The notes under the pieces: generated by a model
Told to the model about the DNA's origin: nothing
The model's input: the letters and a program-made list of their open reading frames with translations, nothing else
The model's database searches: none
Position numbers and translations under genes: made by a program
Shown here: one piece after another, positions 1-64,000 of the stretch
Numbering within the stretch: position 1 is the stretch's first letter
How the letters are laid out: the number at the start of each line of letters is the position of its first letter
DNA from: Nitrosopumilaceae archaeon
GTDB taxonomy: Archaea; Thermoproteota; Nitrososphaeria; Nitrososphaerales; Nitrosopumilaceae
Direction of reading: 5' to 3'
Assembly: GCA_965208905.1 (NCBI GenBank)
Contig: OZ242365.1
Span: forward strand, 32,001 to 96,000
Length of the DNA: 64,000 nucleotides

Positions 1-413
1 AGAACTTTACAGAAAAGATTGGCCTGATATTTGCCCCACTATTCTTTGTCATAATAGGGGCCCAGGTGGACTTCAGATCAATTGATCTAAACATACTGAT
101 GCTGAGTGGGATTATAGTGGTAGTTGCAATACTCACAAAACTACTTGGATGCGGTCTTCCCGCGATGCTGTTCCTCAAAGACAGAGCACGTGGCATGCGG
201 GTTGGCATTGGCATGATATCCCGTGGTGAGGTAGGTCTGATTGTGGCTGGCGTTGGTGTTGCCGCTGGGTCTCTGTCCAATGAGACATACTCTACAATTA
301 TACTCATGGTGGCTATTACGACTGTTATTACGCCTATATGGCTCAAGGCCGAATATAGAAAGGAGACTAAAAAATCTGGTACTAGTCCGCCTGCTGTAAA
401 AGATAACTCATAA
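1..413 (+). CDS. Cation:proton antiporter (CPA2/Kef type), C-terminal part, truncated by window start
   Basis: Hydrophobic helices with GIGMISRGEVGLIVA motif; frame open from the window edge. Confidence 0.85.
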   Translation, partial: NFTEKIGLIFAPLFFVIIGAQVDFRSIDLNILMLSGIIVVVAILTKLLGCGLPAMLFLKDRARGMRVGIGMISRGEVGLIVAGVGVAAGSLSNETYSTIILMVAITTVITPIWLKAEYRKETKKSGTSPPAVKDNS

Positions 414-1577
414 TGTTGTGTGGTTAGGTTTCTATCTTGATGTTGAACAATGATCTAAATTGTATAGTGTAAATAACCCGCACGGATGTGATTTGGTCAC
501 CATGTATGTATGTCTCTGAATATTGTGGCCTTTTACTATTCTAATCTCTGTTATGATGATTAATATTAAAAGACCATGAATTCAACTTTCCTGACCATCG
601 CCCGACCTTGAAGAGGCGCTCTATCTTGGACTCCGGCCCATCTGGGGTGAATGATTCTATTAACCTATGTGATCTGATCATATAAAATAAACACTAATGT
701 ATCCTTGATAACCTTGGTGCATGGTCGCTGCCTCTTACTGTCCATCGCTTAATGTATCTGGCAGGCGTGTCGTTTTTTGGATTCGATATTGTTTACAATA
801 CGATTCCAACGATAGAGCAGCTTTACATGATATGTGGTCATGTGTTTTATTGAGTTGTCTGTTTTAGACATCTAGCCTATACAAAAATTATATTATATTG
901 GGCGGTAGCTAATGAGGTGCCACAAATATAGATGGAGTCATCGGCACGGACAAACACTATGTAATGCGACAACCAGCGAAGGATCGGAGAATCAAGGTGG
1001 TATATGTCGAGTTAAGCATATCACAGTGGCACATTCAGCGGTTATGGCAGAGTGTGTCAAGACAGGGAAGTACCCGCCAAGGTTTATCAGTTGACCAAAG
1101 AAACTCACACCTTCAGATGTAGCGGTTCTGGGCATTAAGGACTTGTTGTGTAGTTGACTACGGTGTACATTTGGTAAAGGCATATGCAAACATGTGGCTG
1201 TAGTTAACGTCTGGCTTGTCGCTTTGACAGAATGACTTACAAGAAAAGTACTACGTTAATATCTGAACTTCTAATATCGTATCGTTATGGGTGTAAAATC
1301 TCCCAGAGTACTTGTGACTGATGGTTAAAATGATTTTATCAAACCTACCAAAAGTGTGTTCGAGTGTAGTGCCGTGTGCAAATTCGTGCATCTAAGATAC
1401 ATGACAGACCAAGTTTAACCATAATAACGTACATAAGATTTAACGGAAACACCACATCGTTGCTTTGTAAACGTGGCGACTTGAAGGTAAAAATTGGGAA
1501 TTATATACAAAAGTACACAACCTCGATTCTGAGAGTTAATACCTGAACCACGGAACGCGTCCATACAGCAACTCTCC

Positions 1578-1584
1578 TTAAATA
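1578..1584 (+). promoter_or_regulatory. Archaeal TATA box of tnpB-A, inside the cassette
   Basis: TTAAATA about 25 nt upstream of ATG 1607 (leaderless geometry). Confidence 0.55.
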
Positions 1585-1606
1585 CCAACATACCGTATTA
1601 CACATC

Positions 1607-2962
1607 ATGATACGGATAGTCAAGGTACCGCTACGAATGGATGTGTTGTTTGCAGAGTGGGCGCACCGCACGAATCATGCGTCAAGATATGTGTACAACC
1701 GCGCCGTATCAGAGTATTTGTTTGGCGGCGAATACATGGAGAGGGTGGTAGTGGACATACTACAGCCCTTCAAACTACCGAACACGTTGAAGGGTGTTAC
1801 GTCCGGTACGCTGAACGGTGACTACCATACATATGATTTTGGGTCGTCAAAGAGGGCATTAAAGTACGGCATGCACAAACAGCTTACGGGGTGGCGCGCC
1901 AAACATACATGGCTGCGCGAGTGCCCCACATCGTTTGGTAGGGGCGCCATACAGGATGCCTCCGTCGCATGTAGAAGGGTTATAGATGACAGCTCAGACC
2001 ACGCGCCGTACCGCCGCAAAGACGGCCGCATCATACTTTGTTCCGTTACACCGCCTGTACGAAAAGGTGGGCACACCATACATATCCCCGGATATGGTAT
2101 TGTAGAGACCGCCAAGCCCATCAATACATCATGGGGCATGCGCTCATTCAAGATAGTTGATGTCACCAAACGGGTGGACAAGCATACAAAGCCGTCAGAC
2201 CACATGTTTGAGCTGCATATTGCCATACATGAACCGGTAGAGTCGCACCGCAATACTGGTGTAATGCGGGGTGTTGATGTGGGCGGCAAGCATCTCGCCG
2301 TCACTGTCGACACACATGGCAACGTTACAATACACAACACCCGCCATAGAGCAATCCTGCGGGAGATTGACGCGCTAAAGATTTTGCGCGACCGCAAGAC
2401 ACGGCATGGCCGGAAGTGGCATATATTGAACGACCAGATTAAGCGGCTATACAGGAAGGCCAACAACATAGCCGCGAACACGATAAATCAGACGATTGCG
2501 CAGATAACTAATGGTGTGGGCGCAGTCGTGGTCGAGTCGCTCTCCGTAAAGGACATGACCACGCATGGTGGGAATTACAAACGCGCCATGAACCGTTCAA
2601 TGCGGGAGAACCGTGTCGGGGAGTTCCTGCGCAAGCTTGCGCAGTGGTGTGAGATACACAACATACCGCTGTTGGGGGCATCTGCCAAATACACGAGCCA
2701 GACGTGCCATGTGTGTGGTACGGTGGATGCTAAGTCGCGTGTCACACGCGACAAATTCATTTGCACTAATTGTACCAGAGTGTTTCACGCGGATGTCAAT
2801 GCCGCCTGGAATATCCTGTATAGGGCGGCGGGGAACGTCGTCCTAAGACGGCCGGGGCATAAGGAGGGCTACAAACCAACACCTTCTATGCTCCACTCCA
2901 TACAACGAAGTCGTCAGAAAAGGCATGAGTGTACAGCCGAGGCTGTGTACTTTTGTATATAA
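1607..2962 (+). CDS. tnpB: TnpB RNA-guided endonuclease, family A
   Basis: RuvC-I GVDVG, RuvC-II VVESL, Zn finger CHVC..CTNC, RuvC-III ADVNAAWNI; stop codon lies inside the right TIR. Confidence 0.93.
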   Translation: MIRIVKVPLRMDVLFAEWAHRTNHASRYVYNRAVSEYLFGGEYMERVVVDILQPFKLPNTLKGVTSGTLNGDYHTYDFGSSKRALKYGMHKQLTGWRAKHTWLRECPTSFGRGAIQDASVACRRVIDDSSDHAPYRRKDGRIILCSVTPPVRKGGHTIHIPGYGIVETAKPINTSWGMRSFKIVDVTKRVDKHTKPSDHMFELHIAIHEPVESHRNTGVMRGVDVGGKHLAVTVDTHGNVTIHNTRHRAILREIDALKILRDRKTRHGRKWHILNDQIKRLYRKANNIAANTINQTIAQITNGVGAVVVESLSVKDMTTHGGNYKRAMNRSMRENRVGEFLRKLAQWCEIHNIPLLGASAKYTSQTCHVCGTVDAKSRVTRDKFICTNCTRVFHADVNAAWNILYRAAGNVVLRRPGHKEGYKPTPSMLHSIQRSRQKRHECTAEAVYFCI

Positions 2963-2990
2963 TTCCCTAAAAATTCGCTGCTCATTGTAA
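2820..2990 (+). ncRNA. Putative omegaRNA scaffold plus flank-derived guide, tnpB-A
   Basis: Stems GGGCGGCG/CGTCGTCC, GGGGCATA..GGAGG/CCTTCTATGCTCC and AGTGTACAGCC-GA-GGCTGTGTACT overlapping the ORF tail; boundaries inferred. Confidence 0.55.
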
Positions 2991-4141
2991 TGACTATACT
3001 GGGATACGACCTTTTCAAATCACATACGATGCTAGACGGTAAGACTTTGACTTAGATGGCAGGTATATTCATCAAGGAAGATGATATACTTCAAGTCGCT
3101 GTGGTATGGCTGTCCAGATCTTGATGTCGCTGTATGTAATGTGATTTATAATCCCGTAAAAAGACTATATTAATGCTGGACATGAAGGCCCGTCATTTGA
3201 ATACGAATTGTGGTTATGGTGCGGCGTAAATATCTGTTATCTACAAACTTTTCTGTACAGTGTTAATCGCAATACAGTGTTGATTAAAATTTGAATATGA
3301 TGTATTTATAATATGCGTCGGTCACATATCAAATGACCTATTTTGGACCATTTATACATCCGGCGCGAATACAACAATACCTGATGCTAGAAGTATGACA
3401 TGAACACTCTATTTTATCAAAAAATACATCTCGGCGACAAAACAATTCCTCGTAAATTTTCTCTGAGACTTTTAATTTAGTCTAATTTTGAAGCGTTCTT
3501 AGTCTTACCGTGAGAATTATGCCTCATAGTTCTTGGAATATTTGACATGAGTATCAACATTATGGCAAAAATACGAATATGTTTTCAAACTTATTTCATA
3601 CAGACACAAAGACTCTAGACATTTGTGAATTACTGTATGTTGATCATAACCATTTATTTTCCAATTATATCAATAATTGAAATATCTAGACGCCCATGAC
3701 ATCTCTGACCCAGCCTGATTTGGCATTTAACAAACCCATAACTTGTCTCTACTAAATCATCCTATGTCGAAAGCGGTATTCGACTTTACTGGCAAGCAAT
3801 CACAAACAACATCAAACGTCTTTCATCAGGTTTTGATGCATTTAATGAAATAACAATCTAGAGTGGCCAGATTGTATTTGGACGATCTTAAAATTGGGTT
3901 TGAATTATTCATGTATCATTACGAGAAGGACTGATGTACAACAGCAAGATACTACAGAATTATTTTCAAGATTGCCAACTGCATCTATCGTCTATGATTT
4001 TTGTAAAAGTCTGTAACATGTAACATCAAATTGTAAAGACGTGGATATTTTTTATCTGTAAATAAATTATTATTTTTCAGTGAACCACATTAAATCGTTA
4101 AAATGGGAAAAACTAAAATATCAATTAAAATAAATCACTTT

Positions 4142-4510
4142 ATGAGTATTGACCAAGCAGCAATTCAAGCTGAAATTACAAGTATATATGAAGAGTTAGA
4201 CCTTCTCAAAAAAACATTAATAGAAATAGATTTGGCCGATGCCAAAAAAGTAAAGCGTGGCAGACCCCGTAAGACTGCAACCACAGAGACGCCCGCACCA
4301 CCCAAAAGAGGTCGTGGCAGACCCCGTAAGACTGCAACCACAGAGACGCCCGCACCACCCAAAAGAGGTCGTGGCAGACCCCGTAAGACTGCAACCACAG
4401 AGACGCCCGCACCACCCAAAAGAGGTCGTGGCAGACCCCGTAAGACTGCAACCACAGAGACGCCCGCACCACCCAAAAGAGGTCGTGGCAGACCACGCAA
4501 AAACACTTAG
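4142..4510 (+). CDS. Multi-AT-hook DNA-binding protein with N-terminal amphipathic helix
   Basis: Five RGRPRK motifs separated by TATTETPAPPKRG linkers; start probably ATG 4142 (ORF track gives 4103). Confidence 0.75.
   Translation: MSIDQAAIQAEITSIYEELDLLKKTLIEIDLADAKKVKRGRPRKTATTETPAPPKRGRGRPRKTATTETPAPPKRGRGRPRKTATTETPAPPKRGRGRPRKTATTETPAPPKRGRGRPRKNT
4256..4494 (+). repeat. 57-bp perfect tandem repeat, 4 copies plus partial fifth
   Basis: Unit CGTGGCAGACCCCGTAAGACTGCAACCACAGAGACGCCCGCACCACCCAAAAGAGGT starting at 4256, 4313, 4370, 4427, 4484. Confidence 0.97.
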
Positions 4511-4580
4511 CTCTGACACATCTGTCGATTTTTTGTTTTTTACAAATCACTCCGTCATGAATTTATGACCGTTTAATCAT

Positions 4581-6143
4581 ATGTCATGTAACATGAGAAC
4601 TCAGATGGATGATGCGTGCGACAAAATAGCCCAGAGATTACTCTGTATGAAGGATCCGACTCCTCAGGACGCTAAAAAGATAATTAAAAGTGTCTGCGCA
4701 AAGATGTCTTTAGAGCGAATACCTCGCAAACAAGAGATATTGGCTGCCGCAGGCGATGATGGTTATGCCAAACTCCAGACTATATTGCTAAAGAAACCCG
4801 CCAAGACCGGCTCTGGTGTGGCTGTGATAGCCTTGATGCCCAAGCCATATGCCTGTCCACATGGCCGCTGTACGTACTGTCCCGGCGGCATTACATACAA
4901 CACCCCCAACAGCTATACGGGTACTGAGCCGTCCACCATAAATGCCATGGAGCATCAATACGACCCGGCACTACAGATAACCACAAAACTGGACCAGCTG
5001 ATATCATACGGGCACGATCCATCAAAACTTGAACTGGTAATAGTTGGTGGCACATTCATGTTTATGCCCGAACAGTATAGGTATAATTTTATAAAATCCT
5101 GCTATGACGCGCTAAACAAAACAATATCGCCTACAATTGAATCGGCACAAAGACTCAATTCCGTATCTGCAATACGGAATGTCGGCTTCACCATAGAGAC
5201 CAAGCCCGACTATTGCAAGGCCGAACATATCGATACCATGTTGAAGTATGGCATAACCCGGGTCGAGATAGGGGTCCAAACTCTAAGAGAACAAGTATAC
5301 CGTATAGTAAATAGGGGTCACACCTTTGATGATGTTGTAGAGTCGTTCCAGGCCGCTAGAGATGCGGGTCTCAAAATAGTGGCACACATGATGCCTGGCC
5401 TTCCCACCATGTCGCCTCAGGATGATATAGATGACTTTGCACAACTGTTTGATGATGAGCGTCTACGCCCGGATATGCTCAAGATATACCCCTCCTTGGT
5501 ACTGCGCAACACACCGCTCTATGAACAGTATCTGGATGGCTCCTATACGCCTTATGATGACTCTGCAATGATCAATGTACTGGCTACTGCAAAGGCAAAG
5601 TTTCCTGAATGGATACGTGTAATGCGTATACAGCGTGAGATACCATCTGTGGATATTGTGGCTGGTCCAAATCAGGGTAATCTGCGCCAGCTAATACTAA
5701 ACGAGATGGAACGTCGGCATACCCGATGTCGTTGTATACGATGTAGACAACCAAAACGAATATCTACAAAACTACACAAGAGACGTATTGATTATATTGC
5801 ATCTGGAGGCAACGAGGTGTTCCTATCGTATGTTGATAGTGATGATCAAATATATGGTTTCATACGGCTGCGCAGACCCAGTGAAAAGTCACATAGACCT
5901 GAAACTGTAAACTCTACACTAGTTCGGGAGTTACATGTGTATGGCCGCCTGTTGGGGATAGGCAAGCACGGCGGCATACAACACTCTGGTCTTGGCAGAG
6001 ACCTGCTTGCAGAAGCCGAACGTATATCGAAGATAGAATTTGGAGCAGAACGTATACTGATAATAAGCGCCGTCGGCACCAGACAGTACTACTCCTCTTT
6101 GGGGTATTCATTATATGGACCATACATGTCAAAATCTCTGTGA
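4581..6143 (+). CDS. elp3: Elp3 radical SAM/GNAT tRNA U34 carboxymethyltransferase
   Basis: CPHGRCTYCPGG, ETKPD, RELHVYG, QHSGLG, ISAVGTRQYY motifs. Confidence 0.95.
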   Translation: MSCNMRTQMDDACDKIAQRLLCMKDPTPQDAKKIIKSVCAKMSLERIPRKQEILAAAGDDGYAKLQTILLKKPAKTGSGVAVIALMPKPYACPHGRCTYCPGGITYNTPNSYTGTEPSTINAMEHQYDPALQITTKLDQLISYGHDPSKLELVIVGGTFMFMPEQYRYNFIKSCYDALNKTISPTIESAQRLNSVSAIRNVGFTIETKPDYCKAEHIDTMLKYGITRVEIGVQTLREQVYRIVNRGHTFDDVVESFQAARDAGLKIVAHMMPGLPTMSPQDDIDDFAQLFDDERLRPDMLKIYPSLVLRNTPLYEQYLDGSYTPYDDSAMINVLATAKAKFPEWIRVMRIQREIPSVDIVAGPNQGNLRQLILNEMERRHTRCRCIRCRQPKRISTKLHKRRIDYIASGGNEVFLSYVDSDDQIYGFIRLRRPSEKSHRPETVNSTLVRELHVYGRLLGIGKHGGIQHSGLGRDLLAEAERISKIEFGAERILIISAVGTRQYYSSLGYSLYGPYMSKSL

Positions 6144-6161
6144 TGCAACTAGCGGAGTGAT

Positions 6162-7757
6162 ATGATGACTACTGATACCATTGGCCGGGGGACATGGGTT
6201 GACAAGCTGGCACACGACATGATACAGCGGGAGATGAGTCTGAATCGCAGTCTGGACGAAACCATAATTGTGGAGAGCGGTCTTGGTGCATCGGGAATAC
6301 CCCATGTGGGCAGTCTGAGTGATGCTGTCCGCTCTTATGGCGTAAAACTATCTTTGGAGGATATGGGCTACAAGTCCATGCTGTTGGCGTACTCGGACGA
6401 CTTGGATGGGCTTCGTAAGATACCTGATGGCTTCCCCAAGAGCTTGGAGGATTTTGTGGGGCAGCCCGTATCTCTTATACCTGACCCGTTTGGAAGCTAC
6501 GAGTCGTATGCACATCATATGTCTAGCATACTATTGGATGGACTAGACAAACTGGGCATAGAGTACAAATCCCAGAGAGCGTTTGATGCGTATAAGGATG
6601 GGCTGCTATCAGAGCAGACACATACAATACTAAAACAGTCTGATTACATAGGTGCAAAAATCAAGGAGATTGTGGGGCAAGACAAGTATGTGACATCACT
6701 ACCATACTTTGCAGTCTGTGAAAAGTGCCACAAGATATACACAACACACTCATACGAATACAACCCATCATCGTATACTATACAATATAGATGCCAGGAT
6801 ACTACAATTGGCGGAAGAGTGGTGTCTGGTTGTGGCCATCAGGGCAGTGTGGATATACGCAAGGGTTTAGGCAAATTGACATGGAAGGTGGAGTTTGCCG
6901 CCCGTTGGAGCGCCTTTGATGTACGCTTTGAGGCATACGGCAAGGATATAATGGATTCGGTATCCGTAAACGATTGGATATCTGAACATATACTTGGGCA
7001 TGCTCCACCACACCACGTCCGCTATGAGATGTTTCTAGATCGCGGAGGAAAGAAGATATCAAAATCTAAGGGCAATGTTGTAACTGCACAAGACTGGCTT
7101 GATGTGGGTACTCCGCAGTCGTTACTTTTGCTTATGTATAAGAGAATACAGGGTGCTCGCCGTCTGGGCCTTGAGGATGTGCCTATGTTGATGAACGAGT
7201 ATGATGAGCTGGAGAATATGTACTTTGGTGTTACAAAGATGGACAACCCCGATAAAACAACTCGACTAAAAGGCTTGTACGAGTATGTGCATCTATTACG
7301 CCCTCCAGACACGATACGCCCTCATGTAAGCTATACATTATTGGTCGAGTTGGCTAAGATATACACAGGCGATAATCGTACAGAGCAGATACTACAGAAA
7401 TTAGATGCATACTCAAAACTACCCGATGACACATCATCTGTAAAACAACTGATAACGCTGGCTGGACGGTTTGCAGACGAGTACGGCCATATGGAGCGCG
7501 AAACAATACAACTGGACACAAATGTAATACCTGCAATATCTGCACTTGTGGCGTCACTTCAAGACAACCCAGATGCAGATCCCCAAACATTGGTATATTC
7601 GGCAGCCAAATCCCACAACATAAAGCCCCGGATGTTCTTTGAGGCCCTGTACAAAATAATATTGGGAACTCGCGGGGGTCCCCGTCTGGGCCCATTAATA
7701 TCGGATATGGGAAGATCAAAAGTGATAGATATGTTACGGAGATATTTACCAGAGTAG
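6162..7757 (+). CDS. lysS: Class I lysyl-tRNA synthetase
   Basis: SGIPHVGS, DDLDGLRK, FEAYGKD, KISKSKGN, GPRLG. Confidence 0.95.
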   Translation: MMTTDTIGRGTWVDKLAHDMIQREMSLNRSLDETIIVESGLGASGIPHVGSLSDAVRSYGVKLSLEDMGYKSMLLAYSDDLDGLRKIPDGFPKSLEDFVGQPVSLIPDPFGSYESYAHHMSSILLDGLDKLGIEYKSQRAFDAYKDGLLSEQTHTILKQSDYIGAKIKEIVGQDKYVTSLPYFAVCEKCHKIYTTHSYEYNPSSYTIQYRCQDTTIGGRVVSGCGHQGSVDIRKGLGKLTWKVEFAARWSAFDVRFEAYGKDIMDSVSVNDWISEHILGHAPPHHVRYEMFLDRGGKKISKSKGNVVTAQDWLDVGTPQSLLLLMYKRIQGARRLGLEDVPMLMNEYDELENMYFGVTKMDNPDKTTRLKGLYEYVHLLRPPDTIRPHVSYTLLVELAKIYTGDNRTEQILQKLDAYSKLPDDTSSVKQLITLAGRFADEYGHMERETIQLDTNVIPAISALVASLQDNPDADPQTLVYSAAKSHNIKPRMFFEALYKIILGTRGGPRLGPLISDMGRSKVIDMLRRYLPE

Positions 7758-7759
7758 AT

Positions 7760-7957
7760 ATGGCTCACAGCGAACACAATAAGGCTAGAAACAAGGGTGG
7801 TTTTGCCTTGGTGATAATGGGTGCGTTACTGCTGTTTTTGGCCCCTACAATATATCCTAGCATACCCGAGGCGGGTGTGGCTTCACTGGCAGCAGGTTTT
7901 GCTCTGGGCGGATTGGGCTTTTATGTACATTTTGTACGATACCGGCTGCGCCGTTAG
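7760..7957 (+). CDS. Small two-TM membrane protein
   Basis: Two hydrophobic stretches, directly after lysS. Confidence 0.65.
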   Translation: MAHSEHNKARNKGGFALVIMGALLLFLAPTIYPSIPEAGVASLAAGFALGGLGFYVHFVRYRLRR

Positions 7958-8109
7958 TGCATATGTGACAAGACCGCTAGATGATACAAGACGACAGAAC
8001 CCAAAGTGGATGGAGATGCTGATATAGATGGATATGCCAAGACCAAAACACGACATGACTTTGATCCAATACATCCTACCACAAATCATAAAAAACAGAT
8101 TAATGTGAT

Positions 8110-8862
8110 GTGACAGAATATAACATATTGGGAATATTTGGTAAAAAGAAAGTTGATGACACTAATGATATGACCAAAGATCTCGCAGATGAAGTATCAA
8201 ATCTGCAAGACAAAGTAAGGAAACAAAACGACCTATTACAAGAGGCAACCTCGAAACTAGAGACTGTCCGTTCTGAGTATGATACCATTGTACATGATCT
8301 GATGAAGATAAAAAAAGAGATAAATGAACAACGCCAAGAGCGTACACGCCTTGAGCAAATAAACTCGGGCATACGGGATGAGATTGCGCAGGGTAAGATG
8401 ATACTTCGAAAGACCAGCAAGGATTTGGAGTCGGCAAAGACCCTTGCAAATGATCTTACCAAGTCTACAACAAAACTAAAAGAGACAAAAAAAGAGTACA
8501 GCTCCATAAAAGCACGTCTTGACAAATTACAAAAGACTGCAGTATATAGCAGCACAGATACACTACACTATAAAGAACGGTTGGAGGTTTTAGAGTCAGA
8601 GCGCCAAGGCTTTCGATATCAAATACGTGAACAACACGAGGTGATTGTAAAACTACAGGAACAACTTGCCCGTGCTCAGAGACGACACAGTACATCCTCA
8701 ACAAAAAACAGTCCCGACAAAGGCGTGGTGGAGGCGGCCAGCGCCATGGTGGCATCATTTCGAAGAGAGATGCTTGATGCCCAAAATGAGCTGGCCGAGG
8801 AGCGCGCCAGGCACGCCAAGACGCTCAAGAAACTTGAGGACATAAAAAAACAGAGTCATTGA
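8110..8862 (+). CDS. Coiled-coil hypothetical protein
   Basis: Long heptad-rich K/E/Q/L sequence; start uncertain. Confidence 0.7.
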   Translation: MTEYNILGIFGKKKVDDTNDMTKDLADEVSNLQDKVRKQNDLLQEATSKLETVRSEYDTIVHDLMKIKKEINEQRQERTRLEQINSGIRDEIAQGKMILRKTSKDLESAKTLANDLTKSTTKLKETKKEYSSIKARLDKLQKTAVYSSTDTLHYKERLEVLESERQGFRYQIREQHEVIVKLQEQLARAQRRHSTSSTKNSPDKGVVEAASAMVASFRREMLDAQNELAEERARHAKTLKKLEDIKKQSH

Positions 8863-9932
8863 TGTGTAATATTCATAAAGTCAAACCATCGACACTCGCA
8901 TTCTGTCTGCAGCGTCGATGATATGGATGGATGAACATCATCCCCACTTACAAATCGCTTAACCGACAGACCGCCTTCCACATCTATTATAACCTGTAAT
9001 GATGTATCTGACAACCGCTTGTAGTGTATGGCGTGTATCTTTTTGATGGATACTTTACCGGCTTGATCTGACACGCGTACTGTTCTGTCCATATGATGTA
9101 ATGGTTTGAGGTTGTCTGGCATATTATTCTGGAATGATATAACCATGCGAATCTGCGAGCGCATAGTGGGCATACGGGCCGGCATGGAAGGTATAGTTTG
9201 TATACTGTGAAACTGTAGCTGCCCTACGTCTAATCTATCTGGTATCTGGCGACGTTTGGGATTTTTAATTCTTACATAGAATCTTCTACCATCGCCTAGA
9301 ACACGGCTTGTAATGTCTTCGCCACCACACCATACAAAACAAAAGTTGGTCCCGCCCGTTATATCATATAGATGCTTTTGAAATATGCCTTGTATGCTCT
9401 CTGTCTTATATTTGGTAAAGTTGCAGTCTGCACATCCTTGACCGTTACACTGGACACATAATACATCTCTTTGAGGTATGGTTCTGCACCTCTTTGTGTA
9501 CTGTGCCTGAACCAGCATCTGTCGGGAGCGAATCTCGCATGAACCAAATCTAGTATCCATCAATACTGTGATGTCTGGATTGGTTCGGTCCAACCTCTTT
9601 TTGGTGCGTTTGGATATTATATCTATCAGCTGACCTGTAAGTGCTGTCTTTATCGAACTGGTACCACGCGCACGAAGTTTTGAGCGTATGTAGTCATCTC
9701 GGTCTAATATTGACGGCTTTAGTGTGGCGCCTATCGTAAATGTCTCAAACTCGTATAGTTCTGTACGTCTGATGATTATGTCCGACATCTCCTTTATGGT
9801 ATTCATCATGCCGTGACATATGAAGCACTTCTGTCCGGACACTGACTTTATCACACCTGATAGTCTTGCAAGACACCCATCACACAGCGATAACTTGGGA
9901 TGTATACTGTGATCGTTTGTAGACTCTGGCAT
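8856..9932 (-). CDS. pus10: tRNA pseudouridine(54/55) synthase Pus10-like
   Basis: N-terminal LCDGCLAR..CFIC Zn site, GGEDITSRVLGDGRRF, EGGLSVKRFVSG; start taken at MPEST (9932), overlapping the srp54 stop. Confidence 0.85.
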   Translation of the reverse strand: MPESTNDHSIHPKLSLCDGCLARLSGVIKSVSGQKCFICHGMMNTIKEMSDIIIRRTELYEFETFTIGATLKPSILDRDDYIRSKLRARGTSSIKTALTGQLIDIISKRTKKRLDRTNPDITVLMDTRFGSCEIRSRQMLVQAQYTKRCRTIPQRDVLCVQCNGQGCADCNFTKYKTESIQGIFQKHLYDITGGTNFCFVWCGGEDITSRVLGDGRRFYVRIKNPKRRQIPDRLDVGQLQFHSIQTIPSMPARMPTMRSQIRMVISFQNNMPDNLKPLHHMDRTVRVSDQAGKVSIKKIHAIHYKRLSDTSLQVIIDVEGGLSVKRFVSGDDVHPSISSTLQTECECRWFDFMNITHQ

Positions 9933-11254
9933 TAACCCAGACCCATCCGCCGCATCAGGTCTGGCATCTTGCGGCCTTTGTTGGACTTTATCATGGTCTT
10001 TGTAGAGTTGTAGTTCTTGATCATATTCTTGACGTCCCGTTCTGTGCAGCCGGCCCCGCGGGATATTCTCTTTGTTCTGGAGCGGTTTATCATGTCTGGA
10101 TTCATCTGCTCCTCTTCGGTCATACTCTGTATCATGTATCGCCACTTCTCCATATTGGCATCTATGTCCTCCATGCGTTTGTCATTTACCTGACCTGCAA
10201 ACATGGGTATGCTGTCTAACATATTCTTTAGGGAACCGGCACTTGTCACACTCTCTATCTCCTCTAGAAAGTCTATCAATGACATCTTGCCCCGGTATAT
10301 ACGCTTGGCACGATTTCCATCGGCCACATTCTCCAATTTTTTTGCCAAGTCTAGTATTGCCTGTATGTCACCCATGTCTAGCATTCTGCCAACAAAACGT
10401 GTAGGCGAGAACGGTACCAAATCATCTATCCTCTCGCCATTACTGATGAACATTATTCGCGCTCCGGTTGCTGCGGCCGCTGCCAACGCGCCACCTCCCT
10501 TACCAGAACCATCCAACTTTGTCACTATTATGCCTCCTACAGGAGCTGTCTCATGAAATGCCTTGGACTGCGCAAAGCATTGCTGACCTACTGTTCCATC
10601 TATTACTAGTATGGTCAAGTCTGGTTGGGCTACCTTGCTGATGCTCCTCATCTCATCTAACAGATCAGACTCCCTTCGGTGACGTCCTGCAGTATCTATT
10701 ATGATGACATCACATGTATCCTTAAAGTGTTCTAGCCCCCTCTTTACTATATCATCGGCATCTTGGTTTGTTTCATTTCCATACACTTCGGTCTTTGCTT
10801 TATCGCACATAGTCTTTAATTGGACAAGCGCTCCAGGCCTGTAGTTGTCAGCACCTATGACCCCTACGGTATTACCTTTATCATGTAATATCTTTGATAG
10901 TTTGGCGCAAGTAGTGGTCTTTCCACTTCCTTGTATTCCCAGTAGTAGTATGCGCATGGTCTTGTCCTTTGGAACCTCCAGTGTATATTCGTCGCCCAAC
11001 AGGGATGAGAGCTCCTCGTATAGTATCTTTATGATGTGTTTTTTGCGGGACAGTCCTGGCGGCGGAGTCTCATCTAGTGCTCTTTGTTGTAGTCGTTTTG
11101 TGAGACTGACTACCAACCCTGCCTCAACATCCGACATAATTAGTGATCTCTGAATATCTTTTTTGAGTTGTATTATGGTCTCTTTATCTACACTATTGGA
11201 CTTTACTATCTTGTCTATCGCTCCTCGCAGGTCTTTTCTAAGATTATCTAACAT
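9932..11254 (-). CDS. srp54: Signal recognition particle protein SRP54
   Basis: GIQGSGKTT, DTAGR, TKLDGSGKGGGAL, Met-rich M domain. Confidence 0.96.
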   Translation of the reverse strand: MLDNLRKDLRGAIDKIVKSNSVDKETIIQLKKDIQRSLIMSDVEAGLVVSLTKRLQQRALDETPPPGLSRKKHIIKILYEELSSLLGDEYTLEVPKDKTMRILLLGIQGSGKTTTCAKLSKILHDKGNTVGVIGADNYRPGALVQLKTMCDKAKTEVYGNETNQDADDIVKRGLEHFKDTCDVIIIDTAGRHRRESDLLDEMRSISKVAQPDLTILVIDGTVGQQCFAQSKAFHETAPVGGIIVTKLDGSGKGGGALAAAAATGARIMFISNGERIDDLVPFSPTRFVGRMLDMGDIQAILDLAKKLENVADGNRAKRIYRGKMSLIDFLEEIESVTSAGSLKNMLDSIPMFAGQVNDKRMEDIDANMEKWRYMIQSMTEEEQMNPDMINRSRTKRISRGAGCTERDVKNMIKNYNSTKTMIKSNKGRKMPDLMRRMGLG

Positions 11255-11255
11255 G

Positions 11256-11933
11256 TTATATCAGTATGGCATCTGATATTTCAAACCTTCCTATATATCC
11301 GTCCCAGTTGTGTGTGCCGCAGAGCATGATTGGCCTTGAAAAGAGGGGACAGTCCACCACAAAGGTCTCAGCTTCACCACCCTCAAAGTCTATGGCAAAA
11401 CCATGCTTTCTGCTTAAATGATGTAGGTCTTTTATGTCTGGTGTGGTAATCAGGCGTCCTAGCCAGGCTTCGTTTAGACCTCCGGCAGAGACACTCTGTA
11501 TTATAAATTTGAAACCAGACTGTATTATATCTGACATGTACTGTATGGCAGGACCATTTCTCCACACTGGTGATACTACTACTAAATTATTTGATTTGGC
11601 TATATGCTCAAATCTGTCTCTTTGATATATACTTCGTATGCCACCATGCAGTATTCCATCTATGTTGTAGTTTTGTATGGCCCACTGTACTACTTGATTT
11701 AATGTATGGTCTTCGGCCAAACTATCTGTATCTGAGTGTATGGCATAATGTGGAATTCCCATGGATGCTGCTTGTATCTTGGTGTACTTTATGCCAGGAT
11801 AGTGCAATAGATGACTATCTGATGATGCAGGATTGACAGATAACAGGCAGCAGATACTGTGTCCTGCATTTATTGCCTTGTATATGGCGTATGTGCTGTC
11901 TTTACCGCCCGAGAAGAGCGCCGCCAATCTCAT
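11256..11933 (-). CDS. dph6: Diphthine--ammonia ligase family PP-loop ATPase
   Basis: SGGKDS, EGGEAETFVVDCPLF. Confidence 0.88.
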   Translation of the reverse strand: MRLAALFSGGKDSTYAIYKAINAGHSICCLLSVNPASSDSHLLHYPGIKYTKIQAASMGIPHYAIHSDTDSLAEDHTLNQVVQWAIQNYNIDGILHGGIRSIYQRDRFEHIAKSNNLVVVSPVWRNGPAIQYMSDIIQSGFKFIIQSVSAGGLNEAWLGRLITTPDIKDLHHLSRKHGFAIDFEGGEAETFVVDCPLFSRPIMLCGTHNWDGYIGRFEISDAILI

Positions 11934-12011
11934 AATAAAGACGCCTCATAACTCATAATCCTCATCATATGTGATCAGATGGCTTTTCCAACTATCATCG
12001 GCATCTCAAGG

Positions 12012-12422
12012 CTAGTTTTTAACGCGCATTATTTTAGTTCTATCCATGACCTTCCAGTATTCTACATTTTGATCATTTGCCAACTTGCCCTCCAACTCTT
12101 CCTCTATCAGTGTTATGTCTATGGTCTCAAATGTCTCTGAGTCCATTATCTGTATTGTGTCTCCTATGATGGATATTATCTGTCCAGTCCTCTTGTCTAT
12201 GAGAGGTACGTGTACCTGCATGCTGACCGGACCCACATGTGGCCTCTTTTGACCATCAAAGACACCTACTCCCACTATACGGGCCTTTGCAGCCCCGTGT
12301 TTACCAGGCTTTGATGTATCGTACTCGGATATTTTACAGGGCTCGCCGGTGGGCTGATCGCTTACAGGCAGGAGTATGTATGAGCCTATCTTGAGGGAGC
12401 CTAAATCTACAGGTTTGCTCAT
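12012..12422 (-). CDS. eif5a: Translation factor aIF5A
   Basis: SKPGKHGAAKAR hypusine motif; start MSKPVDLG. Confidence 0.95.
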   Translation of the reverse strand: MSKPVDLGSLKIGSYILLPVSDQPTGEPCKISEYDTSKPGKHGAAKARIVGVGVFDGQKRPHVGPVSMQVHVPLIDKRTGQIISIIGDTIQIMDSETFETIDITLIEEELEGKLANDQNVEYWKVMDRTKIMRVKN

Positions 12423-12498
12423 GGTATGAGGTTTAGTTGAGATGTATTTATCTTTATTTGGATAATTATTTAAGACAAAGAATTTCATATGTTAATAT

Positions 12499-12619
12499 CC
12501 CAAGCTAGCTCAGCCTGGTAGAGCTTCCGGCTGTAGTTGCCGGCTTGAGGCTGGCCAAAGAGCAGCATATCAGGCAAACAGAAACCGGGTTGTCGAAGGT
12601 TCAACTCCTTCGCTTGGGA
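12499..12619 (+). tRNA. tRNA-Tyr(GTA) with ~47-nt intron at 37/38 (12537-12583)
   Basis: Acceptor CCCAAGC/GCTTGGG-A, anticodon arm TCCGG-CTGTAG..A-CCGGG, BHB central helix CTGT/ACAG, T-loop GGTTCAACTCC. Confidence 0.92.
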
Positions 12620-12625
12620 TTACAG

Positions 12626-12651
12626 TCCGGAGAAGATTCCTCTTCTCCGGA
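12626..12651 (+). terminator. 11-bp perfect hairpin just 3' of tRNA-Tyr
   Basis: TCCGGAGAAGA-TTCC-TCTTCTCCGGA; terminator or processing role is inferred. Confidence 0.45.
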
Positions 12652-12945
12652 TGTTTATCTGTATAATTCCTCCTACAAGTTTGGATGATGGTTGCGATGC
12701 AACATTATGAATTATTATACATAATAAACGGAATTCAACGCAATCTAATACTGTATGATATCAGAGTGTGAGAAGAACCGGGCAGTAACACGCCCATACT
12801 GATGAGAATATAGTCAAGATGTGACATATGATATGGCGAATAATGCAGGTTAGTGGGATGATGAACTATCGCAGAGGGGCGTAACCCAAACTTGTGGGCG
12901 CCTCTGTACCAAGATTTATATGAAAAACAAGCCGATGCAATCGAT

Positions 12946-13242
12946 ATGTCAATAATACAAATGAAGAGTGATGTGAACAATCAGTTTTTATCCCGTCGTG
13001 AGATGACATGTGACTTTGTTGGATTAGGAGGAAAGCTACTAAAGAGTCAGGCCGTAGATATGATAACTGGTGAGTACGACCTAAAAGACAAGTTTGTTAT
13101 ACCAATATCCTTGAGAAATCAAGTGGGACGGACTACAATTACAGGTACATTTTACGTCTACGATGATGAATCCCTGGCCAAGAAACATATCAATTCTGCA
13201 ATATTTACTCGTCTGGCAAAACAAAAGGGTGATGATGCATGA
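12946..13242 (+). CDS. rps24e: 30S ribosomal protein S24e
   Basis: NQFLSRRE, G..FYVYDD pattern; upstream of rps27ae. Confidence 0.8.
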   Translation: MSIIQMKSDVNNQFLSRREMTCDFVGLGGKLLKSQAVDMITGEYDLKDKFVIPISLRNQVGRTTITGTFYVYDDESLAKKHINSAIFTRLAKQKGDDA

Positions 13243-13409
13243 GTGGAAAGAAGGGATATAGCCCAAAAGTATACCAGTATTATACAGTACAAGACAATAA
13301 GGCAACCACCAGCAAAAAGATATGTTCTCGGTGTGGTCGTGGCGTATTTATGGCCGAACACAAAAACCGACGGGCATGCGGCAGATGTGGCCTCACTGAA
13401 TTTTATTAA
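13239..13409 (+). CDS. rps27ae: 30S ribosomal protein S27ae (missed by ORF track)
   Basis: MSGKKGYSPKVYQYY..CSRCGRGVFMAEHKNRRACGRCGLTEFY. Confidence 0.93.
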   Translation: MSGKKGYSPKVYQYYTVQDNKATTSKKICSRCGRGVFMAEHKNRRACGRCGLTEFY

Positions 13410-13453
13410 ATCTAAACCGAAATCAAATTAATATGGTGATTGCTATGTACATT

Positions 13454-13528
13454 GGGCTCGTTGCATAGCATGGATAGTGCGAACGCTTGCGGAGCGTTAG
13501 GTCGGGGGTTCGAATCCCTTCGGGCCCG
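13454..13528 (+). tRNA. tRNA-Arg(GCG)
   Basis: GGGCTCG/CGGGCCC-G acceptor, AACGC-TTGCGGA-GCGTT anticodon arm, GGTTCGAATCC. Confidence 0.95.
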
Positions 13529-13804
13529 CCTACTTGATAAACTTGTAAAGGTATGTCGGCTCAGACACACTAAAGATATGTTGGAAAGGACAATAACTAC
13601 CCATCAAGGCTGTTTAGTATTCAGTATGGGGTCCCTACAAAAGTTGGATTGCGCCCCTGTGAGATGGCCTGTCAGCCCTCTTGAGTGGTGTAGTACAATA
13701 CACAACAGACTTTCGGACTGGCCAAAACCTTACGATTTACGTAGGTTTCACACTACCCGGTAAATTTACTGTAATGTCTACAGTATATCGTCTCTACAGG
13801 CGAT

Positions 13805-14650
13805 CTACTTGTCTGGCATGGTCTTGAAACATGCTATCTCTATCCAGCCACTACTCTCGGTGGGAAAGAGATGATTTGCTCCGGTCCGTCTCCTCTCTAT
13901 GTTGGACATTGTATGTCTGCGAATATCAAAACCCCCAATGGCTTTTGCGCGCTGTACGATGGCGTTGTATTCAAACCTGTCTATCTCCAAATTATAGGGC
14001 AGTGTGTCTTGTATTATGCCAAAGACGCCATCAGGTATGTGGGCGCGCTCCTTATCTATCATGTCTCTAGGTACAATATACTCTAAAATTACATGGTTTA
14101 CTGCATGACTTGAGAATTGACGTACTAACTCCCACAAAACTCCGGGTTTTAGATAATATGATATGCCCTCAAATATCAGTAAAGTAGGTTTACTCCTGTC
14201 CCATCTGGCATCTACAACATTTGATACCACTCTTGATGATTGATTCAAGTCCGCCGTTATACACATTATGCGACCTGTATCCTGTATGACCTTATTTACC
14301 AGTAGTTGTTTGTGCTCCATCTGGTCGGCATCAACCTCATACACTTGTACTGTATCGTTTAGTGATGTTATCTCTAGTGAGAGAGCATCCATACCACTAC
14401 CAAATATTATCACTTGGTTTATACCACTTTGTACACTAGATTTGACTTCTTGTAGTATGGCACTCTTCCTGTTTAGTACAAGCTCGTCTAAGTGCGGCCA
14501 GACCTGTGCGCATTCTCGTAAAAGACCTCTTCCAGATGAGAGGTTCAACATGCTCCTGTATATCTGGGAGTTTTTGCTTGTATGTATGCCCTCCTTCATC
14601 AGTAACATGACAAATGCCGAGGTATCTGAGAGTTGGACCGATGCTGTCAT
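13805..14650 (-). CDS. Class I SAM-dependent methyltransferase (LCM-like)
   Basis: QVIIFGSGMDA, YEVD, ADL, PTLLIFEGISYYL. Confidence 0.85.
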   Translation of the reverse strand: MTASVQLSDTSAFVMLLMKEGIHTSKNSQIYRSMLNLSSGRGLLRECAQVWPHLDELVLNRKSAILQEVKSSVQSGINQVIIFGSGMDALSLEITSLNDTVQVYEVDADQMEHKQLLVNKVIQDTGRIMCITADLNQSSRVVSNVVDARWDRSKPTLLIFEGISYYLKPGVLWELVRQFSSHAVNHVILEYIVPRDMIDKERAHIPDGVFGIIQDTLPYNLEIDRFEYNAIVQRAKAIGGFDIRRHTMSNIERRRTGANHLFPTESSGWIEIACFKTMPDK

Positions 14651-14709
14651 TATCAGAACTGCATAGAATCAAAATATATAATTATCATATTAATGCGATA
14701 CAATCCGTA

Positions 14710-15060
14710 TTGGCTGATTTTGTGCATCAAGAGTATAAGACTGTGTATATTCGTGATGTAATACCCATGGATCTGGATGATCTCATTACAATGATGTCTG
14801 GTGATGGAGCGGGATTGGCATATTGGGCTGATGGTGTACTCTTTGTGGCCTTCTCTACAGATGCATCTGAGTCAATGGCAAGAAAGGAGATTGAAGGAAT
14901 AACATATCTAGACAGGCTGATATTTACAAAACATCCTAGGTTCTCTCGCACGGTGAAGTCTACTACAAACTTTGAAATCCCCGTTGTCAATGTGCAGAAC
15001 AGCAATTTCTTTGGTAAGTTAATACGCTGGATTAAAAACCAATCATTCTGGAATGACTAA
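14710..15060 (+). CDS. Hypothetical protein
   Basis: Plausible ORF (AYWADGVLF); TTG start after TATA-like TATATAAT; overlaps start of tag. Confidence 0.7.
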   Translation: MADFVHQEYKTVYIRDVIPMDLDDLITMMSGDGAGLAYWADGVLFVAFSTDASESMARKEIEGITYLDRLIFTKHPRFSRTVKSTTNFEIPVVNVQNSNFFGKLIRWIKNQSFWND

Positions 15061-15607
15061 AAAGCGATGCTCCTGGGCTGTGGGCGATGCCATGATTTTA
15101 TATCATGATACTGAGTGGGGCAGACCTCAGCATGATGACAACAAACTCTATGAATTTCTAGTTTTGGAAGGTGCGCAAGCTGGCCTGTCATGGAGTACCA
15201 TACTGAATAGACGAGAAGGGTATAAGGCAGCATTTGATGGATTTGATCCTCATATAGTATCAACGTATGATGAAAAAAAGATTCAAGAGATGCTGCTAAA
15301 TCCTCGCATAATTCGTAACCGTCTTAAAGTTAAATCTGCCATAAATAATGCAGTTAAATTCTGCAATATACAAAAGATACATGGCACTTTTGATAGCTAC
15401 ATCTGGGGCATGATAGACTCCCCAATAAAAAATTCATTTAAAAGTACAGATGAACTTCCTCAATATACTCATATGTCACAATTAATGAGCAAAAAATTAA
15501 AACAGGACGGATTCACCTTTGTTGGTCCTACCATATGTTATGCATTTATGCAGGCAGTTGGAATGGTAAATGATCATACCGTGGACTGTTTTTTACATAA
15601 TATATGA
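15053..15607 (+). CDS. tag: DNA-3-methyladenine glycosylase I
   Basis: RCSW, YHDTEWG, LEGAQAGLSW, IIRNRLK, FMQAVGMVNDH. Confidence 0.95.
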   Translation: MTKKRCSWAVGDAMILYHDTEWGRPQHDDNKLYEFLVLEGAQAGLSWSTILNRREGYKAAFDGFDPHIVSTYDEKKIQEMLLNPRIIRNRLKVKSAINNAVKFCNIQKIHGTFDSYIWGMIDSPIKNSFKSTDELPQYTHMSQLMSKKLKQDGFTFVGPTICYAFMQAVGMVNDHTVDCFLHNI

Positions 15608-15673
15608 CTATGATATTACACTGTCATGAAATGTATCCAACGCTTTTTATTATGTATGTGCCAATTGTAAACA

Positions 15674-16174
15674 ATGAAATTATCTGACGAGATGACGACT
15701 GCCCTTAATGACCATATAACCCTTGAGTTGGCCGCATCACAGTTCTATCTGTCTGCTGCTGGCTGGTGTGAAGTGTCTGGTTATGATGGTGGCGCAGCCT
15801 ACCTTTATGCGCAAGCCGACGAGGAACGGGCCCACATGCTAAAGATTATAAAATTTATGAATAGCCTTGGCGTGCGTGCCGCTATTCCTGCAGTGCCACA
15901 GCCCGATGTAAACCCTGAAAGCCTAGAGAACCTTCTCTCCATGTCGCTGGCAAATGAGCAGAGTGTCACCGCATCCATTAATAATACTCTGTCACTGGCG
16001 TATAAACTACCTGAATATTCAGTAATTGATCTTTTGGAGTGGTTTGCCACCGAACAAGTTCATGAAGAGACAAAGTTTGAGGCGATACTCCAAAAGTTTG
16101 ATACAATTGGCCGAGATGGCTTGGCCGTAGCCGAGATAGACAAGATTCTTGCATCATCTACTGGCGGAGAGTAA
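15674..16174 (+). CDS. ftnA: Non-heme ferritin
   Basis: E..ASQFYL, EERAH, EQSVT, WFATEQVHEE ferroxidase residues. Confidence 0.9.
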   Translation: MKLSDEMTTALNDHITLELAASQFYLSAAGWCEVSGYDGGAAYLYAQADEERAHMLKIIKFMNSLGVRAAIPAVPQPDVNPESLENLLSMSLANEQSVTASINNTLSLAYKLPEYSVIDLLEWFATEQVHEETKFEAILQKFDTIGRDGLAVAEIDKILASSTGGE

Positions 16175-16391
16175 TTATTTTTTTACATAATTAACGGTGA
16201 TACCATTAAAAATGTGTACATCTAAATTATTAATCATGATACGTATTGTAAAGGCATTTGTTCTGGTTGTTGTTGGTTTGATCACCATAATTGTGGGTGC
16301 CTTTATGTTGCGCGGTAATATGCATATGTGGGATCGAGGCAAGAGTGCCACCGACAGAAAAAAATAGTCCCACTATATGATAATAAACAGT

Positions 16392-16565
16392 ATGGTGGGA
16401 CCGCAAGATGGTGGTTTTGGCTTTGATCAATCCCGTAAATATACGACAGTAGATGATATCGATAACGTATGCGTTCAGTGTCAGGCTGGCCAACACAGAA
16501 ACTGTTTGGCAAAGAGTGGTGTAATATCTGAGTGTGAATGCGAGCAGTGTCTTGTATTTGGATAG
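16392..16565 (+). CDS. Small Cys-rich putative metal-binding protein
   Basis: CVQC..H..C..CECEQC. Confidence 0.6.
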   Translation: MVGPQDGGFGFDQSRKYTTVDDIDNVCVQCQAGQHRNCLAKSGVISECECEQCLVFG

Positions 16566-16607
16566 ATCACCCTGTGCCTTTTTAAATATTTGAGTTTATT
16601 ATTATTT

Positions 16608-16724
16608 ATGATGAGTCTTGAGTTTCGCTGTATGTATTGTGGCGCATCATTTGGTCGGAATGTGATTGGCCTAGCCCGACATATAAGAGAGCAGCATGAT
16701 GCGCAACGCCATAAGCTTCAATAG
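16608..16724 (+). CDS. C2H2 zinc-finger microprotein, 38 aa (not in ORF track)
   Basis: FRCMYCGASFGRNVIGLARHIREQH; TTTAAATA about 25 nt upstream. Confidence 0.65.
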   Translation: MMSLEFRCMYCGASFGRNVIGLARHIREQHDAQRHKLQ

Positions 16725-16849
16725 TGGTAATCTTTTATTATACATGATGCGTCGAGACAAACAGATAGTAATCTGGGTGGCCATTATAGGTAGCGGTCTG
16801 GCATATTATTTTGCATACGGTCATATAGCCGATATGATGAGGTGATTTT

Positions 16850-17299
16850 ATGACTGTTATATCCGATGAAGTTGCAGAGTTTGTACAGAACGAACGTCTA
16901 GGCTATGTTGCCACAGTATCTCCGGACTGTAAACCCAACCTATCCCCAAAAGGGAGTATAATACGCAGCGGGCCTGAGAGCCTGGCATTTGCTGATATAC
17001 GCTCACCTGACACTGTAGAAAATCTGGAGTCCAATGATGCCGTTGAGGTGAGCGTCATAAGCCCCATAATACGACGGGGGTACTTGTTTTCAGGACGTGG
17101 CCACATTCATAAGAGTGGCGCACTCTTTGATGATTTAATCAAAAAGTTTCGCGACATGGGAATACAAAGTCCCATAAATACGGTTGTGGTAATTGATGTT
17201 GATCATATAAGTGACACCAAATCCCCTCTATATGACTTGGGGTATACTGAAGAGCAGATAAAGGATACTTGGAAGAGAAACTATTTTGAAAACAGTTAA
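16850..17299 (+). CDS. Pyridoxamine 5'-phosphate oxidase-like FMN-binding protein
   Basis: YVATVSPDCKPNLSPKGS, SPDTVENLESN. Confidence 0.85.
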   Translation: MTVISDEVAEFVQNERLGYVATVSPDCKPNLSPKGSIIRSGPESLAFADIRSPDTVENLESNDAVEVSVISPIIRRGYLFSGRGHIHKSGALFDDLIKKFRDMGIQSPINTVVVIDVDHISDTKSPLYDLGYTEEQIKDTWKRNYFENS

Positions 17300-17321
17300 C
17301 TAAGGCCCTGTCACATGTGAT

Positions 17322-17420
17322 ATGATGCCACTAAGAAAGAAGGGGAAACACCAAAGGTGGGCGGATCAGCGAGCCACTAGGCGACGTACAAAGAAGGCAA
17401 AGTCTGGCAAACCACGATAG
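17322..17420 (+). CDS. Very basic 32-aa microprotein
   Basis: MMPLRKKGKHQRWADQRATRRRTKKAKSGKPR. Confidence 0.5.
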   Translation: MMPLRKKGKHQRWADQRATRRRTKKAKSGKPR

Positions 17421-17460
17421 CTATCAAGATTTTTTACACTCTCTTCTATACTACCCACTA

Positions 17461-18165
17461 TTGGACCCATTATATAGAATCAAGAATGCCCGCTTGAACG
17501 GTCATCTGCCAGATGATGTATCTGCCAAAATACTGGAACGTTTCTCCATTGCTGTTGATGGAATAGACAGAATTGAGCGCGCATCCGGACTATACTTTCC
17601 AACTGCATATGTGGAACCATCTGCAGTAATCTCTCCTGCCTCACAGTTCGGATATGGGGTGCTCTTCGCTAGAACGATACCGCTATTTGATGGTGGACGC
17701 TTTGGAGTTTTAGTCCAGATATCTGCACCGCTACTTGTGTATGGCTTAAAAGGTACGATACATGCCATATTGGCTCATGAATTTTTACACTACTTGGAGC
17801 TGATGCGCAGAATACATCGGGGTGAAGTTCTCTCTGATGAGATAACCGGCAACCTATTTGAAGGCGCATACTTGGATCAAACCCGTATACTTGAACCGGC
17901 CGCAGTATTCAAAGACCGTACACTGATAAATCACATAAAGAAGAGATTCGCTTCCAGCTTCCAAGAGCCCCGGCTAGAAAGAAAGGTAGTGGAGAAGTGG
18001 ATAAATGCTGGCCTCCCAAAGACTGTCATACCATTGGATAATAATCGGGTAAACATATCTGCTGATCTACTCACAAAGATGCGTCTTCCCTCAGACATGG
18101 TTACTGCACTTGATATAATGTATGAAAAAAGTAAAAAGATCAGGACAAGATACAAGTTATACTAG
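17461..18165 (+). CDS. Hypothetical protein with HEXXH motif
   Basis: ILAHEFLH. Confidence 0.75.
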   Translation: MDPLYRIKNARLNGHLPDDVSAKILERFSIAVDGIDRIERASGLYFPTAYVEPSAVISPASQFGYGVLFARTIPLFDGGRFGVLVQISAPLLVYGLKGTIHAILAHEFLHYLELMRRIHRGEVLSDEITGNLFEGAYLDQTRILEPAAVFKDRTLINHIKKRFASSFQEPRLERKVVEKWINAGLPKTVIPLDNNRVNISADLLTKMRLPSDMVTALDIMYEKSKKIRTRYKLY

Positions 18166-18239
18166 TGGGATTGGCAGGACTTGAACCTGCGACCCCTGGT
18201 ACCCAAAACCAGAATCATACCAAGCTAGACTACAATCCC
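18166..18239 (-). tRNA. tRNA-Pro(TGG)
   Basis: Reverse complement: GGGATTG acceptor, CTGGT-TTTGGGT-ACCAG, GGTTCAAGTCC. Confidence 0.95.
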
Positions 18240-18298
18240 GTGATGTGTAATCTGTTGCATGGCAATTTTTATCTTTGTGCGCAATGACCCAATATCAT

Positions 18299-19582
18299 AT
18301 GATGAATGCGTTATCAATAGGGGGCTTTGATCCATCATGTGCATCGGGTATACAAAGAGACATGAGGGTGGCCAGCTCTCTTGGACTGTATCCACTCAGT
18401 GTTGCAACAACAATAACAACTCAAAACACATCTGAATTTGGTGTTGTGCATCCGTTATCTGTCCATGTCATATCGTCCCAGTTGAATGCAGTTCTATCAG
18501 ACTTTAAAGTTGATGTAATAAAGGTTGGAATGCTATATACTCCCGATATCACACATGCAATACATGATAGGTTATGTGATGTCTCTGCCCCTGTAATCTT
18601 GGACCCTGTTGTACGGTCTACTACTGGCGGCTCCCTACTGCAACATGACGCCAAAGATACATTACTTGATGTGATGCTGCCAAGATCTTTTATTGTAACG
18701 CCGAATCTCTATGAAGCAAAGTATCTGACTGATGTCACGCATGATGGACTGGCAGGCGCGCAAGACGCCGCCAAGTTACTACACCAGTATGGTGCTGACA
18801 ATGTCGTAGTTACTGGCGTAAAGGAGAACGATGAGATTGTGGATGTCCTGTATAATGATGATGGTTTTCAGTATATACGAGGTGAGCGTCTTTACGGTGA
18901 TAGTAGAGGCGGCGGCTGTACATACTCTGCAGCACTATCCTGCTTGGTGATATCCAACAGTGTTGCAGCTGCCGCCAAGCGGGCAAGACTCATCTCGTAT
19001 ACAACACAACATGCCCCCATCTCGGCAGGCAAGACAACCCCGATAGCATCTGAGATCCCCACACAGTTGGAGTCTGCAATCGATGATGTAATATCCATAC
19101 CTGATATGTACCGGCTGATACCACAATGCCAGACTAATTTTGTACATGCACCAATACATGCTACAGCCCCTGATGAAGTCTTTGGAATTCAGGGCCGACT
19201 GGTGCGCGCAGGCAAAAGAGTAGTAATGGCCGGAGTTATATCTCCGAACGGCTCCAAACATGTATCTGCTGCAGTCTGCGCAATCCGGGGCCGATTCTCC
19301 AATGTGCGGTCCGCCATAAACATAAGATACTCACAAGATATACTCTCCATGTTAATACGCGCCCGTCTCACTGTGGCATTTTATGATCGTACATCCGAAC
19401 CACCAGAGATAAAGGAGTCTGGCTCATCTGTATCTTGGGGTGTAAGTTGGGCAGCTGCGCAGTGTATGGATCCTCCAGACGCCATATGTCATAGAGGTGA
19501 CTTTGGCAAAGAGCCAATGATAATACTATTTGGTGATTCGCCCAACGATGTTGTATCTAAAATAAGAAGACTTTTCTCTTAA
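18299..19582 (+). CDS. thiDN: Bifunctional HMP(-P) kinase ThiD / thiamine-phosphate synthase ThiN
   Basis: GGFDPS..GIQRD, LDPV, TPNLYEA, GGGCTYSAA; C-terminal CQTN, SKHV, GDFGKEP; start approximate. Confidence 0.88.
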   Translation: MMNALSIGGFDPSCASGIQRDMRVASSLGLYPLSVATTITTQNTSEFGVVHPLSVHVISSQLNAVLSDFKVDVIKVGMLYTPDITHAIHDRLCDVSAPVILDPVVRSTTGGSLLQHDAKDTLLDVMLPRSFIVTPNLYEAKYLTDVTHDGLAGAQDAAKLLHQYGADNVVVTGVKENDEIVDVLYNDDGFQYIRGERLYGDSRGGGCTYSAALSCLVISNSVAAAAKRARLISYTTQHAPISAGKTTPIASEIPTQLESAIDDVISIPDMYRLIPQCQTNFVHAPIHATAPDEVFGIQGRLVRAGKRVVMAGVISPNGSKHVSAAVCAIRGRFSNVRSAINIRYSQDILSMLIRARLTVAFYDRTSEPPEIKESGSSVSWGVSWAAAQCMDPPDAICHRGDFGKEPMIILFGDSPNDVVSKIRRLFS

Positions 19583-19584
19583 AT

Positions 19585-20310
19585 ATGGGGGCGCTCACAT
19601 TTAATCGCATGCAGTCTGTAATATTGGCAGGTGGTTTGGGTACCCGTCTACTTCCATATACAATGTTCATGCCCAAACCAATGTTGCCATTGGGCGAGAA
19701 GCCAATCCTCGAACATATAATCGAGTGGAACATAAGAAATGGCATAACTGATATCATACTGTGTATCAGTTATCTGGGTCGTGTAATAGAGGACTACTTT
19801 GAAGATGGTACAAGAATCGGCGCTTCCATACAGTATGCACTGTCCCGTAAACCACTATCTACGGCCGGACAGCTAAAGACAGCTCAGGAACTTGTCCATG
19901 GAAGATTTGTCTGTTTATATGGAGATTCAATATACGACTTTGACTTATCCGACATGATATACGCGCACGAAAAGAGAGATGCATTCATTACCATGGGACT
20001 GCACGAATATGACTCTTCCATACCTTACGGTGTTGTGGATACCGATGAAGGTGGCAATGTGTTGGCCTGGCGCGAAAAGCCCAGTACCAAAGTCAACATA
20101 AACATGGGCTGTTATGTTATGGAGCAGGATACACTAGACTACATACCAAAGGATAAGCCATGGGGCATGGATACAGTGATTAATACTGCTCTGGAGAAGA
20201 GAGAGACCGTACTGGCATATCTCACTAAGGGTAACTTTATCGATGTGGGGACATACTCGTTATACAAAGAAGCAAGTCTGGAGTTTCGTAAAAGACTAGG
20301 TGACATCTAA
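19585..20310 (+). CDS. Sugar-phosphate nucleotidyltransferase
   Basis: ILAGGLGTRL..PKPML, EKP, DVGT. Confidence 0.9.
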   Translation: MGALTFNRMQSVILAGGLGTRLLPYTMFMPKPMLPLGEKPILEHIIEWNIRNGITDIILCISYLGRVIEDYFEDGTRIGASIQYALSRKPLSTAGQLKTAQELVHGRFVCLYGDSIYDFDLSDMIYAHEKRDAFITMGLHEYDSSIPYGVVDTDEGGNVLAWREKPSTKVNINMGCYVMEQDTLDYIPKDKPWGMDTVINTALEKRETVLAYLTKGNFIDVGTYSLYKEASLEFRKRLGDI

Positions 20311-20747
20311 TGACAGAGATATTGGTTCGCAATCTTGTACGAGAAGACATTAAAAATGGCTTTTTGGAAGCACTGGACGCTCTGCGCCCTGCCAGTCACA
20401 TGACGTATGATACATGCTATGCGATATATGATGATATCAAAGATGATCCCAACAGAGTGGTGGCAGTTGCGGTATTGAATGGTTATATTGTGGGCACGGC
20501 CTCATTAATTCTGGAGCGTAAATTCATACATGATGGTGGCCGTGCAGCCCACATAGAGGATGTCTCTGTAAACTCTAAATTTCAAGGACAGAGTGTGGGC
20601 CGTCTACTGATTCAGTATCTTTTGGATGTGGCTCTCCACAGTGGATGTTACAAGACCACACTGGACTGCAAAGATGATGTTGCCGGATTTTATCAGAGAT
20701 TGGGCTTTGTACATAATGGTTTGTCCATGCGAATAAATCACATGTAG
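20310..20747 (+). CDS. GNAT acetyltransferase, glucosamine-6-phosphate N-acetyltransferase-like
   Basis: ERKFIH, HIEDV, QGQSVG, CYKTTLDC. Confidence 0.85.
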   Translation: MTEILVRNLVREDIKNGFLEALDALRPASHMTYDTCYAIYDDIKDDPNRVVAVAVLNGYIVGTASLILERKFIHDGGRAAHIEDVSVNSKFQGQSVGRLLIQYLLDVALHSGCYKTTLDCKDDVAGFYQRLGFVHNGLSMRINHM

Positions 20748-21178
20748 GGTCTTTTTGGCCTGCGAGGTTTGGCGCGCAACAAAATCATCCCAAAGATTAT
20801 GACTGGTATTGAGACTATCATAAAGAGTGGTGGCGATATCTCTGTTGCCACAGTTACATATACGGGGTCTATGCCATCCTGATACGTGTAACAGAATGCC
20901 ATGCCAGCTAGTAGGGTAGCTCCACCAATTATAATCATCATCCCCACCTTCCTTGAACCATGTCTCTTGGAGAGTATGAACGACACTGCCGCCATTACGG
21001 ATGCGGGGGCGGCTCCTATGGATATGAACTGCAGTATCTTTGGATTCGGCTCAAATATTATGCCAAACTCCATATCTTCGGGAGCCTCTTGCATGTAATT
21101 GTATATCGATACCATCTCGCCTACAAACATAGCAAAGAGCCCCATACTGGCAGCAGCTATCCATACCTCAACACCCAT
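20738..21178 (-). CDS. Membrane protein, about 4 TM
   Basis: Hydrophobic helices; start MGVEVW. Confidence 0.7.
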   Translation of the reverse strand: MGVEVWIAAASMGLFAMFVGEMVSIYNYMQEAPEDMEFGIIFEPNPKILQFISIGAAPASVMAAVSFILSKRHGSRKVGMMIIIGGATLLAGMAFCYTYQDGIDPVYVTVATEISPPLFMIVSIPVIIFGMILLRAKPRRPKRPYM

Positions 21179-21200
21179 GACTTGGATACAACCATCAGTA

Positions 21201-22169
21201 CTATAAGTTAACACCCACTGCACCAATCCATTCTCGCCTGCTGGCCACAGACAGATCTTTGGCGGCATCCTCTGGCGATACATTACATAGTGAGACTCCA
21301 AAACCCTTATCCATGCCCGCCGGGCCTGAAGTGTGGGGGTATACCTCTATGTGCCAGTGCAAGCGAGATGTCTTCTTCTTTTCAGGGGATAGGTGGAATG
21401 CCAGACTGAACGATACGCCCGGCAATGTCTTTGTCAAGCCACCCAATGTGGACCACATTAACATGGCCAGATCATGGAGGTCTACTTGTGTCAGTTTGAG
21501 AAAGCTGACGCTGTGTTTTCGAGGAACTATCCAAAACTCATAGGAGCTAGAAGGTGGCCACGGACATATCGCTATAAAGTTCTTTGAGGTTAATATCTGT
21601 CGTTTTCCCCCCGTCTCTTCGTCTACTATCTGGCACATGGGACATATGCCCATCTCACTCTTTATATCGCGACTTGACTCAATCTCGGTCTTTATGGTTG
21701 GCGGAATTACTGGCAGCGTTACTAGTTGAAGATGTGGCTCTGGTATGTCTGATGGCCGCATGTCTGCAAACATCATCACATATCCTACCTTTGCCTGATC
21801 ATATAACCATCTTATTCTGTCCTGTGCTGCCACTAGTAGATTTGCCCAGCGTTCATACTCTTGCATATTGGGAGTCTTGTCAATTGTGGCCACCAAAACA
21901 TTGTGGCGCCCGTAGGCTGGCTGCGCAAACCATGGACTCTTCTGATAGAATAGTTTGGCATCAGTATTCACTATGGGATTGCGACTTTCAAATATCTGTA
22001 TCGTCCAACCGTTAGACTCATAATGTCCGTCTACTATATGTAATATGCCATTATGAAACACCATTGAGACTGTCGGCTCTTCTTCTAGATCCATGCCGTC
22101 CGGACCATCAACTTTCGGCCGTGTTATGGTGATTCGATTGTTTATATGGTTTGATCTTAGTAATCTCAT
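21201..22169 (-). CDS. GalT-like / HIT family uridylyltransferase
   Basis: EPHLQL, CPMC, HWHIEVYP; canonical HPH altered to EPH. Confidence 0.75.
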   Translation of the reverse strand: MRLLRSNHINNRITITRPKVDGPDGMDLEEEPTVSMVFHNGILHIVDGHYESNGWTIQIFESRNPIVNTDAKLFYQKSPWFAQPAYGRHNVLVATIDKTPNMQEYERWANLLVAAQDRIRWLYDQAKVGYVMMFADMRPSDIPEPHLQLVTLPVIPPTIKTEIESSRDIKSEMGICPMCQIVDEETGGKRQILTSKNFIAICPWPPSSSYEFWIVPRKHSVSFLKLTQVDLHDLAMLMWSTLGGLTKTLPGVSFSLAFHLSPEKKKTSRLHWHIEVYPHTSGPAGMDKGFGVSLCNVSPEDAAKDLSVASRREWIGAVGVNL

Positions 22170-22546
22170 GTATTATCTTTAGATGTTATCCACTCTTCAA
22201 AAGTCTTTATGCCGCAGGTTTCTCTCAAGGCTGGAATGGCCTCGACTCTTCAAATCCCGTATATTGTACTGTTTAATTGCAGATTTGGGAGACAAAATGT
22301 ATTAAAGCCGTAAACAAGTTATGATTCTGCGGCAAAATAGTATTCTTGTGTGCGCCGTCACCTCTACAACAAGCATCTCAAGACTGCACTTAGGTGTGTG
22401 GTCTGGGATGGAGACCATACGTCAAGGAGACCCTACGCGCCGTCTTGTGGTACGGCGGCAAATGAATAGTTCCTACTTGCATCCGCGGTCTCAGTAGGTG
22501 CTGTATAGCGCAACTAAAATATTTGGATTGTTGATATGGAATCATA

Positions 22547-22999
22547 ATGTCAACTTACAAGAATGCCTACAACGAAAAGGCGGTAGGCCAGATTGTACCC
22601 ATAGTCCTTGTAGTATTTCTGATTGTACTATACATGATGTCGGCACAGGGTGATCGTAATTATGCAGCCTCCATACTGATTGGGGCGGCAGCAATTACAA
22701 TGATATTCTGGGCGCGTATTCTTAAAAAGTTCATAGTGAGTCAACAGTCCAAATTTGTCGCGCGAGAGCCTGAGACCAAAAACTGGATGTATGACCTGAT
22801 AAAAGACGAAGGTGGCTTTGTCTTTGTAGCTGAGGTGCCAGGTCCCGTAGAGAAGATAACCGTGCGACTGGTGGATGGAACCCTGTATATACGTGGGAGT
22901 GGAGGTTTTGCACGCGAAGTACCAATAACGGGTGCAGACAGAATGGAACTTTCAGACTTTAAATATAGAAATGGTGTCCTGACACTCCGAATATCCTAA
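22547..22999 (+). CDS. Membrane-anchored Hsp20/alpha-crystallin domain protein
   Basis: Two TM helices, then VAEVPG..YRNGVLTLR. Confidence 0.8.
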   Translation: MSTYKNAYNEKAVGQIVPIVLVVFLIVLYMMSAQGDRNYAASILIGAAAITMIFWARILKKFIVSQQSKFVAREPETKNWMYDLIKDEGGFVFVAEVPGPVEKITVRLVDGTLYIRGSGGFAREVPITGADRMELSDFKYRNGVLTLRIS

Positions 23000-24091
23000 T
23001 CATAAACTGCGGGCCAACTCTATCTTTTGAGGCAGATATCTGTCTGTTATGTTGGTCAAACCATACTTGGAGAATGCTTCTAGTTCAGCCTTACGCTTTA
23101 TCTTTAGAAATGTATCCAACTCTTTTCTCCATATGCCGTGAGAGTATCGAGGATCTCTCTTTAGATCTTGGCATCTCTTTATGTCTGACTCGGTCATGGG
23201 TATGGTGGGCAGCTCGAATCGTTCTATGTCTGTAGCCCAAACGCCCACCCACTTGGCATCAGGTACAGTCAATTCACGCAGATGCGCAGCATTTGCAGAA
23301 CCTGATTTTATCACCATGGCTATATGTTCCCCATATACGTCTCCATCTGTTAATATGATTACCGGCAAAGACATCTCATCATGTAGTCGTTTTAGTAGAG
23401 TACGCGTAGAGCGCGCAGCCTGGCCACCAGTGTCAACTATTATGGATTTGAACTTTTTATCCACCTGTTCTTCTACAAATCTAGTAAACAGTCCACCTTT
23501 TTCAATGGCAATCACTAATTCGGCACTGGTATCTATGAGCTCGGCACTAGTTAAACTTGGACCTATCGCGTATCCATCTGGGTGATTTGCCAGATTCATC
23601 CGTTTGCCCTCATATCCAGGTACAGTATATTCAATATCTAAATCACCAAATATTGAACTACGCTCCTCAGGGAATATGTGCATCTCTTCCCGGGGTTTTG
23701 TCAGTACGGCCTCCAAGTCCTCTATAATACCATTGGACTCGGACTGGTTTTTGAAGTCTACAGCAAATGCCTGAGATGAGTAATACACATCACGTAAGGT
23801 GGATGACTTTTTTTCATGTGTCAATCTGTTGGCAAAGAATGCCAGCCACATTAACTGTGTAAAGGAGCGTACCTGCGCAGTGTTCTTTGAGCTTCGCTGC
23901 GCCGATGAATTTCCTAGTATGTATTGGCGTAGCGCGTCATCATACACTATATTGCTGACGGACCTACTTGGTACCTCAAAGGCAGGAAAACGACCACGAT
24001 TCAGGTCATCGTATACCCGTGAACCGTGCCTCTTTAACATCTCTAGCATCTCTTTCTGCTTCTTCTCTGCCCGGCTCTTCTTAGACATCAC
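23000..24091 (-). CDS. top6A: DNA topoisomerase VI subunit A
   Basis: TLRDVYY, AIEK, TDGDVYG, KAELEA. Confidence 0.96.
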   Translation of the reverse strand: MMSKKSRAEKKQKEMLEMLKRHGSRVYDDLNRGRFPAFEVPSRSVSNIVYDDALRQYILGNSSAQRSSKNTAQVRSFTQLMWLAFFANRLTHEKKSSTLRDVYYSSQAFAVDFKNQSESNGIIEDLEAVLTKPREEMHIFPEERSSIFGDLDIEYTVPGYEGKRMNLANHPDGYAIGPSLTSAELIDTSAELVIAIEKGGLFTRFVEEQVDKKFKSIIVDTGGQAARSTRTLLKRLHDEMSLPVIILTDGDVYGEHIAMVIKSGSANAAHLRELTVPDAKWVGVWATDIERFELPTIPMTESDIKRCQDLKRDPRYSHGIWRKELDTFLKIKRKAELEAFSKYGLTNITDRYLPQKIELARSL

Positions 24092-25892
24092 TTCCTCCTG
24101 CCTTTAACATCTGTATATACTTGGGCTCGGTACTCCGACCTGCCAGTTCAGTACAGAACTGTGATATAAGTGGCATATACTTTGCGTACAGATTCGCCCT
24201 CTTCTTTGCCTCTTCAGCCTTGCCTCGCCTAGACATATAAGATGATAGTCTTCGTGCCAGAAACTGCATGGCCAGTCTTAACTCCTTCTCTATTTCAGGC
24301 CGGTCTGCTACATTCTCCTTGCCGACTGTCTTGTATGGTATTCGTGTAGAGCATATATGTGAGGCTATGACCATGGGAGCATCATGTTTTACCTTGTAGC
24401 GACTCCAATCTATGTCGTTTACCACCTTTAGAACAACATCGCTGCCTTCATCGTACAATAATGGTATACGGTTGGCAAATCTATATGTTTTAATTCCGCG
24501 ACTCTGAATCTTTCCACCATATGCTATACCCATCTCTATGATAAATGGAAAGCCCGAATATGCCGATGCCCCCCTCTGTATAACCTCTTGAAAGTCTGGC
24601 TCAAAGAACTCTTTCATGCCCTGCTCCAAAGGACTCTCTCCTAGTGGTGCCAAACATGAAGGATTTGGGGCTAAAAAGCCCTCGTATGACTGTAGAGAGT
24701 CGCTCAGTTTTACAAGGTCTGCATTTCTCAACAATCCTATATTTTGTTCAGGCTTGAATCCTGCAAATTTTATGAAGCTCTGGGCCGTCTTTGGACCCAT
24801 CCTCTGAAATCTGTCGGTCAGAAATGACAGTAATGGTTCACCTGCAAGTAGACTCTTTATGTGATTGTAGAATGGTTCTTTGTTCTGTAGTGGTGCAGTC
24901 TTGCTCTGGGATTTGATACCATCATAGTATAGTATTGTATTTGTATCCAAATCTATATCTTCTATGATGACATTCTGTAGATATTTTGACTTGCACTTTA
25001 GTGCATTTGTAATACAGGCTGCGGTCCTCTGTTCTGGTTTGAGCCTCTTCCATCGTTTTATGGCTTGGGCAGACACTGTATTATACGATGAGTCTTCATC
25101 CTTGATGTTTAATGTTCTGTATAGTGTAGTATCTATGGACATGCCATCCCGCCTTGACTGCACTATCATACGACGTATCGTCTCTACATCGACACCATGC
25201 GGGTGTGGATTTATTATTGTGGGTGGTTCGGGCATTGTCTTTAGTATGCGCTTGTATACGAACTTGCCGTCTTTGGGATCCTCAAATGTTATGCTGGCAT
25301 AAGGGGTTATCAGTGACGTCTGATATATGTAGTCGCGAATCTTTGAGCCTGCCTTTGAATAGTCTCCCTCCAAACTGATACTTACCGAGAGGCCCCTCTT
25401 CTTTGTCTTCTTCTGGGACTGTTTTAGTATTACGGGCTTGTTCTTTTGTATATCTAGCAGTATCTCAAAGATGTGTGCCGTTTGACCATCAGTACAACTA
25501 GATACCTTGACTGGCTTGTTGGTGGTTATCTGGCCGTATAGTATTGCCATTGTGGCTCCTAACCCAAACATTCCTCTAGCCTGCTTTAGGCCAAACTTTG
25601 AGCCATAAAGAACTGTACCAAATGCTAATGGTACATGTTTCTTGGGTATACCCGGACCATTATCGTGTACGGCTAGTGTGTATGTGCGCGGGTCTTGTCT
25701 GTCATCTTCGGCCTTTATGACTAACTTTACGTTAGGCAGTATTCCTTTCTGGTCACATGCGTCCAATGAGTTTTCAACAAACTCTCGTACTGCCGTGTAT
25801 AATGAACGTGTGGGGTTGCTGAATCCTGCTAAATCTCTATTCCTGTAAAAAAATTCGCTGGGTGATATTTGGTTGAACCTCTCAGTTGACAT
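24081..25892 (-). CDS. top6B: DNA topoisomerase VI subunit B
   Basis: EFVENSLDA, DNGPGI, RGMFGLG, RFANRIPLLYD. Confidence 0.96.
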   Translation of the reverse strand: MSTERFNQISPSEFFYRNRDLAGFSNPTRSLYTAVREFVENSLDACDQKGILPNVKLVIKAEDDRQDPRTYTLAVHDNGPGIPKKHVPLAFGTVLYGSKFGLKQARGMFGLGATMAILYGQITTNKPVKVSSCTDGQTAHIFEILLDIQKNKPVILKQSQKKTKKRGLSVSISLEGDYSKAGSKIRDYIYQTSLITPYASITFEDPKDGKFVYKRILKTMPEPPTIINPHPHGVDVETIRRMIVQSRRDGMSIDTTLYRTLNIKDEDSSYNTVSAQAIKRWKRLKPEQRTAACITNALKCKSKYLQNVIIEDIDLDTNTILYYDGIKSQSKTAPLQNKEPFYNHIKSLLAGEPLLSFLTDRFQRMGPKTAQSFIKFAGFKPEQNIGLLRNADLVKLSDSLQSYEGFLAPNPSCLAPLGESPLEQGMKEFFEPDFQEVIQRGASAYSGFPFIIEMGIAYGGKIQSRGIKTYRFANRIPLLYDEGSDVVLKVVNDIDWSRYKVKHDAPMVIASHICSTRIPYKTVGKENVADRPEIEKELRLAMQFLARRLSSYMSRRGKAEEAKKRANLYAKYMPLISQFCTELAGRSTEPKYIQMLKAGGSDV

Positions 25893-26457
25893 CCTGTCCC
25901 TCCCATAGTATCATCTTGTTTAAACGGTTCTGCCGGTTGGCTGCCTCTAGCTTGCCATACGCGGCGGCATGCATGCTACCTGACAGTATGGAGTGAACCG
26001 CTGATATGACGGTGCGCATCCTATTCTCTTTGGCTATGATTGCTACAGTCTTACCATATACTGATATGCGACTCTGTCCTAGATGCTCCAAATTACGACG
26101 CGCCCGTCCCTTCTCGCCAATTATTCTGCCCCGTATTCTCTCCATGGCCCCATTGGACTTTCCTACGTACTCTTGCAGGTTTAGCACATGCAACCTGTAT
26201 GTATCATCCAAGAGCAGCATGGCATTGGACATCGAAAAGCCTCTGGACATGGCTAGTATAATATTTGTAGCCTTGAAGGGTTGTACCTTCATTATGTCAT
26301 CAGAGGCAGATTCGATGTTGACCTCGCCGGTATTGCCATCTATGGTAATATTGACACCGCAGGACTCTTCTATGGACTTTTTTGTACTACCTGCCTTTCC
26401 AATTATGACGCCAATACGATCGTTTGGCACTGTTATGGCCTTGGAGAATATCACCAT
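25882..26457 (-). CDS. KH-domain ribosome biogenesis protein (Dim2/Pno1-like)
   Basis: IGVIIGKAG, RGRIIGEKG, SVYGKTV. Confidence 0.9.
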   Translation of the reverse strand: MVIFSKAITVPNDRIGVIIGKAGSTKKSIEESCGVNITIDGNTGEVNIESASDDIMKVQPFKATNIILAMSRGFSMSNAMLLLDDTYRLHVLNLQEYVGKSNGAMERIRGRIIGEKGRARRNLEHLGQSRISVYGKTVAIIAKENRMRTVISAVHSILSGSMHAAAYGKLEAANRQNRLNKMILWEGQDVN

Positions 26458-27230
26458 ATGCTCATCTCTTTTAGTATGGCAGAAGTCTCTCTTGTTAATA
26501 CGCTTCGTTTTGTAAAAAATCTGTTTATATTGTTGATGTCTCTGTACAGGAACGACTCTGCTGAAGGGTGGCGTCGATCCACAGCAGACCCTAAATCAAA
26601 CAATACCAATCCCTTACCTGTCTTGAATACATTGTACTCTGAAAAGTCTCCATGTACCAAACCACCCTTCATGTATAACTGTTGTATCATACGTATGGCC
26701 TCTTTGTAGTCGTTCTCATCCACTGCGCAGCTCAGAAGAGTAGGTGCTGGCTTACCATCCTGCCCTATAAACTCCATGGCCAATACGTTGTTTAGTACGC
26801 GTATGGGCTTTGGAACACAAACACTGGTCTGGGAGGCTACTGTGAGATTCTTGAACTCTTTCTGTGCCCATAGATGTACTATACTGCGGGTATTTTTACG
26901 AAATTTTGAAAAGCGTGGATCGCCCTGTATGTATTTGATACGTCTTTTGAAGTTTGATGTGGTTACAAGATATATCTTGAGAGCTATATGTTTACTGTCC
27001 GTATCTTCACCAAGAAAGAGTAGTGACTCCTTACCTGCCCCTACGGAACCATCCACTCCTGATATTGTACCATCGGTAATCATCTTGTGCAGTGTCATGA
27101 CCGTCGGCTTGTCTAGCACTTCATTGATGGTCTTTCTTCCCTTAAAGCCATCCTGTAATGATGTATGTGTATCTTTCTTTAGTTTGTGGTTTATGCGTGC
27201 CCGTATCTTTGAATCAATATAGTCGCTCAT
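26451..27230 (-). CDS. rio1: RIO1 kinase
   Basis: GKES, KIY, WAQKEFKNL, VHGDFSEYN. Confidence 0.92.
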   Translation of the reverse strand: MSDYIDSKIRARINHKLKKDTHTSLQDGFKGRKTINEVLDKPTVMTLHKMITDGTISGVDGSVGAGKESLLFLGEDTDSKHIALKIYLVTTSNFKRRIKYIQGDPRFSKFRKNTRSIVHLWAQKEFKNLTVASQTSVCVPKPIRVLNNVLAMEFIGQDGKPAPTLLSCAVDENDYKEAIRMIQQLYMKGGLVHGDFSEYNVFKTGKGLVLFDLGSAVDRRHPSAESFLYRDINNINRFFTKRSVLTRETSAILKEMSIW

Positions 27231-27320
27231 TCACTAAACATGATATGCTTTTGATGGCTTAAAAGTGAATTGTCCTGTTTAGATGGAATCCTACAGGACC
27301 TGGTCTTCGCGTGACATAGC

Positions 27321-27614
27321 TCACATTCGGAATACTATCAAAAAGGGTACGTCTGATATCTTTCGAACACCAGCTAGTGAGCCTAGCCCCAGGTCTGTTG
27401 ATAGCGAGACTATACGTTCACCAGCCATGTTGATTATGTCTGACCCTCTTAGGAGCGTCTTGGCCTCTTCTTCATCTACAAGACGCTCACCGTAATAACT
27501 GGGCTTTATACTAATTGAGATGGAACCATCGGTTACCTGACGGCCTAGTATATCTGCATCACATATGTTTAGCATGGCGCTGTTGTTGTATGAGGTGGTC
27601 TTTACAGAGAACAT
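27321..27614 (-). CDS. DUF424 family protein
   Basis: NICDADILG, YYGE, INMAG. Confidence 0.8.
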   Translation of the reverse strand: MFSVKTTSYNNSAMLNICDADILGRQVTDGSISISIKPSYYGERLVDEEEAKTLLRGSDIINMAGERIVSLSTDLGLGSLAGVRKISDVPFLIVFRM

Positions 27615-28036
27615 CACGCATACTTGCCTTTCAGTGTGGATTTTGCACCACACGCCTCGCATACGAGAAACGATATACGATTCTCTTTTATTGTTCCGGT
27701 ATCGGGACTTTTACATGTGGGACATTGTACGTACTCTCTGAAGTATATGTGAAATAATCTGGTAAAGTCTTCAGGCTCCCTCTTTCCTATGAACATGGCC
27801 TTGTCGCCTAGCCTCTCTGCTGGAACTGCAAACTCTTTTGAGAGGTACTGCAGTATCTTGTTGGGGTCCCGTCGAAGCACCTTTGTAAAGTCGGTAAAGT
27901 TGCGCAGAAACGTCCGTTGACCCTCCCACATGACATCGACAAGGGGTAGATCAAAGCGAGATACAGACTTGTTTGAGCGTTCATCCAACTTGTCTTTTAT
28001 GCGGTCCAGAAGGGCAGTGTAATCATCCTGATTCAT
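27614..28036 (-). CDS. eif2b: Translation initiation factor aIF2 beta
   Basis: NF..LRRDP, YVQCPTCKSPDT..CEACGA. Confidence 0.93.
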   Translation of the reverse strand: MNQDDYTALLDRIKDKLDERSNKSVSRFDLPLVDVMWEGQRTFLRNFTDFTKVLRRDPNKILQYLSKEFAVPAERLGDKAMFIGKREPEDFTRLFHIYFREYVQCPTCKSPDTGTIKENRISFLVCEACGAKSTLKGKYA

Positions 28037-28078
28037 AAATAAATAATATCTAAACTACCTATATGGGTTTTCAAATAT

Positions 28079-28222
28079 CTACAATTTGCCTATGCGGAAT
28101 ACCACACTACCGGTCTCTGGGCACGTTCCCTTCACGGCGGCACGACCATTCTTCATAGTTACCTCGACTGGGTCTTTGATCTCAACTTTTTTACGGCATT
28201 TGACACAATATCCTTGTACCAT
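28079..28222 (-). CDS. DUF5679-like small Zn-ribbon protein (missed by ORF track)
   Basis: MVQGYCVKCRKKVEIKDPVEVTMKNGRAAVKGTCPETGSVVFRIGKL. Confidence 0.8.
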   Translation of the reverse strand: MVQGYCVKCRKKVEIKDPVEVTMKNGRAAVKGTCPETGSVVFRIGKL

Positions 28223-28266
28223 GTTTGATGTGTAAATTTTATTGTGTATTATATCTTACTGATTTT

Positions 28267-29884
28267 GGTTCCTCTCTCAAAGTCGGGTGACGGTTGATGT
28301 GTGTTGGATAGTGTTAAATACATTATTAAACCGTACTATGTAATGACTTTTATAAAAAAATAGTAGGGCAGTAACACGTCCATACACAAAAAATTTGGGC
28401 ATACAATACGTGTTTGAACATGTCAAGAAGGTGGCAGAAGTAGCGTACATTATGGCGCATAGTACAGGGAAGAATACCTATGATGTTGACGTATTGATAT
28501 ACCATACAATGCGCGGTTCTGACCCCAAAGTATATTCGGCCATAACGCAGACCGCCATACGGGACGGAGTTGCCGCCCATAAAACGTACAGGACAAAGGC
28601 TGCGCAGGGCATGAAGGTGTCTGAACCCGTATTCCGCAATCCGGTGGTAAAGTTGAAAAACCAAAATTGGAGGCTTAATCCGATAGCGGGTGGATATATG
28701 GCTATTGCAAATGTTGGCTCATCAAAACACCCACATATGATAGCAATTCCTGTTTCTTCAGATGTAGTACGCCGAATAGGACAAAACAAACTGGGCAAGT
28801 TGTGGATTACGCCGACCACATACACCATAACATATTACAACAAAGTGCCCGAGGTTGAAAAGCCCCACCCACACGGCAAGTCAGAGATTATCGAGTTGCT
28901 TACGGATGTGGGTTATGTGGGCGGTACACCAAAAGATGTAATCGGTGTAGACATCAATGAAAAGAATATCACCGTAGGCGATAAAAATACGATGATACAG
29001 TTTGATCTATCATATACGATACAGGCCATTGAGGACGCAAAGACTGAAGATGTAAACAATACGTATACCCGTACACATGATAATGCCGCATATGCGGCAC
29101 GTACCGGAAGGCGTGTTGCACACAAAAAAGAGGAGGCGCGCAGAGAAAAGCAACAAGTCACATATGGCGGTCATAAATTATACAACAAACTCAGACGTAG
29201 ATACAGGAAACTCAAGAGGGAGGGCAAACACAAGAGGGCCGCCGAAATAAAGAATCAGATGAGCAGATGCGTATTGAGCATACCGCATAACCACACAAAG
29301 TCAAAGAAGAATGCTAAAAAGCGCAGGGTGACCAAAGCCATGCGCCACCACGAACATGTGCTGAGTGTGATAGCACTATGCACTGCACAGTGGGCTACAC
29401 AATCTGGGTGTTTGGTGGTGTTGGAGGATTTAACCCACATATCGTACAATTGGCAGAAGGGTGGAAAGTTTGGACGTAGAATGCGTCGCAGGTTATATTC
29501 TGCCATGATGCGAAAGGCATCAAATTTAATTTATGAAAAATCCAGATTTTTGGGAGTGGGGGCATTACATATGCGTCCACACAACACATCCAAGTTGTGT
29601 GCTGCATGCAGAACCACATTAACTGGAACTTATCATAAAAAAGACTGCACCCGCTGCCGTATGGTTGGCGTAGACAGAGACGTCAACGCAGTGGAGAATA
29701 TACGGCTAACAAGCGCCGTATCCCGATATGGCCGTCAGGTTTCGGCCAGTCTGGGCGAAGTCCGTCGTGGTGTGGATGTAATACTCGATCCCACATCACT
29801 CATACAGGGTTGCTGGCGCAACTGGGCTGACAGACTATCCCGCATGGCGGCGGTGTAACGTCACCCAACTTTGTGGGAAGAACC
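28267..29884 (+). mobile_element. Non-autonomous TIR cassette carrying tnpB (family B, copy 1)
   Basis: TIRs GGTTCCTCTCTCAAAGTCGGGTGACG and revcomp GGTTCTTCCCACAAAGTTGGGTGACG (22/26); 8-bp TSD CTGATTTT at 28259-28266 and 29885-29892. Confidence 0.9.
28343..29858 (+). CDS. tnpB: TnpB family B copy 1, +1 frameshift in A-run near the 5' end (open frame 28395-29858)
   Basis: GVDINE, VLEDL, CAAC..CTRC, DRDVNAVENI; A7 at 28354-28360 versus A6 in copy 2. Confidence 0.85.
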
Positions 29885-30004
29885 CTGATTTTGGTTGTGC
29901 ACACACAACTCCGCTTTAGAAGTCATGATGTGTTTAAACAACATGATTTTTGTACAAGTCCGTGCTGAAATCAATTTATATGCCACTGATGCCACCCATA
30001 AACC

Positions 30005-30961
30005 ATGAATGGAGACCAATTAAACCGATACTCCAGGCAGATAATGTTGGACGATATAGGAATGGATGGCCAACAACGACTCATGGAGTCGAGAGTTACT
30101 GTGGTTGGGGCCGGTGGACTTGGCACACCCATACTTACACACTTGGTCGCGATGGGTGTGGGACATGTCCGGGTGGTTGACCGGGACATCATCGAACTTA
30201 CAAACCTTCATCGACAGACACTGTACTCTGATGTGGATATCGGTTCGCCCAAGGTTGACGCGGCAGCGTCAAGGTTGAGGAGACTTAATGCCAATGTAGA
30301 TATAAAAACGGTACCAGTATCAGTGAACCGGAGATCTGCACGGTCGGTGGTTGACAAATCTGACATTGTGATAGATGCGCTTGACTCGGTAGACGCTAGG
30401 TATGCACTGAATGAAGCATGTGTTGATCTTGGCATACCGTTTGTTAGTGGCGGCGCCGTAGGTACATCCGGACAGGTGTTTATAGTGGTACCTGGCAAGA
30501 CCGCGTGCTATGAATGTGCGTTTCCCGGTCTGGATGAGGATCAGATGCCATCATGCGGCATTGAAGGGGTGAATCCGGCAATACTGAGTGTTATTGGCGG
30601 TATGGAGGTGGCTGAAGCCGTTCGTATACTGTGTGGATTGGAGCCGGCCACACTAGGTAGTGTTTTGCACATCAATATAGCCACGGCCGACTTTATCAAG
30701 ATACGTATGGATCGTGTGGAGGAGTGTCCCGCATGTGGGAGTGGTACAAGACGTTCGGTGGAGGACGGCTACATCACCGAGGAGTTGTGCGGTAGAGGCG
30801 GAAAGAGGACGTTTGCCATCTCGCCACCATCGCCGCGTAAAATACTACAAGCAGATGACAGGTTAAATGTTACAGAGGGTGACGGCTCGGCCATAATAAC
30901 CGGTTGTCCCACAGAGGAGGAGGCAATTGACCTGTACGAGCAGCTGACCGCACCTGCTTGA
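30005..30961 (+). CDS. MoeB/ThiF (E1-like) adenylyltransferase
   Basis: RYSRQ, GAGGLG, NLHRQ, CYEC, CPAC. Confidence 0.92.
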   Translation: MNGDQLNRYSRQIMLDDIGMDGQQRLMESRVTVVGAGGLGTPILTHLVAMGVGHVRVVDRDIIELTNLHRQTLYSDVDIGSPKVDAAASRLRRLNANVDIKTVPVSVNRRSARSVVDKSDIVIDALDSVDARYALNEACVDLGIPFVSGGAVGTSGQVFIVVPGKTACYECAFPGLDEDQMPSCGIEGVNPAILSVIGGMEVAEAVRILCGLEPATLGSVLHINIATADFIKIRMDRVEECPACGSGTRRSVEDGYITEELCGRGGKRTFAISPPSPRKILQADDRLNVTEGDGSAIITGCPTEEEAIDLYEQLTAPA

Positions 30962-31119
30962 TTAGAATAGCTACCAAATCTACATGATGACATTGGGTTT
31001 TACAGTACCTCTTGTAAGTTGCAACAATTCGACCTCAATCTTTGTTGGTTCAAACCTATATTGCCAGCTATATGGCGTTTCGGGGTATGTCCCACTAGTA
31101 TGGCGCCTCAATTAATATT

Positions 31120-32594
31120 AGAGTTTATGCGTAATTGCACAACTTGGCAGCATTGGGCGGTCCCGGCCCGTTCTGGCCGGTATCGCCCACCCCGGTACAG
31201 CTCATCGGCTCACCGCCGACGGAATTCTGGCGTTCCAGTTTGTGCGCCCCCGACAGATGCCATTCGGCATCTGCACTACGGCTCTCTAACAGCCGCATGA
31301 TGTTAAGGAGTGTAATTCTCCGACCATGCGTGAGTGTGCGGTCGGCGGCGGCCTCTTTCAGCAGCCGTGTTATGTGATATAATGTGGGGTCTGACGGTAC
31401 AGTAGTATGACACATCAGGGCCAATATGGTACGAAATAGTATGTTGGCACCCGCGTTGGCATCCCGTTCCCTAATTGTACGACATGTATGGCACCACATG
31501 TCGCGAGTAGGTATTTTACCGGTATTTGTCCCGATATGTTTTAGACTGCCGCCGCACTTGAGACATTTCGCGGACGTATGATACGGTTCGATTCCTATAC
31601 ACGGCAGACCCTCAGACTCGGCTGCGTTTTTGAGGGCGTTCTGTCTCTGGCCCGTATTCAGTGTGGATTTTGTTTTGCCACGCACAAATGGCGATATTTT
31701 ACCGTTTTTGGTGTACAGTCGGTGTATGCTCAACGTTTCATGCCCTATGCCGTACCCGGAATTGGCCATCTTCCGGGCTTCCACACATACATCATTATGG
31801 ATGCGATTTTTGTATACGCTCCATGCCTTGTTTGTGTATTTTGTTATGATGCGGTTATCACTACGCCGCTTCACCTTTAGCATCTTACTATATGCCTTGT
31901 TATATTCATGTGCATTGCGGTTGGGCTGCATAACTACAGTGCCATCAGCAAATGCATAGGTGTTGTTTTTGGCATTCATGTCCACACCGGCCCAGGATAT
32001 GGGCTCGCGATCCAGAATATCTTCCTTGTATGTAATGTGTATCTCATTATACCTTAACAGTACAGTCTTTGGCGTTCTGCCAGGCTTGGTGAGCTCATCT
32101 ACCACATATGGTGGTACAGGAAAGGCCAGCCATAACTTATCTGGACGACCCCTGCCGTATATGGGTACATGTATTGATGGTGTACCGTTCCACCGTTTTG
32201 ATGTATTATCAAATGCCAGCTCGAACCTATCTGTCTGCGCTACAGGGTTGTGATAGTGTGGGGCACATGCATGCACATTAATCAACTGATTCGTACACCA
32301 TGCCTTGTGGTTTCCATGCACGTTTTGTATTATATAGTCGGCGAAGCGCGAGTGGTATACGCCGGTATGGTGCACCGCCATACGATATAGTTTCTTGCCG
32401 CGCACACCCCTGCGTAATGCCTTCGCAGTATGATTGGATGCCGCCCCCACATAATGTAACAAACCGCCCAAAAGATGCCCGTTGCCATGTGTTACATGGA
32501 TGGTGCGCATTATTGTACCCATGCATATGATATGTGGTTTGTGGTATTTATATGTACGGTATTATACCTTATAATTCGATTACGCATAAACTTT
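31120..32594 (-). mobile_element. Non-autonomous TIR cassette carrying tnpB (family C)
   Basis: TIRs AGAGTTTATGCGTAATTG (31120-31137) and revcomp AAAGTTTATGCGTAATCG (32577-32594), 16/18; TSD at best degenerate (TTAATATT vs ATTGTATT). Confidence 0.8.
31125..32522 (-). CDS. tnpB: TnpB family C
   Basis: GVDMN, GHETL, CLKC..CHTC, ERDANAGANI; stop lies within the TIR; TATAAATA upstream. Confidence 0.85.
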   Translation of the reverse strand: MGTIMRTIHVTHGNGHLLGGLLHYVGAASNHTAKALRRGVRGKKLYRMAVHHTGVYHSRFADYIIQNVHGNHKAWCTNQLINVHACAPHYHNPVAQTDRFELAFDNTSKRWNGTPSIHVPIYGRGRPDKLWLAFPVPPYVVDELTKPGRTPKTVLLRYNEIHITYKEDILDREPISWAGVDMNAKNNTYAFADGTVVMQPNRNAHEYNKAYSKMLKVKRRSDNRIITKYTNKAWSVYKNRIHNDVCVEARKMANSGYGIGHETLSIHRLYTKNGKISPFVRGKTKSTLNTGQRQNALKNAAESEGLPCIGIEPYHTSAKCLKCGGSLKHIGTNTGKIPTRDMWCHTCRTIRERDANAGANILFRTILALMCHTTVPSDPTLYHITRLLKEAAADRTLTHGRRITLLNIMRLLESRSADAEWHLSGAHKLERQNSVGGEPMSCTGVGDTGQNGPGPPNAAKLCNYA

Positions 32595-32622
32595 ATTGTA
32601 TTGGTGATGTGAATAGTCAAAC

Positions 32623-33423
32623 ATGATCTTGATAAAGTTGGGAGGCTCAGTTATTACAGACAAGTCTGTTCCACTCTCGTTTAGCAAGGATGTGGTATAC
32701 AAGATGGGCGAGGCCATATATGGCCTATCTGAATCTGAACCTGTAATCTTGGTGCACGGCGGTGGCTCATTTGGGCATTACTATTCTGTACAATACGACA
32801 TGCATACTAAACCCAGACGGTACAGTCTGGATGGATTTGCCATTGTCCGTAATTCCATGGTAAAACTGAACAGTCTGATACTTGATGTACTGGCGCAGTG
32901 CGGTTTGAGAACATACTGCTGCCCACCATCCGTACTGGTGTATAGTAATGATGCCCCGTACCATGATGGTAGTATAACAAACAAATACAATGCAATACCT
33001 GAACGGGTGCAGGAGTTGCAGACCATTGCAAAATCTGGCATGTGTCCTGTATTGTACGGCGATGCTATGTGGCACAAAGACAAGATGTCGTATATACTGT
33101 CCGGCGATGTTATTATGTCGATGCTCTCAGAGATGCTACACCCACGATTGGCAGTATTTACAATGGATGTGGATGGTTTGTATACATCCATGGAGTCTAA
33201 AAAGATCATACCAAAGGTGGACGCTCAAAGACTAGCTGAATTTAATATTACTGATGATACGCAAAAAAACGACGTGACTGGAGGCATGGTTAGAAAGGTA
33301 CGTGCGGCCACGGAGATATCCAGCAATGGTGCTGATGTATTCTTTGTAAATGGAAAGAAACCAGACCGGCTCACCAACATACTACATAACAAATATGCAG
33401 GTACATACTTTTCTTCAGACTGA
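32623..33423 (+). CDS. Isopentenyl phosphate kinase (amino acid kinase family)
   Basis: KLGGSVITDK, HGGGSFGH, SGD, DVTGGM. Confidence 0.88.
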   Translation: MILIKLGGSVITDKSVPLSFSKDVVYKMGEAIYGLSESEPVILVHGGGSFGHYYSVQYDMHTKPRRYSLDGFAIVRNSMVKLNSLILDVLAQCGLRTYCCPPSVLVYSNDAPYHDGSITNKYNAIPERVQELQTIAKSGMCPVLYGDAMWHKDKMSYILSGDVIMSMLSEMLHPRLAVFTMDVDGLYTSMESKKIIPKVDAQRLAEFNITDDTQKNDVTGGMVRKVRAATEISSNGADVFFVNGKKPDRLTNILHNKYAGTYFSSD

Positions 33424-34077
33424 TGTAAAGGCATACGCCAACTCTTCAAGAATCTGCAAGGGGTCATCGGCTTTGACCACGCCACTGGCGACTAGTATAC
33501 CACTGGAGCCTAACTTTAGAGCCGTACTTACATCTGAACCATTGACTATTCCGGCACCACATAGTAGTTTGGTCTGTACGTTTAGCTTATCTATACTACT
33601 ACGTGCATCCCGTATCAATGCTGGCTGCTGTGTGGATATGGATTTACCTGTACCAATAAGTTCTGGCGGTTCTATGGCTACATAGTCTGGTTCTAATTTG
33701 GCACATGTTATGGTTTCATCGACAGTCTGTGTGCAGACTACCGATACCATGTTTAGTTTGTTTAATGCGTCTATGATCTTTGTTATGTGACTTAGGGGCA
33801 CTCGATGTTCGCTGTGGTTTATTATGGCTCCATATATGCCTGAATTTTTTAACAGAGTTGGTACTATGTGTCCTGTGGAGCTACCAGGTTCAGCAATATC
33901 TACATGTTGAGCCATTATCTTGGTATCAAGATCAGATAGCCATTTGAGCAGATGCTGGGGTGGCGCTATGACTATCTCTGTACCACTGGCACGGGATATA
34001 TTATATGTGCTCTTGACAAACTCTCTTGTGTCATCATCTGACATTTTGGTATAGTTTTTGCAGTTTATCAATAACAT
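33415..34077 (-). CDS. tpiA: Triosephosphate isomerase, archaeal type
   Basis: INCKNY, NHSEHR, AIEPPELIG, CGAGI, ASGVVK. Confidence 0.95.
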   Translation of the reverse strand: MLLINCKNYTKMSDDDTREFVKSTYNISRASGTEIVIAPPQHLLKWLSDLDTKIMAQHVDIAEPGSSTGHIVPTLLKNSGIYGAIINHSEHRVPLSHITKIIDALNKLNMVSVVCTQTVDETITCAKLEPDYVAIEPPELIGTGKSISTQQPALIRDARSSIDKLNVQTKLLCGAGIVNGSDVSTALKLGSSGILVASGVVKADDPLQILEELAYAFTSV

Positions 34078-34157
34078 TGTACTATTGTGGTGTATGATCC
34101 TCACTTATAGAGATTGTGTGTATGTGACATTGTTGTAAATTCGGCTGATGAGATATA

Positions 34158-35267
34158 TAGTTAGGTGCATAAATAACCCGACACCAGTTTTACACCGGCA
34201 GGATTCTGTCCAAATTTCTGAACAGAATATTGCGCGGATCAAACTTTATTTCCAGTGACTCGTATATCAGCATGATTTTTCTTCGGAAATATCTTTTGGC
34301 CGGCCGCCTGAAAGTTCGCCGTATCCTTGCCTTGCCGTTGAGCCATAACCATTCGGCTGGATTTAAAAACGGCGAGTATGGAGGCAAGAATATCAGTTTG
34401 ACGAAATTATTATTCTTTTTCAAGTATCGCTTTACACGACTAGAGTTGTGATATGCGGCATTGTCCAGTATTACGGCAACCTTGCCGAACCGTTTTTTTG
34501 TCTTGTTTAAATACCTGATAAAGGACCTGTCGTTGGCCTTGCTAGCGGCCATATAGCATGTCTGCCCGTCCAGCGTGATGCCGCCGTATATGGTCTGGCG
34601 CTGGTTGCCGAGTGGTGTTTGTACCGGTATGGCATCACCGCGTGTATAGACTGCGCCGCTGCCAAACATGCTCAAATTTTGGTGGCTTTCATCCGACATT
34701 ATAGGCGTGAATCCGTCTTTTTCCAATGTTTCTATCTCATTTTTGGCATCTTTCTGCCAGATTTCGAGATCTTTCCTTGGTGGAATTCGGTCGGATATCC
34801 GGGGAGTCTTCCGTATGGTAAACCCAAGAGACCTAAGGATACGGCGCGCTTGCGATTCGCTGTATTTTATGCCGGTCTTTTTCTCAGCCAGTTTAACAAA
34901 TCCGTAGGCGGTGAATTGTTTGGTATTGTTAATTATATTCTCTAATGTGTGGCGCGGTACGAAAGATGGACGGCCAGGCCTCGCACCATCGGCGAGGCCA
35001 TCCAGGCCTTTATGGTCGTAGACATTAAGCCAATCATATATGGTGCTACGATCTACACCAAGCACATCCGCTGCCGCAGAGACGGTATATCCTTTAACGC
35101 GCACCATATTTACGGCTACGATACGGGCGTATTGCGTTGTACTCTTAGTCTGTTTTAGGGCAGCCTTTATTTTTTGGGCATTAGTTTGGTTATTCATATA
35201 ATTAGGTAATAATTTTGATCATTTATGCCTTTCTAACAGAATGTAGGATTATTTATGCTCCCAACTA
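34158..35267 (-). mobile_element. IS630-family element, copy A
   Basis: TIRs TAGTTAGGTGCATAAATAA / TTATTTATGCTCCCAACTA, flanked by TA. Confidence 0.9.
34190..35197 (-). CDS. IS630 transposase
   Basis: HTH, RPGRP, DESH, LDNAAYH, LPPYSPFLNPAE. Confidence 0.93.
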   Translation of the reverse strand: MNNQTNAQKIKAALKQTKSTTQYARIVAVNMVRVKGYTVSAAADVLGVDRSTIYDWLNVYDHKGLDGLADGARPGRPSFVPRHTLENIINNTKQFTAYGFVKLAEKKTGIKYSESQARRILRSLGFTIRKTPRISDRIPPRKDLEIWQKDAKNEIETLEKDGFTPIMSDESHQNLSMFGSGAVYTRGDAIPVQTPLGNQRQTIYGGITLDGQTCYMAASKANDRSFIRYLNKTKKRFGKVAVILDNAAYHNSSRVKRYLKKNNNFVKLIFLPPYSPFLNPAEWLWLNGKARIRRTFRRPAKRYFRRKIMLIYESLEIKFDPRNILFRNLDRILPV

Positions 35268-35488
35268 TAACCAAGTAATAGCTTCGTTTTTGAGATATTA
35301 TTTATCACAAATACAGGTTTATTGGCATACTCAAAACAACCATGTACATGCTTAAGACGAAATGAAAAATCGTTGTTCTGAAGCTGTAACATGAAGCATA
35401 ATGCCATCAGTCGGATTTGCAACAATGCCTCGGCACAGCATGCGCAAATCCATAATGTACACCATAATGTGGTCAGACATTTTTTTAA

Positions 35489-38400
35489 CTAATAAAAATA
35501 TTGATCCAAAGACGTCTGTTTTGGTTTACCTAACACTGACTCAAAGTCCATGTTTAATGGGGCCATTATTTGATCTAATGTTGACTCCATAAATTCAAGA
35601 TACTTCTTTACGTCTATATCTTCTGGCTTTGCCATGGATAGCGGCTTTACGCCGGTACGGCTGTTGGTCTTGACATATGATATTATGGTGCCACGTTTGA
35701 TATCTTTATTATTATCCAAAAGTTTGGCGGCCCTTACGTGCTGTGGTATGGTCTTTGTGTAATCTTCTAAATTCCTGCTCAGCATAATATTGAACGCCAA
35801 CTCTTTCATGGGTATAGTCTGGTCTTCCAGACGTTTTGCACTCTCTGCTATCTTTGTTGATATGGAATTCCGGGCTAACTCAAACTCATTTTGGTCTTGT
35901 ACTGATGAGAGTATGCCTGTTATGTCAGTAAATAATGTCTTGATAAATTGTGGTGTGTGGGATTTTTTACCTGTTAAACCTTTGACATCTACCCACCCTT
36001 CTTTTAATACGCCAAAATAATTCTTTTTTCTATTAGACAACACACAATATCGGTACTCTTTGTCTACTTCTAAATCGACACCATGGTTCTTTTTGGCTGT
36101 GTCTATGACATGTTTAATCTGTTCTTCACTGGGATTCTTTAAGAATAGAGAGTCTGTATTGTGTAGCAGAATATTGCCAATACCTCCACAGAAATGATGG
36201 TTTGCAGTTTCAACATCATATACATAGTCGTTTGCATCCTGTACTGTAATACTCTTAATTTTATGCGGATTTGTAATGTTGTGCAGCCCTAGTGTAATTC
36301 TTATTATGCTCACAGACGATATATCAAATGAGTATGCGATACCTGCCATGTCTAATATAGTGGTTATATGTTGTATAATGTAACACTCGTCTTGCTTGAT
36401 GTCTATGTGATTACTGTGTTGTCTTTGATACTGTTCTATGCCACTAGTAAATATTTTATTGTCATATTCTAAACAGTGTGATTTTAAAATATTAGATGTA
36501 TAATCAAGCAGAGTGCCACGGCTTGTACTAATCTCTGAAATACACGCTGTAATAAAACCACACCAGTATGCCACCTTCTCTGGAACATCAATCTTGTATG
36601 GTGTATTGTGTAATGGAAATTGATTTACTGTATCTCCATTACACAATTCGGTGGGTTTTGTCTCTCTATTATTTATGACGAGGCTGTGATCTTCGGTACA
36701 TTGCACAAAACCCGTGTTGGTAAGTATGCTGTATATCTTCTTTTGAGTCTTGTGTCTGTATACGTGTTTTATCTGTTGAAAGCCATTTTCGGTCCATATC
36801 TGGATATTATGTTTAGTAATAATATTGAATAACTCTTCAATGGGAATTATCTTTATGGTATTATTCATTAATATCGTAACGGGTGTACTTCCCACAACAC
36901 TATCTCCATACAACACCTTTATTCCTGCATCATCGCATAGCTTGGCAGTCTCTTGTATGGTGTATCTGCCCACGGCGGTCGTGGCTTCTGCTGCAGGTAA
37001 AAAGTATAATGGAAATATCTGAGCTCCCATTACACCATAGCTGGCGTTTAGTATTACTTTAAGCGCTTGCGTAATTACTGCATACTGTTGTCTGTCTTGT
37101 TCGCTGACATCTGGCGATTTGGATAGTGTCTTGTAGTAGTTTACGCGAAGCTCGCGTAGTGATCCTATAATCAAAGCAGTTAGGCCATTCTTTTTACCAC
37201 ACACCCAATGTTTGGTCTTTGGTATGGTGTTTTTTTGACATTCGGGGTGCGAGCATCGGACGGTCTCATACGACAGATTCTTCACCTTTATTATGCTGGG
37301 ATATAGGCTTGCAAAGTCCATGACAACGACCGTAAAGTGTACCCCCTCTATGGGCTCTATGACCAACCCACCACGATATTTTTTATCTTTAATTACCGCA
37401 TCTGCTGTGACATCTTTAGAGCGTTCTTGCAGCTCACTCTGTTGTGGAATCAGTGCATTCATCTTGCGATGCTCAAAGTATAACAAACTACGAATCCACT
37501 GTGAGACTCCTAGACGTGCTATATCATCAACAGGCATCCTACCTATTCTGCTTATTATAATCAATAAATTCATCAATAAATTATTATTAAATGTAGTAAG
37601 CTTTAGTGTAATTCTAGCATCATTCCAACAGTAGTTGGCAGTCTCGTATAGTGTTAGTTCATTTAATTTTTTTCCATAGTCTATCTTTTTTTCGCCTATT
37701 AGAGCTTCGGCCACCGCATCCAAACCAAACGTATTGTACTTTCCAGAGAATGCATATATCTGGAATGACCTATTCGACATGGTACGATACAAATCCAGAT
37801 GTACACCCTCTTTTAGTGTGGCAGAGTTCTTCATCATGTATAGTGGATTATCGCTGTCGGGAATTCCCAGCCGTTTAGCCCTATAATACAGGTATGGTAA
37901 ATCAAATTCATCCCCATTATACGTTAATAAAAATGGAAAATCCTTCATTATGTCAAACGTATCCTGTATCATTGTTTTTTCATCGGCGTAAAATTTTATT
38001 TTTACATCAGAGTTTAGTTCATTATTCCCACGTGTGACACCGGTCTCCAAAACAAATACCTGACTGAAGTTATCCGTGCCATCAAAACCAACCGCCGTTA
38101 CTTTTTTTTCAGCTAATTTAGGATCTGGTATACGTCCCTCATCTGCATCCACCTCTATGTCTACAGCAACCCGTCGTATGGGTGGTATGGGTTGGTTTAG
38201 GAGATTGGCCCACTCATTTATGAACTCCTGAAACTGCTTTGTATCCACCATCTCATCACTGGCTATATTGTCCCAGAGAAGAGATTTTAGTGCCATTTTG
38301 ATATCTTTAGATATATTTTCATCTTGACTGTGTATCCTTGAATCTTTTATAGAGTAGTATTTACCAATTATGAGTCTCTTGTCATACAGATAGTTTTCAT

Positions 38401-38773
38401 AATACTTGATGTCCGACTCCCATGTGTTTATTACATTTCGTATACTTTTATCGCTGTTTGTGCCACCTATTGCTAGAGGGTCTTCGGTGATTATCTTTGT
38501 CATTGTCACCTGCTGGTCCTTTGCCAAATCTTGTAGTGTAAAAGGTACCACATCAACTATGTCAGAACGATCACCTAATTTTATGCCTACCTCTTGAGGA
38601 GTCAAATCTGTGTAACAGTACGGTTTGTGCCCTGTAGTGTCATTCCATAGTATGATCTTTTTTGATTCTGGCTCGTAAAACTTTAAGACCGCCGACTTTG
38701 CCACACCGTCGTATGTGGCTGAGACCAGCATGGACCGGGGAACGTCTTTGGCTTGTATCGTATTAGACGACAT
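35489..38773 (-). CDS. polB: Family B DNA polymerase containing one intein
   Basis: DIEVD, YNGDEFD, DFASLYPS, KVILNASYG, YGD|intein|TDS, C-terminal PIP box QTSLDQYF. Confidence 0.95.
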   Translation of the reverse strand: MSSNTIQAKDVPRSMLVSATYDGVAKSAVLKFYEPESKKIILWNDTTGHKPYCYTDLTPQEVGIKLGDRSDIVDVVPFTLQDLAKDQQVTMTKIITEDPLAIGGTNSDKSIRNVINTWESDIKYYENYLYDKRLIIGKYYSIKDSRIHSQDENISKDIKMALKSLLWDNIASDEMVDTKQFQEFINEWANLLNQPIPPIRRVAVDIEVDADEGRIPDPKLAEKKVTAVGFDGTDNFSQVFVLETGVTRGNNELNSDVKIKFYADEKTMIQDTFDIMKDFPFLLTYNGDEFDLPYLYYRAKRLGIPDSDNPLYMMKNSATLKEGVHLDLYRTMSNRSFQIYAFSGKYNTFGLDAVAEALIGEKKIDYGKKLNELTLYETANYCWNDARITLKLTTFNNNLLMNLLIIISRIGRMPVDDIARLGVSQWIRSLLYFEHRKMNALIPQQSELQERSKDVTADAVIKDKKYRGGLVIEPIEGVHFTVVVMDFASLYPSIIKVKNLSYETVRCSHPECQKNTIPKTKHWVCGKKNGLTALIIGSLRELRVNYYKTLSKSPDVSEQDRQQYAVITQALKVILNASYGVMGAQIFPLYFLPAAEATTAVGRYTIQETAKLCDDAGIKVLYGDSVVGSTPVTILMNNTIKIIPIEELFNIITKHNIQIWTENGFQQIKHVYRHKTQKKIYSILTNTGFVQCTEDHSLVINNRETKPTELCNGDTVNQFPLHNTPYKIDVPEKVAYWCGFITACISEISTSRGTLLDYTSNILKSHCLEYDNKIFTSGIEQYQRQHSNHIDIKQDECYIIQHITTILDMAGIAYSFDISSVSIIRITLGLHNITNPHKIKSITVQDANDYVYDVETANHHFCGGIGNILLHNTDSLFLKNPSEEQIKHVIDTAKKNHGVDLEVDKEYRYCVLSNRKKNYFGVLKEGWVDVKGLTGKKSHTPQFIKTLFTDITGILSSVQDQNEFELARNSISTKIAESAKRLEDQTIPMKELAFNIMLSRNLEDYTKTIPQHVRAAKLLDNNKDIKRGTIISYVKTNSRTGVKPLSMAKPEDIDVKKYLEFMESTLDQIMAPLNMDFESVLGKPKQTSLDQYFY
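36158..36901 (-). mobile_element. Intein, 248 aa, at PolB motif C (pol-c site), degenerate endonuclease
   Basis: Starts SVVGSTP, block B CTEDHSL, block F YVYDVET, ends LLHN followed by extein Thr. Confidence 0.93.
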
Positions 38774-38776
38774 GGG

Positions 38777-39289
38777 TTACTCCACATGAGTGGATGCCAG
38801 CCTGTTTATCCATCGACTTATACGTGCCCTATCCATTAAAGTGGTCTCTACACCTGCGTCTCTAATCAGAGAGTTTGTATCTTGTGAATACTCTGTCATG
38901 TATACTATACGTTTGATTCCTATTGTAACGGCCAACTTTGTGCATTGTAGACACGGAGACAAAGTGCTGTATAATGTAGCTCCATTGGTGGTACTAATTC
39001 CCAGCATTGAGCAATGTATTATGGCATTGGCCTCAGCATGTGTACACATACATCTGTCTAGTTGCTCACCGGATTTGATCTTTCCCTGTACCCTATCGTG
39101 GCATCGTTTACACCCACCATCGCAACAGTTTGTTATTCCTGGTGGTGTTCCGTTGTATCCTGTTGCCAACTGCCTATTTCCTTTGGCAATGACGGCGCCT
39201 ACCTGTCTGGCGATACAGTTAGAGCGCAAGCTTGCTAATTCTGCTTGAATCATAAAGTATTCATCCCAGTCTGGTCGTTCAAACTTCAT
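38777..39289 (-). CDS. dCMP deaminase family protein
   Basis: RPDWDEYF, GYNG, HAEANA, PCLQC. Confidence 0.9.
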   Translation of the reverse strand: MKFERPDWDEYFMIQAELASLRSNCIARQVGAVIAKGNRQLATGYNGTPPGITNCCDGGCKRCHDRVQGKIKSGEQLDRCMCTHAEANAIIHCSMLGISTTNGATLYSTLSPCLQCTKLAVTIGIKRIVYMTEYSQDTNSLIRDAGVETTLMDRARISRWINRLASTHVE

Positions 39290-40003
39290 TGTATTGTGTA
39301 GTATATCTTTAAGATATATTTCATTTGTTGTATGGGTTCCCCTCCAAAGTTTAATGCTAGTTAACTAGTGAATAAGGTTGAATTACGATCTTTAATAGCT
39401 TAAATTATTACAATAGATATGTTGTGTAGTGTGAAACCCCAAAACAACGAACCTTGGTATGTTGTCTTCATAGAACTGTATAATCTATGTGATGTATGGA
39501 TTTTGAGGAGACTGCATCCAAACTGAAAAAGAGTATCGCGGAGGCTGATGGATTAGGTTTAGATGATGGGGATGTGCTTCGTGATGAGGCAAAGCTCCTA
39601 CGGATGGTGAGGCGGAATTTCAAAAATGCATCCGGAAAGGATCTCTAAACTATGTAGAAAACTAGAAGGTATAAACCAGAGATTAAACAAGGACTATGAT
39701 GAATATGATCATATCACATTACGTATAGCCGAGCATTATAATAATATAGAATTATTACGGCAGGATCGAAGCCGAGTCCGTCACACAAAAACAGATATCT
39801 ACAGTTCCACCCTCAAGATGGAAGTAATAATCCAGCATAATGACATCAACAAGTGATAATTTGTAGTGTGGTCTTTTCACACGCATCGACTTTTCATAGA
39901 CTTCCGGCACTTAGTATGAGCATTTGAATGATGTTCTATTCAGTCTAATTCCCTGATATTTTGTGTAATAACTAATTAATCGGGTATACTATCTCTGATT
40001 GTA

Positions 40004-41506
40004 GTGAAATATATAGAGAAAAAGTACATACGCCAAGATACAATAGAGCATAGGGACTATCAGATAAATCTCGCTCATGATGCTGTCAATGAAAACTGTA
40101 TTGTTGTTCTACCTACTGGTCTGGGCAAGACCACCGTGGGATTATACGTTATGGCAGACTACTTGGCACGAAATACTGGCGGTTCACTGTTTTTAGCTCC
40201 CACCAGAGTGCTGGCCAGTCAACATTACAATTTTCTTAAAGATGCGATGACTTTGGATGATATATCGCTGGTGACCGGTGAGGACTCTGTACAGAAGAGA
40301 AAGCAGCGATGGATTGCCAGTGTGGTCTGCGCAACACCTGAGATTGCCCGGAACGACTTTGAAAGAGGCGTGGTGCATCCCAGTCAGTTTAATCTGGTTA
40401 TATTTGATGAGGTACATCGTGCCGTGGGAGATTATGCGTATACTGTCATTGCGCAGAGATTTGTTGGCAGAGACGTTCGTATCATGGGTATGACTGCCAC
40501 ACTACCCAGCGAGATGGAAAAGGCCACTGAGATTGTTACACGGCTTCGGATATCCAAGGTGGTTGAACGTACGGACACAAGTGATGATGTAAAGCCATAC
40601 ATTCAGGATACTCAAACACAGTGGGTTATGATTGACTTGCCACCAGAGATGATTCGCATGCAGCGAGATCTCAAGCGAGCCTTGACTGACAGGTATAATA
40701 TACTGAAAAGCAATGGTTCTCTGAGTTTGGGCACGCCTTCACTCTCCACACTACTTCGTATACGTCAACGTATATTCTCACAGTATCGTGGCCTGATAGT
40801 ACCGTTGATGAGTGCAATTCGCATACATTATGCCCTGAATATATTGGAGGCCCATGGCATAACACCGTTTTTGAACTTTTGTGCTCGTACCCGTAAGAAG
40901 GGCGGCCCTGGGACTATTGACTTGTTGGACAACGACAAGTTCTTTTCCCGAACAGTTCAATCCGCCACACAGTACCAGTCTCAGGGGCTTGAACACCCCA
41001 AGATTCCAAAACTACGTGAACTATTGGCTAAGATACCTGGCAAGGTCTTGATATTTGCCAGCTACAGGGATACTGTGGATGTCATATATGACAATCTACA
41101 AAAGATGAATATTCCATCAGCAATATTGATAGGTAAGGCTGGTGAGACCGGCTTAAAACAAAAAAAGCAGATTGAAACAGTACAAAAGTTTCGAGATGGT
41201 CAATACAGGGTACTGGTTGCTACTAGAGTAGGCGAGGAGGGACTGGATATAGCCGAGGTGAACCATGTGATATTTTATGATAATGTGCCCAGCTCAATAC
41301 GCTACATACAACGAAAAGGCCGCACAGGAAGAAAGAATACTGGAAAACTAATAGTTCTAATTGCCAAAAATACCATTGATGAGACCTATTACTGGGTTGG
41401 AAAGAGAAAGGTAAAGGCTGCCAGTAATGTTGGTAGTAAGATGACCCGCCTATTAAACGAAAACAAGAGAAAACCTGCGCAGACCAGCATGGATGCGTTC
41501 ACCTGA
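40004..41506 (+). CDS. Hef/FANCM-like DEAH helicase (no fused nuclease domain)
   Basis: LPTGLGKT, DEVHRA, TAT, EEGLDI, QRKGRTGR; C-terminal PIP-like QTSMDAF. Confidence 0.9.
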   Translation: MKYIEKKYIRQDTIEHRDYQINLAHDAVNENCIVVLPTGLGKTTVGLYVMADYLARNTGGSLFLAPTRVLASQHYNFLKDAMTLDDISLVTGEDSVQKRKQRWIASVVCATPEIARNDFERGVVHPSQFNLVIFDEVHRAVGDYAYTVIAQRFVGRDVRIMGMTATLPSEMEKATEIVTRLRISKVVERTDTSDDVKPYIQDTQTQWVMIDLPPEMIRMQRDLKRALTDRYNILKSNGSLSLGTPSLSTLLRIRQRIFSQYRGLIVPLMSAIRIHYALNILEAHGITPFLNFCARTRKKGGPGTIDLLDNDKFFSRTVQSATQYQSQGLEHPKIPKLRELLAKIPGKVLIFASYRDTVDVIYDNLQKMNIPSAILIGKAGETGLKQKKQIETVQKFRDGQYRVLVATRVGEEGLDIAEVNHVIFYDNVPSSIRYIQRKGRTGRKNTGKLIVLIAKNTIDETYYWVGKRKVKAASNVGSKMTRLLNENKRKPAQTSMDAFT

Positions 41507-41547
41507 CACAAATTTTAGAATTTAGCGTATCAAACTTTACAAATAAT

Positions 41548-41713
41548 TGTAACAGCTCGCCGTTGTGAAGCTAGGAGTGAAAAAACCTGATACTTGGTCA
41601 GGTTATGTCTATTTCTTCAAGCAAAAGACTGCTTTTTACGCATGGATGCCATGCTGGCCTGACCAAGTATAATTTTAGTATATACACCAACTTCACAACG
41701 GCGAGCTGTTACA
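41548..41713. mobile_element. MITE with TGT...ACA ends (IS481-like)
   Basis: 23-bp perfect TIR TGTAACAGCTCGCCGTTGTGAAG; 6-bp TSD AATAAT at 41542-41547 and 41714-41719. Confidence 0.88.
41591..41669. mobile_element. Inner ~80-bp MITE nested in the previous one
   Basis: TACTTGGTCAGG...CCTGACCAAGTA ends; related inverted copy at 52197-52266. Confidence 0.7.
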
Positions 41714-41751
41714 AATAATTATATTATACTCAAACATCACTTGTATTTAAT

Positions 41752-44121
41752 ATGAAAATTCTTACAGTGACAATTGTTGCAATGTTTGCAATTACATTGA
41801 CTAGTGGCGCATTTGCGCAGACTGATGACAAAATGATGATGATGGATGGAACGCCCTTATCTGGACCTATAACCATCGGCGGTCTATTTCCACTCACAGG
41901 TCAAATAAGCTCCAGTGGTTTGGGCGTTCATGCTGCAGCCGAGTTGGCAGTTGAGGACTTTAATGCATACCTTGAAGAAGCAGGTGCTCAGTGGTGGCTT
42001 GTACTGTCCTCAGAAGACACAGCCACCAATCCTACAATTGCATTAGAAAAGACACAAACCCTCTATGCACGAGGAATTAGTAACATAATAGGACCATCAA
42101 CGAGCGGTAATACACAAAACATCAAGAGCTATGCTGACAGCAATAACATGTTGATAATAAGCTGTTGTTCAACAGCACCCAGTCTAGCTATACCTGGAGA
42201 CAGTATCTATAGATTTGTACCAGATGATAGAAACCAAGGCAGTGCGTTAGGTAAGATTCTTGTCAGAGACGATATTAAAGCATTGGTTCCGGTTTGGAGG
42301 GGAGACACATATGGTGATGACCTGCGAGATGAAACCGCAGCTAGCTTTGAGTCTAGAGGTGGCGAAGTACATCCTGGAGTAAGGTATGCACCTGACACGT
42401 CCGAACTGTCATTAGAGATGGCTCTCTTGGCAAAGTATGTGCAAGAGGTGGCTGATGAACATGGCACCGAAAACGACGTAGCGGTCTTTGTAATCGCATT
42501 TGATGAAATTACTAGTTTAATTCAATCTGCCTCACAATACCCAATACTTGAAAATGTATCTTGGTATGGAACAGAGGCTACCGCTGGCTCGGACGAACTA
42601 ATTGATGATAGAATTGCATCTGCATTTACCGAAAAAGTAGGCTATACGGCGTTGCGAATCTTGCCTAGTTCTGGTCCTGAGAGAGAAAATATTCAAGACC
42701 GTTTGACAGAACAGTTGGGTAATGAACCTGACGCATTTGCTTATACGGCATACGATTCTGTATGGGTATTGGGTAAAGCCATAATGAAGGCAAACAGTGC
42801 TGATTCTGCATACGTCAAGAACGTACTGTATGATGTGGCAGCAGCCCATAGTGGTGCTACAGGCTCCACAGAGCTTAACGATGCAGGTGACATAGCAATA
42901 GCTAACTACGAAGTGTTGAAGATAGAAGATGGTGCTTGGATACAAACTGACAAGTACGCTGCGGCTAGAGATCTGCTAATACCTAGTAATCAACTCACTG
43001 GCGAGATAACGGTGGGATCGCTTTACCCACTTACGGGTAGAAGCTCTTCTACTGGTTATGCCACACGCGAAGCTACTGATCTGGGTGCAGAAGATTTTAA
43101 CAAATTTTTGCAGTCGATAAATGAAGAATGGCATTTGAAGGTGGTTTCTGAAGACTCCACATCACTTCCCACAATAGCATTAGAAAAGATTCAGGGACTG
43201 TTAGCAAAGGGTATTGATATTGTAATCGGTCCTAGACCGTCTGGCGAAGTAACACAGGTAAAATCATATGCAGATACCAACAACATGATGATTATAAGCT
43301 GTTGTTCAACCGCTCCGACTTTGGCTATAGCCAATGATAGTGTATTCAGGATAGCCGTAGATGACGTTCATCAGGGTGCTGGAGTGAGCAAATTGTTTGA
43401 AGTAGAAGGCATAACGGCAGTAGTCCCGATATGGTTGGGAGATGCATACGGTGATGGTTTAGTCAACGAAGTCATTGACAGGGCAGAAACAAGAGGTTAT
43501 GTAGTTTCAGACGGCATACGTTATGAGCCACTGTTACCTGATTTCGCCGTCTCAGTATCCGGACTAGCTGATCAAGTTCAGGCACAGGTAGACAAATACG
43601 GGACAGATAAGGTAGCAGTGTTCATGACATCGTTTGACGAATCAGTACCAATAATGCAAGCTGCTGCTAGATATGATGTACTAGGTGAAATTCGATGGTT
43701 CGGATCAGAGACATTTGTGCCTAAGACCAACATTCTAGATGATCCAATAACGAGCAGCCTAGTCAAATCCGTACAATTTACTGCAATGAGACCTGCCGAT
43801 GTTGATACTGGTGCACACCACCACGTACAAGATCACTTCTTGGAAGTACATGGAGAGATACCAACGGGTTACATATACAGTGCATATGATGCCACATGGC
43901 TTGTTGGTTTATCTATGTTGCAATCTGGAGCCACAGATGCAGATACCATTAAGACAGTATTCCGAGATGTGTCATCCACTTATGTAGGAGCCAGTGGAAA
44001 CACTATATTGAATGAGGCGGGAGATCTGACCCCCCGAAACTATTCCATATGGATCATAGATGAAGATGGGTGGATGTTGACAGATCGACAGTACAATCCA
44101 ATAGATGATGACATTTCCTAA
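41752..44121 (+). CDS. Secreted tandem type-1 solute-binding protein (LivJ/LivK-like, two domains)
   Basis: Signal peptide; two repeats of G.L.PLTG, IISCCSTAP.LAI..DS..R, AYD..W. Confidence 0.85.
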   Translation: MKILTVTIVAMFAITLTSGAFAQTDDKMMMMDGTPLSGPITIGGLFPLTGQISSSGLGVHAAAELAVEDFNAYLEEAGAQWWLVLSSEDTATNPTIALEKTQTLYARGISNIIGPSTSGNTQNIKSYADSNNMLIISCCSTAPSLAIPGDSIYRFVPDDRNQGSALGKILVRDDIKALVPVWRGDTYGDDLRDETAASFESRGGEVHPGVRYAPDTSELSLEMALLAKYVQEVADEHGTENDVAVFVIAFDEITSLIQSASQYPILENVSWYGTEATAGSDELIDDRIASAFTEKVGYTALRILPSSGPERENIQDRLTEQLGNEPDAFAYTAYDSVWVLGKAIMKANSADSAYVKNVLYDVAAAHSGATGSTELNDAGDIAIANYEVLKIEDGAWIQTDKYAAARDLLIPSNQLTGEITVGSLYPLTGRSSSTGYATREATDLGAEDFNKFLQSINEEWHLKVVSEDSTSLPTIALEKIQGLLAKGIDIVIGPRPSGEVTQVKSYADTNNMMIISCCSTAPTLAIANDSVFRIAVDDVHQGAGVSKLFEVEGITAVVPIWLGDAYGDGLVNEVIDRAETRGYVVSDGIRYEPLLPDFAVSVSGLADQVQAQVDKYGTDKVAVFMTSFDESVPIMQAAARYDVLGEIRWFGSETFVPKTNILDDPITSSLVKSVQFTAMRPADVDTGAHHHVQDHFLEVHGEIPTGYIYSAYDATWLVGLSMLQSGATDADTIKTVFRDVSSTYVGASGNTILNEAGDLTPRNYSIWIIDEDGWMLTDRQYNPIDDDIS

Positions 44122-44143
44122 ATATTTTTATTTTTTATAAACT

Positions 44144-44300
44144 TGGTGTGGCTAACGCCGTCAGGAGACAGATCCGCGATGCACATTTTAGTGAAGGGGG
44201 ACAGTCAAGGTATAATGGACAAGAAATCACGGCGGAGTACGGATGAAAAAATTCACATCGTACTCCAGATCTTTAATCCACAGACAGCATGGTGGAGATA
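44144..44300 (+). pseudogene. IS3-like orfA 5' remnant
   Basis: TGTGG.. putative end, then MDKKSRRSTDEKIHIVLQ, truncated. Confidence 0.35.
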
Positions 44301-44833
44301 TCATCTTACCGAATAGTAAACCTAACTGTCTATTAATCGGCAGAATCGTGTGCCAAAAACGATTGCGCTGTGTTATCGATCAATAAACTTATTGCTGCAT
44401 ATCTAGAACGGGACGCTACTACATGTGGTATTATAAGAGGCGGCCGCCCATACCCAACCACTTGGAGATATCCAGCCTCATCGTACCCAATATCTTAGAC
44501 TAATATTCATTTGTTGTGATTCGGGCCCTAGTTACATAGCGATGGCATATATAGCATGCTGGCTGGTTGCATCGTTTAATGAAATATCGTATTTGTCCCT
44601 TAGTGAGTCCGGTAGGCGCGCCATCCTTGTGGGGGAGCCTGCGCATAATACTTTAGATTGGATTGAATTTTACGGTTTCGAACGACCTCTGAGGCCGACG
44701 GCATGTAGATAATTAGATAATCCTAAGAATTCCAATAATGGCCGTACCGGTGAGATGTCAGTTGATGACTGTTTGGTTATGTTTGTGGGACACAGCCACG
44801 TGCTTAAATAAAATTAAATATGTGTCATTGCAT

Positions 44834-46234
44834 ATGATCCGCATGATAAATTCATCACGACAACGAAGTGTAACTAAGCGTAAAAAAAAGCACGACATAC
44901 AACTAGATCTGGCCGTTACAAATTTTGGGCCCATACGTGAAGGTAAAATTCATTTAAAACCACTTACAATTTTCATGGGCCCCAATAATTCTGGTAAATC
45001 ATACATGGCAATATTAATTCATTCAATATTGGGTGCCCGTGTAAATTTGGAAAATATATTTAATATGGTGAAACCTGAGCACATATCCAAGATCCGGCAA
45101 AAGTCACGGAATAGTCCGAACGTGACAAATGATATTACCATTCCACTCATCTTCAAGACGATGGGTAAGAACATACACGAAAACATATCCAAAAACTTTT
45201 CGGCCGAGCTATCTAATCTCATAAAAATTGGGGAGGCGCAATGCAGTATGGATATTACTACCAGTATTATCAAAACCAAAATTTTGCTTACAAAAGAAGA
45301 GATAAAATGCAATACTGCAAATACTAGTGACAATATATTGAGAGTCGGTATACGACAAAACAATGAAAAGCCTACATACGAAAAAGATGGCATTATTAAC
45401 ATAACATATGTTGAACATGACAAAGATTCTGAATCAGTAAGTGATAGTATTAATAGTCGCTTATTTACTAAGTTGATAAAAAAATTTCCCTTTACATTAT
45501 ATATTCCGCCGTCTCGGTACGGCATCATACAGGCTCAACAAGTACTAGCCGCCAGTCTTCTGCATTATGTTCCACATGCTGGCATTTCGCGTTTTACAAT
45601 ACCAGAGATGCCCGGAGTGGTGAGAAATTTCCTAAGTCATTTGCTATTTCCTTACACTGATGCACAAAACAAAAATATTGTTGAGTATTTGGAGGCATCT
45701 ATTCTTGATGGTAAAATAAAAGTCGAACCTAGTAGTTGGAAGGCACCTAAAAAAATGGAATATGTTCATAAAGAGGTTGTCATGCCACTTCACATGGTAT
45801 CCTCTAGCGTGTCGGAGATGATCTCACTAGTGATATATCTACAACACTTGGTTCGCCCAGGATGCCTGCTGATAATCGAAGAGCCTGAATCTCATCTTGA
45901 TCCACAAAACCAGTTACATCTCGCAAAGTGTATTGTGAATCTTATACGCATTGGTGTAAATGTACTAATCACCACGCACAGTCCATATATGGTGGAACAA
46001 TTAGGCAATTACATGCAGATAGGTGGACTTAAAGATAAAAGATCAATTAATGTCGACAAGGATGATTATATACTGCCAAATGAACTTGTCGTGTATGATT
46101 TTGAGCGTGATGGTGACGGCGTTATAATAAAACCAGCTGACGTTTCAACTGTTGACGGCATAACGCAGCGACTGTTTACCGATACATACGAGAAGATAAG
46201 TGAACTAGCATACAGTTTGGAAGATGCACAGTGA
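44834..46234 (+). CDS. ABC-type AAA ATPase (AAA_15/AAA_21-like)
   Basis: NFGPI, GPNNSGKS, SSSVSE signature, IIEEPESHLDP, TTHS. Confidence 0.88.
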   Translation: MIRMINSSRQRSVTKRKKKHDIQLDLAVTNFGPIREGKIHLKPLTIFMGPNNSGKSYMAILIHSILGARVNLENIFNMVKPEHISKIRQKSRNSPNVTNDITIPLIFKTMGKNIHENISKNFSAELSNLIKIGEAQCSMDITTSIIKTKILLTKEEIKCNTANTSDNILRVGIRQNNEKPTYEKDGIINITYVEHDKDSESVSDSINSRLFTKLIKKFPFTLYIPPSRYGIIQAQQVLAASLLHYVPHAGISRFTIPEMPGVVRNFLSHLLFPYTDAQNKNIVEYLEASILDGKIKVEPSSWKAPKKMEYVHKEVVMPLHMVSSSVSEMISLVIYLQHLVRPGCLLIIEEPESHLDPQNQLHLAKCIVNLIRIGVNVLITTHSPYMVEQLGNYMQIGGLKDKRSINVDKDDYILPNELVVYDFERDGDGVIIKPADVSTVDGITQRLFTDTYEKISELAYSLEDAQ

Positions 46235-46695
46235 CATCCGATATCATAAACAAAATCAAGAATAAATACAACTATGCACGCACTGAAAAGTGTTGTGAGA
46301 GCGGTTGCTCCGTTAAGATTGATCGCATAAGTCCACGTGTAGTACTTAGAGGCGAAACCTTGGCGCGTGAGTTACAGAATAATCCTGAAAAAGCATGTGA
46401 CTGTATAATTTTTACGCACACTACCGCGGTTGCCATAACAATGGTTGAACTTAAGGGCCGTGTATCTACAGTAAAAGGCATTTTAGAAAAATTTGAAAAC
46501 AGCGCCGATATTTTATGTCGGATTTTAAAAGAACAGGGCATTAAAGATTATAAAATCAGTGCTATATTGGCCAGCAAATCATTTGGTAAACGCCCTTCGC
46601 TTTATAATGGCCTGCTCCGAAAAATAAAAATTGGTAATACAACGCACACGGTGCGAAAGATCAAATGTGGAAGCCATTTGGCCGACTTTGCATAA
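46231..46695 (+). CDS. Putative PD-(D/E)xK nuclease-fold partner of the ATPase
   Basis: 4-bp overlap with the ATPase; ESGC, ACDCIIF, VELKG. Confidence 0.6.
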   Translation: MTSDIINKIKNKYNYARTEKCCESGCSVKIDRISPRVVLRGETLARELQNNPEKACDCIIFTHTTAVAITMVELKGRVSTVKGILEKFENSADILCRILKEQGIKDYKISAILASKSFGKRPSLYNGLLRKIKIGNTTHTVRKIKCGSHLADFA

Positions 46696-46696
46696 T

Positions 46697-47260
46697 AGAG
46701 ACTGTGCGTAATCTATCTTAATCGCTCATCTGTGGAGTGTTGGTGGTAAGTGAAGCCCCGCACCAAGCGCGTTGCGGCGGGGTTGATATCGTCCGGTACT
46801 ACCGATACCAGGGACACATTCAGAGGTACACGTGCAAGGGCTGCCGCCGGACCTTCAACGACAAGACCGGGACCATTCTTCACTACCGGCACGTCCGGAT
46901 GGGAGACTGGATGATGCCGGTCTGGATGTTCCTGTGCGGGCCGCCCAACGGGATATCGATAAACTATATTGCAACTTCGATAGGCCGCGCCTACTGTACC
47001 GTCTACCAGATGTACCGCGACATCATGCGGAAGGTGGGCGAACTGCCGGAGGGTAAGCTGTCTGGGACGGGCGAGACCGACGAGGGATATATTGTAGACG
47101 GCTCCAAGGTGGTGTCACTGGGCAGCAACGGCGAGAACCGGACTGTCTCCAGCCGCCGCCGGCTGCCCCGCGGCCCGGGCAGGGGCACCTTCGAGAAGAA
47201 TGTACCGATGGTCACCATCTACCGTCAGCGGGCCACAGAAGACGAACCGGATGTGACACT
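46697..47260 (+). pseudogene. IS1595-family transposase remnant with left end
   Basis: End AGAGACTGTGCGTAATC; Zn ribbon RYTCKGCRRTFNDKTGT, ETDEGYI, GRGTFEK; truncated by the IS481-like fragment. Confidence 0.75.
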
Positions 47261-47504
47261 AACGGTAAGCTGGAGCGTTTCCACCGGAGCATAGAGGAGG
47301 AGATGGCCCACTATGAGAGCCTGCCAGAATACATCGAGTATTATAACGAAAGGAGACTTCACTTTTCACTGGATATTGCTAACTATGAAACTCCCATCAA
47401 GGCATTCTGTGTCAGGAAGGCGACAGAAGAAGTCAGGTCTAATGACCCCAACTGGATGGAGGCGGAGTCAAATGACTAGCGGACATAATTTTCGTATACT
47501 ACAC
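47261..47504 (+). pseudogene. IS481-like transposase C-terminal remnant and right end
   Basis: NGKLERFHRSIEEE..YIEYYNERRLHFSL..TP; ends ...CTACACA. Confidence 0.75.
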
Positions 47505-47851
47505 ATTAGTCATGAACTGATACGTTGCGATTGCCCAATACTGATATGATATTTTGGATTGTTGCATGACTGTGCCGACTTTGACTGAAAAGTACGTTTT
47601 ACATTTGGAACAATAGTATGGCATTTTTGGATGTTTACACTCTATTGTATCGTCATGTTTGCAGTTGGGACATTTGCGGCCATCTCTCCATATGTGGCTT
47701 TCAAACCACTTCATGGCCGTGTGATTATCAGGGAACATCTTGATTAATTCCGTTAGTGTTATTCCTTCACGGTGGCTTTTACCTGATGCTTGTTGCATAC
47801 CATACCTTAGAATTATGGAGTATGTAAATCCTACTCATCCCTATAATTCTC
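47499..47851 (-). pseudogene. IS1595-family N-terminal remnant with left end GAGAATTATAGGG
   Basis: FPD..A..WFE..W.DG..CPNC..CSKC..FSVKVGTVM..SK; end at 47851. Confidence 0.8.
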
Positions 47852-47886
47852 ATAATTTAATAGGGGGGGGGCGCATAGGGTATATC

Positions 47887-50800
47887 ATGAGACCTGTTAC
47901 CGACGGTCCGCCCACGGGGGGGGGGAGAAGTGATTGCCTATACGGTTATCGTGGCGATCGCGGTGCTTGCTCTACTGTTGGCAGGTAGTAATGATGCGCT
48001 TGGGCTGGAGACGAGTGATTCAGGCACAAGATACCAGATATACGGGAATGTGTCTGTCATACCGGTACTAACTGACTTGGAAGCGCCCTGGGATGTGGCG
48101 TTTGGTGATAACGGTTGGATGTACGTATCCACTAGGCCTGGAGTGTTGTATGGTATGTATGAGGGAAATGTGACAAATTTATTGAACCTTCGAGTCTCTG
48201 GTGGAGAGGGCGGTATGTTGGGAATTGCCACACTTGGAGATATGTTGTATATATACCACACTGATCCGGAGAACGGTAACAAGATCAGCCGATATATCCA
48301 TGGGGAGTCGGGCCTCTCGTACAACACCACAATAATAGAGAATATTCCTGCGGGAGCATATCACGATGGTGGACGGATACGGTTCGGACCAGACTCAATG
48401 TTATATGTGACTACCGGTGATGCAGGTCGTAACGTGAACTCTTGGCTCACATCATCGCTGGCAGGCAAGATACTGCGACTCAATCCAGACGGTTCCATTC
48501 CATCTGACAATCCGTTTCCGGACAGTCCCGTATATGCATACGGACTACGCAATCCGCAAGGACTGGCATGGGATTGGCATGGCAATCTTTACGCAACGGA
48601 TCATGGTACAAGTGGACAAGACGAGATAAACCTCATTATAGCTGGTGGTAATTATGGATGGCCGTTTTCACGCGGAGACCGTATAGTTCCCAACACCCTC
48701 CCACCGTTGATACACTCCGGCAACGACACTTGGGCGCCCTCAGGTTTAGTCTTTGCCGGGACGGAAATTCCGCAGTGGGAGGAGACGCTTCTGTATGGGG
48801 CTCTGCGTGGAGAACATTTGGGAATAGTGCGGACAGATGGATCCGGACATAACATGGCGTATGCTGGTGAATTCGGCCGCATACGCACGCCCATAAAACA
48901 TCCCAATGGAACTTTGTATCTGCTGACTAGCAACAATGATGGGAGAGGTACTCCAAATGCAGGAGATGATAAGCTCCTGCGTCTTGAATATGATGTCTAT
49001 GCCAAGGCACAAGTTACAGCCAGTACGCCAGTTGCAGGAGAGGATATCGTAGTCACCATCACTTTGGACGCCGCTGCGCCCATAGACAATCATTTTATTG
49101 TACAATTGTATCGATGTGATCAAAATGGCTACATAAAGGATATGAACCTATGTTCTGGCGATAAAACGGTTACATATGATGATATTGTCTCGACATATAC
49201 ACCAGAACCGGGTCATCCTAGCAGCACTTCGCTAAATCTCCCCGCAGGTATCTTGGACATAAAAAATGGCACAACAACAGGCACATTATCTTTTGGCACA
49301 ACACATGATGGTGATGAGGACCAAGAATCCCTAATTATCTCTGTGGCACCGCGTGTTGACAAGAGAGGATGGCACCCATTTTATTCATTTAATGACCGAC
49401 TAAAGTTGGCATGGGTTGACCTATCTACCCCGTTTGTGGGAGGAAGTCATGGTTTTGCCTACTGGAAGACTTCAATTCTCCCCTCGCCGGATCAACCTCA
49501 AGTCGTAGAAATTTCCGGCCTCCACAGTGTGAATGAGGGTGACTCTATACCTATCTTTATAGATGCCAAGCCGGCTCCGTCGTCACCATTGGACATAAAC
49601 GTCACAATCGCCCAGGTGGGAAACTTTGTGAATTCTAAATATATAGGATCACAGACAATAACACTCCATACAAACGGATCTGCATCAATGACGATACCGA
49701 TTGATAACGACATCGTAGATATTCTGCGCCGCATTGGATATTCTAGTGGCCATATTGTGACTATACCAACTATTGATAACAACATTGTGGGTGAGCCAGA
49801 CGGTAGAGTCACAGTAACACTGAATCAAGGTTTGGGGTACAAGCCTGCCTCCTCAAAGACATGGTCAGTCGGTGTATATGATGACGATGACGGCAAACCC
49901 GTGGCAGTATCACTTACAGCAGCAAAGACATCCATCTTCGAGGGTGGTAAGGGCAATTTTACAATCAAACTGAACCGTCAGTTAGAGCCGGGCGAAACCG
50001 TCACCGTGCCATTTGATGTGGAAGGCGGTACGACACCCGAGCACTGGTCTGTCAGTCTCAGTGAATACAGTACAGGGGCAGAGCTAACTGCGTCTGGCGC
50101 CAAACCCGTTGTAGTATTTACCAGAGGGGGGCAAACCGCGATGCTTGTGCTTACTGTCAACCAAGACAGTGACGCTGTAGACCATGCACTCACCGTATCA
50201 CTTGGAACCGGTGACAGGCGCCCAACATCAATCGGGGTTGCAGGCGGGACAATACTGGGCGATGTTACATCACTTACAATTGACATTATAGATGATGACA
50301 AGCCGGCTCCCACCATAAACATACAGGGGGATAATCCCGTACGGCTGTCTGTAGGGGGACAGTACGTTGATGCTGGCGCCACCTGTACAGATCACACCAA
50401 AAGTCCCATCACGCCCACAGTCAACGGCTCTGTCAACACGCTCGTTCCAAGTACATACACCATACACTACTCTTGCGCAGATGACACAGGCAAAAAGTCA
50501 TCTGCAGCCAGGATAGTAGTTATACAGGACACCGCACCGCCGACGCTGACCATACCAAATGTGTCGGCCGAGGCCACCGGACCATCAACGCCTGTAGACA
50601 TTGGATTCCCCACCATACAGGATGCCTCCGGTGGGCCCTATATTATAACACACAACGCCACCGGAACGCCCCAGACTGCGACCTCTGATGTCACCGTATC
50701 TCTTGCCGTCGGCACCCATACAATACAGTGGAATGCTACAGATGCATCACACAACACCGGTACGACACACCAGACTGTATCTGTTTCAGACACCACGCCG

Positions 50801-52120
50801 CCCACACTAACACTGAACGGCAAGGCCTTAGTCTACATACTTGTGGAAGATACGTATACCGATGCGGGGGCCACATGTACAGACAGTGTGGACGGCACCC
50901 TGAAACCTGTAGTCCAGAGTAATGTCGATATATCGGGTGCAGGGCAATACACCATACAATACACCTGTCTTGATACTAGAGGCAATGCAGCGCCACCGGT
51001 CAGCCGGATTGTGTCCGTGGATGATGCCACACCACCAGTGCTTTCAATATCTGACGTGTCGGCCGAGGCCACCGGACCGGCGACACCGGTCAACCTCGGC
51101 TTCCCCCTTGTACAGGATGCCTCCGGTGGGCCCTATATTATAACACACAACGCCACCGGTATACCTCAGACAGCCACATCTAGTGTCACCACGCCTCTTG
51201 CCATCGGCACTTATACAATACAATGGAATGCTACAGACATATCTAGCAATACTGGTACGACACACCAGACTGTGTCCGTGGATGATGCCACACCACCAGT
51301 GCTTTCAATATCTAACGTGTCGACCGAGGCCACCGGACCATCAACGCCTGTAGACATTGGATTCCCCACCATACAGGATAATTCTGGCGGTCCTTATACC
51401 ATAACACACAACGCCACCGGAACGCCCCAGACTGCGACCTCTGATGTCACCGTATCTCTTGCCGTCGGCACCCATACAATACAGTGGAATGCTACAGATG
51501 CATCACACAACACCGGTACGACACACCAGACTGTATCTGTTTCAGACACCACGCCGCCCACACTAACACTGAACGGCAAGGCCTCAATCTCCATACCTAT
51601 GGGTAGTACATATACGGATGCGGGAGCCGCATGTACAGACAGTGTGGACGGCACAATAAAGCCCACTCTAAGTGGCAATGTCAACTCATCCATCCGTGAC
51701 ACATATACAGTTACATACACATGTACGGACACGGCAAGAAACAGTGCCTCTCCCGTAACCCGAACAGTTCAAATCGCTCTCCCAACCATTATGCCAACAG
51801 TTTCTATTACTGGAGATACAACAGCAGTGGAGGGAAGCAGTCTGGACTTTGTCATAAGCCTGAATCACCCGTACGCACAGGCTATTGACGTCTATTACAT
51901 TACATTAGATGGAGGGGCGATAGCCGGAAGTGACTATACGTTTGCTCACGATTTTGTAAGATTTAATCCAGGATCGATAGAGCACACGGTCAGTATTGAA
52001 ACCACGGCAGACGACATTTTGGAAGATGAGGAGGAGATGTACTTTGAGATTACCTATGCTGTTGGTGCCAAGATCAGCGAAAAACAATGGGTTGCCACCG
52101 GTACCATATCAGATCCCTAA
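47887..52120 (+). CDS. Large secreted protein: PQQ glucose/sorbosone dehydrogenase propeller, Calx-beta-like and DUF5011/HYR-like repeats (open frame 47930-52120)
   Basis: Signal peptide, GEGGMLG, HDGGRIRFGPD, GLRNPQG, GRIR; repeated DTTPP.L.LNG..YTDAGATC.D.VDG; ATG 47887 out of frame across a G10 tract. Confidence 0.85.
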
Positions 52121-52196
52121 TTTTTATTTGGCCAGCAGGCGCAAAAATTGGTGTTTTGTACATATGAGATGCCCTCAATTGCAGCAAGTTCGGGGC

Positions 52197-52266
52197 ACTT
52201 GATCAGGTCAGCATGGCATCCATGCGTCAAAGCGGTCTTTTGTTTGGAGAAATAGGCATAACCTGA
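52197..52266 (-). repeat. Second, truncated copy of the inner MITE
   Basis: Reverse complement aligns to ~41598-41668. Confidence 0.75.
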
Positions 52267-52288
52267 GGTACTTGATGTATTATGACTA

Positions 52289-53383
52289 TAGTTGGAATCA
52301 TAAATAACCGGACAAACCCGCAAGATCTTAATAGGACGAAATTTTAATCGGTTCCATGACTACAACAGAGATGAAAGACGCGCTAAAACGCGCCAAAAAC
52401 AAGAGTGAGTACGCGCGCATTGCAGCGGTAAACCTGGTATTGAACAAAAACGTCAGTGTTGATACAGTATCTGATGGTTTCTGCGTTAGTCGTGGAACCG
52501 TCTACGCATGGCTTGCAGCATACGACCACAACGGGTTGGACGGCCTCGCTGATGATGTGAGGCCGGGCCGCCCTCCTTTCATACCACACAACAGGTTGAA
52601 GAAGATAATCGGAGATGCCAAACAGTTCACCGCATACAGGTTCGTCAAACTGGTCGAGAAGGTGACTGGTGTAAGATACAGTGAGCCGCACGCGCGCCGT
52701 CTTTTGAGATCTCTTGGCTTCGTGGTCAAGAAGACTCCCCGGATAGCCAACCGCGTTCCGCCAAGGGAGGAGATCGAAATTTGGCAGAAAGACATCAAAA
52801 AGGAGATCAAAGCGCTTGAAAAGGACGGTTTTACTCTGGTAATGGCCGATGAAAGCCACCAGAACGCGAACCTGTTCGGATCCGGAGCCGTCTATATATG
52901 CGGCGATGCCGAACCGATACAGATGCCCCTGGGCAACCAGCGGCAGACCATCTATGGTGGGATAACTCTGGATTGCCAAACTTGCTATATGGCAGCCAAC
53001 AAGGCAAACAATAAGTCGTTTATCGGGTATCTGGACAAGCTGCGGCGCCACTTCAGTAAGGTGGCGGTGGTTATTGACAACACTGCATACCACAATACAA
53101 AACGCGTCCGACGCTACCTTGAGAAGAACAATGATTTCGTCAAACTGATATTTCTACCGCCGTACTCACCGTTCTTGAATCCGGCCGAACATTTGTGGCG
53201 GGAAGGGAAGGCAAGACTGCGCAGGATGTTCCGGCGGCCGGCGAGGAGCTATTTCAGGCGGAAGGTGATACTCGTGTACGAGTCGCTTGAAATAACGTTC
53301 GACCCGCGCAACATTCTGTTCAGGAGTTTAGACAAACTGTATCCGGCATGAAAAGTTTGTCCGATTATTTATGCTCCCAACTA
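52289..53383 (+). mobile_element. IS630-family element, copy B
   Basis: TIRs TAGTTGGAATCATAAATAA / TTATTTATGCTCCCAACTA; TA TSD within palindrome ATGAC-TA-GTCAT. Confidence 0.9.
52356..53351 (+). CDS. IS630 transposase
   Basis: DESH, IDNTAYH, LPPYSPFLNPAE; homologous to 34190-35197. Confidence 0.93.
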   Translation: MTTTEMKDALKRAKNKSEYARIAAVNLVLNKNVSVDTVSDGFCVSRGTVYAWLAAYDHNGLDGLADDVRPGRPPFIPHNRLKKIIGDAKQFTAYRFVKLVEKVTGVRYSEPHARRLLRSLGFVVKKTPRIANRVPPREEIEIWQKDIKKEIKALEKDGFTLVMADESHQNANLFGSGAVYICGDAEPIQMPLGNQRQTIYGGITLDCQTCYMAANKANNKSFIGYLDKLRRHFSKVAVVIDNTAYHNTKRVRRYLEKNNDFVKLIFLPPYSPFLNPAEHLWREGKARLRRMFRRPARSYFRRKVILVYESLEITFDPRNILFRSLDKLYPA

Positions 53384-53551
53384 TAGTCATGTATCAACAC
53401 TGCATGCCCATGTCATGCACGGCCTGCAGTTCATGTCATACTGGTCAGTGAACAATTCTGTGTCATAATTCTGTTCGCATGTAAGTCGAACTTTGGTATG
53501 TAGCACTCAACTCATACTCTACATGCCTCCTGCCAACTCGCGAGCTATTCT

Positions 53552-53770
53552 ATTTGGCACTATTCAAGCCTGGATGATTATATCGAGTACTACAACACTG
53601 ACCGCCTACATTTCTCGCTTGACATAGACAACTATGAAACTCCATTAATGGCATTTCACAAAAAGAAGGCAACTGTTGAAACAAGAAGTCAAAACCCTAC
53701 ATGGATGGAGGATGATATTCGTGACTGACGACCAGAATGTAGCGCGACATGATTTCCGGACGCTACAACA
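53552..53770 (+). pseudogene. IS481-like C-terminal remnant and right end
   Basis: YIEYYNTDRLHFSLDIDNYETP, homologous to 47261-47504; ends CTACAACA. Confidence 0.7.
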
Positions 53771-53814
53771 CTAACACAAAACAAATTTATGGATTGTGTG
53801 ATGGAAAAAAAATT

Positions 53815-54327
53815 GTGGACCTGCGCAGTCTAATATCTGATCATGCCGACTTTCCAAAGAAAGGAATACTCTTTCATGACTTTGCACCCATACTCAAAGA
53901 CCCACAAGCACTATCGTACGTTATAGATGAATTTTCAAACCTATACGATATGAATAATGTGGATGTCATAGTCGGCATAGAGTCCCGCGGTTTCATACTA
54001 GGCGCGGCCATGGCAGTCAGACACCAGAAGGGCTTTACAATGATTCGAAAGGCTGGCAAAACTCCCGGTAGAACCATAAAAACATCATATGAACTAGAGT
54101 ATGGGAGTAGTACCATAGAGATGAGATGCGATGCATTAGACAAGGGTCAGAGGGTTCTGTTGTGTGATGACTTGTTGGCTACCGGCGGTACCATGAAGGC
54201 GGCCGCGGACCTTGTAAACAGCATGGGAGCTATAATATCTGGAATGGCATTTATCATAGAGTTGACTGATTTGAATGGACGAAACACAATAGGAGACTAC
54301 AACATACACAGTCTGGTGAAGTATTAG
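53815..54327 (+). CDS. apt: Adenine phosphoribosyltransferase
   Basis: DFPKKGILF, IESRGF, RKAGK, DDLLATGGT. Confidence 0.95.
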   Translation: MDLRSLISDHADFPKKGILFHDFAPILKDPQALSYVIDEFSNLYDMNNVDVIVGIESRGFILGAAMAVRHQKGFTMIRKAGKTPGRTIKTSYELEYGSSTIEMRCDALDKGQRVLLCDDLLATGGTMKAAADLVNSMGAIISGMAFIIELTDLNGRNTIGDYNIHSLVKY

Positions 54328-55116
54328 ATGAATACAGCAGAGATTGGAATATTTGGCGGTACTGGCATATATGACTCTGATTTACTATCAGATGTACGAC
54401 AGGTGTCAGTACAGACACCATATGGCAGTACGTCTTCAGAGATAACACTAGGTGTTTTTGATGGGATGAATGTAGCATTTCTGCCCCGGCATGGCAAAAA
54501 GCACTCTTTGGCACCTCACATGATAAATTACCGGGCTAATGTATGGGCGTTTAAAGAGCTGGGGGTACAACGTATAATATCCCCATCGGCCGTGGGGAGT
54601 CTAAAGTTGGATATAGAGCCCGGACATTTTGCCATACCGACTCAATTTATAGACAACACAAAGGGACGAAAGACATCATTTACATCCGAAGGCAATGTCA
54701 TACACATATCCGTTGCCGACCCGTTCTGCCCCCAACTACAAAATGTCATATATGATATATCTGATACAATACCAACAAAACTTCACCCTGACTGTACCTA
54801 TGTGTGTATAGAAGGTCCTAGGTTCTCTACAAAGGCAGAATCAAATATGTATCGTACATTGGGCGCCGATATCATTGGAATGACCGTGGTACCCGAAGCT
54901 CAATTGGCCCGCGAGGCTCAAATGTGTTATGTTTCTATATCCATGGTTACCGACTATGATGTCTGGGCAGAGAGACCAGTTACGGCAAAGGAGGTTGCCG
55001 CCACAGTCTCCCAAAACTCTGAGACATTCTCTGCTATGCTAGGTGCACTACTAAATAACATGCCAAAACAGAGAGAGTGCTCATGCGCAGATGCACTACA
55101 AGATGCCACCCTTTAA
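54328..55116 (+). CDS. mtnP: S-methyl-5'-thioadenosine phosphorylase
   Basis: GIFGGTG, PRHG, EGPRFSTKAES, VTDYD. Confidence 0.93.
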   Translation: MNTAEIGIFGGTGIYDSDLLSDVRQVSVQTPYGSTSSEITLGVFDGMNVAFLPRHGKKHSLAPHMINYRANVWAFKELGVQRIISPSAVGSLKLDIEPGHFAIPTQFIDNTKGRKTSFTSEGNVIHISVADPFCPQLQNVIYDISDTIPTKLHPDCTYVCIEGPRFSTKAESNMYRTLGADIIGMTVVPEAQLAREAQMCYVSISMVTDYDVWAERPVTAKEVAATVSQNSETFSAMLGALLNNMPKQRECSCADALQDATL

Positions 55117-55400
55117 CTGTCTGCAAAACTCTCTTTTTGTAGCCCTTCTGGAAGATTGATGTTTCCCTGCACCAAATTATGTTGAAGCGTGTCTATTATG
55201 TTATCTATATCATAACCTAGGGATTTTATCTCTTTGATGGTCTTTTTTGTAAGTTTGGCTCCAATGTTTTGACCTCCAATCCTTCCAAATGCAATGGCAC
55301 TAAACCCAAAAGAGTTACCATCCATCTCAAATCTACCTGTTACCTTGGCGGCCATCTGGCTGCCATCTACCGACTCTACGTACACATCCATATCCGTCAT
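55113..55400 (-). CDS. Hypothetical protein
   Basis: AIAFGRIGGQN; overlap-coupled to neighbour. Confidence 0.7.
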   Translation of the reverse strand: MTDMDVYVESVDGSQMAAKVTGRFEMDGNSFGFSAIAFGRIGGQNIGAKLTKKTIKEIKSLGYDIDNIIDTLQHNLVQGNINLPEGLQKESFADS

Positions 55401-55789
55401 ATCTCTACAGCTTTGTTTACATGATCATCAATTAAAAAACTCCAATAACCCTCCTCGGTCACCTGATAGTTCTCCACTGCTATGTCTACAATCTCGTCAT
55501 CTATGCGTTCGTGCTTTATTATACCATTTTCAGGAAGCCTCACCAGAGACCAACGGTCCTTACCTTTTTGAAGTTTTGATATTAGAACGCCCCACTTTTC
55601 ATCAGGTTCTATATGCGGCATACCCACTATGTCTGCTATGGCCTCTATTCCCAACTGCTTCTCCTCACAGAATCTCTTTTTACAGGCACCACAACGCCAT
55701 ACATCTACAGAGCCTATTGTGCGCTCATTGATGTTTATGTTTACTACTCCAAAGTATACTGGCTGATGTGTGCAGGACTCCGAGTCCAT
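55397..55789 (-). CDS. Hypothetical protein with CxH / CxxC motifs
   Basis: CTHQ..WRCGACKKRFC. Confidence 0.7.
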   Translation of the reverse strand: MDSESCTHQPVYFGVVNININERTIGSVDVWRCGACKKRFCEEKQLGIEAIADIVGMPHIEPDEKWGVLISKLQKGKDRWSLVRLPENGIIKHERIDDEIVDIAVENYQVTEEGYWSFLIDDHVNKAVEI

Positions 55790-55811
55790 GACATTTGCAT
55801 TATTATGATGC

Positions 55812-56177
55812 CTATTTAGTCCTTGCATTATCGTATGACTCCTCTAAGACTACGCCGATATTATCTACTGCTTTGTTGCGCACAAACGGAACGTTTCGCC
55901 TCTCACACTCTCTTCTGTACATATTTACAGCAGTAAATCTAGGATGCATTGCTTCATACTCTGCCTTGCCATACTCTATGAATCCGCCCAGTGATATAAG
56001 AGACTCTGCTGTAGACTGTGCCTCCTGATGGGATGTCTTTAACATCTCTGATATTTTATGCGCATCCATTCTGCCAGTGGTGTTAACCAAGAGGTACACT
56101 CTTGTCTGCATATGATTCAGGCCAACCTCCTGCATCAGAGTTCTCTCCAAATCTTTGATTTTACTATCTGTTGTCAT
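55812..56177 (-). CDS. TrmB-like winged-helix protein
   Basis: GL...QTRVYLL..G.M.A..IS pattern. Confidence 0.65.
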   Translation of the reverse strand: MTTDSKIKDLERTLMQEVGLNHMQTRVYLLVNTTGRMDAHKISEMLKTSHQEAQSTAESLISLGGFIEYGKAEYEAMHPRFTAVNMYRRECERRNVPFVRNKAVDNIGVVLEESYDNARTK

Positions 56178-56382
56178 CTGTTTGTTTCACAAATATCCTT
56201 TTTGCCAATTTATATGCGAGTATCATGGTTGCAAAATGAACTGCTGCCGCTACAATGGCAGGCATAACCATTTCTCCAGTTAGATACCATAATATTAAAA
56301 ATGTCGATACCGATGGAACAGTTATTATCGCTCCTAGTATGGAGCCCCGAACAAATATGTCCCTGGTGGATAACTTTTCCAT
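56164..56382 (-). CDS. Small two-TM membrane protein
   Basis: Start MEKLSTRD, two hydrophobic helices. Confidence 0.65.
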   Translation of the reverse strand: MEKLSTRDIFVRGSILGAIITVPSVSTFLILWYLTGEMVMPAIVAAAVHFATMILAYKLAKRIFVKQTDDNR

Positions 56383-56704
56383 GTTCTCACAATATAAGAT
56401 GCTATAATAAAAACTACCGTTGTATTTAATGGGAATTCTATAGCACATAGAAATCATATTATTGTTAGGTCCAGAACTCCAAAACATGATACTGGGTTTT
56501 AAATAAAGTAGTCTTAACCACAGCTTGGTTATTCTTGCTAGTGTTTGCAATTGTAGCCATAATGGCCCCATCCAATGAACGAAACAATATCTAAAATACA
56601 ACATGTTATGCCACATGAGAGGTATCTAAAGACAACTATATTTTTTAAAGTGGTTTAATCCCTTTCATATACAAAGGCTCGAATCTGTAAATGTATCGTC
56701 TTGT

Positions 56705-58765
56705 TTACTTTCGTTCGAAATCATACGTGGTCTGTGCAGTGTTTGTTCCGTCCTCAACTATTATGGTGTATATGCCTGATGTTTTGATTGTCCAGGGCAG
56801 TATTCCTGTGCCATCTGTAGTGATGTATGACCTTGATGGCCCGTCTATGAGGGTGTCCCCAGCAAGTATTCTCACAGTCACCTGCGAGCCACTTGCGCCA
56901 CTTACCACAATGGATGTATCCTGACCAACAGTCCTGATATTTACAGAGAGGTTATTCTGTTGCGCATCATCTACGATAACACTAATTATATCTGATGTCT
57001 GTCCGCTGGACATTTTGATGGTCCAGTCTCCGTTTATGGCATTTAGCGGTATGCGAACCTGTCTCTCTGATACTAGACCTGTTCTATCTGAGAAGGTATC
57101 TATCGTCTGCACTATGTCGCCATTCGGATCCAACAATGTAATCCTGATTATGACATTGGGTGTGACCGTACCAAGTATCTGTACCTGCTCGCCCGGAGAG
57201 TATCTATCCTTTATGGTGTCTATCTTTATCTCTGATGCGCTCATGGAGAGACCGACACCAAATCTGTAGCTGGTCTGGGCAGTCCCCTTCTGTGCTATTG
57301 CTGTATATACGCCGGTGGAAAAGTTCTGTATACTCATTTCGTATACTGCCCTGCCGTTGCTTTGCAGCTCTATGGTGTCTCTGAACACGATGGTGTCGGT
57401 GGGGTCGGTCACCAAAAATGTAACCATCTCATTTGGCATACTCTCGATTGTAACTTTGGGTCTGTCAGAATGAAGATAGTTGGACTGATCAAACGTTATA
57501 CGGACGGGCACTTCTACCTCGCTACCTAGACCGGCATATGTGACATGACGCTCTGAGCCCTGTGTGAGTATCAACGTGTATGTTCCCAACAGTGAGTTTG
57601 TCTGTGTCGGGTACTCCCACTGTATTGTACCATCAGCGCCCACCTGTATGGTATCTATTGCAACGTCATTGCCGTTGGGACCCTGTAGTATCAATGATAC
57701 ATCAACATTTGGTGCAACTTCGCCCTCAAACCGTAACGTCTGGCCGGACTCAAAGACTGAACGTACGGCTTTCACTAAAATCTGTGTGTCTGACTCAACA
57801 GTCCATGTACGACTAATGATGCTACTTCCATCAGTTATCTCTATGGTGTATTCGCCAAAGTCCGAGCTCAGAGGTATTACCATACTATCGCTTAAACTCC
57901 ACAGGCCATCCGAACTTATGCTTACGGGCACACTACTTACAGCTTCTCCCTGCGGATTGATTAGTGTGGCTTTGATAGTTGTACCCGTGGGACCAGTTCC
58001 CGATATGTCTACGAAATCCCCAATACGATGTGTATCCTTGATGGATGTTATGGCTAGTGTGGTGTCTATGCTTGTATCCGGCGCAGCCTCCAACCTTAAA
58101 CTCAACGGAATTGACTCATTACCGATCTCGTCGGTTATTACAAACTCAATTCTGTCCTTCAGGTTTTCTGGGAGCGTCAATGTTGTAACAAAGCCCCCAC
58201 TCGAATCTGTCATGAACGAGCTCATCTTGATATCTTGTATGAACAACTCTAGATTGTGATTGGGTACAAAGTCGACCCCCACCACACGTATGGTGGCACC
58301 AACTATGGGTTTTGATGGTATAGTATAGAATGTAGACTCTGAAAGTATGCCATCTGAACTTGTCGACGTAACTTCGGGTGGCTCCTGAGGCGTTTCATCT
58401 AATGTCTCATGCCGTATTATCCAGCCTTGCTCAAGTATGTCATCCCCACTAGCCATTAGCCAGGCTAATTGAGCGCCCTCTCCCTGAAACTTTAATCCAA
58501 CCTTTACGGTTTGGTTAGGCTCAAGCATACCGTTTATCATTTGAAGTGTCTGCTCATCGGATACGACCCTCCAACCAGGCTCTGCTACATATGACTGTAT
58601 ATTATGATCAGTTGTAAACCATATTGCAATGCGGTCTATATCAGTATCATATATGTTGGTGAACTCTGTTAGTATACTGTTGTCTAGAATTGATACATCT
58701 GTCTGTGCATAGACATTTGCCACCGCAATAACACACAGTGCCGATATGACTACACCTAGTATCAT
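56705..58765 (-). CDS. Secreted Ig-like repeat surface protein
   Basis: Signal peptide; repeated P.G, G.YT beta-sandwich motifs; acidic and Thr-rich. Confidence 0.75.
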   Translation of the reverse strand: MILGVVISALCVIAVANVYAQTDVSILDNSILTEFTNIYDTDIDRIAIWFTTDHNIQSYVAEPGWRVVSDEQTLQMINGMLEPNQTVKVGLKFQGEGAQLAWLMASGDDILEQGWIIRHETLDETPQEPPEVTSTSSDGILSESTFYTIPSKPIVGATIRVVGVDFVPNHNLELFIQDIKMSSFMTDSSGGFVTTLTLPENLKDRIEFVITDEIGNESIPLSLRLEAAPDTSIDTTLAITSIKDTHRIGDFVDISGTGPTGTTIKATLINPQGEAVSSVPVSISSDGLWSLSDSMVIPLSSDFGEYTIEITDGSSIISRTWTVESDTQILVKAVRSVFESGQTLRFEGEVAPNVDVSLILQGPNGNDVAIDTIQVGADGTIQWEYPTQTNSLLGTYTLILTQGSERHVTYAGLGSEVEVPVRITFDQSNYLHSDRPKVTIESMPNEMVTFLVTDPTDTIVFRDTIELQSNGRAVYEMSIQNFSTGVYTAIAQKGTAQTSYRFGVGLSMSASEIKIDTIKDRYSPGEQVQILGTVTPNVIIRITLLDPNGDIVQTIDTFSDRTGLVSERQVRIPLNAINGDWTIKMSSGQTSDIISVIVDDAQQNNLSVNIRTVGQDTSIVVSGASGSQVTVRILAGDTLIDGPSRSYITTDGTGILPWTIKTSGIYTIIVEDGTNTAQTTYDFERK

Positions 58766-58798
58766 TATATGCTGATGTATAATAATCACAAATAAGTA

Positions 58799-60844
58799 TT
58801 AGTCGCTTTTGTATTGGTTTACGTGCTCTGCTATGGTCCTGTATAGTGACCTAAAGTTGTCCCGTGTCTGACTACTGAGAAAGTCTGTCTGACGGGTGGA
58901 AATCTTGTCGCATATGTAACGAGTTATGTCCAGATGATCAAACTCTCCCCAGTCATCATCGTAATGTTCGCTCCATATCTCTGATAGTGACTTGACTATG
59001 CCGCCATCCCCGTCCACCAAATCAGAGGGTATGTCGGTGTACCTCTTACCTCGAAGCTTGACCTCATATGTCTGGTTTACCGCGTACAGATAGTCATTAC
59101 GGGCAATATAATCCTCTATTGACTCTAGTTTTTTACCATCTCTCTCATAGAATACTGTCTGTATGCTTGAGAATCCATTTTGAGCCAAGGCTGCCGCTAT
59201 GTGACGTGACTCTATTGTGTCGTCTAGCAATATTATTGTCTTGTAGCCATGATCCCTATAGAATATGGATAGAGGTAGGACTGCATCCTTTGAGTGACTG
59301 GCCACTACGTTTAGCGGGTTCATGGATATGCTGGGATCTTGAACAAACTTATCAAATGCATTCAGATACATCGCATCAGACATGGTTTCCACTATGACTA
59401 CGGGTCGGGAGTTGGTACCAATACTTGTGTCTGTTATGGACTGAACCAAACCCCGTGACAAACCATACAGTATTGGTGTCAATGTCTTACTGTCTGCATT
59501 CCAATAGTCATAGAAGATTCTACTAAGGTGTCGCCGTCTGTCCAACTCCACCACTAACAGATTACCTGGATTATAATCAAATATCATAAAGGGTGAGTGT
59601 GTTGCGTATAATACCTGATTTGAACCTGCCAGATCCCTGAGCAAGTCTGCTATGCCCAACTGTTGTGTCGGGTGCAGATTACGCGCCGGCTCATCAAGTA
59701 GCAGTATGGCCTCTTTTAGCTCTGCACGTTGTGTCTCAGCAGCAAAGTTGACTATAAATGAGAATGTCCACTTGAATCCTTCGGCCCGACGATTCAACAG
59801 TCCTGTATTGGTAATGGTCCCATCATGGTGTACGTCTGATATGACAAGACTCATTATATTTCCCGGATTATATCTCAAATCCACACGTATGGGGTCCCCC
59901 TTCCAGGTGGGATTCAGTCTCTTTGTCAGTCGGTTGCTGGAAGTGTTCAGTATCTTTATGAGTGTGGAGGGACTGTCCTTGAAAGACTCCAAAGCGTCCA
60001 AATCCAGCTCTGCTAAATAGAACAAATTCCTCACAGTCTCTGCCTTGTCGAACTCTTCCACATACTCTATGGCATCCCTTCTCTTTTCTCTTTGATCATC
60101 ACTAAACTCATTGAGATTGATATTTCCATGTATCTTTTTGTAGTCGGAGAAGTAGACAAATCTAGGATGTAACTCTGCACTGATAAAGTTCTCCAATGTC
60201 TTTCTCTGGCTCATGCCTTCCATTATACTCTCAAAACTGTTCTGAGGGCTCTCGTATATTGCAGCCCACTCTTTCAAGACCTGATCCTCCCGCATGGCTA
60301 TTGTTCTTATCTGCGTATTCAAATGATTAAATCCTGCATCAAACTCCTGTGATGTCTGTGGTTGAGGCGACTCAAGAAAGGTTGAATCTATCTTTTCTCG
60401 TATGTGATTGGGTATGGTACTCAAAAAAGTCTGAACATCATTTACAAAGTTACTCCAAGATCTGGAGTCAGGCTGTATGGTCTCATCAATCTGTACATCT
60501 CCAAAACTATACTGCACTTCTGAAGATTTGTTGGTACGAAAGAGCTTTATCTCTCTTATCTCTGGCATGTCTGGAAAATTTTCTTGTATTATGGTAGTCT
60601 CTGTCTGTGTCAGCTCAAAATTGCCTTCTGCCAGTACTATCTCAGACTTTAACTCCTCGGACATCTCATCACACAAGTCCAGCTCTGAGGCGTGTCCATC
60701 CTTGTTTAGAAGTGTGAGGGCTTCTAGTATTGTGGTCTTGCCACTCTCATTGCGCCCCACAAATGTGGCCAAATCTCCCACTGATATCTCGCCAGAGTCA
60801 TGTATACATCTAAAAGCCCTGATACGGAATTTGCGCAATCGCAT
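58799..60844 (-). CDS. OLD-like ABC ATPase with TOPRIM-like C-terminal domain
   Basis: GRNESGKTT, LLLDEP..LHP, ATHSP; VIVE..SD and ILLDD. Confidence 0.8.
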   Translation of the reverse strand: MRLRKFRIRAFRCIHDSGEISVGDLATFVGRNESGKTTILEALTLLNKDGHASELDLCDEMSEELKSEIVLAEGNFELTQTETTIIQENFPDMPEIREIKLFRTNKSSEVQYSFGDVQIDETIQPDSRSWSNFVNDVQTFLSTIPNHIREKIDSTFLESPQPQTSQEFDAGFNHLNTQIRTIAMREDQVLKEWAAIYESPQNSFESIMEGMSQRKTLENFISAELHPRFVYFSDYKKIHGNINLNEFSDDQREKRRDAIEYVEEFDKAETVRNLFYLAELDLDALESFKDSPSTLIKILNTSSNRLTKRLNPTWKGDPIRVDLRYNPGNIMSLVISDVHHDGTITNTGLLNRRAEGFKWTFSFIVNFAAETQRAELKEAILLLDEPARNLHPTQQLGIADLLRDLAGSNQVLYATHSPFMIFDYNPGNLLVVELDRRRHLSRIFYDYWNADSKTLTPILYGLSRGLVQSITDTSIGTNSRPVVIVETMSDAMYLNAFDKFVQDPSISMNPLNVVASHSKDAVLPLSIFYRDHGYKTIILLDDTIESRHIAAALAQNGFSSIQTVFYERDGKKLESIEDYIARNDYLYAVNQTYEVKLRGKRYTDIPSDLVDGDGGIVKSLSEIWSEHYDDDWGEFDHLDITRYICDKISTRQTDFLSSQTRDNFRSLYRTIAEHVNQYKSD

Positions 60845-60954
60845 TAATGTTTTGTATATATACAGAGCGATTTAATTCCTTCGGGAGTGTGCGCAATCAG
60901 GAGGTCTGTATCCGATAACTAGAACAATAATAACTTACATATTTTATCAATAAA

Positions 60955-62569
60955 GGTTTCTCCCGCAAAGTCGGGTGGTGGTTGATGTGTGTTGGATAGC
61001 GTTAAATACGCCATTAAACCGTACTATATGATGACTCTTGTAAAAAATAGCAGGGCGATAACACGTCCATACACAAAAAATTTGGGCATGCGGCATGTGT
61101 TTGAACATGTCAGGAAGGTGGCAGAAGTGGCGTACATTATAGCGAATAATACAGGGAGGAATACCTATGATGTTAACGCATTGATGTATCGTATAATGCG
61201 CGGTCCTGACCCCAAAGTATATTCGTCCATAACGCAGACCGCCATACGGGACGGGGTTGCCACCCATAAAACGTACAATACAAAGACTGCGCAGGGCATG
61301 AAGGTATCTGAGCCCGTGTTTCGCAATCCGGTTGTAAAGTTAACAAATCAAAGTTGGAGGCTGAATCCGATAGCGGGCGGATATATGGCTATTGCAAATG
61401 TTGGCTCATCAAAATACCCACATATGATAGCAATTCCCGTCTCTTCAGATGTGGTACGTAAAATAGGACAAAATGAGTTGGGCGAGTTGTGGATTACGCC
61501 AACTACATACACCATAACATATTACAACAAAGTGCCCGAGGTTGAAAAGCCCCACCCACACGGCAAGTCAGAGATTATAGAGTTGCTTACGGATGTGGGT
61601 TGTGTGGGCGGCACACCAAAGGATGTAATTGGCGTGGATATTAATGAAAAGAACATCACCGTAGGCGACAAGAATACAATGGTACGGTTTGATCTATCAG
61701 ATACGATACAAGCCATTGAGGAGGCAAAGACTGAGGATATAAACAATACGTATACCCGTACACATGATGATGCTGTATATGCGGCACGTACCGGAAGGCG
61801 CATTACACACAAGAAAGAAGAGGAGCGCAGAGAAAAGCAACAAGTCACATATGGCGGCCCCAAACTACACAACAAACTCAAACGCAGATACAGGAAACTC
61901 AAGAGGGCCGGTAAGCTCAAGAGGGCCGCGGAGATAAAGAAGCAGATGAACAGATGCATACTGAGCATACAGCATAACCACACAAAGTCAAGGAAGAATG
62001 CTAAAAAGCGCAGGGTGACCAAAGCCGTGCGCCACCACGAACATGTGCTGAGTGTGATAGCGTTATGTATAGCACAGTGGGCTGCACAATCCGGGTGTTT
62101 GGTGATGTTGGAGGATTTAACTCACATATCGTATAATTGGCAGAAGGGGGGAAAGTTTGGACGCAGTATGCGTCGCAGGCTATACTCTGCCATGATGCGA
62201 AAGGCATCGGATTTAATTTATGAAAAGTCCCGGTTTTTGGGAGTGGAGGCATTACATATGCGTCCACACAACACATCCAAGCTATGTGCTGCATGTAGAA
62301 CCATACTAACTGGAACTTATCATAAAAAAGACTGCACCCACTGCCATATAATTGGCGTAGATCGCGACGTCAATGCAGTGGAGAATATACGGCGAACAAG
62401 TGCCGTATCCCGATACGGTCGTCAGGTTTCGGCCAGTCTGAGCGAAGTCCGTCGTGGTGTGGATGTAATACTCGATCCCACACCACTCATACAGGGTTGC
62501 TGGAGCAACTGGGCTGACAGACTATCCCGCGTGGCGGGGGTGTAATCACCCGACTTTGTGGGAGGAACC
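60955..62569 (+). mobile_element. Non-autonomous TIR cassette carrying tnpB (family B, copy 2)
   Basis: TIRs GGTTTCTCCCGCAAAGTCGGGTG and revcomp GGTTCCTCCCACAAAGTCGGGTG (21/23); homology to copy 1 stops at the TIRs; no TSD. Confidence 0.9.
61031..62545 (+). CDS. tnpB: TnpB family B copy 2 (intact)
   Basis: GVDINE, MLEDL, CAAC..CTHC, DRDVNAVENI; GTTAAATA TATA upstream. Confidence 0.88.
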   Translation: MTLVKNSRAITRPYTKNLGMRHVFEHVRKVAEVAYIIANNTGRNTYDVNALMYRIMRGPDPKVYSSITQTAIRDGVATHKTYNTKTAQGMKVSEPVFRNPVVKLTNQSWRLNPIAGGYMAIANVGSSKYPHMIAIPVSSDVVRKIGQNELGELWITPTTYTITYYNKVPEVEKPHPHGKSEIIELLTDVGCVGGTPKDVIGVDINEKNITVGDKNTMVRFDLSDTIQAIEEAKTEDINNTYTRTHDDAVYAARTGRRITHKKEEERREKQQVTYGGPKLHNKLKRRYRKLKRAGKLKRAAEIKKQMNRCILSIQHNHTKSRKNAKKRRVTKAVRHHEHVLSVIALCIAQWAAQSGCLVMLEDLTHISYNWQKGGKFGRSMRRRLYSAMMRKASDLIYEKSRFLGVEALHMRPHNTSKLCAACRTILTGTYHKKDCTHCHIIGVDRDVNAVENIRRTSAVSRYGRQVSASLSEVRRGVDVILDPTPLIQGCWSNWADRLSRVAGV

Positions 62570-62574
62570 TGTTG

Positions 62575-62757
62575 TTACTTTCGTCGTCGTCTCTGCCCAG
62601 GCTTATTCTGCCCAGGATATCTACTTAATAGTATTCTTTTACGATAGTTATTCTTGTTCTGTAGACTGGAGTTTGTGCCGATTCTTTTACGACCATCTAT
62701 CTTTGGTGTCTGACCTCGAACTTTACCTGCCTTTGTAAGCGAACCGTGAGTTGCCAT
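62575..62757 (-). CDS. rps30e: 30S ribosomal protein S30e
   Basis: HGSLTKAGKVRGQTPKI. Confidence 0.95.
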   Translation of the reverse strand: MATHGSLTKAGKVRGQTPKIDGRKRIGTNSSLQNKNNYRKRILLSRYPGQNKPGQRRRRK

Positions 62758-62789
62758 TATACATTATAGTTATTTTAGTTGAAATTTAA

Positions 62790-62986
62790 TTGTTGTGCAA
62801 AGAACAACGTTTCACAATTCACATGCCTCCCGGCTGCAGGTCTGTATCGTGGACACCTACGGACCGGCAGATTGATAGGCATATGGCGCGCCATCTGAAT
62901 ATCAAAATCATAGCCAGACAAAAGGATCCAACGACCAACCTCGCCCCGTACGGCATTAGTAATGTGTATCATTGTATATAATTCCC
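62790..62986 (+). pseudogene. Orphan right end related to the family-A TIR
   Basis: TGTGTATCATTGTATATAATTCCC matches 2944-2967 at 21/24; preceding sequence is decayed. Confidence 0.6.
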
Positions 62987-63186
62987 TAAACTGCTGAACC
63001 ATACAACAGGTGTCGTCAAAAACTCGCCGATATTCGCTCCGGGCCAAAATGCATACGCTACCCCCCGCCCCGCGTGGCCCGGGATCCGCATCGCGGCCGG
63101 ACTGTCCAGGTCACGTTAGGCCACGAATTATGAGGCGCTGTCCTCGATACACTATTTTTAAATTGGGACATTACACAGAATACAAC

Positions 63187-63951
63187 ATGGTGGATGGCAT
63201 CAAATTAAGATTGAATCGTATTATGCGAGATGGAAAGATGTTGTGTGTTCCCATGGATCATGGCATATCAAATGGCCCCATACCTGGTCTTGAAAGACCT
63301 GAGGATGTAATACAAAAGTGTAAGGGTCTTACTAGTGTAATTATAAACAAAGGTATACTAAAATCATTATGCCGCCCGCCGGATGTGGGCATACTTGTAC
63401 ACTTTTCTGCCAGCACATCCCTCTCACTTAGCCCCAATCGCAAGATGCTGACCGGCAGTGTAGAGGAGGCCGTTCGCATGGGCGCAGACGGTGTCTCATT
63501 GCACATAAACGTAGGTGGTAAGGAGGAACCAGAGATGCTGTCCCAACTAGGGGAGGTGGCTGATCACTGTCAGATGTGGGGTATGCCACTACTGGCTATG
63601 ATGTATCCTAGAGGTGAAAATATACAAGACCCACATGATCCCGATATAGTGGCCCATGCGGCCCGTATTGGCGCCGAATGCGGTGCCGATATAGTAAAGA
63701 CAGTATATACAGGCGATGTGAAGTCTTTTGCCAAAATAGTACACAGTACACCAGTACCCATAGTAGTGGCAGGTGGTCCACGAGTCGACGGTGATCACGG
63801 TATACTACAGATGACACAAGACATAATGGAGACAGGCGCCAAAGGTGTTACATATGGCAGAAACATATTCTCCCATAGAGACCCACCAGCCATAACCACT
63901 GCATTATCTCGTATAATATTTGGCGGAGAGTCCGCAGGATCGGTGATGTAA
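63187..63951 (+). CDS. 2-amino-3,7-dideoxy-D-threo-hept-6-ulosonate synthase (DhnA-type aldolase)
   Basis: PMDHG, AMMYPRG, GADIVKT, AGG, GRNIF. Confidence 0.88.
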
Positions 63952-64000
63952 AGTGTCTGAGAATAAAAATATTATAGTGGCCCCCACCAAAGTCGACCCG

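Follow-up and report, generated by a model that had tools for sequence, protein, structure and literature searches.

A tnpB-carrying cassette with IS1595-type ends in the genome of a sponge-symbiont archaeon

The window analyzed here is a stretch of 64,000 nucleotides from the genome of a Cenarchaeum-like sponge symbiont of the Nitrosopumilaceae, a single contig of 2.21 Mb that is 99.6% complete. Positions 1496–2967 hold a 1,472-bp element whose sole gene is an intact tnpB (Table 1). An earlier note on this DNA had described a terminal inverted repeat (TIR) matching at 29 of 30 positions and a flanking target-site duplication (TSD), and both are borne out: the two arms, 30 nt each, are 97% complementary, the duplication TAAAAATT is perfect (8/8), and a 24-nt terminus is present at both ends with 0 mismatches, the number of matches expected from 100 shuffles being 0.00. 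The tnpB stop codon lies within the right TIR, 5 nt before the end of the element, and the stop is at −5 in most copies. The putative TATA-like box ahead of the gene resembles those of archaeal promoters, and a tnpB mRNA started from it would be leaderless; in variant copies with a different left end, homology begins at this box (query position 80). The cassette encodes no DDE transposase with an N-terminal zinc ribbon. The only family match among its ORFs is to TnpB, and the element is therefore a cassette of the IS1595 family rather than an IS.

Table 1. Features of the cassette, its flanks and related elements, in window coordinates
Feature	Position	Strand	Remarks
HTH-like remnant of the interrupted decayed transposase	958..1071	+	38-aa piece
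Decayed C-terminal transposase frame, pre-insertion part	1405..1495	+	
Left TSD copy TAAAAATT	1488..1495	.	identical to 2968-2975
Left TIR	1496..1525	+	core GGGAATTATATACAAAAGTACACA also in right end; first 12-13 nt common to IS_a and IS_b
Putative archaeal TATA-like box CCTTAAATACC	1576..1586	+	~26 nt upstream of tnpB ATG
tnpB, 451 aa, intact	1607..2962	+	RuvC D/E/D and CxxC...CxxC zinc finger
Omega-RNA-like conserved structured region	2823..2967	+	extends to right end
Right TIR	2938..2967	-	
Right TSD copy TAAAAATT	2968..2975	.	
Predicted omega-RNA guide segment, TSD and flank	2968..2987	+	inferred by analogy with characterised TnpB systems
Decayed C-terminal transposase frame, post-insertion part	2976..3085	+	continues frame of 1405-1495
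Truncated IS1595 element, IS_c type	47499..47852	-	end GAGAATTATAGGGATGAGTAGGAT and 99-aa transposase N-terminus
Solo terminus resembling a right end (…TGTATATAATTCCC), from a related family of short elements	62948..62986	+	

The product of the cassette gene has the features of a TnpB/OMEGA nuclease, namely RuvC-like D, E and D residues, a zinc finger and family models over their cut-offs. It matches Pfam PF07282 (4.4e-16, 59 bits) and PF01385 (1.5e-7, 32 bits), and it scores 117 bits against the NCBIfam guided_TnpB model NF040570, for which the cut-off is 100. The best solved relative is 8iaz_A (E 1.8e-11), with which the catalytic motifs GVDVG, VVVESL and HADVNAA (D/E/D) align. The tnpB of the cassette is active-looking. 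The ORF is intact in 14 of the 16 copies of the family, and the median dN/dS over 91 pairs is 0.21 (dS 0.415), a ratio of about 0.2 which indicates that purifying selection acts on tnpB.

A conserved, covarying RNA structure occupies the 145 nt that precede the right end. Its helices lie at 2823–2843, 2847–2852/2910–2915, 2854–2858/2890–2894 and 2863–2867/2883–2887, with a terminal hairpin at about 2930–2950. Across its 23 pairs, 97.8% of the cells are paired, and compensatory changes are seen in 6 pairs. The covariation score of 0.189, which comes from few independent lineages and from the same alignment from which the structure was drawn, compares with 0.102 in shuffles (0 of 500 reach the observed value); sliding the partners gives no more than 0.063. 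Between this genome (G000) and the related G006, indels in the tail shift the reading frame, yet the nucleotide sequence is conserved. With a covariance model, the region was also located at the right end of an element in another genus (G015, 41 bits) and in a second family of this genome (22 bits), where helix 1 is rebuilt with other bases around the same GGGA loop. Rfam returned only a sub-threshold HDV-like match (E 0.53) and no matching family for window positions 1300–3200. The structure fits what would be expected by analogy of an omega-RNA whose guide is the duplication plus the flank, and the T4 tract after the terminal hairpin could halt some transcripts short of that flank. Finally, two sponge metatranscriptome runs contain contigs of the family covering 1973–2969, one of which passes the right end into another flank; such libraries may contain DNA, so these contigs establish neither transcription nor transcript ends.

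The cassette had also been said to interrupt a dead DDE transposase, the frame of which is rejoined when the cassette is taken out. The rejoining holds, since a stop-ridden plus-strand frame crosses the junction that is left when the cassette is deleted together with one copy of the TSD, and its alignment to two other short remnants of the genome has no gap at that point (38% over 68 aa, E 4e-10, and 36% over 69 aa, E 2e-7, in a tiny database searched with 5,486 queries). The DDE identity stands less firmly. Pfam gave no credible match for either of the two paralogous remnants or for any of 60 stop-free fragments of the flanks, and the assignment therefore draws on weak similarity and on a C-terminal motif that we take to be that of a DDE transposase. 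The HTH-like piece further upstream resembles the N-terminal HTH of an rve-type transposase ORF family of this genome (47% over 38 aa, E 1e-7), a family that itself matches Pfam rve at 3.5e-12. In a blastn search of the cassette flanks against the genome, nothing was found beyond one 97-nt match of 73%.

The family is present in the genome as 16 full-length copies of 78–100% identity, and a copy 98% identical to the cassette lies at another genomic site. The earlier note had named a lack of 8-bp TSDs in the other copies among the findings that would count against its reading; 13 of the 16 have duplications of at least 7/8, 12 of those being perfect, and the TSD is absent in three. Two 1,639-bp copies with swapped flanks were considered as an argument against TSDs and rejected as such, as they look like the outcome of a later rearrangement. 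Genome-wide, 8-bp TSDs with no more than one mismatch bound 25 TIR pairs, of which 16 enclose tnpB, four enclose an IS1595 transposase, and the remaining five are miniatures of 45–450 bp. No match to a Y1 TnpA or to a serine recombinase was found in this 99.6%-complete single-contig genome with 74 tnpB loci, and IS1595-type ends, present on both sides, account for 22 of the 74 in this TnpA-less sponge-symbiont archaeon, these 22 being the loci whose ends were determined. Two further tnpB families in the window (28251–29858 and 60939–62570) end differently: their termini have hairpin potential, and no duplication is obvious beside them.

A genome search for intact IS1595 transposases beside such ends, which the earlier note had proposed, yielded four intact IS1595-family transposons of three types. 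IS_a (genome positions 1043578–1046414) and IS_b (1770047–1772736) both begin GGGAATTATATA(G/C)T, and IS_c, with two copies (675271–677401 and 1211856–1213986), begins GGGAATTATAGTG; all four elements share the start GGGAATTATA, and a perfect 8-bp TSD is found at each. Their transposases are 316–320 aa long and match PF12762 at about 1e-40, with NF033547 at 5.7e-51 for IS_a, which carries a DNA methyltransferase-HNH gene as cargo. Terminal identity with the cassette extends over the first 12–13 nt for IS_a and IS_b and over the first 10 for IS_c, and past the first 12–13 nt the TIRs of the cassette and the IS1595 elements diverge. It is the match of its ends to elements encoding PF12762/NF033547 proteins, together with the 8-bp TSD, that places the cassette in the IS1595 family. 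Within the window, the 9-of-10 match between the cassette end and an IS1595 remnant was likewise confirmed, as positions 47843–47852 read GAGAATTATA on the minus strand; the 99-aa piece encoded by this remnant matches the IS1595 zinc ribbon PF12760 with E 1.6e-5 and 25.2 bits against a cut-off of 25.4. The cassette end GGGAATTAT also fits ggnnatTAT, which we take to be the ISfinder end consensus of the ISNwi1 subgroup; an assignment to that subgroup, based on this consensus, is tentative. The database names of the transposase homologues read only "IS1595 family transposase," and none gives a subgroup.

Relatives of the archaeon extend this picture. In the congener G001, tnpB and a complete 1,184-bp IS1595 element form one unit of 2,562 bp, which uses one tnpB-side end and one IS1595 end and is bounded by its own TSD CCGGTATC (8/8). 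The same end type and 8-bp TSDs surround TnpBs that are 56% and 32% identical in G006 and G009, respectively, and one TnpB in G015. Twelve loci in the relatives yielded only one further TSD-bounded IS1595 element with these ends, and the IS1595 of G009 has different ends.

Three points are established: the cassette ends like an IS1595 element and is flanked by 8-bp duplications, its copies have multiplied within the genome, and the genome also holds elements with the same termini that encode IS1595 transposases. We therefore regard 1496–2967 as a mobile insertion cassette that lacks its own transposase and descends from a cut-and-paste (DDE) transposon of the IS1595 family, with an OMEGA module as its cargo, and give this explanation as a whole, including a cargo made up of the active-looking tnpB and a predicted omega-RNA scaffold that covers the 3′ part of tnpB and stops with the right TIR, a probability of about 85%. 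Since tnpB is alone between the IS1595 ends, we infer that IS1595 transposases from other loci of the genome move the cassette; they would bind the shared GGGAATTATA(TA) termini in trans and make the 8-bp staggered cut. In the same explanation, transcription would read through the right end and so give the omega-RNA a guide made of the duplication and the right flank. TnpB would cleave those copies of this site that lack the cassette, with ATnG on their 5′ side as the TAM, and repair templated by a chromosome that has the cassette would restore it or spread it. This would account for purifying selection on a cargo gene that is dispensable for transposition.

In the left flank, a G stands directly 5′ of the left duplication (−9), often within ATnG, in 15 of the 16 elements of this TnpB lineage, and over all TSD-bounded tnpB elements it is found in 18 of 23, with the mirror C at +9 in only five of 23. 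This motif could be a TAM, or it could be an oriented preference of the transposase. The second possibility, that it is a target preference of the IS1595 transposase unrelated to TnpB, we rate just short of an even chance. In both tnpB-less IS_c copies the −9 G is found on the side upstream of the transposase, one side of IS_a has it as well, and among other TnpB lineages sharing the terminus it is found in three of seven and is missing in four, so it may be a transposase preference rather than a TAM. However, the TIRs are near identical, giving a dimeric transposase little by which to sense orientation, and the motif is near-invariant in one TnpB lineage as against three of seven in the others. 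A control with nine tnpB-less elements of this genome (G at seven of 18 ends) was uninformative.

In a more far-reaching reading, the OMEGA module of this lineage may have been re-fitted to the DDE transposon. The omega-RNA would finish within the right repeat of IS1595, which would make the fresh 8-bp duplication and the flank its guide, the oriented ATnG would be the TAM, and TnpB, by cutting unoccupied alleles, would drive homing of the transposase-less cassette. If true, this would explain both the purifying selection on tnpB and why 15 of 16 surviving insertions lie beside an ATnG-type motif. In the boldest form, TnpB on the TAM would bias the site or orientation of insertion by the IS1595 transposase. 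We consider this re-fitting, with ATnG as an oriented TAM and TnpB driving homing, unlikely but worth stating. On general grounds a homing role of TnpB is doubtful, because DDE excision by itself already leaves a break, as described in a 2026 review (PMC13565253).

Three other explanations of the cassette itself were weighed. The best of them, though improbable, is that it is a fossil that no longer moves, with tnpB retained because it serves the host, for instance in regulation or defense. In its favor, no contig joining 1495 to 2976, that is, an empty site, was found in four sequencing runs, and a sponge metagenome from a different study has the same cassette junctions; against it stand the 98%-identical copy elsewhere, the 12 copies with perfect TSDs, the intact catalytic residues and the guide-RNA-like structure that still adjoins the element end. 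Alternatively, a DDE transposase of another family that makes 8-bp duplications could move the cassette, the 10–13-nt identity with IS1595 ends being convergence or chance. The genome does have other DDE families (rve type and IS630-like DDE_3), and only the terminal 12–13 nt are common to the cassette, IS_a and IS_b. However, three IS1595 types and many tnpB families share both GGGAATTATA and the TSD length, the G001 composite joins the two kinds of end in a single TSD-bounded unit, and no element of another family has these ends among the 25 TSD-bounded pairs, which makes this alternative very improbable. Finally, an ordinary IS200/IS605-family, IS1341-type tnpB-only element moved as single-stranded DNA by Y1 TnpA has next to no claim on the data, for although TnpB is the hallmark gene of that family and the two other tnpB families of the window have hairpin-potential ends with no obvious duplication, the 24–30-nt TIRs and the 8-bp TSDs in 13 of 16 copies already contradict it, IS200/IS605 elements being described as having neither TIR nor TSD (PMC13565253), and no Y1 TnpA match is found in the genome.

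Preferring the IS1595-derived cassette, we compared it with known systems. IS1341-type, tnpB-only members of the IS200/IS605 family resemble it in size (~1.4 kb), in their single tnpB and in their high copy number in archaea, but they lack TIRs and TSDs and depend on Y1 TnpA. TnpB-type nucleases, Fanzor/TnpB, are described within TIR/TSD transposons of several DDE superfamilies (Bao and Jurka 2013, PMC3627910); those examples come from eukaryotes and viruses, whereas ours is archaeal with a compact omega-RNA-like 3′ region. In MIC231 of Bacillus cereus (De Palmenaer et al. 2004, via PMC3129680), IS ends surround a non-transposase gene and the unit, with its TSD, is mobilized in trans by the cognate transposase, but the IS family and host domain differ, and the cargo here is a mobile-element nuclease with a predicted guide RNA. 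The IS1595 groups with passenger genes, or "transporter IS" (Siguier, Gagnevin and Chandler 2009, via PMC3129680), share the GG..ATTAT TIRs, the 8-bp duplications and the tendency to carry cargo; the present cassette differs in having no transposase and in carrying tnpB.

The earlier note called tnpB the unusual passenger. The arrangement is indeed rare, but TnpB in DDE transposons with inverted ends was already published in 2023 (Altae-Tran et al. 2023, PNAS, PMC10691335). As described there, TnpB lies inside an inverted-repeat transposon with the 3′ end of tnpB near the transposon end, and solo copies bear the ends of transposase-bearing relatives, presumably having moved in trans. The cassette likewise has inverted repeats, a tnpB 3′ end within 250 bp of the element end and solo copies that share their ends with transposase-bearing elements. 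The main text of that article names IS630 and does not mention IS1595, which is found in the supplement alone, in a list of profiles, and the DDE families given for TnpB in the 2026 review are ISL2, IS630 and IS1031 (PMC13565253). The method of the 2023 article requires a DDE gene within 1 kb of tnpB and would miss purely trans cases like this genome; the link between TnpB and IS1595 can be purely in trans, so gene-neighborhood surveys miss it. With its 16 copies, its three candidate transposases, the oriented motif in the flank and the one autonomous composite of a relative, the family offers a compact natural system in which the use of an RNA-guided nuclease to a cut-and-paste transposon can be studied. 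TnpB within a DDE transposon is thus a kind already known in principle; what is new here is the partner family, IS1595, by which the short list of TnpB-carrying DDE families grows.

The tnpB-only cassette is real, and the earlier note's reading, that it has IS1595 ends and an 8-bp target-site duplication (TSD), is correct. The terminal inverted repeats (TIRs) are flanked on both sides by the TSD TAAAAATT, and the 24-nt terminus GGGAATTATATACAAAAGTACACA is exact on the left and on the right. With 3 mismatches it recurs at 62963-62986, and no occurrence would be expected by chance. The encoded TnpB scores 117 bits against the NCBIfam model guided_TnpB (cut-off 100). Its closest solved structure is 8iaz_A (E 1.8e-11), and in the alignment GVDVG, VVVESL and HADVNAA match the catalytic positions of that protein; two CxxC pairs are present. 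Outside the cassette, a small ORF has five 57-nt tandem repeats, of which three are identical and the outer pair is at 63-68%; within the ORF they appear as at least four GRGRPRKTATTETPAPPKR units, a motif resembling an AT-hook.

Coordinates of the features discussed; bare positions are those of the window.
Feature	Position	Length	Details
Cassette	1496-2967	1,472 bp	
TIR arms of cassette	1496-1525 and 2938-2967		complementary at 29/30 positions
tnpB, sole long ORF of cassette	1607-2962		PF07282 4.4e-16, PF01385 1.5e-7
Small ORF	4103-4510		tandem repeats 4199-4540, five x 57 nt
Second tnpB family (proteins of 487 and 518 aa)	28251-29858, 60939-62570		24-nt inverted repeat AGGTTCCTCCCnCAAAGTCGGGTG
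Truncated IS_c-type element	47499-47852, minus strand		
IS_a	genome 1043578-1046414	2,837 bp	ends GGGAATTATATAGT / GGGAATTATATACT; TSD AAAATTAT
IS_b	genome 1770047-1772736	2,690 bp	ends identical over 33 nt, GGGAATTATATACTTAAAATC…; TSD CAATTTTA
IS_c, two copies	genome 675271-677401, 1211856-1213986	2,131 bp	ends GGGAATTATAGTGATGGrTAGGAT
Composite in the congener G001	locus L069, 1289-3850	2,562 bp	tnpB (441 aa), then complete 1,184-bp IS1595 element

The genome, a single contig of 2.21 Mb (45.6% G+C, 99.6% completeness), holds 16 full-length copies of the cassette family at 78-100% identity, plus fragments. Read in tnpB orientation, 12 of the 16 have a perfect 8-bp TSD and one matches at 7/8, which bears out the expectation of 8-bp duplications at other copies; the full-length copies at 1024215, 1895575 and 116544 have none. 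The copy at genome 1972621-1975198, with a perfect TSD, is itself interrupted by an insertion of ~1.1 kb. Genome-wide pairing of GGGAATTATA-type ends with 8-bp duplications, each with at most one mismatch, yields 25 elements: 16 carrying tnpB, four an IS1595 transposase, and five miniatures of 45-450 bp. Two 1,639-bp tnpB elements (genome 1455264-1456902 and 2049469-2051107) lie in direct orientation with 593 kb between them, and one has GGAAATTA on its right while the other has it on its left, as though the copies had later recombined or been rearranged so that the two parts of a single duplication came apart.

Profile searches of the genome gave no match to the canonical partners of TnpB, Y1 TnpA and serine recombinase. 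With PF12762, four intact genes for transposases of 316-320 aa are found, which belong to three types of IS1595-family transposon (IS_a, IS_b and IS_c in the table; the IS_c copies have TSDs AAAATTAT and AAAAAAAT). The earlier note had proposed a search for an intact IS1595 transposase with cassette-type ends, and the proposed test therefore came out in its favor. The IS_a transposase matches NF033547 (5.7e-51) and contains the IS1595 zinc ribbon. As passenger, this autonomous element carries a 454-aa ORF that joins a DNA N6/N4 methyltransferase and an HNH nuclease in one protein (Pfam N6_N4 methylase and HNH, by profile search on a 326-aa part); in the sister element IS_b the same gene is broken. 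A transposase annotated in a metagenome-assembled genome of Poribacteria, bacterial sponge symbionts, is 67% identical to that of IS_a, which hints at archaea-bacteria transfer inside sponges. The sequencing runs that contain the sequence are mostly sponge metagenomes.

The claim that removing the cassette rejoins a dead DDE transposase holds in part. The rejoined plus-strand frame is full of stops and aligns over the junction to two short remnants in the genome with no gap there, which supports the cassette boundaries. Its identity as a DDE transposase is only plausible: 958-1071 encodes a stretch similar to the HTH of an rve-type transposase family in the genome, and no Pfam model confirms either this piece or the rejoined frame.

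Relatives of the cassette TnpB (E <= 1e-20) occur in 8 of the 9 other genomes searched within the genus and in 1 of 15 from other genera of the family. Copies that are 56-57% identical in G006 and 32% identical in G009 share the GGGAATTATATA… ends and 8-bp duplications, and G015, of another genus, has a 558-aa TnpB element with GGGAATTATATA… ends, a 39-nt TIR and the TSD CGGTTACG. The most telling locus is the composite in G001. Its inner IS1595 element encodes, between two ends of its own, a transposase of 320 aa (PF12762 1.2e-35). CCGGTATC bounds the complete unit on both sides, whereas the inner element taken alone shows no duplication; therefore, the 2,562-bp unit has transposed by means of a tnpB-side end paired with an IS1595 end.

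The tnpB ORF is uninterrupted in 14 of the 16 cassette copies, and over codons 1-405 the median dN/dS is 0.21 with a dS of 0.415 (Nei-Gojobori, own script, 91 pairs). Thus, cargo that is unneeded for transposition in trans has been kept as protein. In the tail, dS is lower (0.25). An alignment of the last 300 nt of 15 copies from this genome and 4 from G006 shows high nucleotide conservation past the TnpB core, with three indels between the two genomes that shift the reading frame, which points to a constraint that would act on RNA rather than protein. RNAalifold predicts four helices within 2823-2915; 97.8% of the cells at the 23 predicted pairs are paired, with compensatory changes at 6 of the pairs. 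A covariation score of 0.189, from few independent lineages and a structure derived from the same alignment, compares with 0.102 in shuffles (0/500 reach 0.189) and with <=0.063 when the partners are slid. The fold of the window copy's 3' region has z = -2.7. A covariance model built on the last 155 nt gives 41 bits at the right end of G015's element and 22 bits at that of the 1,639-bp elements, a second family in this genome, where helix 1 is rebuilt from other bases with the GGGA loop unchanged. Such a pattern is what one would expect of a putative omega-RNA scaffold that stops at the right repeat, with the duplication and flank as its predicted guide.

The flanks themselves are asymmetric. 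Among 23 tnpB-carrying elements with a TSD of at least 7/8, all oriented by tnpB, 18 have a G directly before the left duplication, and positions -12 and -11 are often A and T (ATnG); the mirror C after the right duplication occurs in only 5. The G is found in 15/16 elements of the cassette's TnpB lineage versus 3/7 of other lineages. It may reflect an oriented target preference of the IS1595 transposase, as both IS_c copies, which lack tnpB, also show it. The G, or ATnG, may instead be a TnpB TAM, the flank motif read by the protein: if the guide consists of the duplication and right flank, a TAM is expected at precisely this position. The IS_c copies count against this second reading.

In the genome, 74 loci score above cut-off for the TnpB zinc-ribbon domain, a minority of them with IS1595-type ends. 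A GGGAATTATATA-like end is present on both sides of 22, including one spurious pairing, and 15 of these have a TSD of at least 7/8; some 50 are without such ends. Other families, including those at 28395-29858 and 60989-62545, have ends unlike the cassette's. The inverted repeat of the second tnpB family in the window has hairpin potential, with no obvious target duplication around either member.

Literature searches pairing TnpB with IS1595 returned nothing relevant by title or abstract start, and pairing Cenarchaeum with TnpB found no paper. A 2026 review names ISL2, IS630 and IS1031 as DDE elements that partner TnpB (PMC13565253). TnpB branches linked to DDE transposases have been described, with inverted terminal repeats in all six, as have solo TnpBs that share their ends with relatives encoding a transposase (Altae-Tran et al. 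2023, PMC10691335); IS1595 is absent from the main text of that paper and appears, in the material considered, only in the supplement's profile list. Set beside those DDE-linked TnpBs as portrayed there, the cassette is of the same known kind, with a partner family, IS1595, that is well documented.

Follow-up and report, generated by a model that had tools for sequence, protein, structure and literature searches.

In ISDra2, an IS200/IS605 element, TnpB carries a RuvC D-E-D triad and a zinc finger, and its omegaRNA scaffold overlaps the 3' end of tnpB and reaches the right end of the element, the guide being taken from the flank. The last scaffold bases, nucleotides -5 to -3, take part in a pseudoknot adjoining the guide, and the element is bounded by subterminal DNA hairpins with no TSD, as described by Nakagawa et al. 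(2023; PMC10097598). TnpB inside DDE transposons with TIRs is also a known kind of arrangement, surveyed in 2023, when DDE-associated branches DDE-1 to DDE-6 were distinguished, with inverted terminal repeats around TnpB, the TnpB 3' end at most 250 bp from the transposon end, and solo TnpBs whose ends resemble those of transposase-carrying copies, which was read as mobilisation in trans (Altae-Tran et al., 2023, PNAS; PMC10691335). For Fanzor, in eukaryotic DDE transposons, a fixed TSD (TA, TTAA) is reviewed as contributing to the TAM, with the 3' TSD inside the scaffold (PMC13565253). The same 2026 OMEGA review leaves open how a TAM-dependent nuclease serves a DDE transposon without a fixed target.

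The window analysed here is a whole stretch of 64,000 nt from a Nitrosopumilaceae archaeon (contig OZ242365.1, positions 32,001 to 96,000). Within it, a 1472-bp element (window 1496-2967) is delimited by 30-nt TIRs and an 8-bp TSD, and its lone gene encodes TnpB:

1488-1495 (left) and 2968-2975 (right), no strand assigned: the two copies of the TSD, TAAAAATT
1496-1525, plus strand: left TIR, 97% complementary (29/30 positions) to 2938-2967
1607-2962, plus strand: tnpB open reading frame of 451 aa, with its TAA stop (2960-2962) inside the right TIR
2938-2967, minus strand: right TIR, pairing with 1496-1525 at 29/30 positions

The encoded protein matched the Pfam models Cas12f1-like_TNB (PF07282; 59.2 bits against a cut-off of 26.3) and OrfB_IS605 (PF01385; 32.1 bits against 30.5). 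Residues D224, E310 and D396, which from their motif context we take to be the Asp, Glu and Asp of RuvC-I, II and III, were invariant in an alignment of five sequences from three clades (A4), together with the zinc-finger cysteines C367, C370, C386 and C389; the codon of the RuvC-III Asp lies at 2792-2794. Both Pfam domains, the D-E-D triad and the CxxC...CxxC finger thus identify the protein as a TnpB, with the triad and finger that are also described for ISDra2 (PMC10097598). Moreover, a solo TnpB flanked by TIRs near the element end agrees with the DDE-1 to DDE-6 branches, as does a second TIR class detected here, although IS1595 is absent from the main text of that survey and occurs in its Supplementary Information only within the list of transposase profiles (PMC10691335).

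Evidence of mobility came from several sources. The genome holds 15 full-length copies of the element (identity 78-100%), and a TSD with at most one mismatch was present in 13 of the 17 own-family copies examined. Furthermore, a related strain has the empty site: in run X7, one contig passes directly from 1487 to 2968, with eight letters common to both. A TSD of 9 or 10 bp that would take in the preceding G was rejected, since the base ahead of the right copy is the C of the TIR and the overlap at the X7 joint is eight letters exactly. Membership in IS200/IS605 or IS607, groups with neither TIR nor TSD and with a Y1 or serine TnpA, was likewise discarded in view of the 30-nt TIR, the 8-bp TSD and the lack of Y1_Tnp or Resolvase matches in the genome. 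The generic TIR finder needs an exact 9-mer seed and missed many known elements, and its 'None' rows carry no meaning.

The IS1595 family is characterised by 8-bp TSDs and by the carriage of passenger genes. The terminal 12-mer of the left TIR, GGGAATTATATA, is common to IS1595-family elements, and the terminal 12-13 nt of the TnpB element are identical in the IS1595 elements at G000 1043578-1046414 and 1770047-1772736, while IS1595 elements of 2131 bp share the 10 terminal nt. Four intact DDE_Tnp_IS1595 genes were found in the genome (E 2e-41 to 7e-41; Pfam E 1e-40), in elements that have the same terminal 10-13 nt as the TnpB element and 8-bp TSDs too, in line with the premise of the first-pass annotation that a DDE transposase is at work. 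Unlike IS1595 insertion sequences, which encode DDE_Tnp_IS1595 and Zn_ribbon_IS1595, the TnpB element encodes no transposase and has TnpB and the guide-RNA region as its cargo. Judging from the common ends, the TSD length and the evidence of mobility, it is a non-autonomous IS1595-family derivative. Searches of this genome (99.6% complete, one contig) for a Y1 or serine transposase gave no match to Y1_Tnp or Resolvase, and the TnpB TNB domain matched 75 times. Given the IS1595-like termini and the genome without Y1 or serine transposase, the IS1595 transposases encoded elsewhere most likely move the TnpB element in trans, as the common ends suggest. In G015, the sole IS1595 transposase was found without exact matching ends.

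From around the RuvC-III codon onwards, the following features are predicted on the plus strand:

2790-2967, plus strand: candidate omegaRNA scaffold, overlapping the tnpB 3' end and reaching the element terminus; its 5' limit is approximate, and three solo right-end fragments in the genome start at the equivalents of window 2768, 2777 and 2804
2823-2830 with 2836-2843, plus strand: Stem A hairpin, with loop GGGAA at 2831-2835
2847-2852 (GACGGC) with 2910-2915 (GUCGUC), plus strand: long-range Stem B, enclosing a variable inner domain
2923-2956, plus strand: terminal hairpin, whose loop and 3' arm form the inner half of the right TIR
2968-2987, plus strand: predicted guide, which would start with the right TSD copy TAAAAATT (2968-2975) and continue into the flank

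The first-pass annotation had seen several stems after RuvC-III, and this was borne out: the plus strand of 2790-2967 folds at -62.4 kcal/mol (z = -2.72), with 1 of 200 shuffles as stable, against z = -1.07 and 30 of 200 for the minus strand. This single-sequence z-score is modest, and the case for a structured RNA comes mainly from relatives. In the diverged G015 family, from another genus, the 47 pairs of the model are 97.2% paired, compared with 92.0% in shuffles (0/500 as high), and 11 of them changed on both sides; covariation reached 0.221 against 0.123 in shuffles (0/500), and controls in which the model was slid along the sequence pair at 31-48%. The own family of the window shows little covariation (6/43 pairs), and some predicted pairs break. 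Stems A and B covary over 43 sequences of three clades: the closing pair of Stem A is GC in 22, CG in 11 and AU in 4, and in Stem B pair 112:198 is AU in 22 and GC in 19, and pair 115:195 is CG in 18, GC in 12 and GU in 11. The own and G015 families translate the same nucleotides of the Stem A block in frames that differ. Covariation among homologues, which the first-pass annotation had named beforehand as one of two points on which its reading should be judged, is therefore present both in the G015 family and in Stems A and B of three clades.

That annotation had also placed the inner TIR in the last hairpin, correctly, since the hairpin core consists of a 5' arm AGTGTACAGCC (2928-2938), a GA loop (2939-2940) and a 3' arm GGCTGTGTACT (2941-2951), of which loop and 3' arm lie within the right TIR. 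Four of the 14 pairs of the full hairpin are G.U, and these four pair only in plus-strand RNA. In the alignment by MAFFT (A1) the terminal hairpins of the three clades do not line up, and this hairpin was consequently judged clade by clade: pair 171:202 is CG in 15 and GC in 6 of the own and G008 copies, and in the G015 family both partners of three pairs have changed. The G006 elements L038 and L039 retain the hairpin at their right end, although their left and right inner TIRs are not alike. The fold leaves the terminal 11 nt (2957-2967; AUAUAAUUCCC in RNA) unpaired.

Three further pairings were discarded. The single-sequence stem GUCGUC/GACGGC was replaced by Stems A and B, which covary; the inner stem GGAGG/CCUUC (2863-2867 with 2882-2886) is broken by a common CCCGCC variant in other copies; and the pairing of GGAAU (W-N codons, approximately 2809-2813) with the terminal AUUCC, present in one minimum-energy fold, lacks conservation in both G006 and G015. 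When window 1-6000 was scanned against Rfam, E values up to 1 gave no omegaRNA match and only a chance miRNA match at 517-586. RNA runs X1 and X2 yielded short contigs of low depth (2-7) over parts of tnpB, which may include DNA and carry no information on strand or RNA ends; one X2 contig starts at 2872, crosses the right end and enters the flank that belongs to another copy. No conclusion is drawn from these contigs. Taken together, the approximately 180 nt after RuvC-III are supported as a structured plus-strand RNA and candidate omegaRNA scaffold, and covariation in relatives points to a structured omegaRNA at the tnpB 3' end that reaches the right end, as in ISDra2 (PMC10097598).

Of 43 sequences, 41 have GGGAA or GGGAT as the Stem A loop, and in all 43 the loop matches the terminal bases by complementarity at 4-5 positions. 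The four elements found with the terminus GUCCC have the loop GGGAC; against the pairing, the terminus UUCCC occurs with GGGAC in 3 elements and with GGGAU in 15. We propose that the conserved loop GGGA(A/U) and the terminal UUCCC form a pseudoknot beside the guide, comparable to the one made by the last scaffold bases of ISDra2 (PMC10097598). Loop and terminus are nearly invariant, which leaves little covariation by which to judge this pseudoknot, and a hairpin loop of 5 nt is sterically tight for it. The loop/terminus complementarity and the ISDra2-like architecture, together with the G at -1 considered below, suggest a scaffold that extends as far as the element end and a guide whose first bases are the TSD.

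With such a guide, the TAM at an empty site would be sought among the bases that precede the TSD:

1484-1487 (AAGG), plus strand: candidate TAM position, in which G 1487 is position -1, just 5' of the left TSD

The logo of the bases 5' of the TSD over all copies, which had been suggested as a check, gave a G at -1 in 13/13 own-family copies (TSD with at most one mismatch), with T at -3 in 10/13 and A at -4 in 9/13. Of 388 relatives confirmed by tblastn, 80 were kept, and TnpB elements were oriented by their longest ORF. Among 35 TnpB elements with intact TSDs, from several genomes, position -1 was G in 33 and A in 2, and the equivalent position at the right end was G in 6 (Fisher p = 3e-11 against the left side). 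A promoter was rejected as the cause of this G, which sits 9 nt outside the TIR and is found also in bacterial hosts. A TAM inside the TSD, as in Fanzor, was rejected as well: the last TSD base is A in 16, T in 10, G in 5 and C in 4, without a motif. The locus resembles Fanzor in placing an RNA-guided TnpB relative inside a TIR/TSD transposon, with a scaffold predicted to run to the transposon end, and differs from it in the variable 8-bp TSD and in a conserved base that lies outside the TSD (PMC13565253). It also departs from ISDra2, in that here the TSD stands between the candidate TAM and the left end, the candidate TAM amounts to essentially one base, the element has TIRs with an 8-bp TSD, and the genome is without a Y1 TnpA (PMC10097598). 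Best supported by these counts is a short or relaxed TAM immediately 5' of the TSD, essentially the single base G, which would be unusually short for TnpB. The first-pass annotation had predicted a relaxed TAM, a transposase target preference or a guide starting inside the TIR; the relaxed TAM fits the G at -1, a weaker transposase preference appears beneath it, and the guide inside the TIR is disfavoured, as set out below.

The reading towards which we lean, on support that is comparative throughout, is that tnpB and its omegaRNA region lie between the ends of an IS1595 DDE transposon, with a guide that starts from the TSD and a TAM that is essentially the G before it. Transposases of the IS1595 family encoded elsewhere would move the element in trans and generate the 8-bp TSD, and the tnpB transcript would run on through the right TIR into the flank. 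The last approximately 180 nt within the element would fold into Stem A, Stem B with its inner domain, an A-rich linker and the terminal hairpin on the inner TIR, and the final UUCCC of the TIR would pair with the Stem A loop GGGAA as a pseudoknot beside the guide. The guide would be flank sequence starting with the TSD, so that at an empty site the target would be the TSD plus the right flank and the TAM the bases preceding the TSD, essentially a single G for this TnpB clade, to which the own family may add a weaker A at -4 and T at -3. By cutting empty or precisely excised sites, TnpB would favour re-copying of the element, and we propose that copies behind a G would persist as a result.

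The G at -1 might instead reflect a target preference of the DDE transposase, made one-sided by functionally different ends and unrelated to any TAM, which we regard as improbable. TnpB-less elements with the same termini (10 elements, 20 ends) have a purine at 18 of 20 outer positions, consistent with a transposase that favours R there, but they divide into G 9, A 9 and C 2 (p = 7e-5), and 3 of the 10 have no G at either end; these controls come from one genome and their orientation cannot be set. The G is common to TnpBs only 24-32% identical, all with this TIR type, which is atypical of protein-specified TAMs and could point to the common transposon ends, yet in the E1420 clade, whose termini are the same, -1 is G in 0/2. 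In the second TIR class, moreover, the motif differs by TnpB subfamily under one TIR, with TTA (5) or ATA (3) in long elements and TTG (4), TTA (1) or TTT (1) in short ones, and no right-side motif in either. Target preferences of DDE transposases are usually palindromic, whereas here no matching C appears on the right side (6/35). We therefore read the G at -1 as overlying a weaker, symmetric purine/pyrimidine preference that is seen in the TnpB-less elements.

A guide that begins inside the TIR after the terminal hairpin (from 2957), with AUAUAAUUCCC as a constant first 11 nt and directed at element ends or acting as a fixed-guide regulator, would account for a hairpin whose distance to the terminus is exactly 11 nt in 12 of the 16 representatives, drawn from six families, and for terminal nucleotides that are unpaired in most folds. 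These 11 nt are also simply the conserved end for the transposase, however, and the terminal UCCC is complementary to the invariant loop GGGA, as scaffold should be. Such a guide would match the ends of every copy and be self-destructive with an intact D-E-D nuclease, besides leaving the G 5' of the TSD unexplained, and we hold it to be quite unlikely. Less credible still is a 3' structure that serves as mRNA stabiliser or terminator, or a hairpin that only reflects inverted subterminal transposase-binding sites in DNA, rather than a guide scaffold. Subterminal repeats are common in DDE transposons, and a U run (CUUUUGU) follows the hairpin in the window's family, but the G006 family lacks this run, and the hairpin sequence is absent from TnpB-less elements that have these termini. 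Furthermore, the G.U pairs and the G-C to A-U changes fit plus-strand RNA only, and covariation extends to the stems upstream, approximately 130 nt whose conservation spans two reading frames.

Beyond the preferred reading of a TSD-started guide and a TAM of essentially one G, a wider proposal can be advanced tentatively, and we would not expect it to hold in full. The clade may have shrunk its TAM to a single G that matches the purine preference of the transposase beside the 8-bp TSD, and may have turned the terminus that the transposase binds, UUCCC, into a pseudoknot strand for its omegaRNA, giving an almost TAM-free compact nuclease, homing on TIR/TSD elements and a module spread over archaeal and bacterial sponge-associated genomes. 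Empty sites for such homing might arise, for instance, by microhomology repair between the TSD copies or be offered by sister chromosomes. A bolder version, in which G-bound TnpB helps to position the transpososome at insertion, is less likely. Searches of titles and abstracts for TnpB with IS1595, and of the literature for TnpB with Nitrosopumil/sponge, gave no description of this system, and the text and Supplementary Information of the 2023 survey, compared by wording, hold no description of the G-only motif, the fold or the loop/terminus pairing (PMC10691335).

In brief, a very short motif just outside the TSD appears to answer, at the sequence level, how a nuclease that depends on a TAM can be of use to a DDE transposon without a fixed target. 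TnpB clades in one genome, each with its own motif at this position, offer a natural read-out of the TAM, and if the one-base motif is real the clade would supply candidate compact genome editors with few targeting limits. With 75 TnpB domain matches, at least three TIR classes and no Y1 or serine transposase, this archaeal genome is a clean natural system for DDE-borne TnpB, and, if the proposed mechanism is true, TnpB-driven homing would work for TIR/TSD elements too.

The element under study (window 1496-2967, 1472 bp) is bounded by terminal inverted repeats (TIRs) and an 8-bp target site duplication (TSD), and its protein was identified as TnpB by Pfam (Cas12f1-like_TNB, 59.2 bits; OrfB_IS605, 32.1 bits; both exceeding the cut-offs).

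Features of the element in the window sequence
1488-1495 and 2968-2975: TSD TAAAAATT, on both element flanks
1496-1525 and 2938-2967: TIR pair, 30 nt, 97% complementarity by repeat finder
1607-2962, + strand: tnpB, the sole ORF between the TIRs, 451 aa
2792-2794, + strand: RuvC-III Asp codon
2823-2830 with 2836-2843, + strand: Stem A
2847-2852 with 2910-2915, + strand: Stem B, long-range
2928-2938, + strand: terminal hairpin, 5' arm AGTGTACAGCC
2939-2940, + strand: terminal hairpin, loop GA
2941-2951, + strand: terminal hairpin, 3' arm GGCTGTGTACT
2960-2962, + strand: tnpB stop codon TAA, within the right TIR

The first-pass annotation had described a terminal hairpin that includes the inner TIR, and its arms, loop and coordinates were confirmed exactly; since the right TIR spans 2938-2967, the loop and 3' arm are the inner right TIR. 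Elsewhere in the window, the product of an ORF at 4103-4510 (+ strand) contains a basic, AT-hook-like repeat, PRKTATTETPAPPKRGRGR, four times in tandem; downstream of this ORF, a 520-aa ORF (4581-6143) resembles by its sequence a radical-SAM/acetyltransferase (Elp3-like) protein. A solitary TIR-like end GGGAATTATATACAATGATACACA (62963-62986, - strand; 3 mismatches against the element TIR) has no identified partner.

In G000, the genome carrying the window (one contig, 2.21 Mb, 99.6% complete), the element is present in 15 full-length copies of 78-100% identity, besides three right-end fragments, a copy interrupted by an insertion and another with an internal deletion. A TSD of 8 bp with at most one mismatch was found in 13 of the 17 copies whose ends were examined, and is perfect in 12 of these. 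Furthermore, a contig of sequencing run X7, from a related strain, connects window 1487 with 2968, leaving out 1480 bases and sharing 8 letters at the joint, and is an empty site carrying one TSD copy; both occupied junctions were found in run X3. With at most one mismatch, 92 sites in G000 match the terminal 12-mer GGGAATTATATA, and it delimits many other elements, likewise with 8-bp TSDs, four of which (2837 bp, 2690 bp and two of 2131 bp) code for DDE proteins of 316-320 aa with DDE_Tnp_IS1595 (E 1e-40) and IS1595 Zn ribbon domains. A genome-wide profile search of G000 gave no matches to Y1_Tnp or Resolvase, against 75 to the TnpB TNB domain. With ends common to IS1595 elements and no such matches, the earlier premise of a DDE transposase was therefore right. 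Having TIRs and a TSD, and with Y1 and serine transposases absent, the element belongs to neither IS200/IS605 nor IS607; the most fitting reading is a non-autonomous IS1595-type element with TnpB cargo, and from the common ends we infer mobilization in trans. In G015, a genome of another genus, a single IS1595 gene was found, without exactly matching ends.

Several related structures were observed in G000, where TnpBs seem to reside entirely on TIR/TSD (DDE-type) elements. The 2837-bp IS1595 element has as passenger a 454-aa N6/N4 DNA methyltransferase fused to an HNH nuclease domain (L031:553-1914; G000 1043630-1044991), of which the 2690-bp element holds a broken relative. The solo right-end fragments (164-200 bp; L019:1501-1700, L020:1501-1694 and L021:1501-1664, at G000 1493807-1494006, 2197132-2197325 and 1694379-1694542) start at the counterparts of window 2768, 2777 and 2804 and retain only the candidate omegaRNA region and right TIR; these could represent orphan guide-RNA modules or be mere deletion remnants. 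Two identical 1639-bp TnpB elements (1455264-1456902 and 2049469-2051107) have swapped flanks, the left TSD TAATTTCC of one being the right TSD of the other (genome + strand coordinates), which points to recombination between copies. A 45-bp unit of two back-to-back TIRs (882738-882782; flanks TTCAACTC and TTCCACTC) resembles a minimal element, or else a product of excision or of an abortive event.

An omegaRNA-like fold after RuvC-III had also been proposed. The candidate scaffold (2790-2967) folds on the + strand at -62.4 kcal/mol (z = -2.72; equalled by 1 of 200 shuffles), while on the reverse strand z is -1.07 and 30 of 200 shuffles were as good; 4 of 14 pairs in the terminal hairpin are G.U. 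Most of the weight of the structured-RNA case comes from relatives. The same architecture is found in same-genus genomes (TnpBs of G006 and G001 53-58% identical) and in G015 (24-32% identical). Covariation among homologues, which the first-pass annotation had set beforehand as the test, was present: across 13 G015 elements (consensus fold of 47 pairs), 97.2% of pairing cells were paired (shuffled mean 92.0%), 11 pairs changed on both sides (6.3) and the covariation score was 0.221 (0.123), each value being reached in 0 of 500 shuffles, with merely 31-48% pairing in slid controls. Over 43 sequences of three clades, the closing pair of Stem A is GC 22, CG 11, AU 4, and in Stem B one pair is AU 22 / GC 19 and another CG 18 / GC 12 / GU 11. 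Covariation is thin in the own family plus G008 (23 sequences; both sides changed in 6 of 43 pairs), where the pair at the base of the terminal hairpin is CG 15 / GC 6. The Stem A block, GGGCGGCNGGGAWNGUCGUCC, falls into the codons ..AGG GCG GCG GGG AAC GUC.. in the window and GGG CGG CCG GGA AGG UCG.. in G015; with two different frames, its conservation is therefore at nucleotide rather than protein level.

The terminal hairpin might be a simple by-product of TIR symmetry, a reading ruled out by two G006 elements in which the inner TIRs of the two ends are unlike each other but the right-end hairpin is kept. Hairpin sequences are quite different among 16 representatives of six families, and the distance from hairpin end to terminus is exactly 11 nt in 12 of them and 6-9 nt in the other four. 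The region thus behaves as a + strand structured RNA, and the proposed interpretation is supported on purely comparative grounds.

The Stem A loop (GGGAA in 24 of 43 sequences, GGGAU in 15) is complementary to the last 4-5 bases of the element, UUCCC, and distant bacterial and archaeal elements have GGGA(A/C) in a hairpin loop at the corresponding place. The loop is GGGAC in each of the four elements found to end in GUCCC but also in three elements ending in UUCCC, which makes covariation of the fifth pair partial. PMC10097598 describes for ISDra2 a pseudoknot in which nucleotides -103 to -105 pair with -5 to -3, which adjoin the guide. If the element here is built alike, its TIR terminus would belong to the scaffold and the guide would start at 2968, with the TSD, although the case for a loop/terminus pseudoknot is weakened by the near invariance of both partners and the tightness of a 5-nt loop.

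With a guide that begins at the TSD, an empty site would have as its TAM whatever bases come just before the TSD. Flanks were taken from stored sequences, each element being oriented by its TnpB ORF, for 35 TnpB elements with at most one TSD mismatch (13 of the window's family, 1 of the E1639 TnpB clade, 11 from G015, 5 from G006, 1 from G001, 1 Nitrosopumilus, 1 Thermodesulfobacteriota and 2 Ca. Porisulfidus records).

Base counts around the TSD (n=35)
-1, base 5' of left TSD: G 33, A 2
First TSD base: T 25, A 8, C 2
Last TSD base: A 16, T 10, G 5, C 4
+1, base after right TSD: A 11, T 11, G 7, C 6

TSDs with more than one mismatch, composite TIR pairings and MITE-sized elements, which are not orientable, were excluded; among the excluded copies, c116k and c1895k lack a TSD and carry A at -1, where c1024k and d2089k carry G. 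The logo suggested by the first-pass annotation yields G at -1 in 33 of 35 elements, and the relaxed TAM that was one of its predicted outcomes would be this single base, overlapping a probable purine preference of the transposase. Read inward, right ends have G in 6 of 35 (Fisher p = 3e-11 vs left ends), and TnpB-less elements with the same termini, a small control set of 10 elements and 20 ends, have G 9, A 9, C 2 (p = 7e-5 vs TnpB left ends), copies being independent insertions, although both p-values overstate independence because the genomes are kin. The symmetric, weaker purine preference of TnpB-less ends is probably the transposase's own. The window's family further has T at -3 in 10 of 13 and A at -4 in 9 of 13, and G015 elements have no motif upstream of -1.

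Two contrasts argue that the candidate motif belongs to TnpB and not to the transposase. TnpBs of the E1420 clade, with the same termini, have G at -1 in 0 of 2 elements (0 of 3 including a copy with two TSD mismatches), and a second TIR class in G000 (GGTTCCTCCCGCAA...; 8-bp TSDs) has T at -2 in all 14 full-length elements, the left TSD being preceded by TTA (5) or ATA (3) in the long subfamily and by TTG (4), TTA (1) or TTT (1) in the short one, with no right-side motif in either. On the other side, a one-base TAM is unusual for TnpB, and the same G in very divergent TnpBs weakens this reading.

Two second-class copies lie inside the window (28267-29884 and 60955-62569; G000 60267-61884 and 92955-94569), and a third TnpB element class (G000:C1:250605-252075 and 2209813-2211265) has ~30-nt TIRs starting TGGGCTGTGACGTT and 8-bp TSDs. 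TnpB elements sharing the GGGAATTATATAC-like termini and having 8-bp TSDs (loci L111, L125, L127, L129, L135, L108, L123, L137, L149, L147 and L115) were seen in bacterial records (Thermodesulfobacteriota, Ca. Porisulfidus, Rhodobacter sp., Caldilineaceae and Gammaproteobacteria) besides Nitrosopumilaceae, which suggests transfer across domains, possibly in shared habitats.

We propose that a trans-supplied IS1595 transposase, mildly preferring purine-N8-pyrimidine, would cut the shared termini and insert the element with an 8-bp TSD. Transcription of tnpB would run through the right TIR, and TnpB would bind the folded 3' region, with the flank from the TSD onward as guide. An empty allele, or a site left with one TSD copy after element removal, would read G-TSD-flank and be cut, and repair from a copy still carrying the element would restore it, the repair logic of the homing model published for IS605-type TnpB (review PMC13565253). 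Homing would benefit only insertions behind the TAM, enriching G on the left side alone, and most insertions would qualify for a one-base TAM overlapping the transposase's purine preference.

TnpBs within ITR-bearing DDE transposons, including solo TnpBs with ends resembling transposase-carrying copies, are already part of a published survey (Altae-Tran et al., 2023; PMC10691335), whose text describes the same logic as here; this fits the second TIR class, with a flank motif resembling the DDE-5 'TA motif 8 bp upstream' of its SI. The survey names IS630 as a TnpB partner and the review ISL2, IS630 and IS1031; IS1595 is not named as one in the main or SI text of the former or in the review, as far as these texts were available, and appears only in a profile list. 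Compared by description alone, the TnpB clade of our element may or may not belong to the six branches of the survey. In Fanzors, according to the review, a fixed TSD is part of the TAM and the 3' TSD lies within the scaffold, whereas the element studied here has a variable TSD, with the conserved base falling outside that duplication.

In brief, the TAM puzzle now has a concrete, testable answer, and the element would work like a TnpB-omegaRNA homing module riding an IS1595-type chassis. It is of value chiefly because it offers a natural TAM read-out and a possible minimal-TAM TnpB, and G000 is also valuable as a genome with TnpB that seems to live entirely on DDE-type elements.

Follow-up and report, generated by a model that had tools for sequence, protein, structure and literature searches.

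A divergent archaeal tnpB gene as probable cargo of a non-autonomous IS6-type insertion sequence, with a candidate TAM set off from the left end

The locus described here raises the question of how a tnpB gene is moved when it sits between true inverted ends (TIRs) and target duplications (TSDs) with no transposase encoded beside it, and of what a TnpB nuclease would do in such a setting. It lies in a 64,000-nt stretch of DNA, referred to below as the window, from the genome of a sponge-associated ammonia-oxidising archaeon. This genome is a single contig of 2.21 Mb (45.6% G+C, 99.6% complete) across which insertion sequences are abundant. Inverted ends are present in all seven of its TnpB-only families, and 8-bp duplications could be demonstrated in four of the seven, as well as in one sub-type of FAM5.

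The first copy of the element spans window positions 28267-29884 (1618 bp) and is bounded by inverted ends. The left TIR is of IS6 type and begins with GGTTCC (GGTTCCTCTCTCAAAGTCGGGTGACG; 28267-28292, + strand), and the right TIR (29859-29884, - strand) follows directly after the tnpB stop codon. The two arms are 26 nt long and complementary at 22 of 26 positions (85%), with a small palindrome, CCCGCAAAGTCGGG, inside each end. The element is flanked by two exact 8-bp TSD copies of sequence CTGATTTT, on the left at 28259-28266 and on the right at 29885-29892, which confirms the GGTTC..CAAAGT ends and 8-bp duplication that an initial annotation of this DNA had reported at 28259-29892. The exact direct repeat around this copy measures 12 nt, because the right flank by chance runs on with GGTT. 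When a degenerate 25-nt end pattern was searched in the window, three matches were found against 0.00 expected (none in 100 shuffles), the third corresponding to a second copy's right end; the looser pattern GGTTCN6CAAAGT gave seven matches against 0.84 expected. Similar motifs that had been listed at ~13628, ~39335 and 63979 are loose look-alikes recognized by eye: they fail both pattern searches and lie beside housekeeping genes without a partner end.

Copy 2 occupies positions 60955-62569 (+ strand, 1615 bp) and has no target duplication. The two copies are 94% identical, and their homology begins exactly at GGTT and ends exactly at AACC. An RNA-library contig from a related population joins position 60954 to position 62570; what it lacks is precisely copy 2, all 1615 bases of it, and 22 other letters stand in their place. 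From a separate source, this contig bears out the boundaries of copy 2 and reveals an unoccupied site. Across the genome, 12 copies possess both ends, one further copy is left-truncated and several fragments are present. With copy boundaries set by the end motifs, for TSD and flank counts alike, eight of the 12 two-ended copies are surrounded by perfect 8-bp TSDs, one shows an 8/9 match in a 9-bp register, and three, including copy 2 of the window, have none. Internally deleted copies that have lost TnpB (for example the 585-bp and 496-bp forms) keep 8-bp TSDs, and all insertions are located in AT-rich intergenic DNA. Transposition of IS6/IS26 elements is replicative, and the three TSD-less copies are compatible with replicative transposition via cointegrates, without demonstrating it; inspection of these three by eye revealed no swapped flanks, the sign of inversion by recombination.

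The sole gene of the element is a divergent tnpB, and the element encodes neither a transposase nor an IS240 DDE domain. In copy 2 the gene is intact (61028-62545, + strand, 505 aa). That of copy 1 (28395-29858, + strand, 487 aa from a TTG codon) retains the RuvC D-E-D residues and the CxxC..CxxC motif and is N-terminally disrupted. It carries a run of seven A residues (A7; 28354-28360, + strand), a one-base insertion with respect to the A5 or A6 found in the other 11 copies, as a result of which a TAA (28353-28355) stands in frame before the conserved N-terminus; copy 1 is the one copy damaged in this way, with one TAA inside. The protein makes a narrow pass against Pfam PF07282 (TNB zinc ribbon; 27.4 bits versus a cut-off of 26.3), and the same domain is present in all full-length relatives. 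In an alignment of 20 sequences, D204, E362 and D447 are invariant (20/20), as are three zinc-finger cysteines, the fourth being nearly so, and RuvC-III reads DRDVN. The nine intact copies display a median dN/dS of 0.23 (range 0.14-0.28, 35 pairs). The AF2 model of the protein (pLDDT 73) was compared to known structures, as the initial annotation had proposed, and matches those of AsCas12f (Z 15.5), ISDra2 TnpB (8h1j, Z 13.8) and Fanzor2 (9b0l, Z 13.1), with Foldseek E-values of 1e-14 and 1e-9 for the Cas12f/TnpB matches and 1.5e-8 for Fanzor2; for the N-terminal WED/REC part of the model the rmsd is 2.7 Å over 157 residues. Judged from its sequence and from this model, the gene of the element is that of a TnpB-type nuclease, intact and under selection, with predicted nuclease activity.

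What sets this protein apart is the stretch that separates RuvC-I from RuvC-II. Between the RuvC-I D and the RuvC-II E it measures 158 aa, whereas this genome's six other TnpB families have 80-93 aa there, in agreement with the earlier estimate of about 160 against about 85 aa. The K/R richness that had been put forward as a further distinctive trait of this spacer is not one, as its K+R fraction of 0.24 falls between the extremes seen for the other families (0.16-0.26). The spacer is predicted to be all-helical (helices within 224-355 of the AF2 model, pLDDT up to 92 near 281-310), and some relatives carry 64 further alignment columns in the same place. By position only, the insert may be equivalent to the region called REC2/bridge helix. 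We identified 34 full-length relatives with 32-91% identity, the only names given to these being 'transposase' of Cenarchaeum sp. A profile search of 1.84 billion representatives returned 24 matches at E<1e-30, of which six are full-length 50% clusters, and matches below this tier cover only the C-terminal RuvC-II to RuvC-III part. The named loci all belong to Nitrosopumilaceae or Thaumarchaeota assemblies, and six of ten genomes of the genus contain a match. At the level of sequence, these results support a distinct TnpB clade with an expanded RuvC-I/RuvC-II segment, as had been suggested, and one that is rare; its expansion is a conserved feature, and it clusters apart from ordinary TnpBs without TIRs.

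The ends of the element point to a partner. An IS6-family element of about 1.45-1.5 kb has the same ends and an 8-bp TSD; congeners possess it in intact form, and in this genome it is frameshifted. With one of the genome's IS6-like transposases as query, a translated search located it at genome positions 926302-927837 (1536 bp), with ends GGTTCCTCCCGCAAGGACGGGTGG and GGTTCCTCCCGCAAAGTCGGGCGG and a transposase gene broken by several frameshifts. The first 21 nt of the TnpB element ends are identical to its right end (genome position 927837), and a comparison by eye with the copies in the congeneric genome G126 gave a match at 23 of 25 nt. Among 12 end pairs listed from congeners, nine enclose open frames of 395-473 aa and have perfect 8-bp TSDs, eight of these intact-footprint elements being in G126 and one in G114. 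The resemblance to IS6 ends that had been pointed out is hence borne out by an element of that family (9/9 intact footprints with 8-bp TSDs), an element in which a transposase gene is flanked by TIRs of this kind, as the initial annotation had suggested looking for. The partner transposase (388 aa) combines a zinc-binding N-terminus with a DDE domain of IS240 type (Pfam PF13610, DDE_Tnp_IS240; 36.1 bits, cut-off 27). Its best NCBIfam match is NF033587, 'IS6 family transposase' (E 3e-21), on which it scores 76 bits, under the equivalog cut-off of 125. In all, 13 loci of the genome score above the IS240 DDE cut-off.

The same ends are also found on a second TnpB family, whose members are of ordinary length (about 1514 bp, eight two-ended copies); in one case 8 bp separate such a copy from the IS6-like element. 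At genome positions 924780-927837 the two form a compound, made up of a second-family TnpB element plus its IS6-like neighbour, with a single 8-bp TSD, TTAAACTC, around it; since this TSD surrounds the whole compound, one end of each element was paired in one insertion. Relatives of the window TnpB in four other genomes (33-43% identity over matched segments) have GGTTC...CAAAG-type ends and 8-bp TSDs. This compound element aside, we found no locus where the partner transposase and a window-type TnpB are enclosed by one pair of ends, and a 3.6-kb IS6-type transposon has no TnpB in cis, with a methylase and a putative nuclease instead. An automatic TIR search around the 12 other IS6-like genes of this genome and nine in the related genome G084 gave mostly no clear ends, with locus L044 as the only useful match. 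Only five differences, none of them beyond the first 75 nt at the left end, separate two of the TnpB copies, and near-identical copies in the presence of a broken partner point to a cross-acting IS6 transposase or to gene conversion. We consider it likely that the element is a non-autonomous IS6-type insertion sequence with TnpB as its cargo, in other words a trans-mobilised TnpB-ωRNA element, whose movement probably depends on an IS6 enzyme supplied in trans.

Two other ways of moving the element were weighed against these data. If it were an ordinary IS200/IS605 (IS1341-group) element, a Y1 TnpA would mobilise it by single-strand peel-and-paste, and the hairpin at its ends would be the usual subterminal hairpin. 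The small palindrome CCCGCAAAGTCGGG in each end would suit such an element, as would the flank motif described below, which recalls the tetranucleotide targets of IS200/IS605. The DRDVN form of RuvC-III is, moreover, the one described as that of 'typical TnpB' (PMC10691335). The true inverted ends, however, reach beyond the palindrome, and 8-bp duplications are made here, although the IS200/IS605 family makes none (PMC3119063, PMC6188088). In addition, the single-contig genome yielded no match to the Y1 transposase (PF01797), a search that was positive in six of 14 control genomes. We thus regard an IS200/IS605 origin of these insertions as highly improbable. Alternatively, TnpB itself could be the transposase, its RuvC (RNase H-like) site performing both cleavage and strand transfer. 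This idea would agree with the database name 'transposase', with the existence of seven TnpB-only families with inverted ends (and TSDs in four of them and in the FAM5 sub-type), and with the fact that the IS6-like partner is dead in this genome and yet two copies are nearly identical. Against it, the ends are common to elements that carry DDE transposases, IS6-like in the case of the window family and IS1595-like (138 bits) in that of three further TnpB families. TnpB is also established as an RNA-guided nuclease that is dispensable for transposition (PMC3119063, PMC10691335), and the internally deleted copies have TSDs in spite of having lost it. A transposase role for TnpB appears scarcely more probable than the IS200/IS605 one, and we retain mobilisation by an IS6 enzyme as the preferred reading.

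A TnpB of this kind would be expected to work with an RNA by analogy with studied TnpBs, and the 3' end of the gene harbors a conserved RNA structure in both window copies (29745-29848, + strand, overlapping the tnpB 3' end, and 62432-62535, + strand), a candidate ωRNA scaffold. Its strongest hairpin, of 8 bp, maps to 29767-29799 in copy 1 and 62454-62486 in copy 2. For the alignment we took the final 160 nt of five of this genome's copies and of eight relatives from other genomes, and the consensus comprises five helices with 23 pairs, 15 of which are changed on both sides; in the 8-bp hairpin both sides vary in seven of the eight pairs. Paired cells amount to 93.5%, compared to 69.9 ± 2.0% in shuffles (0/500 as high) and to 34-41% when the partners were slid, and the covariation score is 0.68 versus 0.25 in shuffles. 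G-U pairs of the structure occur on the sense strand. The aligned sequences represent about three lineages, and the number of independent covariation events is therefore small. Within the genome's 15 copies alone covariation is weak, with more than one standard pair type in 13 of 66 pairs, mostly G-C/G-U, and the signal arose only once relatives joined the alignment. A single-sequence fold of the 3' 260 nt gave a z of -1.93, which is not decisive, and an Rfam search of copy 2 at E up to 1 returned no match. RNA-library contigs from three runs of two studies cover about 62170-62558, though as contigs they can neither exclude DNA carry-over nor reveal where an RNA begins or ends; the middle of the element (about 61785-62138) is uncovered in all three runs, an observation that with contigs proves nothing. 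By the pattern of its covariation, the last ~150 nt of the element carry an RNA structure that is ωRNA-like in position and form, and we presume that it is a candidate ωRNA.

The flanks of the copies provide a further clue. In copy 1, the trinucleotide TTA is located directly 5' of the left TSD (28256-28258, + strand) and is a candidate TAM. We oriented all copies by tnpB and scored the two bases that precede the left duplication (positions -2 and -1). TA occupies these positions in 11 of the 12 two-ended copies of the window TnpB family (12/12 if one of them is read in the 9-bp register) and in all four partial copies; the third base back is T in most copies, giving TTA. It is also present in the five relatives in G084, as TTA in every case, and in two of four other relatives. 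TA is found in none of the nine IS6-like transposase-bearing elements with these ends, in one of eight copies of the second TnpB family with these ends, five of which have TTG, in none of 14 copies of FAM0, where G is at -1 in 12, and in two of nine copies of FAM8. No mirror motif follows the right duplication in the two-ended copies. This motif is thus one-sided and tracks the TnpB family, not the ends, which makes it TAM-like, and the interval between it and the left end equals the length of one duplication (8 bp). The unoccupied site reads TTA, then the 8 nt, then the right flank, an order that matches a guide read out over the right end; the right TSD copy (29885-29892) would then correspond to the first 8 nt of that guide. 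We lean slightly towards the view that the TTA beside the left duplication is the TAM of the window TnpB.

The same TTA could instead reflect the target preference of a transposase, possibly an unsampled one, or a bias towards AT-rich intergenic DNA, with TnpB playing no role in where copies are located. DDE transposases can show sequence preferences, the mover may belong to an IS6 subfamily other than the one sampled (there being 13 IS240-type loci), and the insertions do all lie in AT-rich intergenic DNA. A preference of this type fits less well with a motif that stands only on the tnpB 5' side, with no mirror beyond the right duplication, that is absent (0/9) from transposase-bearing elements with near-identical ends, and that is replaced by TTG (5/8) in the second TnpB family, whose ends are the same. 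Moreover, the motif is kept (5/5) in relatives that have 33-43% identity and different ends, and TA occurs in only 0/14 copies of FAM0 and 2/9 of FAM8. Transposase preference or base composition therefore seems to us an unlikely source of the motif, though the preference of an unsampled transposase is the main rival, and the TAM reading is the one followed below.

The association of TnpB with DDE-type ends is in itself already known. Six TnpB branches have been linked to DDE transposases, and solo TnpBs within the same ends were read as evidence for mobilisation in trans (PMC10691335). The main text of that work (Altae-Tran et al. 2023) names IS630 only, and a 2026 review (PMC13565253) lists ISL2, IS630 and IS1031 for it and considers such links rare in prokaryotes. 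The window element resembles these branches in having TnpB within symmetric TIRs and the 3' end of the gene near the transposon end (PMC10691335), and differs from them in that its probable partner is not encoded in cis and belongs to IS6, a family named neither in that main text nor in the review. IS6-family elements have short conserved ends and 8-bp direct target repeats, and their cointegrate mechanism has been described (PMC7986276, Varani et al. 2021). For the family as a whole, that survey reports no more than two MITEs and a single passenger gene, coding for a hypothetical protein, and no TnpB. Likeness to IS6 extends to ends that start with GG, to the 8-bp repeats and to the single IS240-type DDE transposase of the partner element, and longer members with N-terminal zinc fingers exist in the family (PMC7986276); by contrast, the window element is without a transposase and its partner scores under the NCBIfam equivalog cut-off. 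With the TnpB-only elements of the IS1341 group of IS200/IS605, such as the ISDra2 or IS608 TnpB-ωRNA system, it shares a homologous nuclease (PF07282, Z 13.8 to 8h1j), a structured RNA that runs over the gene 3' end up to the right end and a short left-flank motif at the expected place of a TAM. Unlike IS1341-group elements, it has inverted ends and 8-bp TSDs in a genome that lacks a Y1 partner, the 8-bp duplication lies between its motif and the left end, and its RuvC-I/RuvC-II spacer is about 70 aa longer. Fanzor proteins, the eukaryotic homologues of TnpB, are comparable as TnpB-type nucleases on DDE-type transposons with inverted ends and duplications, and the Fanzor2 structure 9b0l is a fold match, but the host here is archaeal, and the protein shows no specific Fanzor sequence affinity, its best matches being Cas12f and TnpB. 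We found no literature joining IS6 with TnpB, with the proviso that the supplements of PMC10691335 may hold an IS6-linked branch. What would be new in the present case is that the partner is IS6, that the TAM-like motif is offset, and that the clade is an expanded one.

A mechanism can be proposed on these grounds. An IS6-family DDE transposase acting in trans would recognise the shared GGTTCCTCCCGCAAAG ends and insert the TnpB element via an 8-bp staggered cut. The TnpB-ωRNA pair may then function as an RNA-guided nuclease, RNA guidance being assumed here from the example of TnpBs already studied. Read-out over the right end into the flank would supply its guide, which would include the duplicated 8 nt and the following bases, and the TTA immediately 5' of these 8 nt in the unoccupied site would serve as its TAM. 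Because guide and TAM would both match the unoccupied site, the nuclease could cut empty alleles, and such cuts would favour their acquisition of a copy of the element.

The accepted role of TnpB, derived from IS605/IS607 work, is to restore the transposon after scarless excision by TnpA, and DDE partners are for this reason held to be rare (PMC13565253). IS6 elements copy without excising, and on the reading proposed below TnpB would therefore have no excision site to repair here. In this genome IS6-type ends carry two TnpB families and IS1595-type ends carry three. We tentatively suggest, as a possibility that falls somewhat short of even likelihood, that TnpB-ωRNA has left IS200/IS605 to become cargo on at least two unrelated DDE families, and that the TTA is the trace of a persistence filter or of an insertion bias. 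If so, the nuclease would cut empty alleles and thereby decide which insertions persist, as a gene-drive filter, or, alternatively, would bias the place in which a borrowed transposase inserts. The finding links IS6 and TnpB, two well-studied families that were unconnected in the literature searched, and supplies a predicted compact nuclease clade of 505 aa whose helical insert is unusual and whose TAM is likely to be short and of TTA type. A multi-copy TnpB that is under selection within replicative DDE ends, with a TAM-like motif offset by the length of the duplication, would represent a natural case in which to ask what role TnpB plays where excision leaves nothing to be repaired.

The whole genome carries approximately 80 copies of TnpB-only elements falling into seven families, all of which display inverted ends, and a whole-genome search identified no Y1 transposase, the enzyme type of IS200/IS605. 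Perfect 8-bp target-site duplications were present in 10 of 14 cases for FAM0 (represented in the window at 1496-2967), 8 of 12 for the window TnpB family (28267-29884 and 60955-62569 in the window), 4 of 8 for FAM6, with two further cases at 7/8, 7 of 9 rows for FAM8, and 2 of 3 for the FAM5b sub-type of FAM5. FAM10 (window 31120-32594), the other FAM5 sub-type, FAM5a, and FAM16 are not included among the families with demonstrated 8-bp duplications.

Within the window TnpB family, near-identical copies occupy different sites at genome positions 329442-331057 and 891631-893246. Approximately 1540 nt are identical between them, and the 5 differing positions all lie at the left end, within its first 75 nt, a distribution that suggests either recent transposition or a tract of gene conversion. 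In the case of FAM16, the two copies (genome 1455264-1456902 and 2049469-2051107) have one flank octamer in common, GGAAATTA, which is located on opposite sides, as expected for recombination between the two.

The window itself holds two copies of the window TnpB family. At the second (60955-62569), which has no target duplication, the unoccupied allele recovered from RNA library X24, whose contig joins window positions 60954 and 62570, carries 22 letters in place of the element; thus, this insertion replaced or lost approximately 22 bp. We note that in both copies a third end-like motif (GGTTCTGACCCCAAAGT; window 28515-28531 and 61202-61218) lies within the coding region, approximately 248 bp from the left end, and may represent chance or a vestige.

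Other elements with IS6-type features were identified elsewhere in the genome. A 3.6-kb element with perfect inverted ends (GGAACTGGTGCATC...) is present in two copies outside the window (genome 1337692-1341293 and 1851328-1854929), between which the flanks (GTCCGTTG) are swapped; it encodes an IS6-like transposase that is intact, together with an N4/N6 methylase-like protein and a 288-aa protein, and might represent a transposon of IS6 type that carries restriction-modification genes as cargo. Miniature elements of 171 bp (genome 347829-347999, 470822-470992 and a further six pairs) have the termini of a different IS6 subfamily (GGTTCTGGGAAATCA), and perfect 8-bp duplications were demonstrated for two of them. 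MITEs of IS6 type are described as rare in PMC7986276.

Outside the window, transposons with GGGAATTATATAC ends and 8-bp duplications (genome 1770047-1772736 and 1043578-1046414; locus L089) encode an IS1595-family transposase (PF12762, 138 bits) and also hold a DNA methylase-HNH gene. Their 13 terminal bases are common to three TnpB families, FAM0, FAM8 and FAM16, and, judging from these shared termini, a second DDE family, IS1595, appears to mobilise TnpB elements in this genome.
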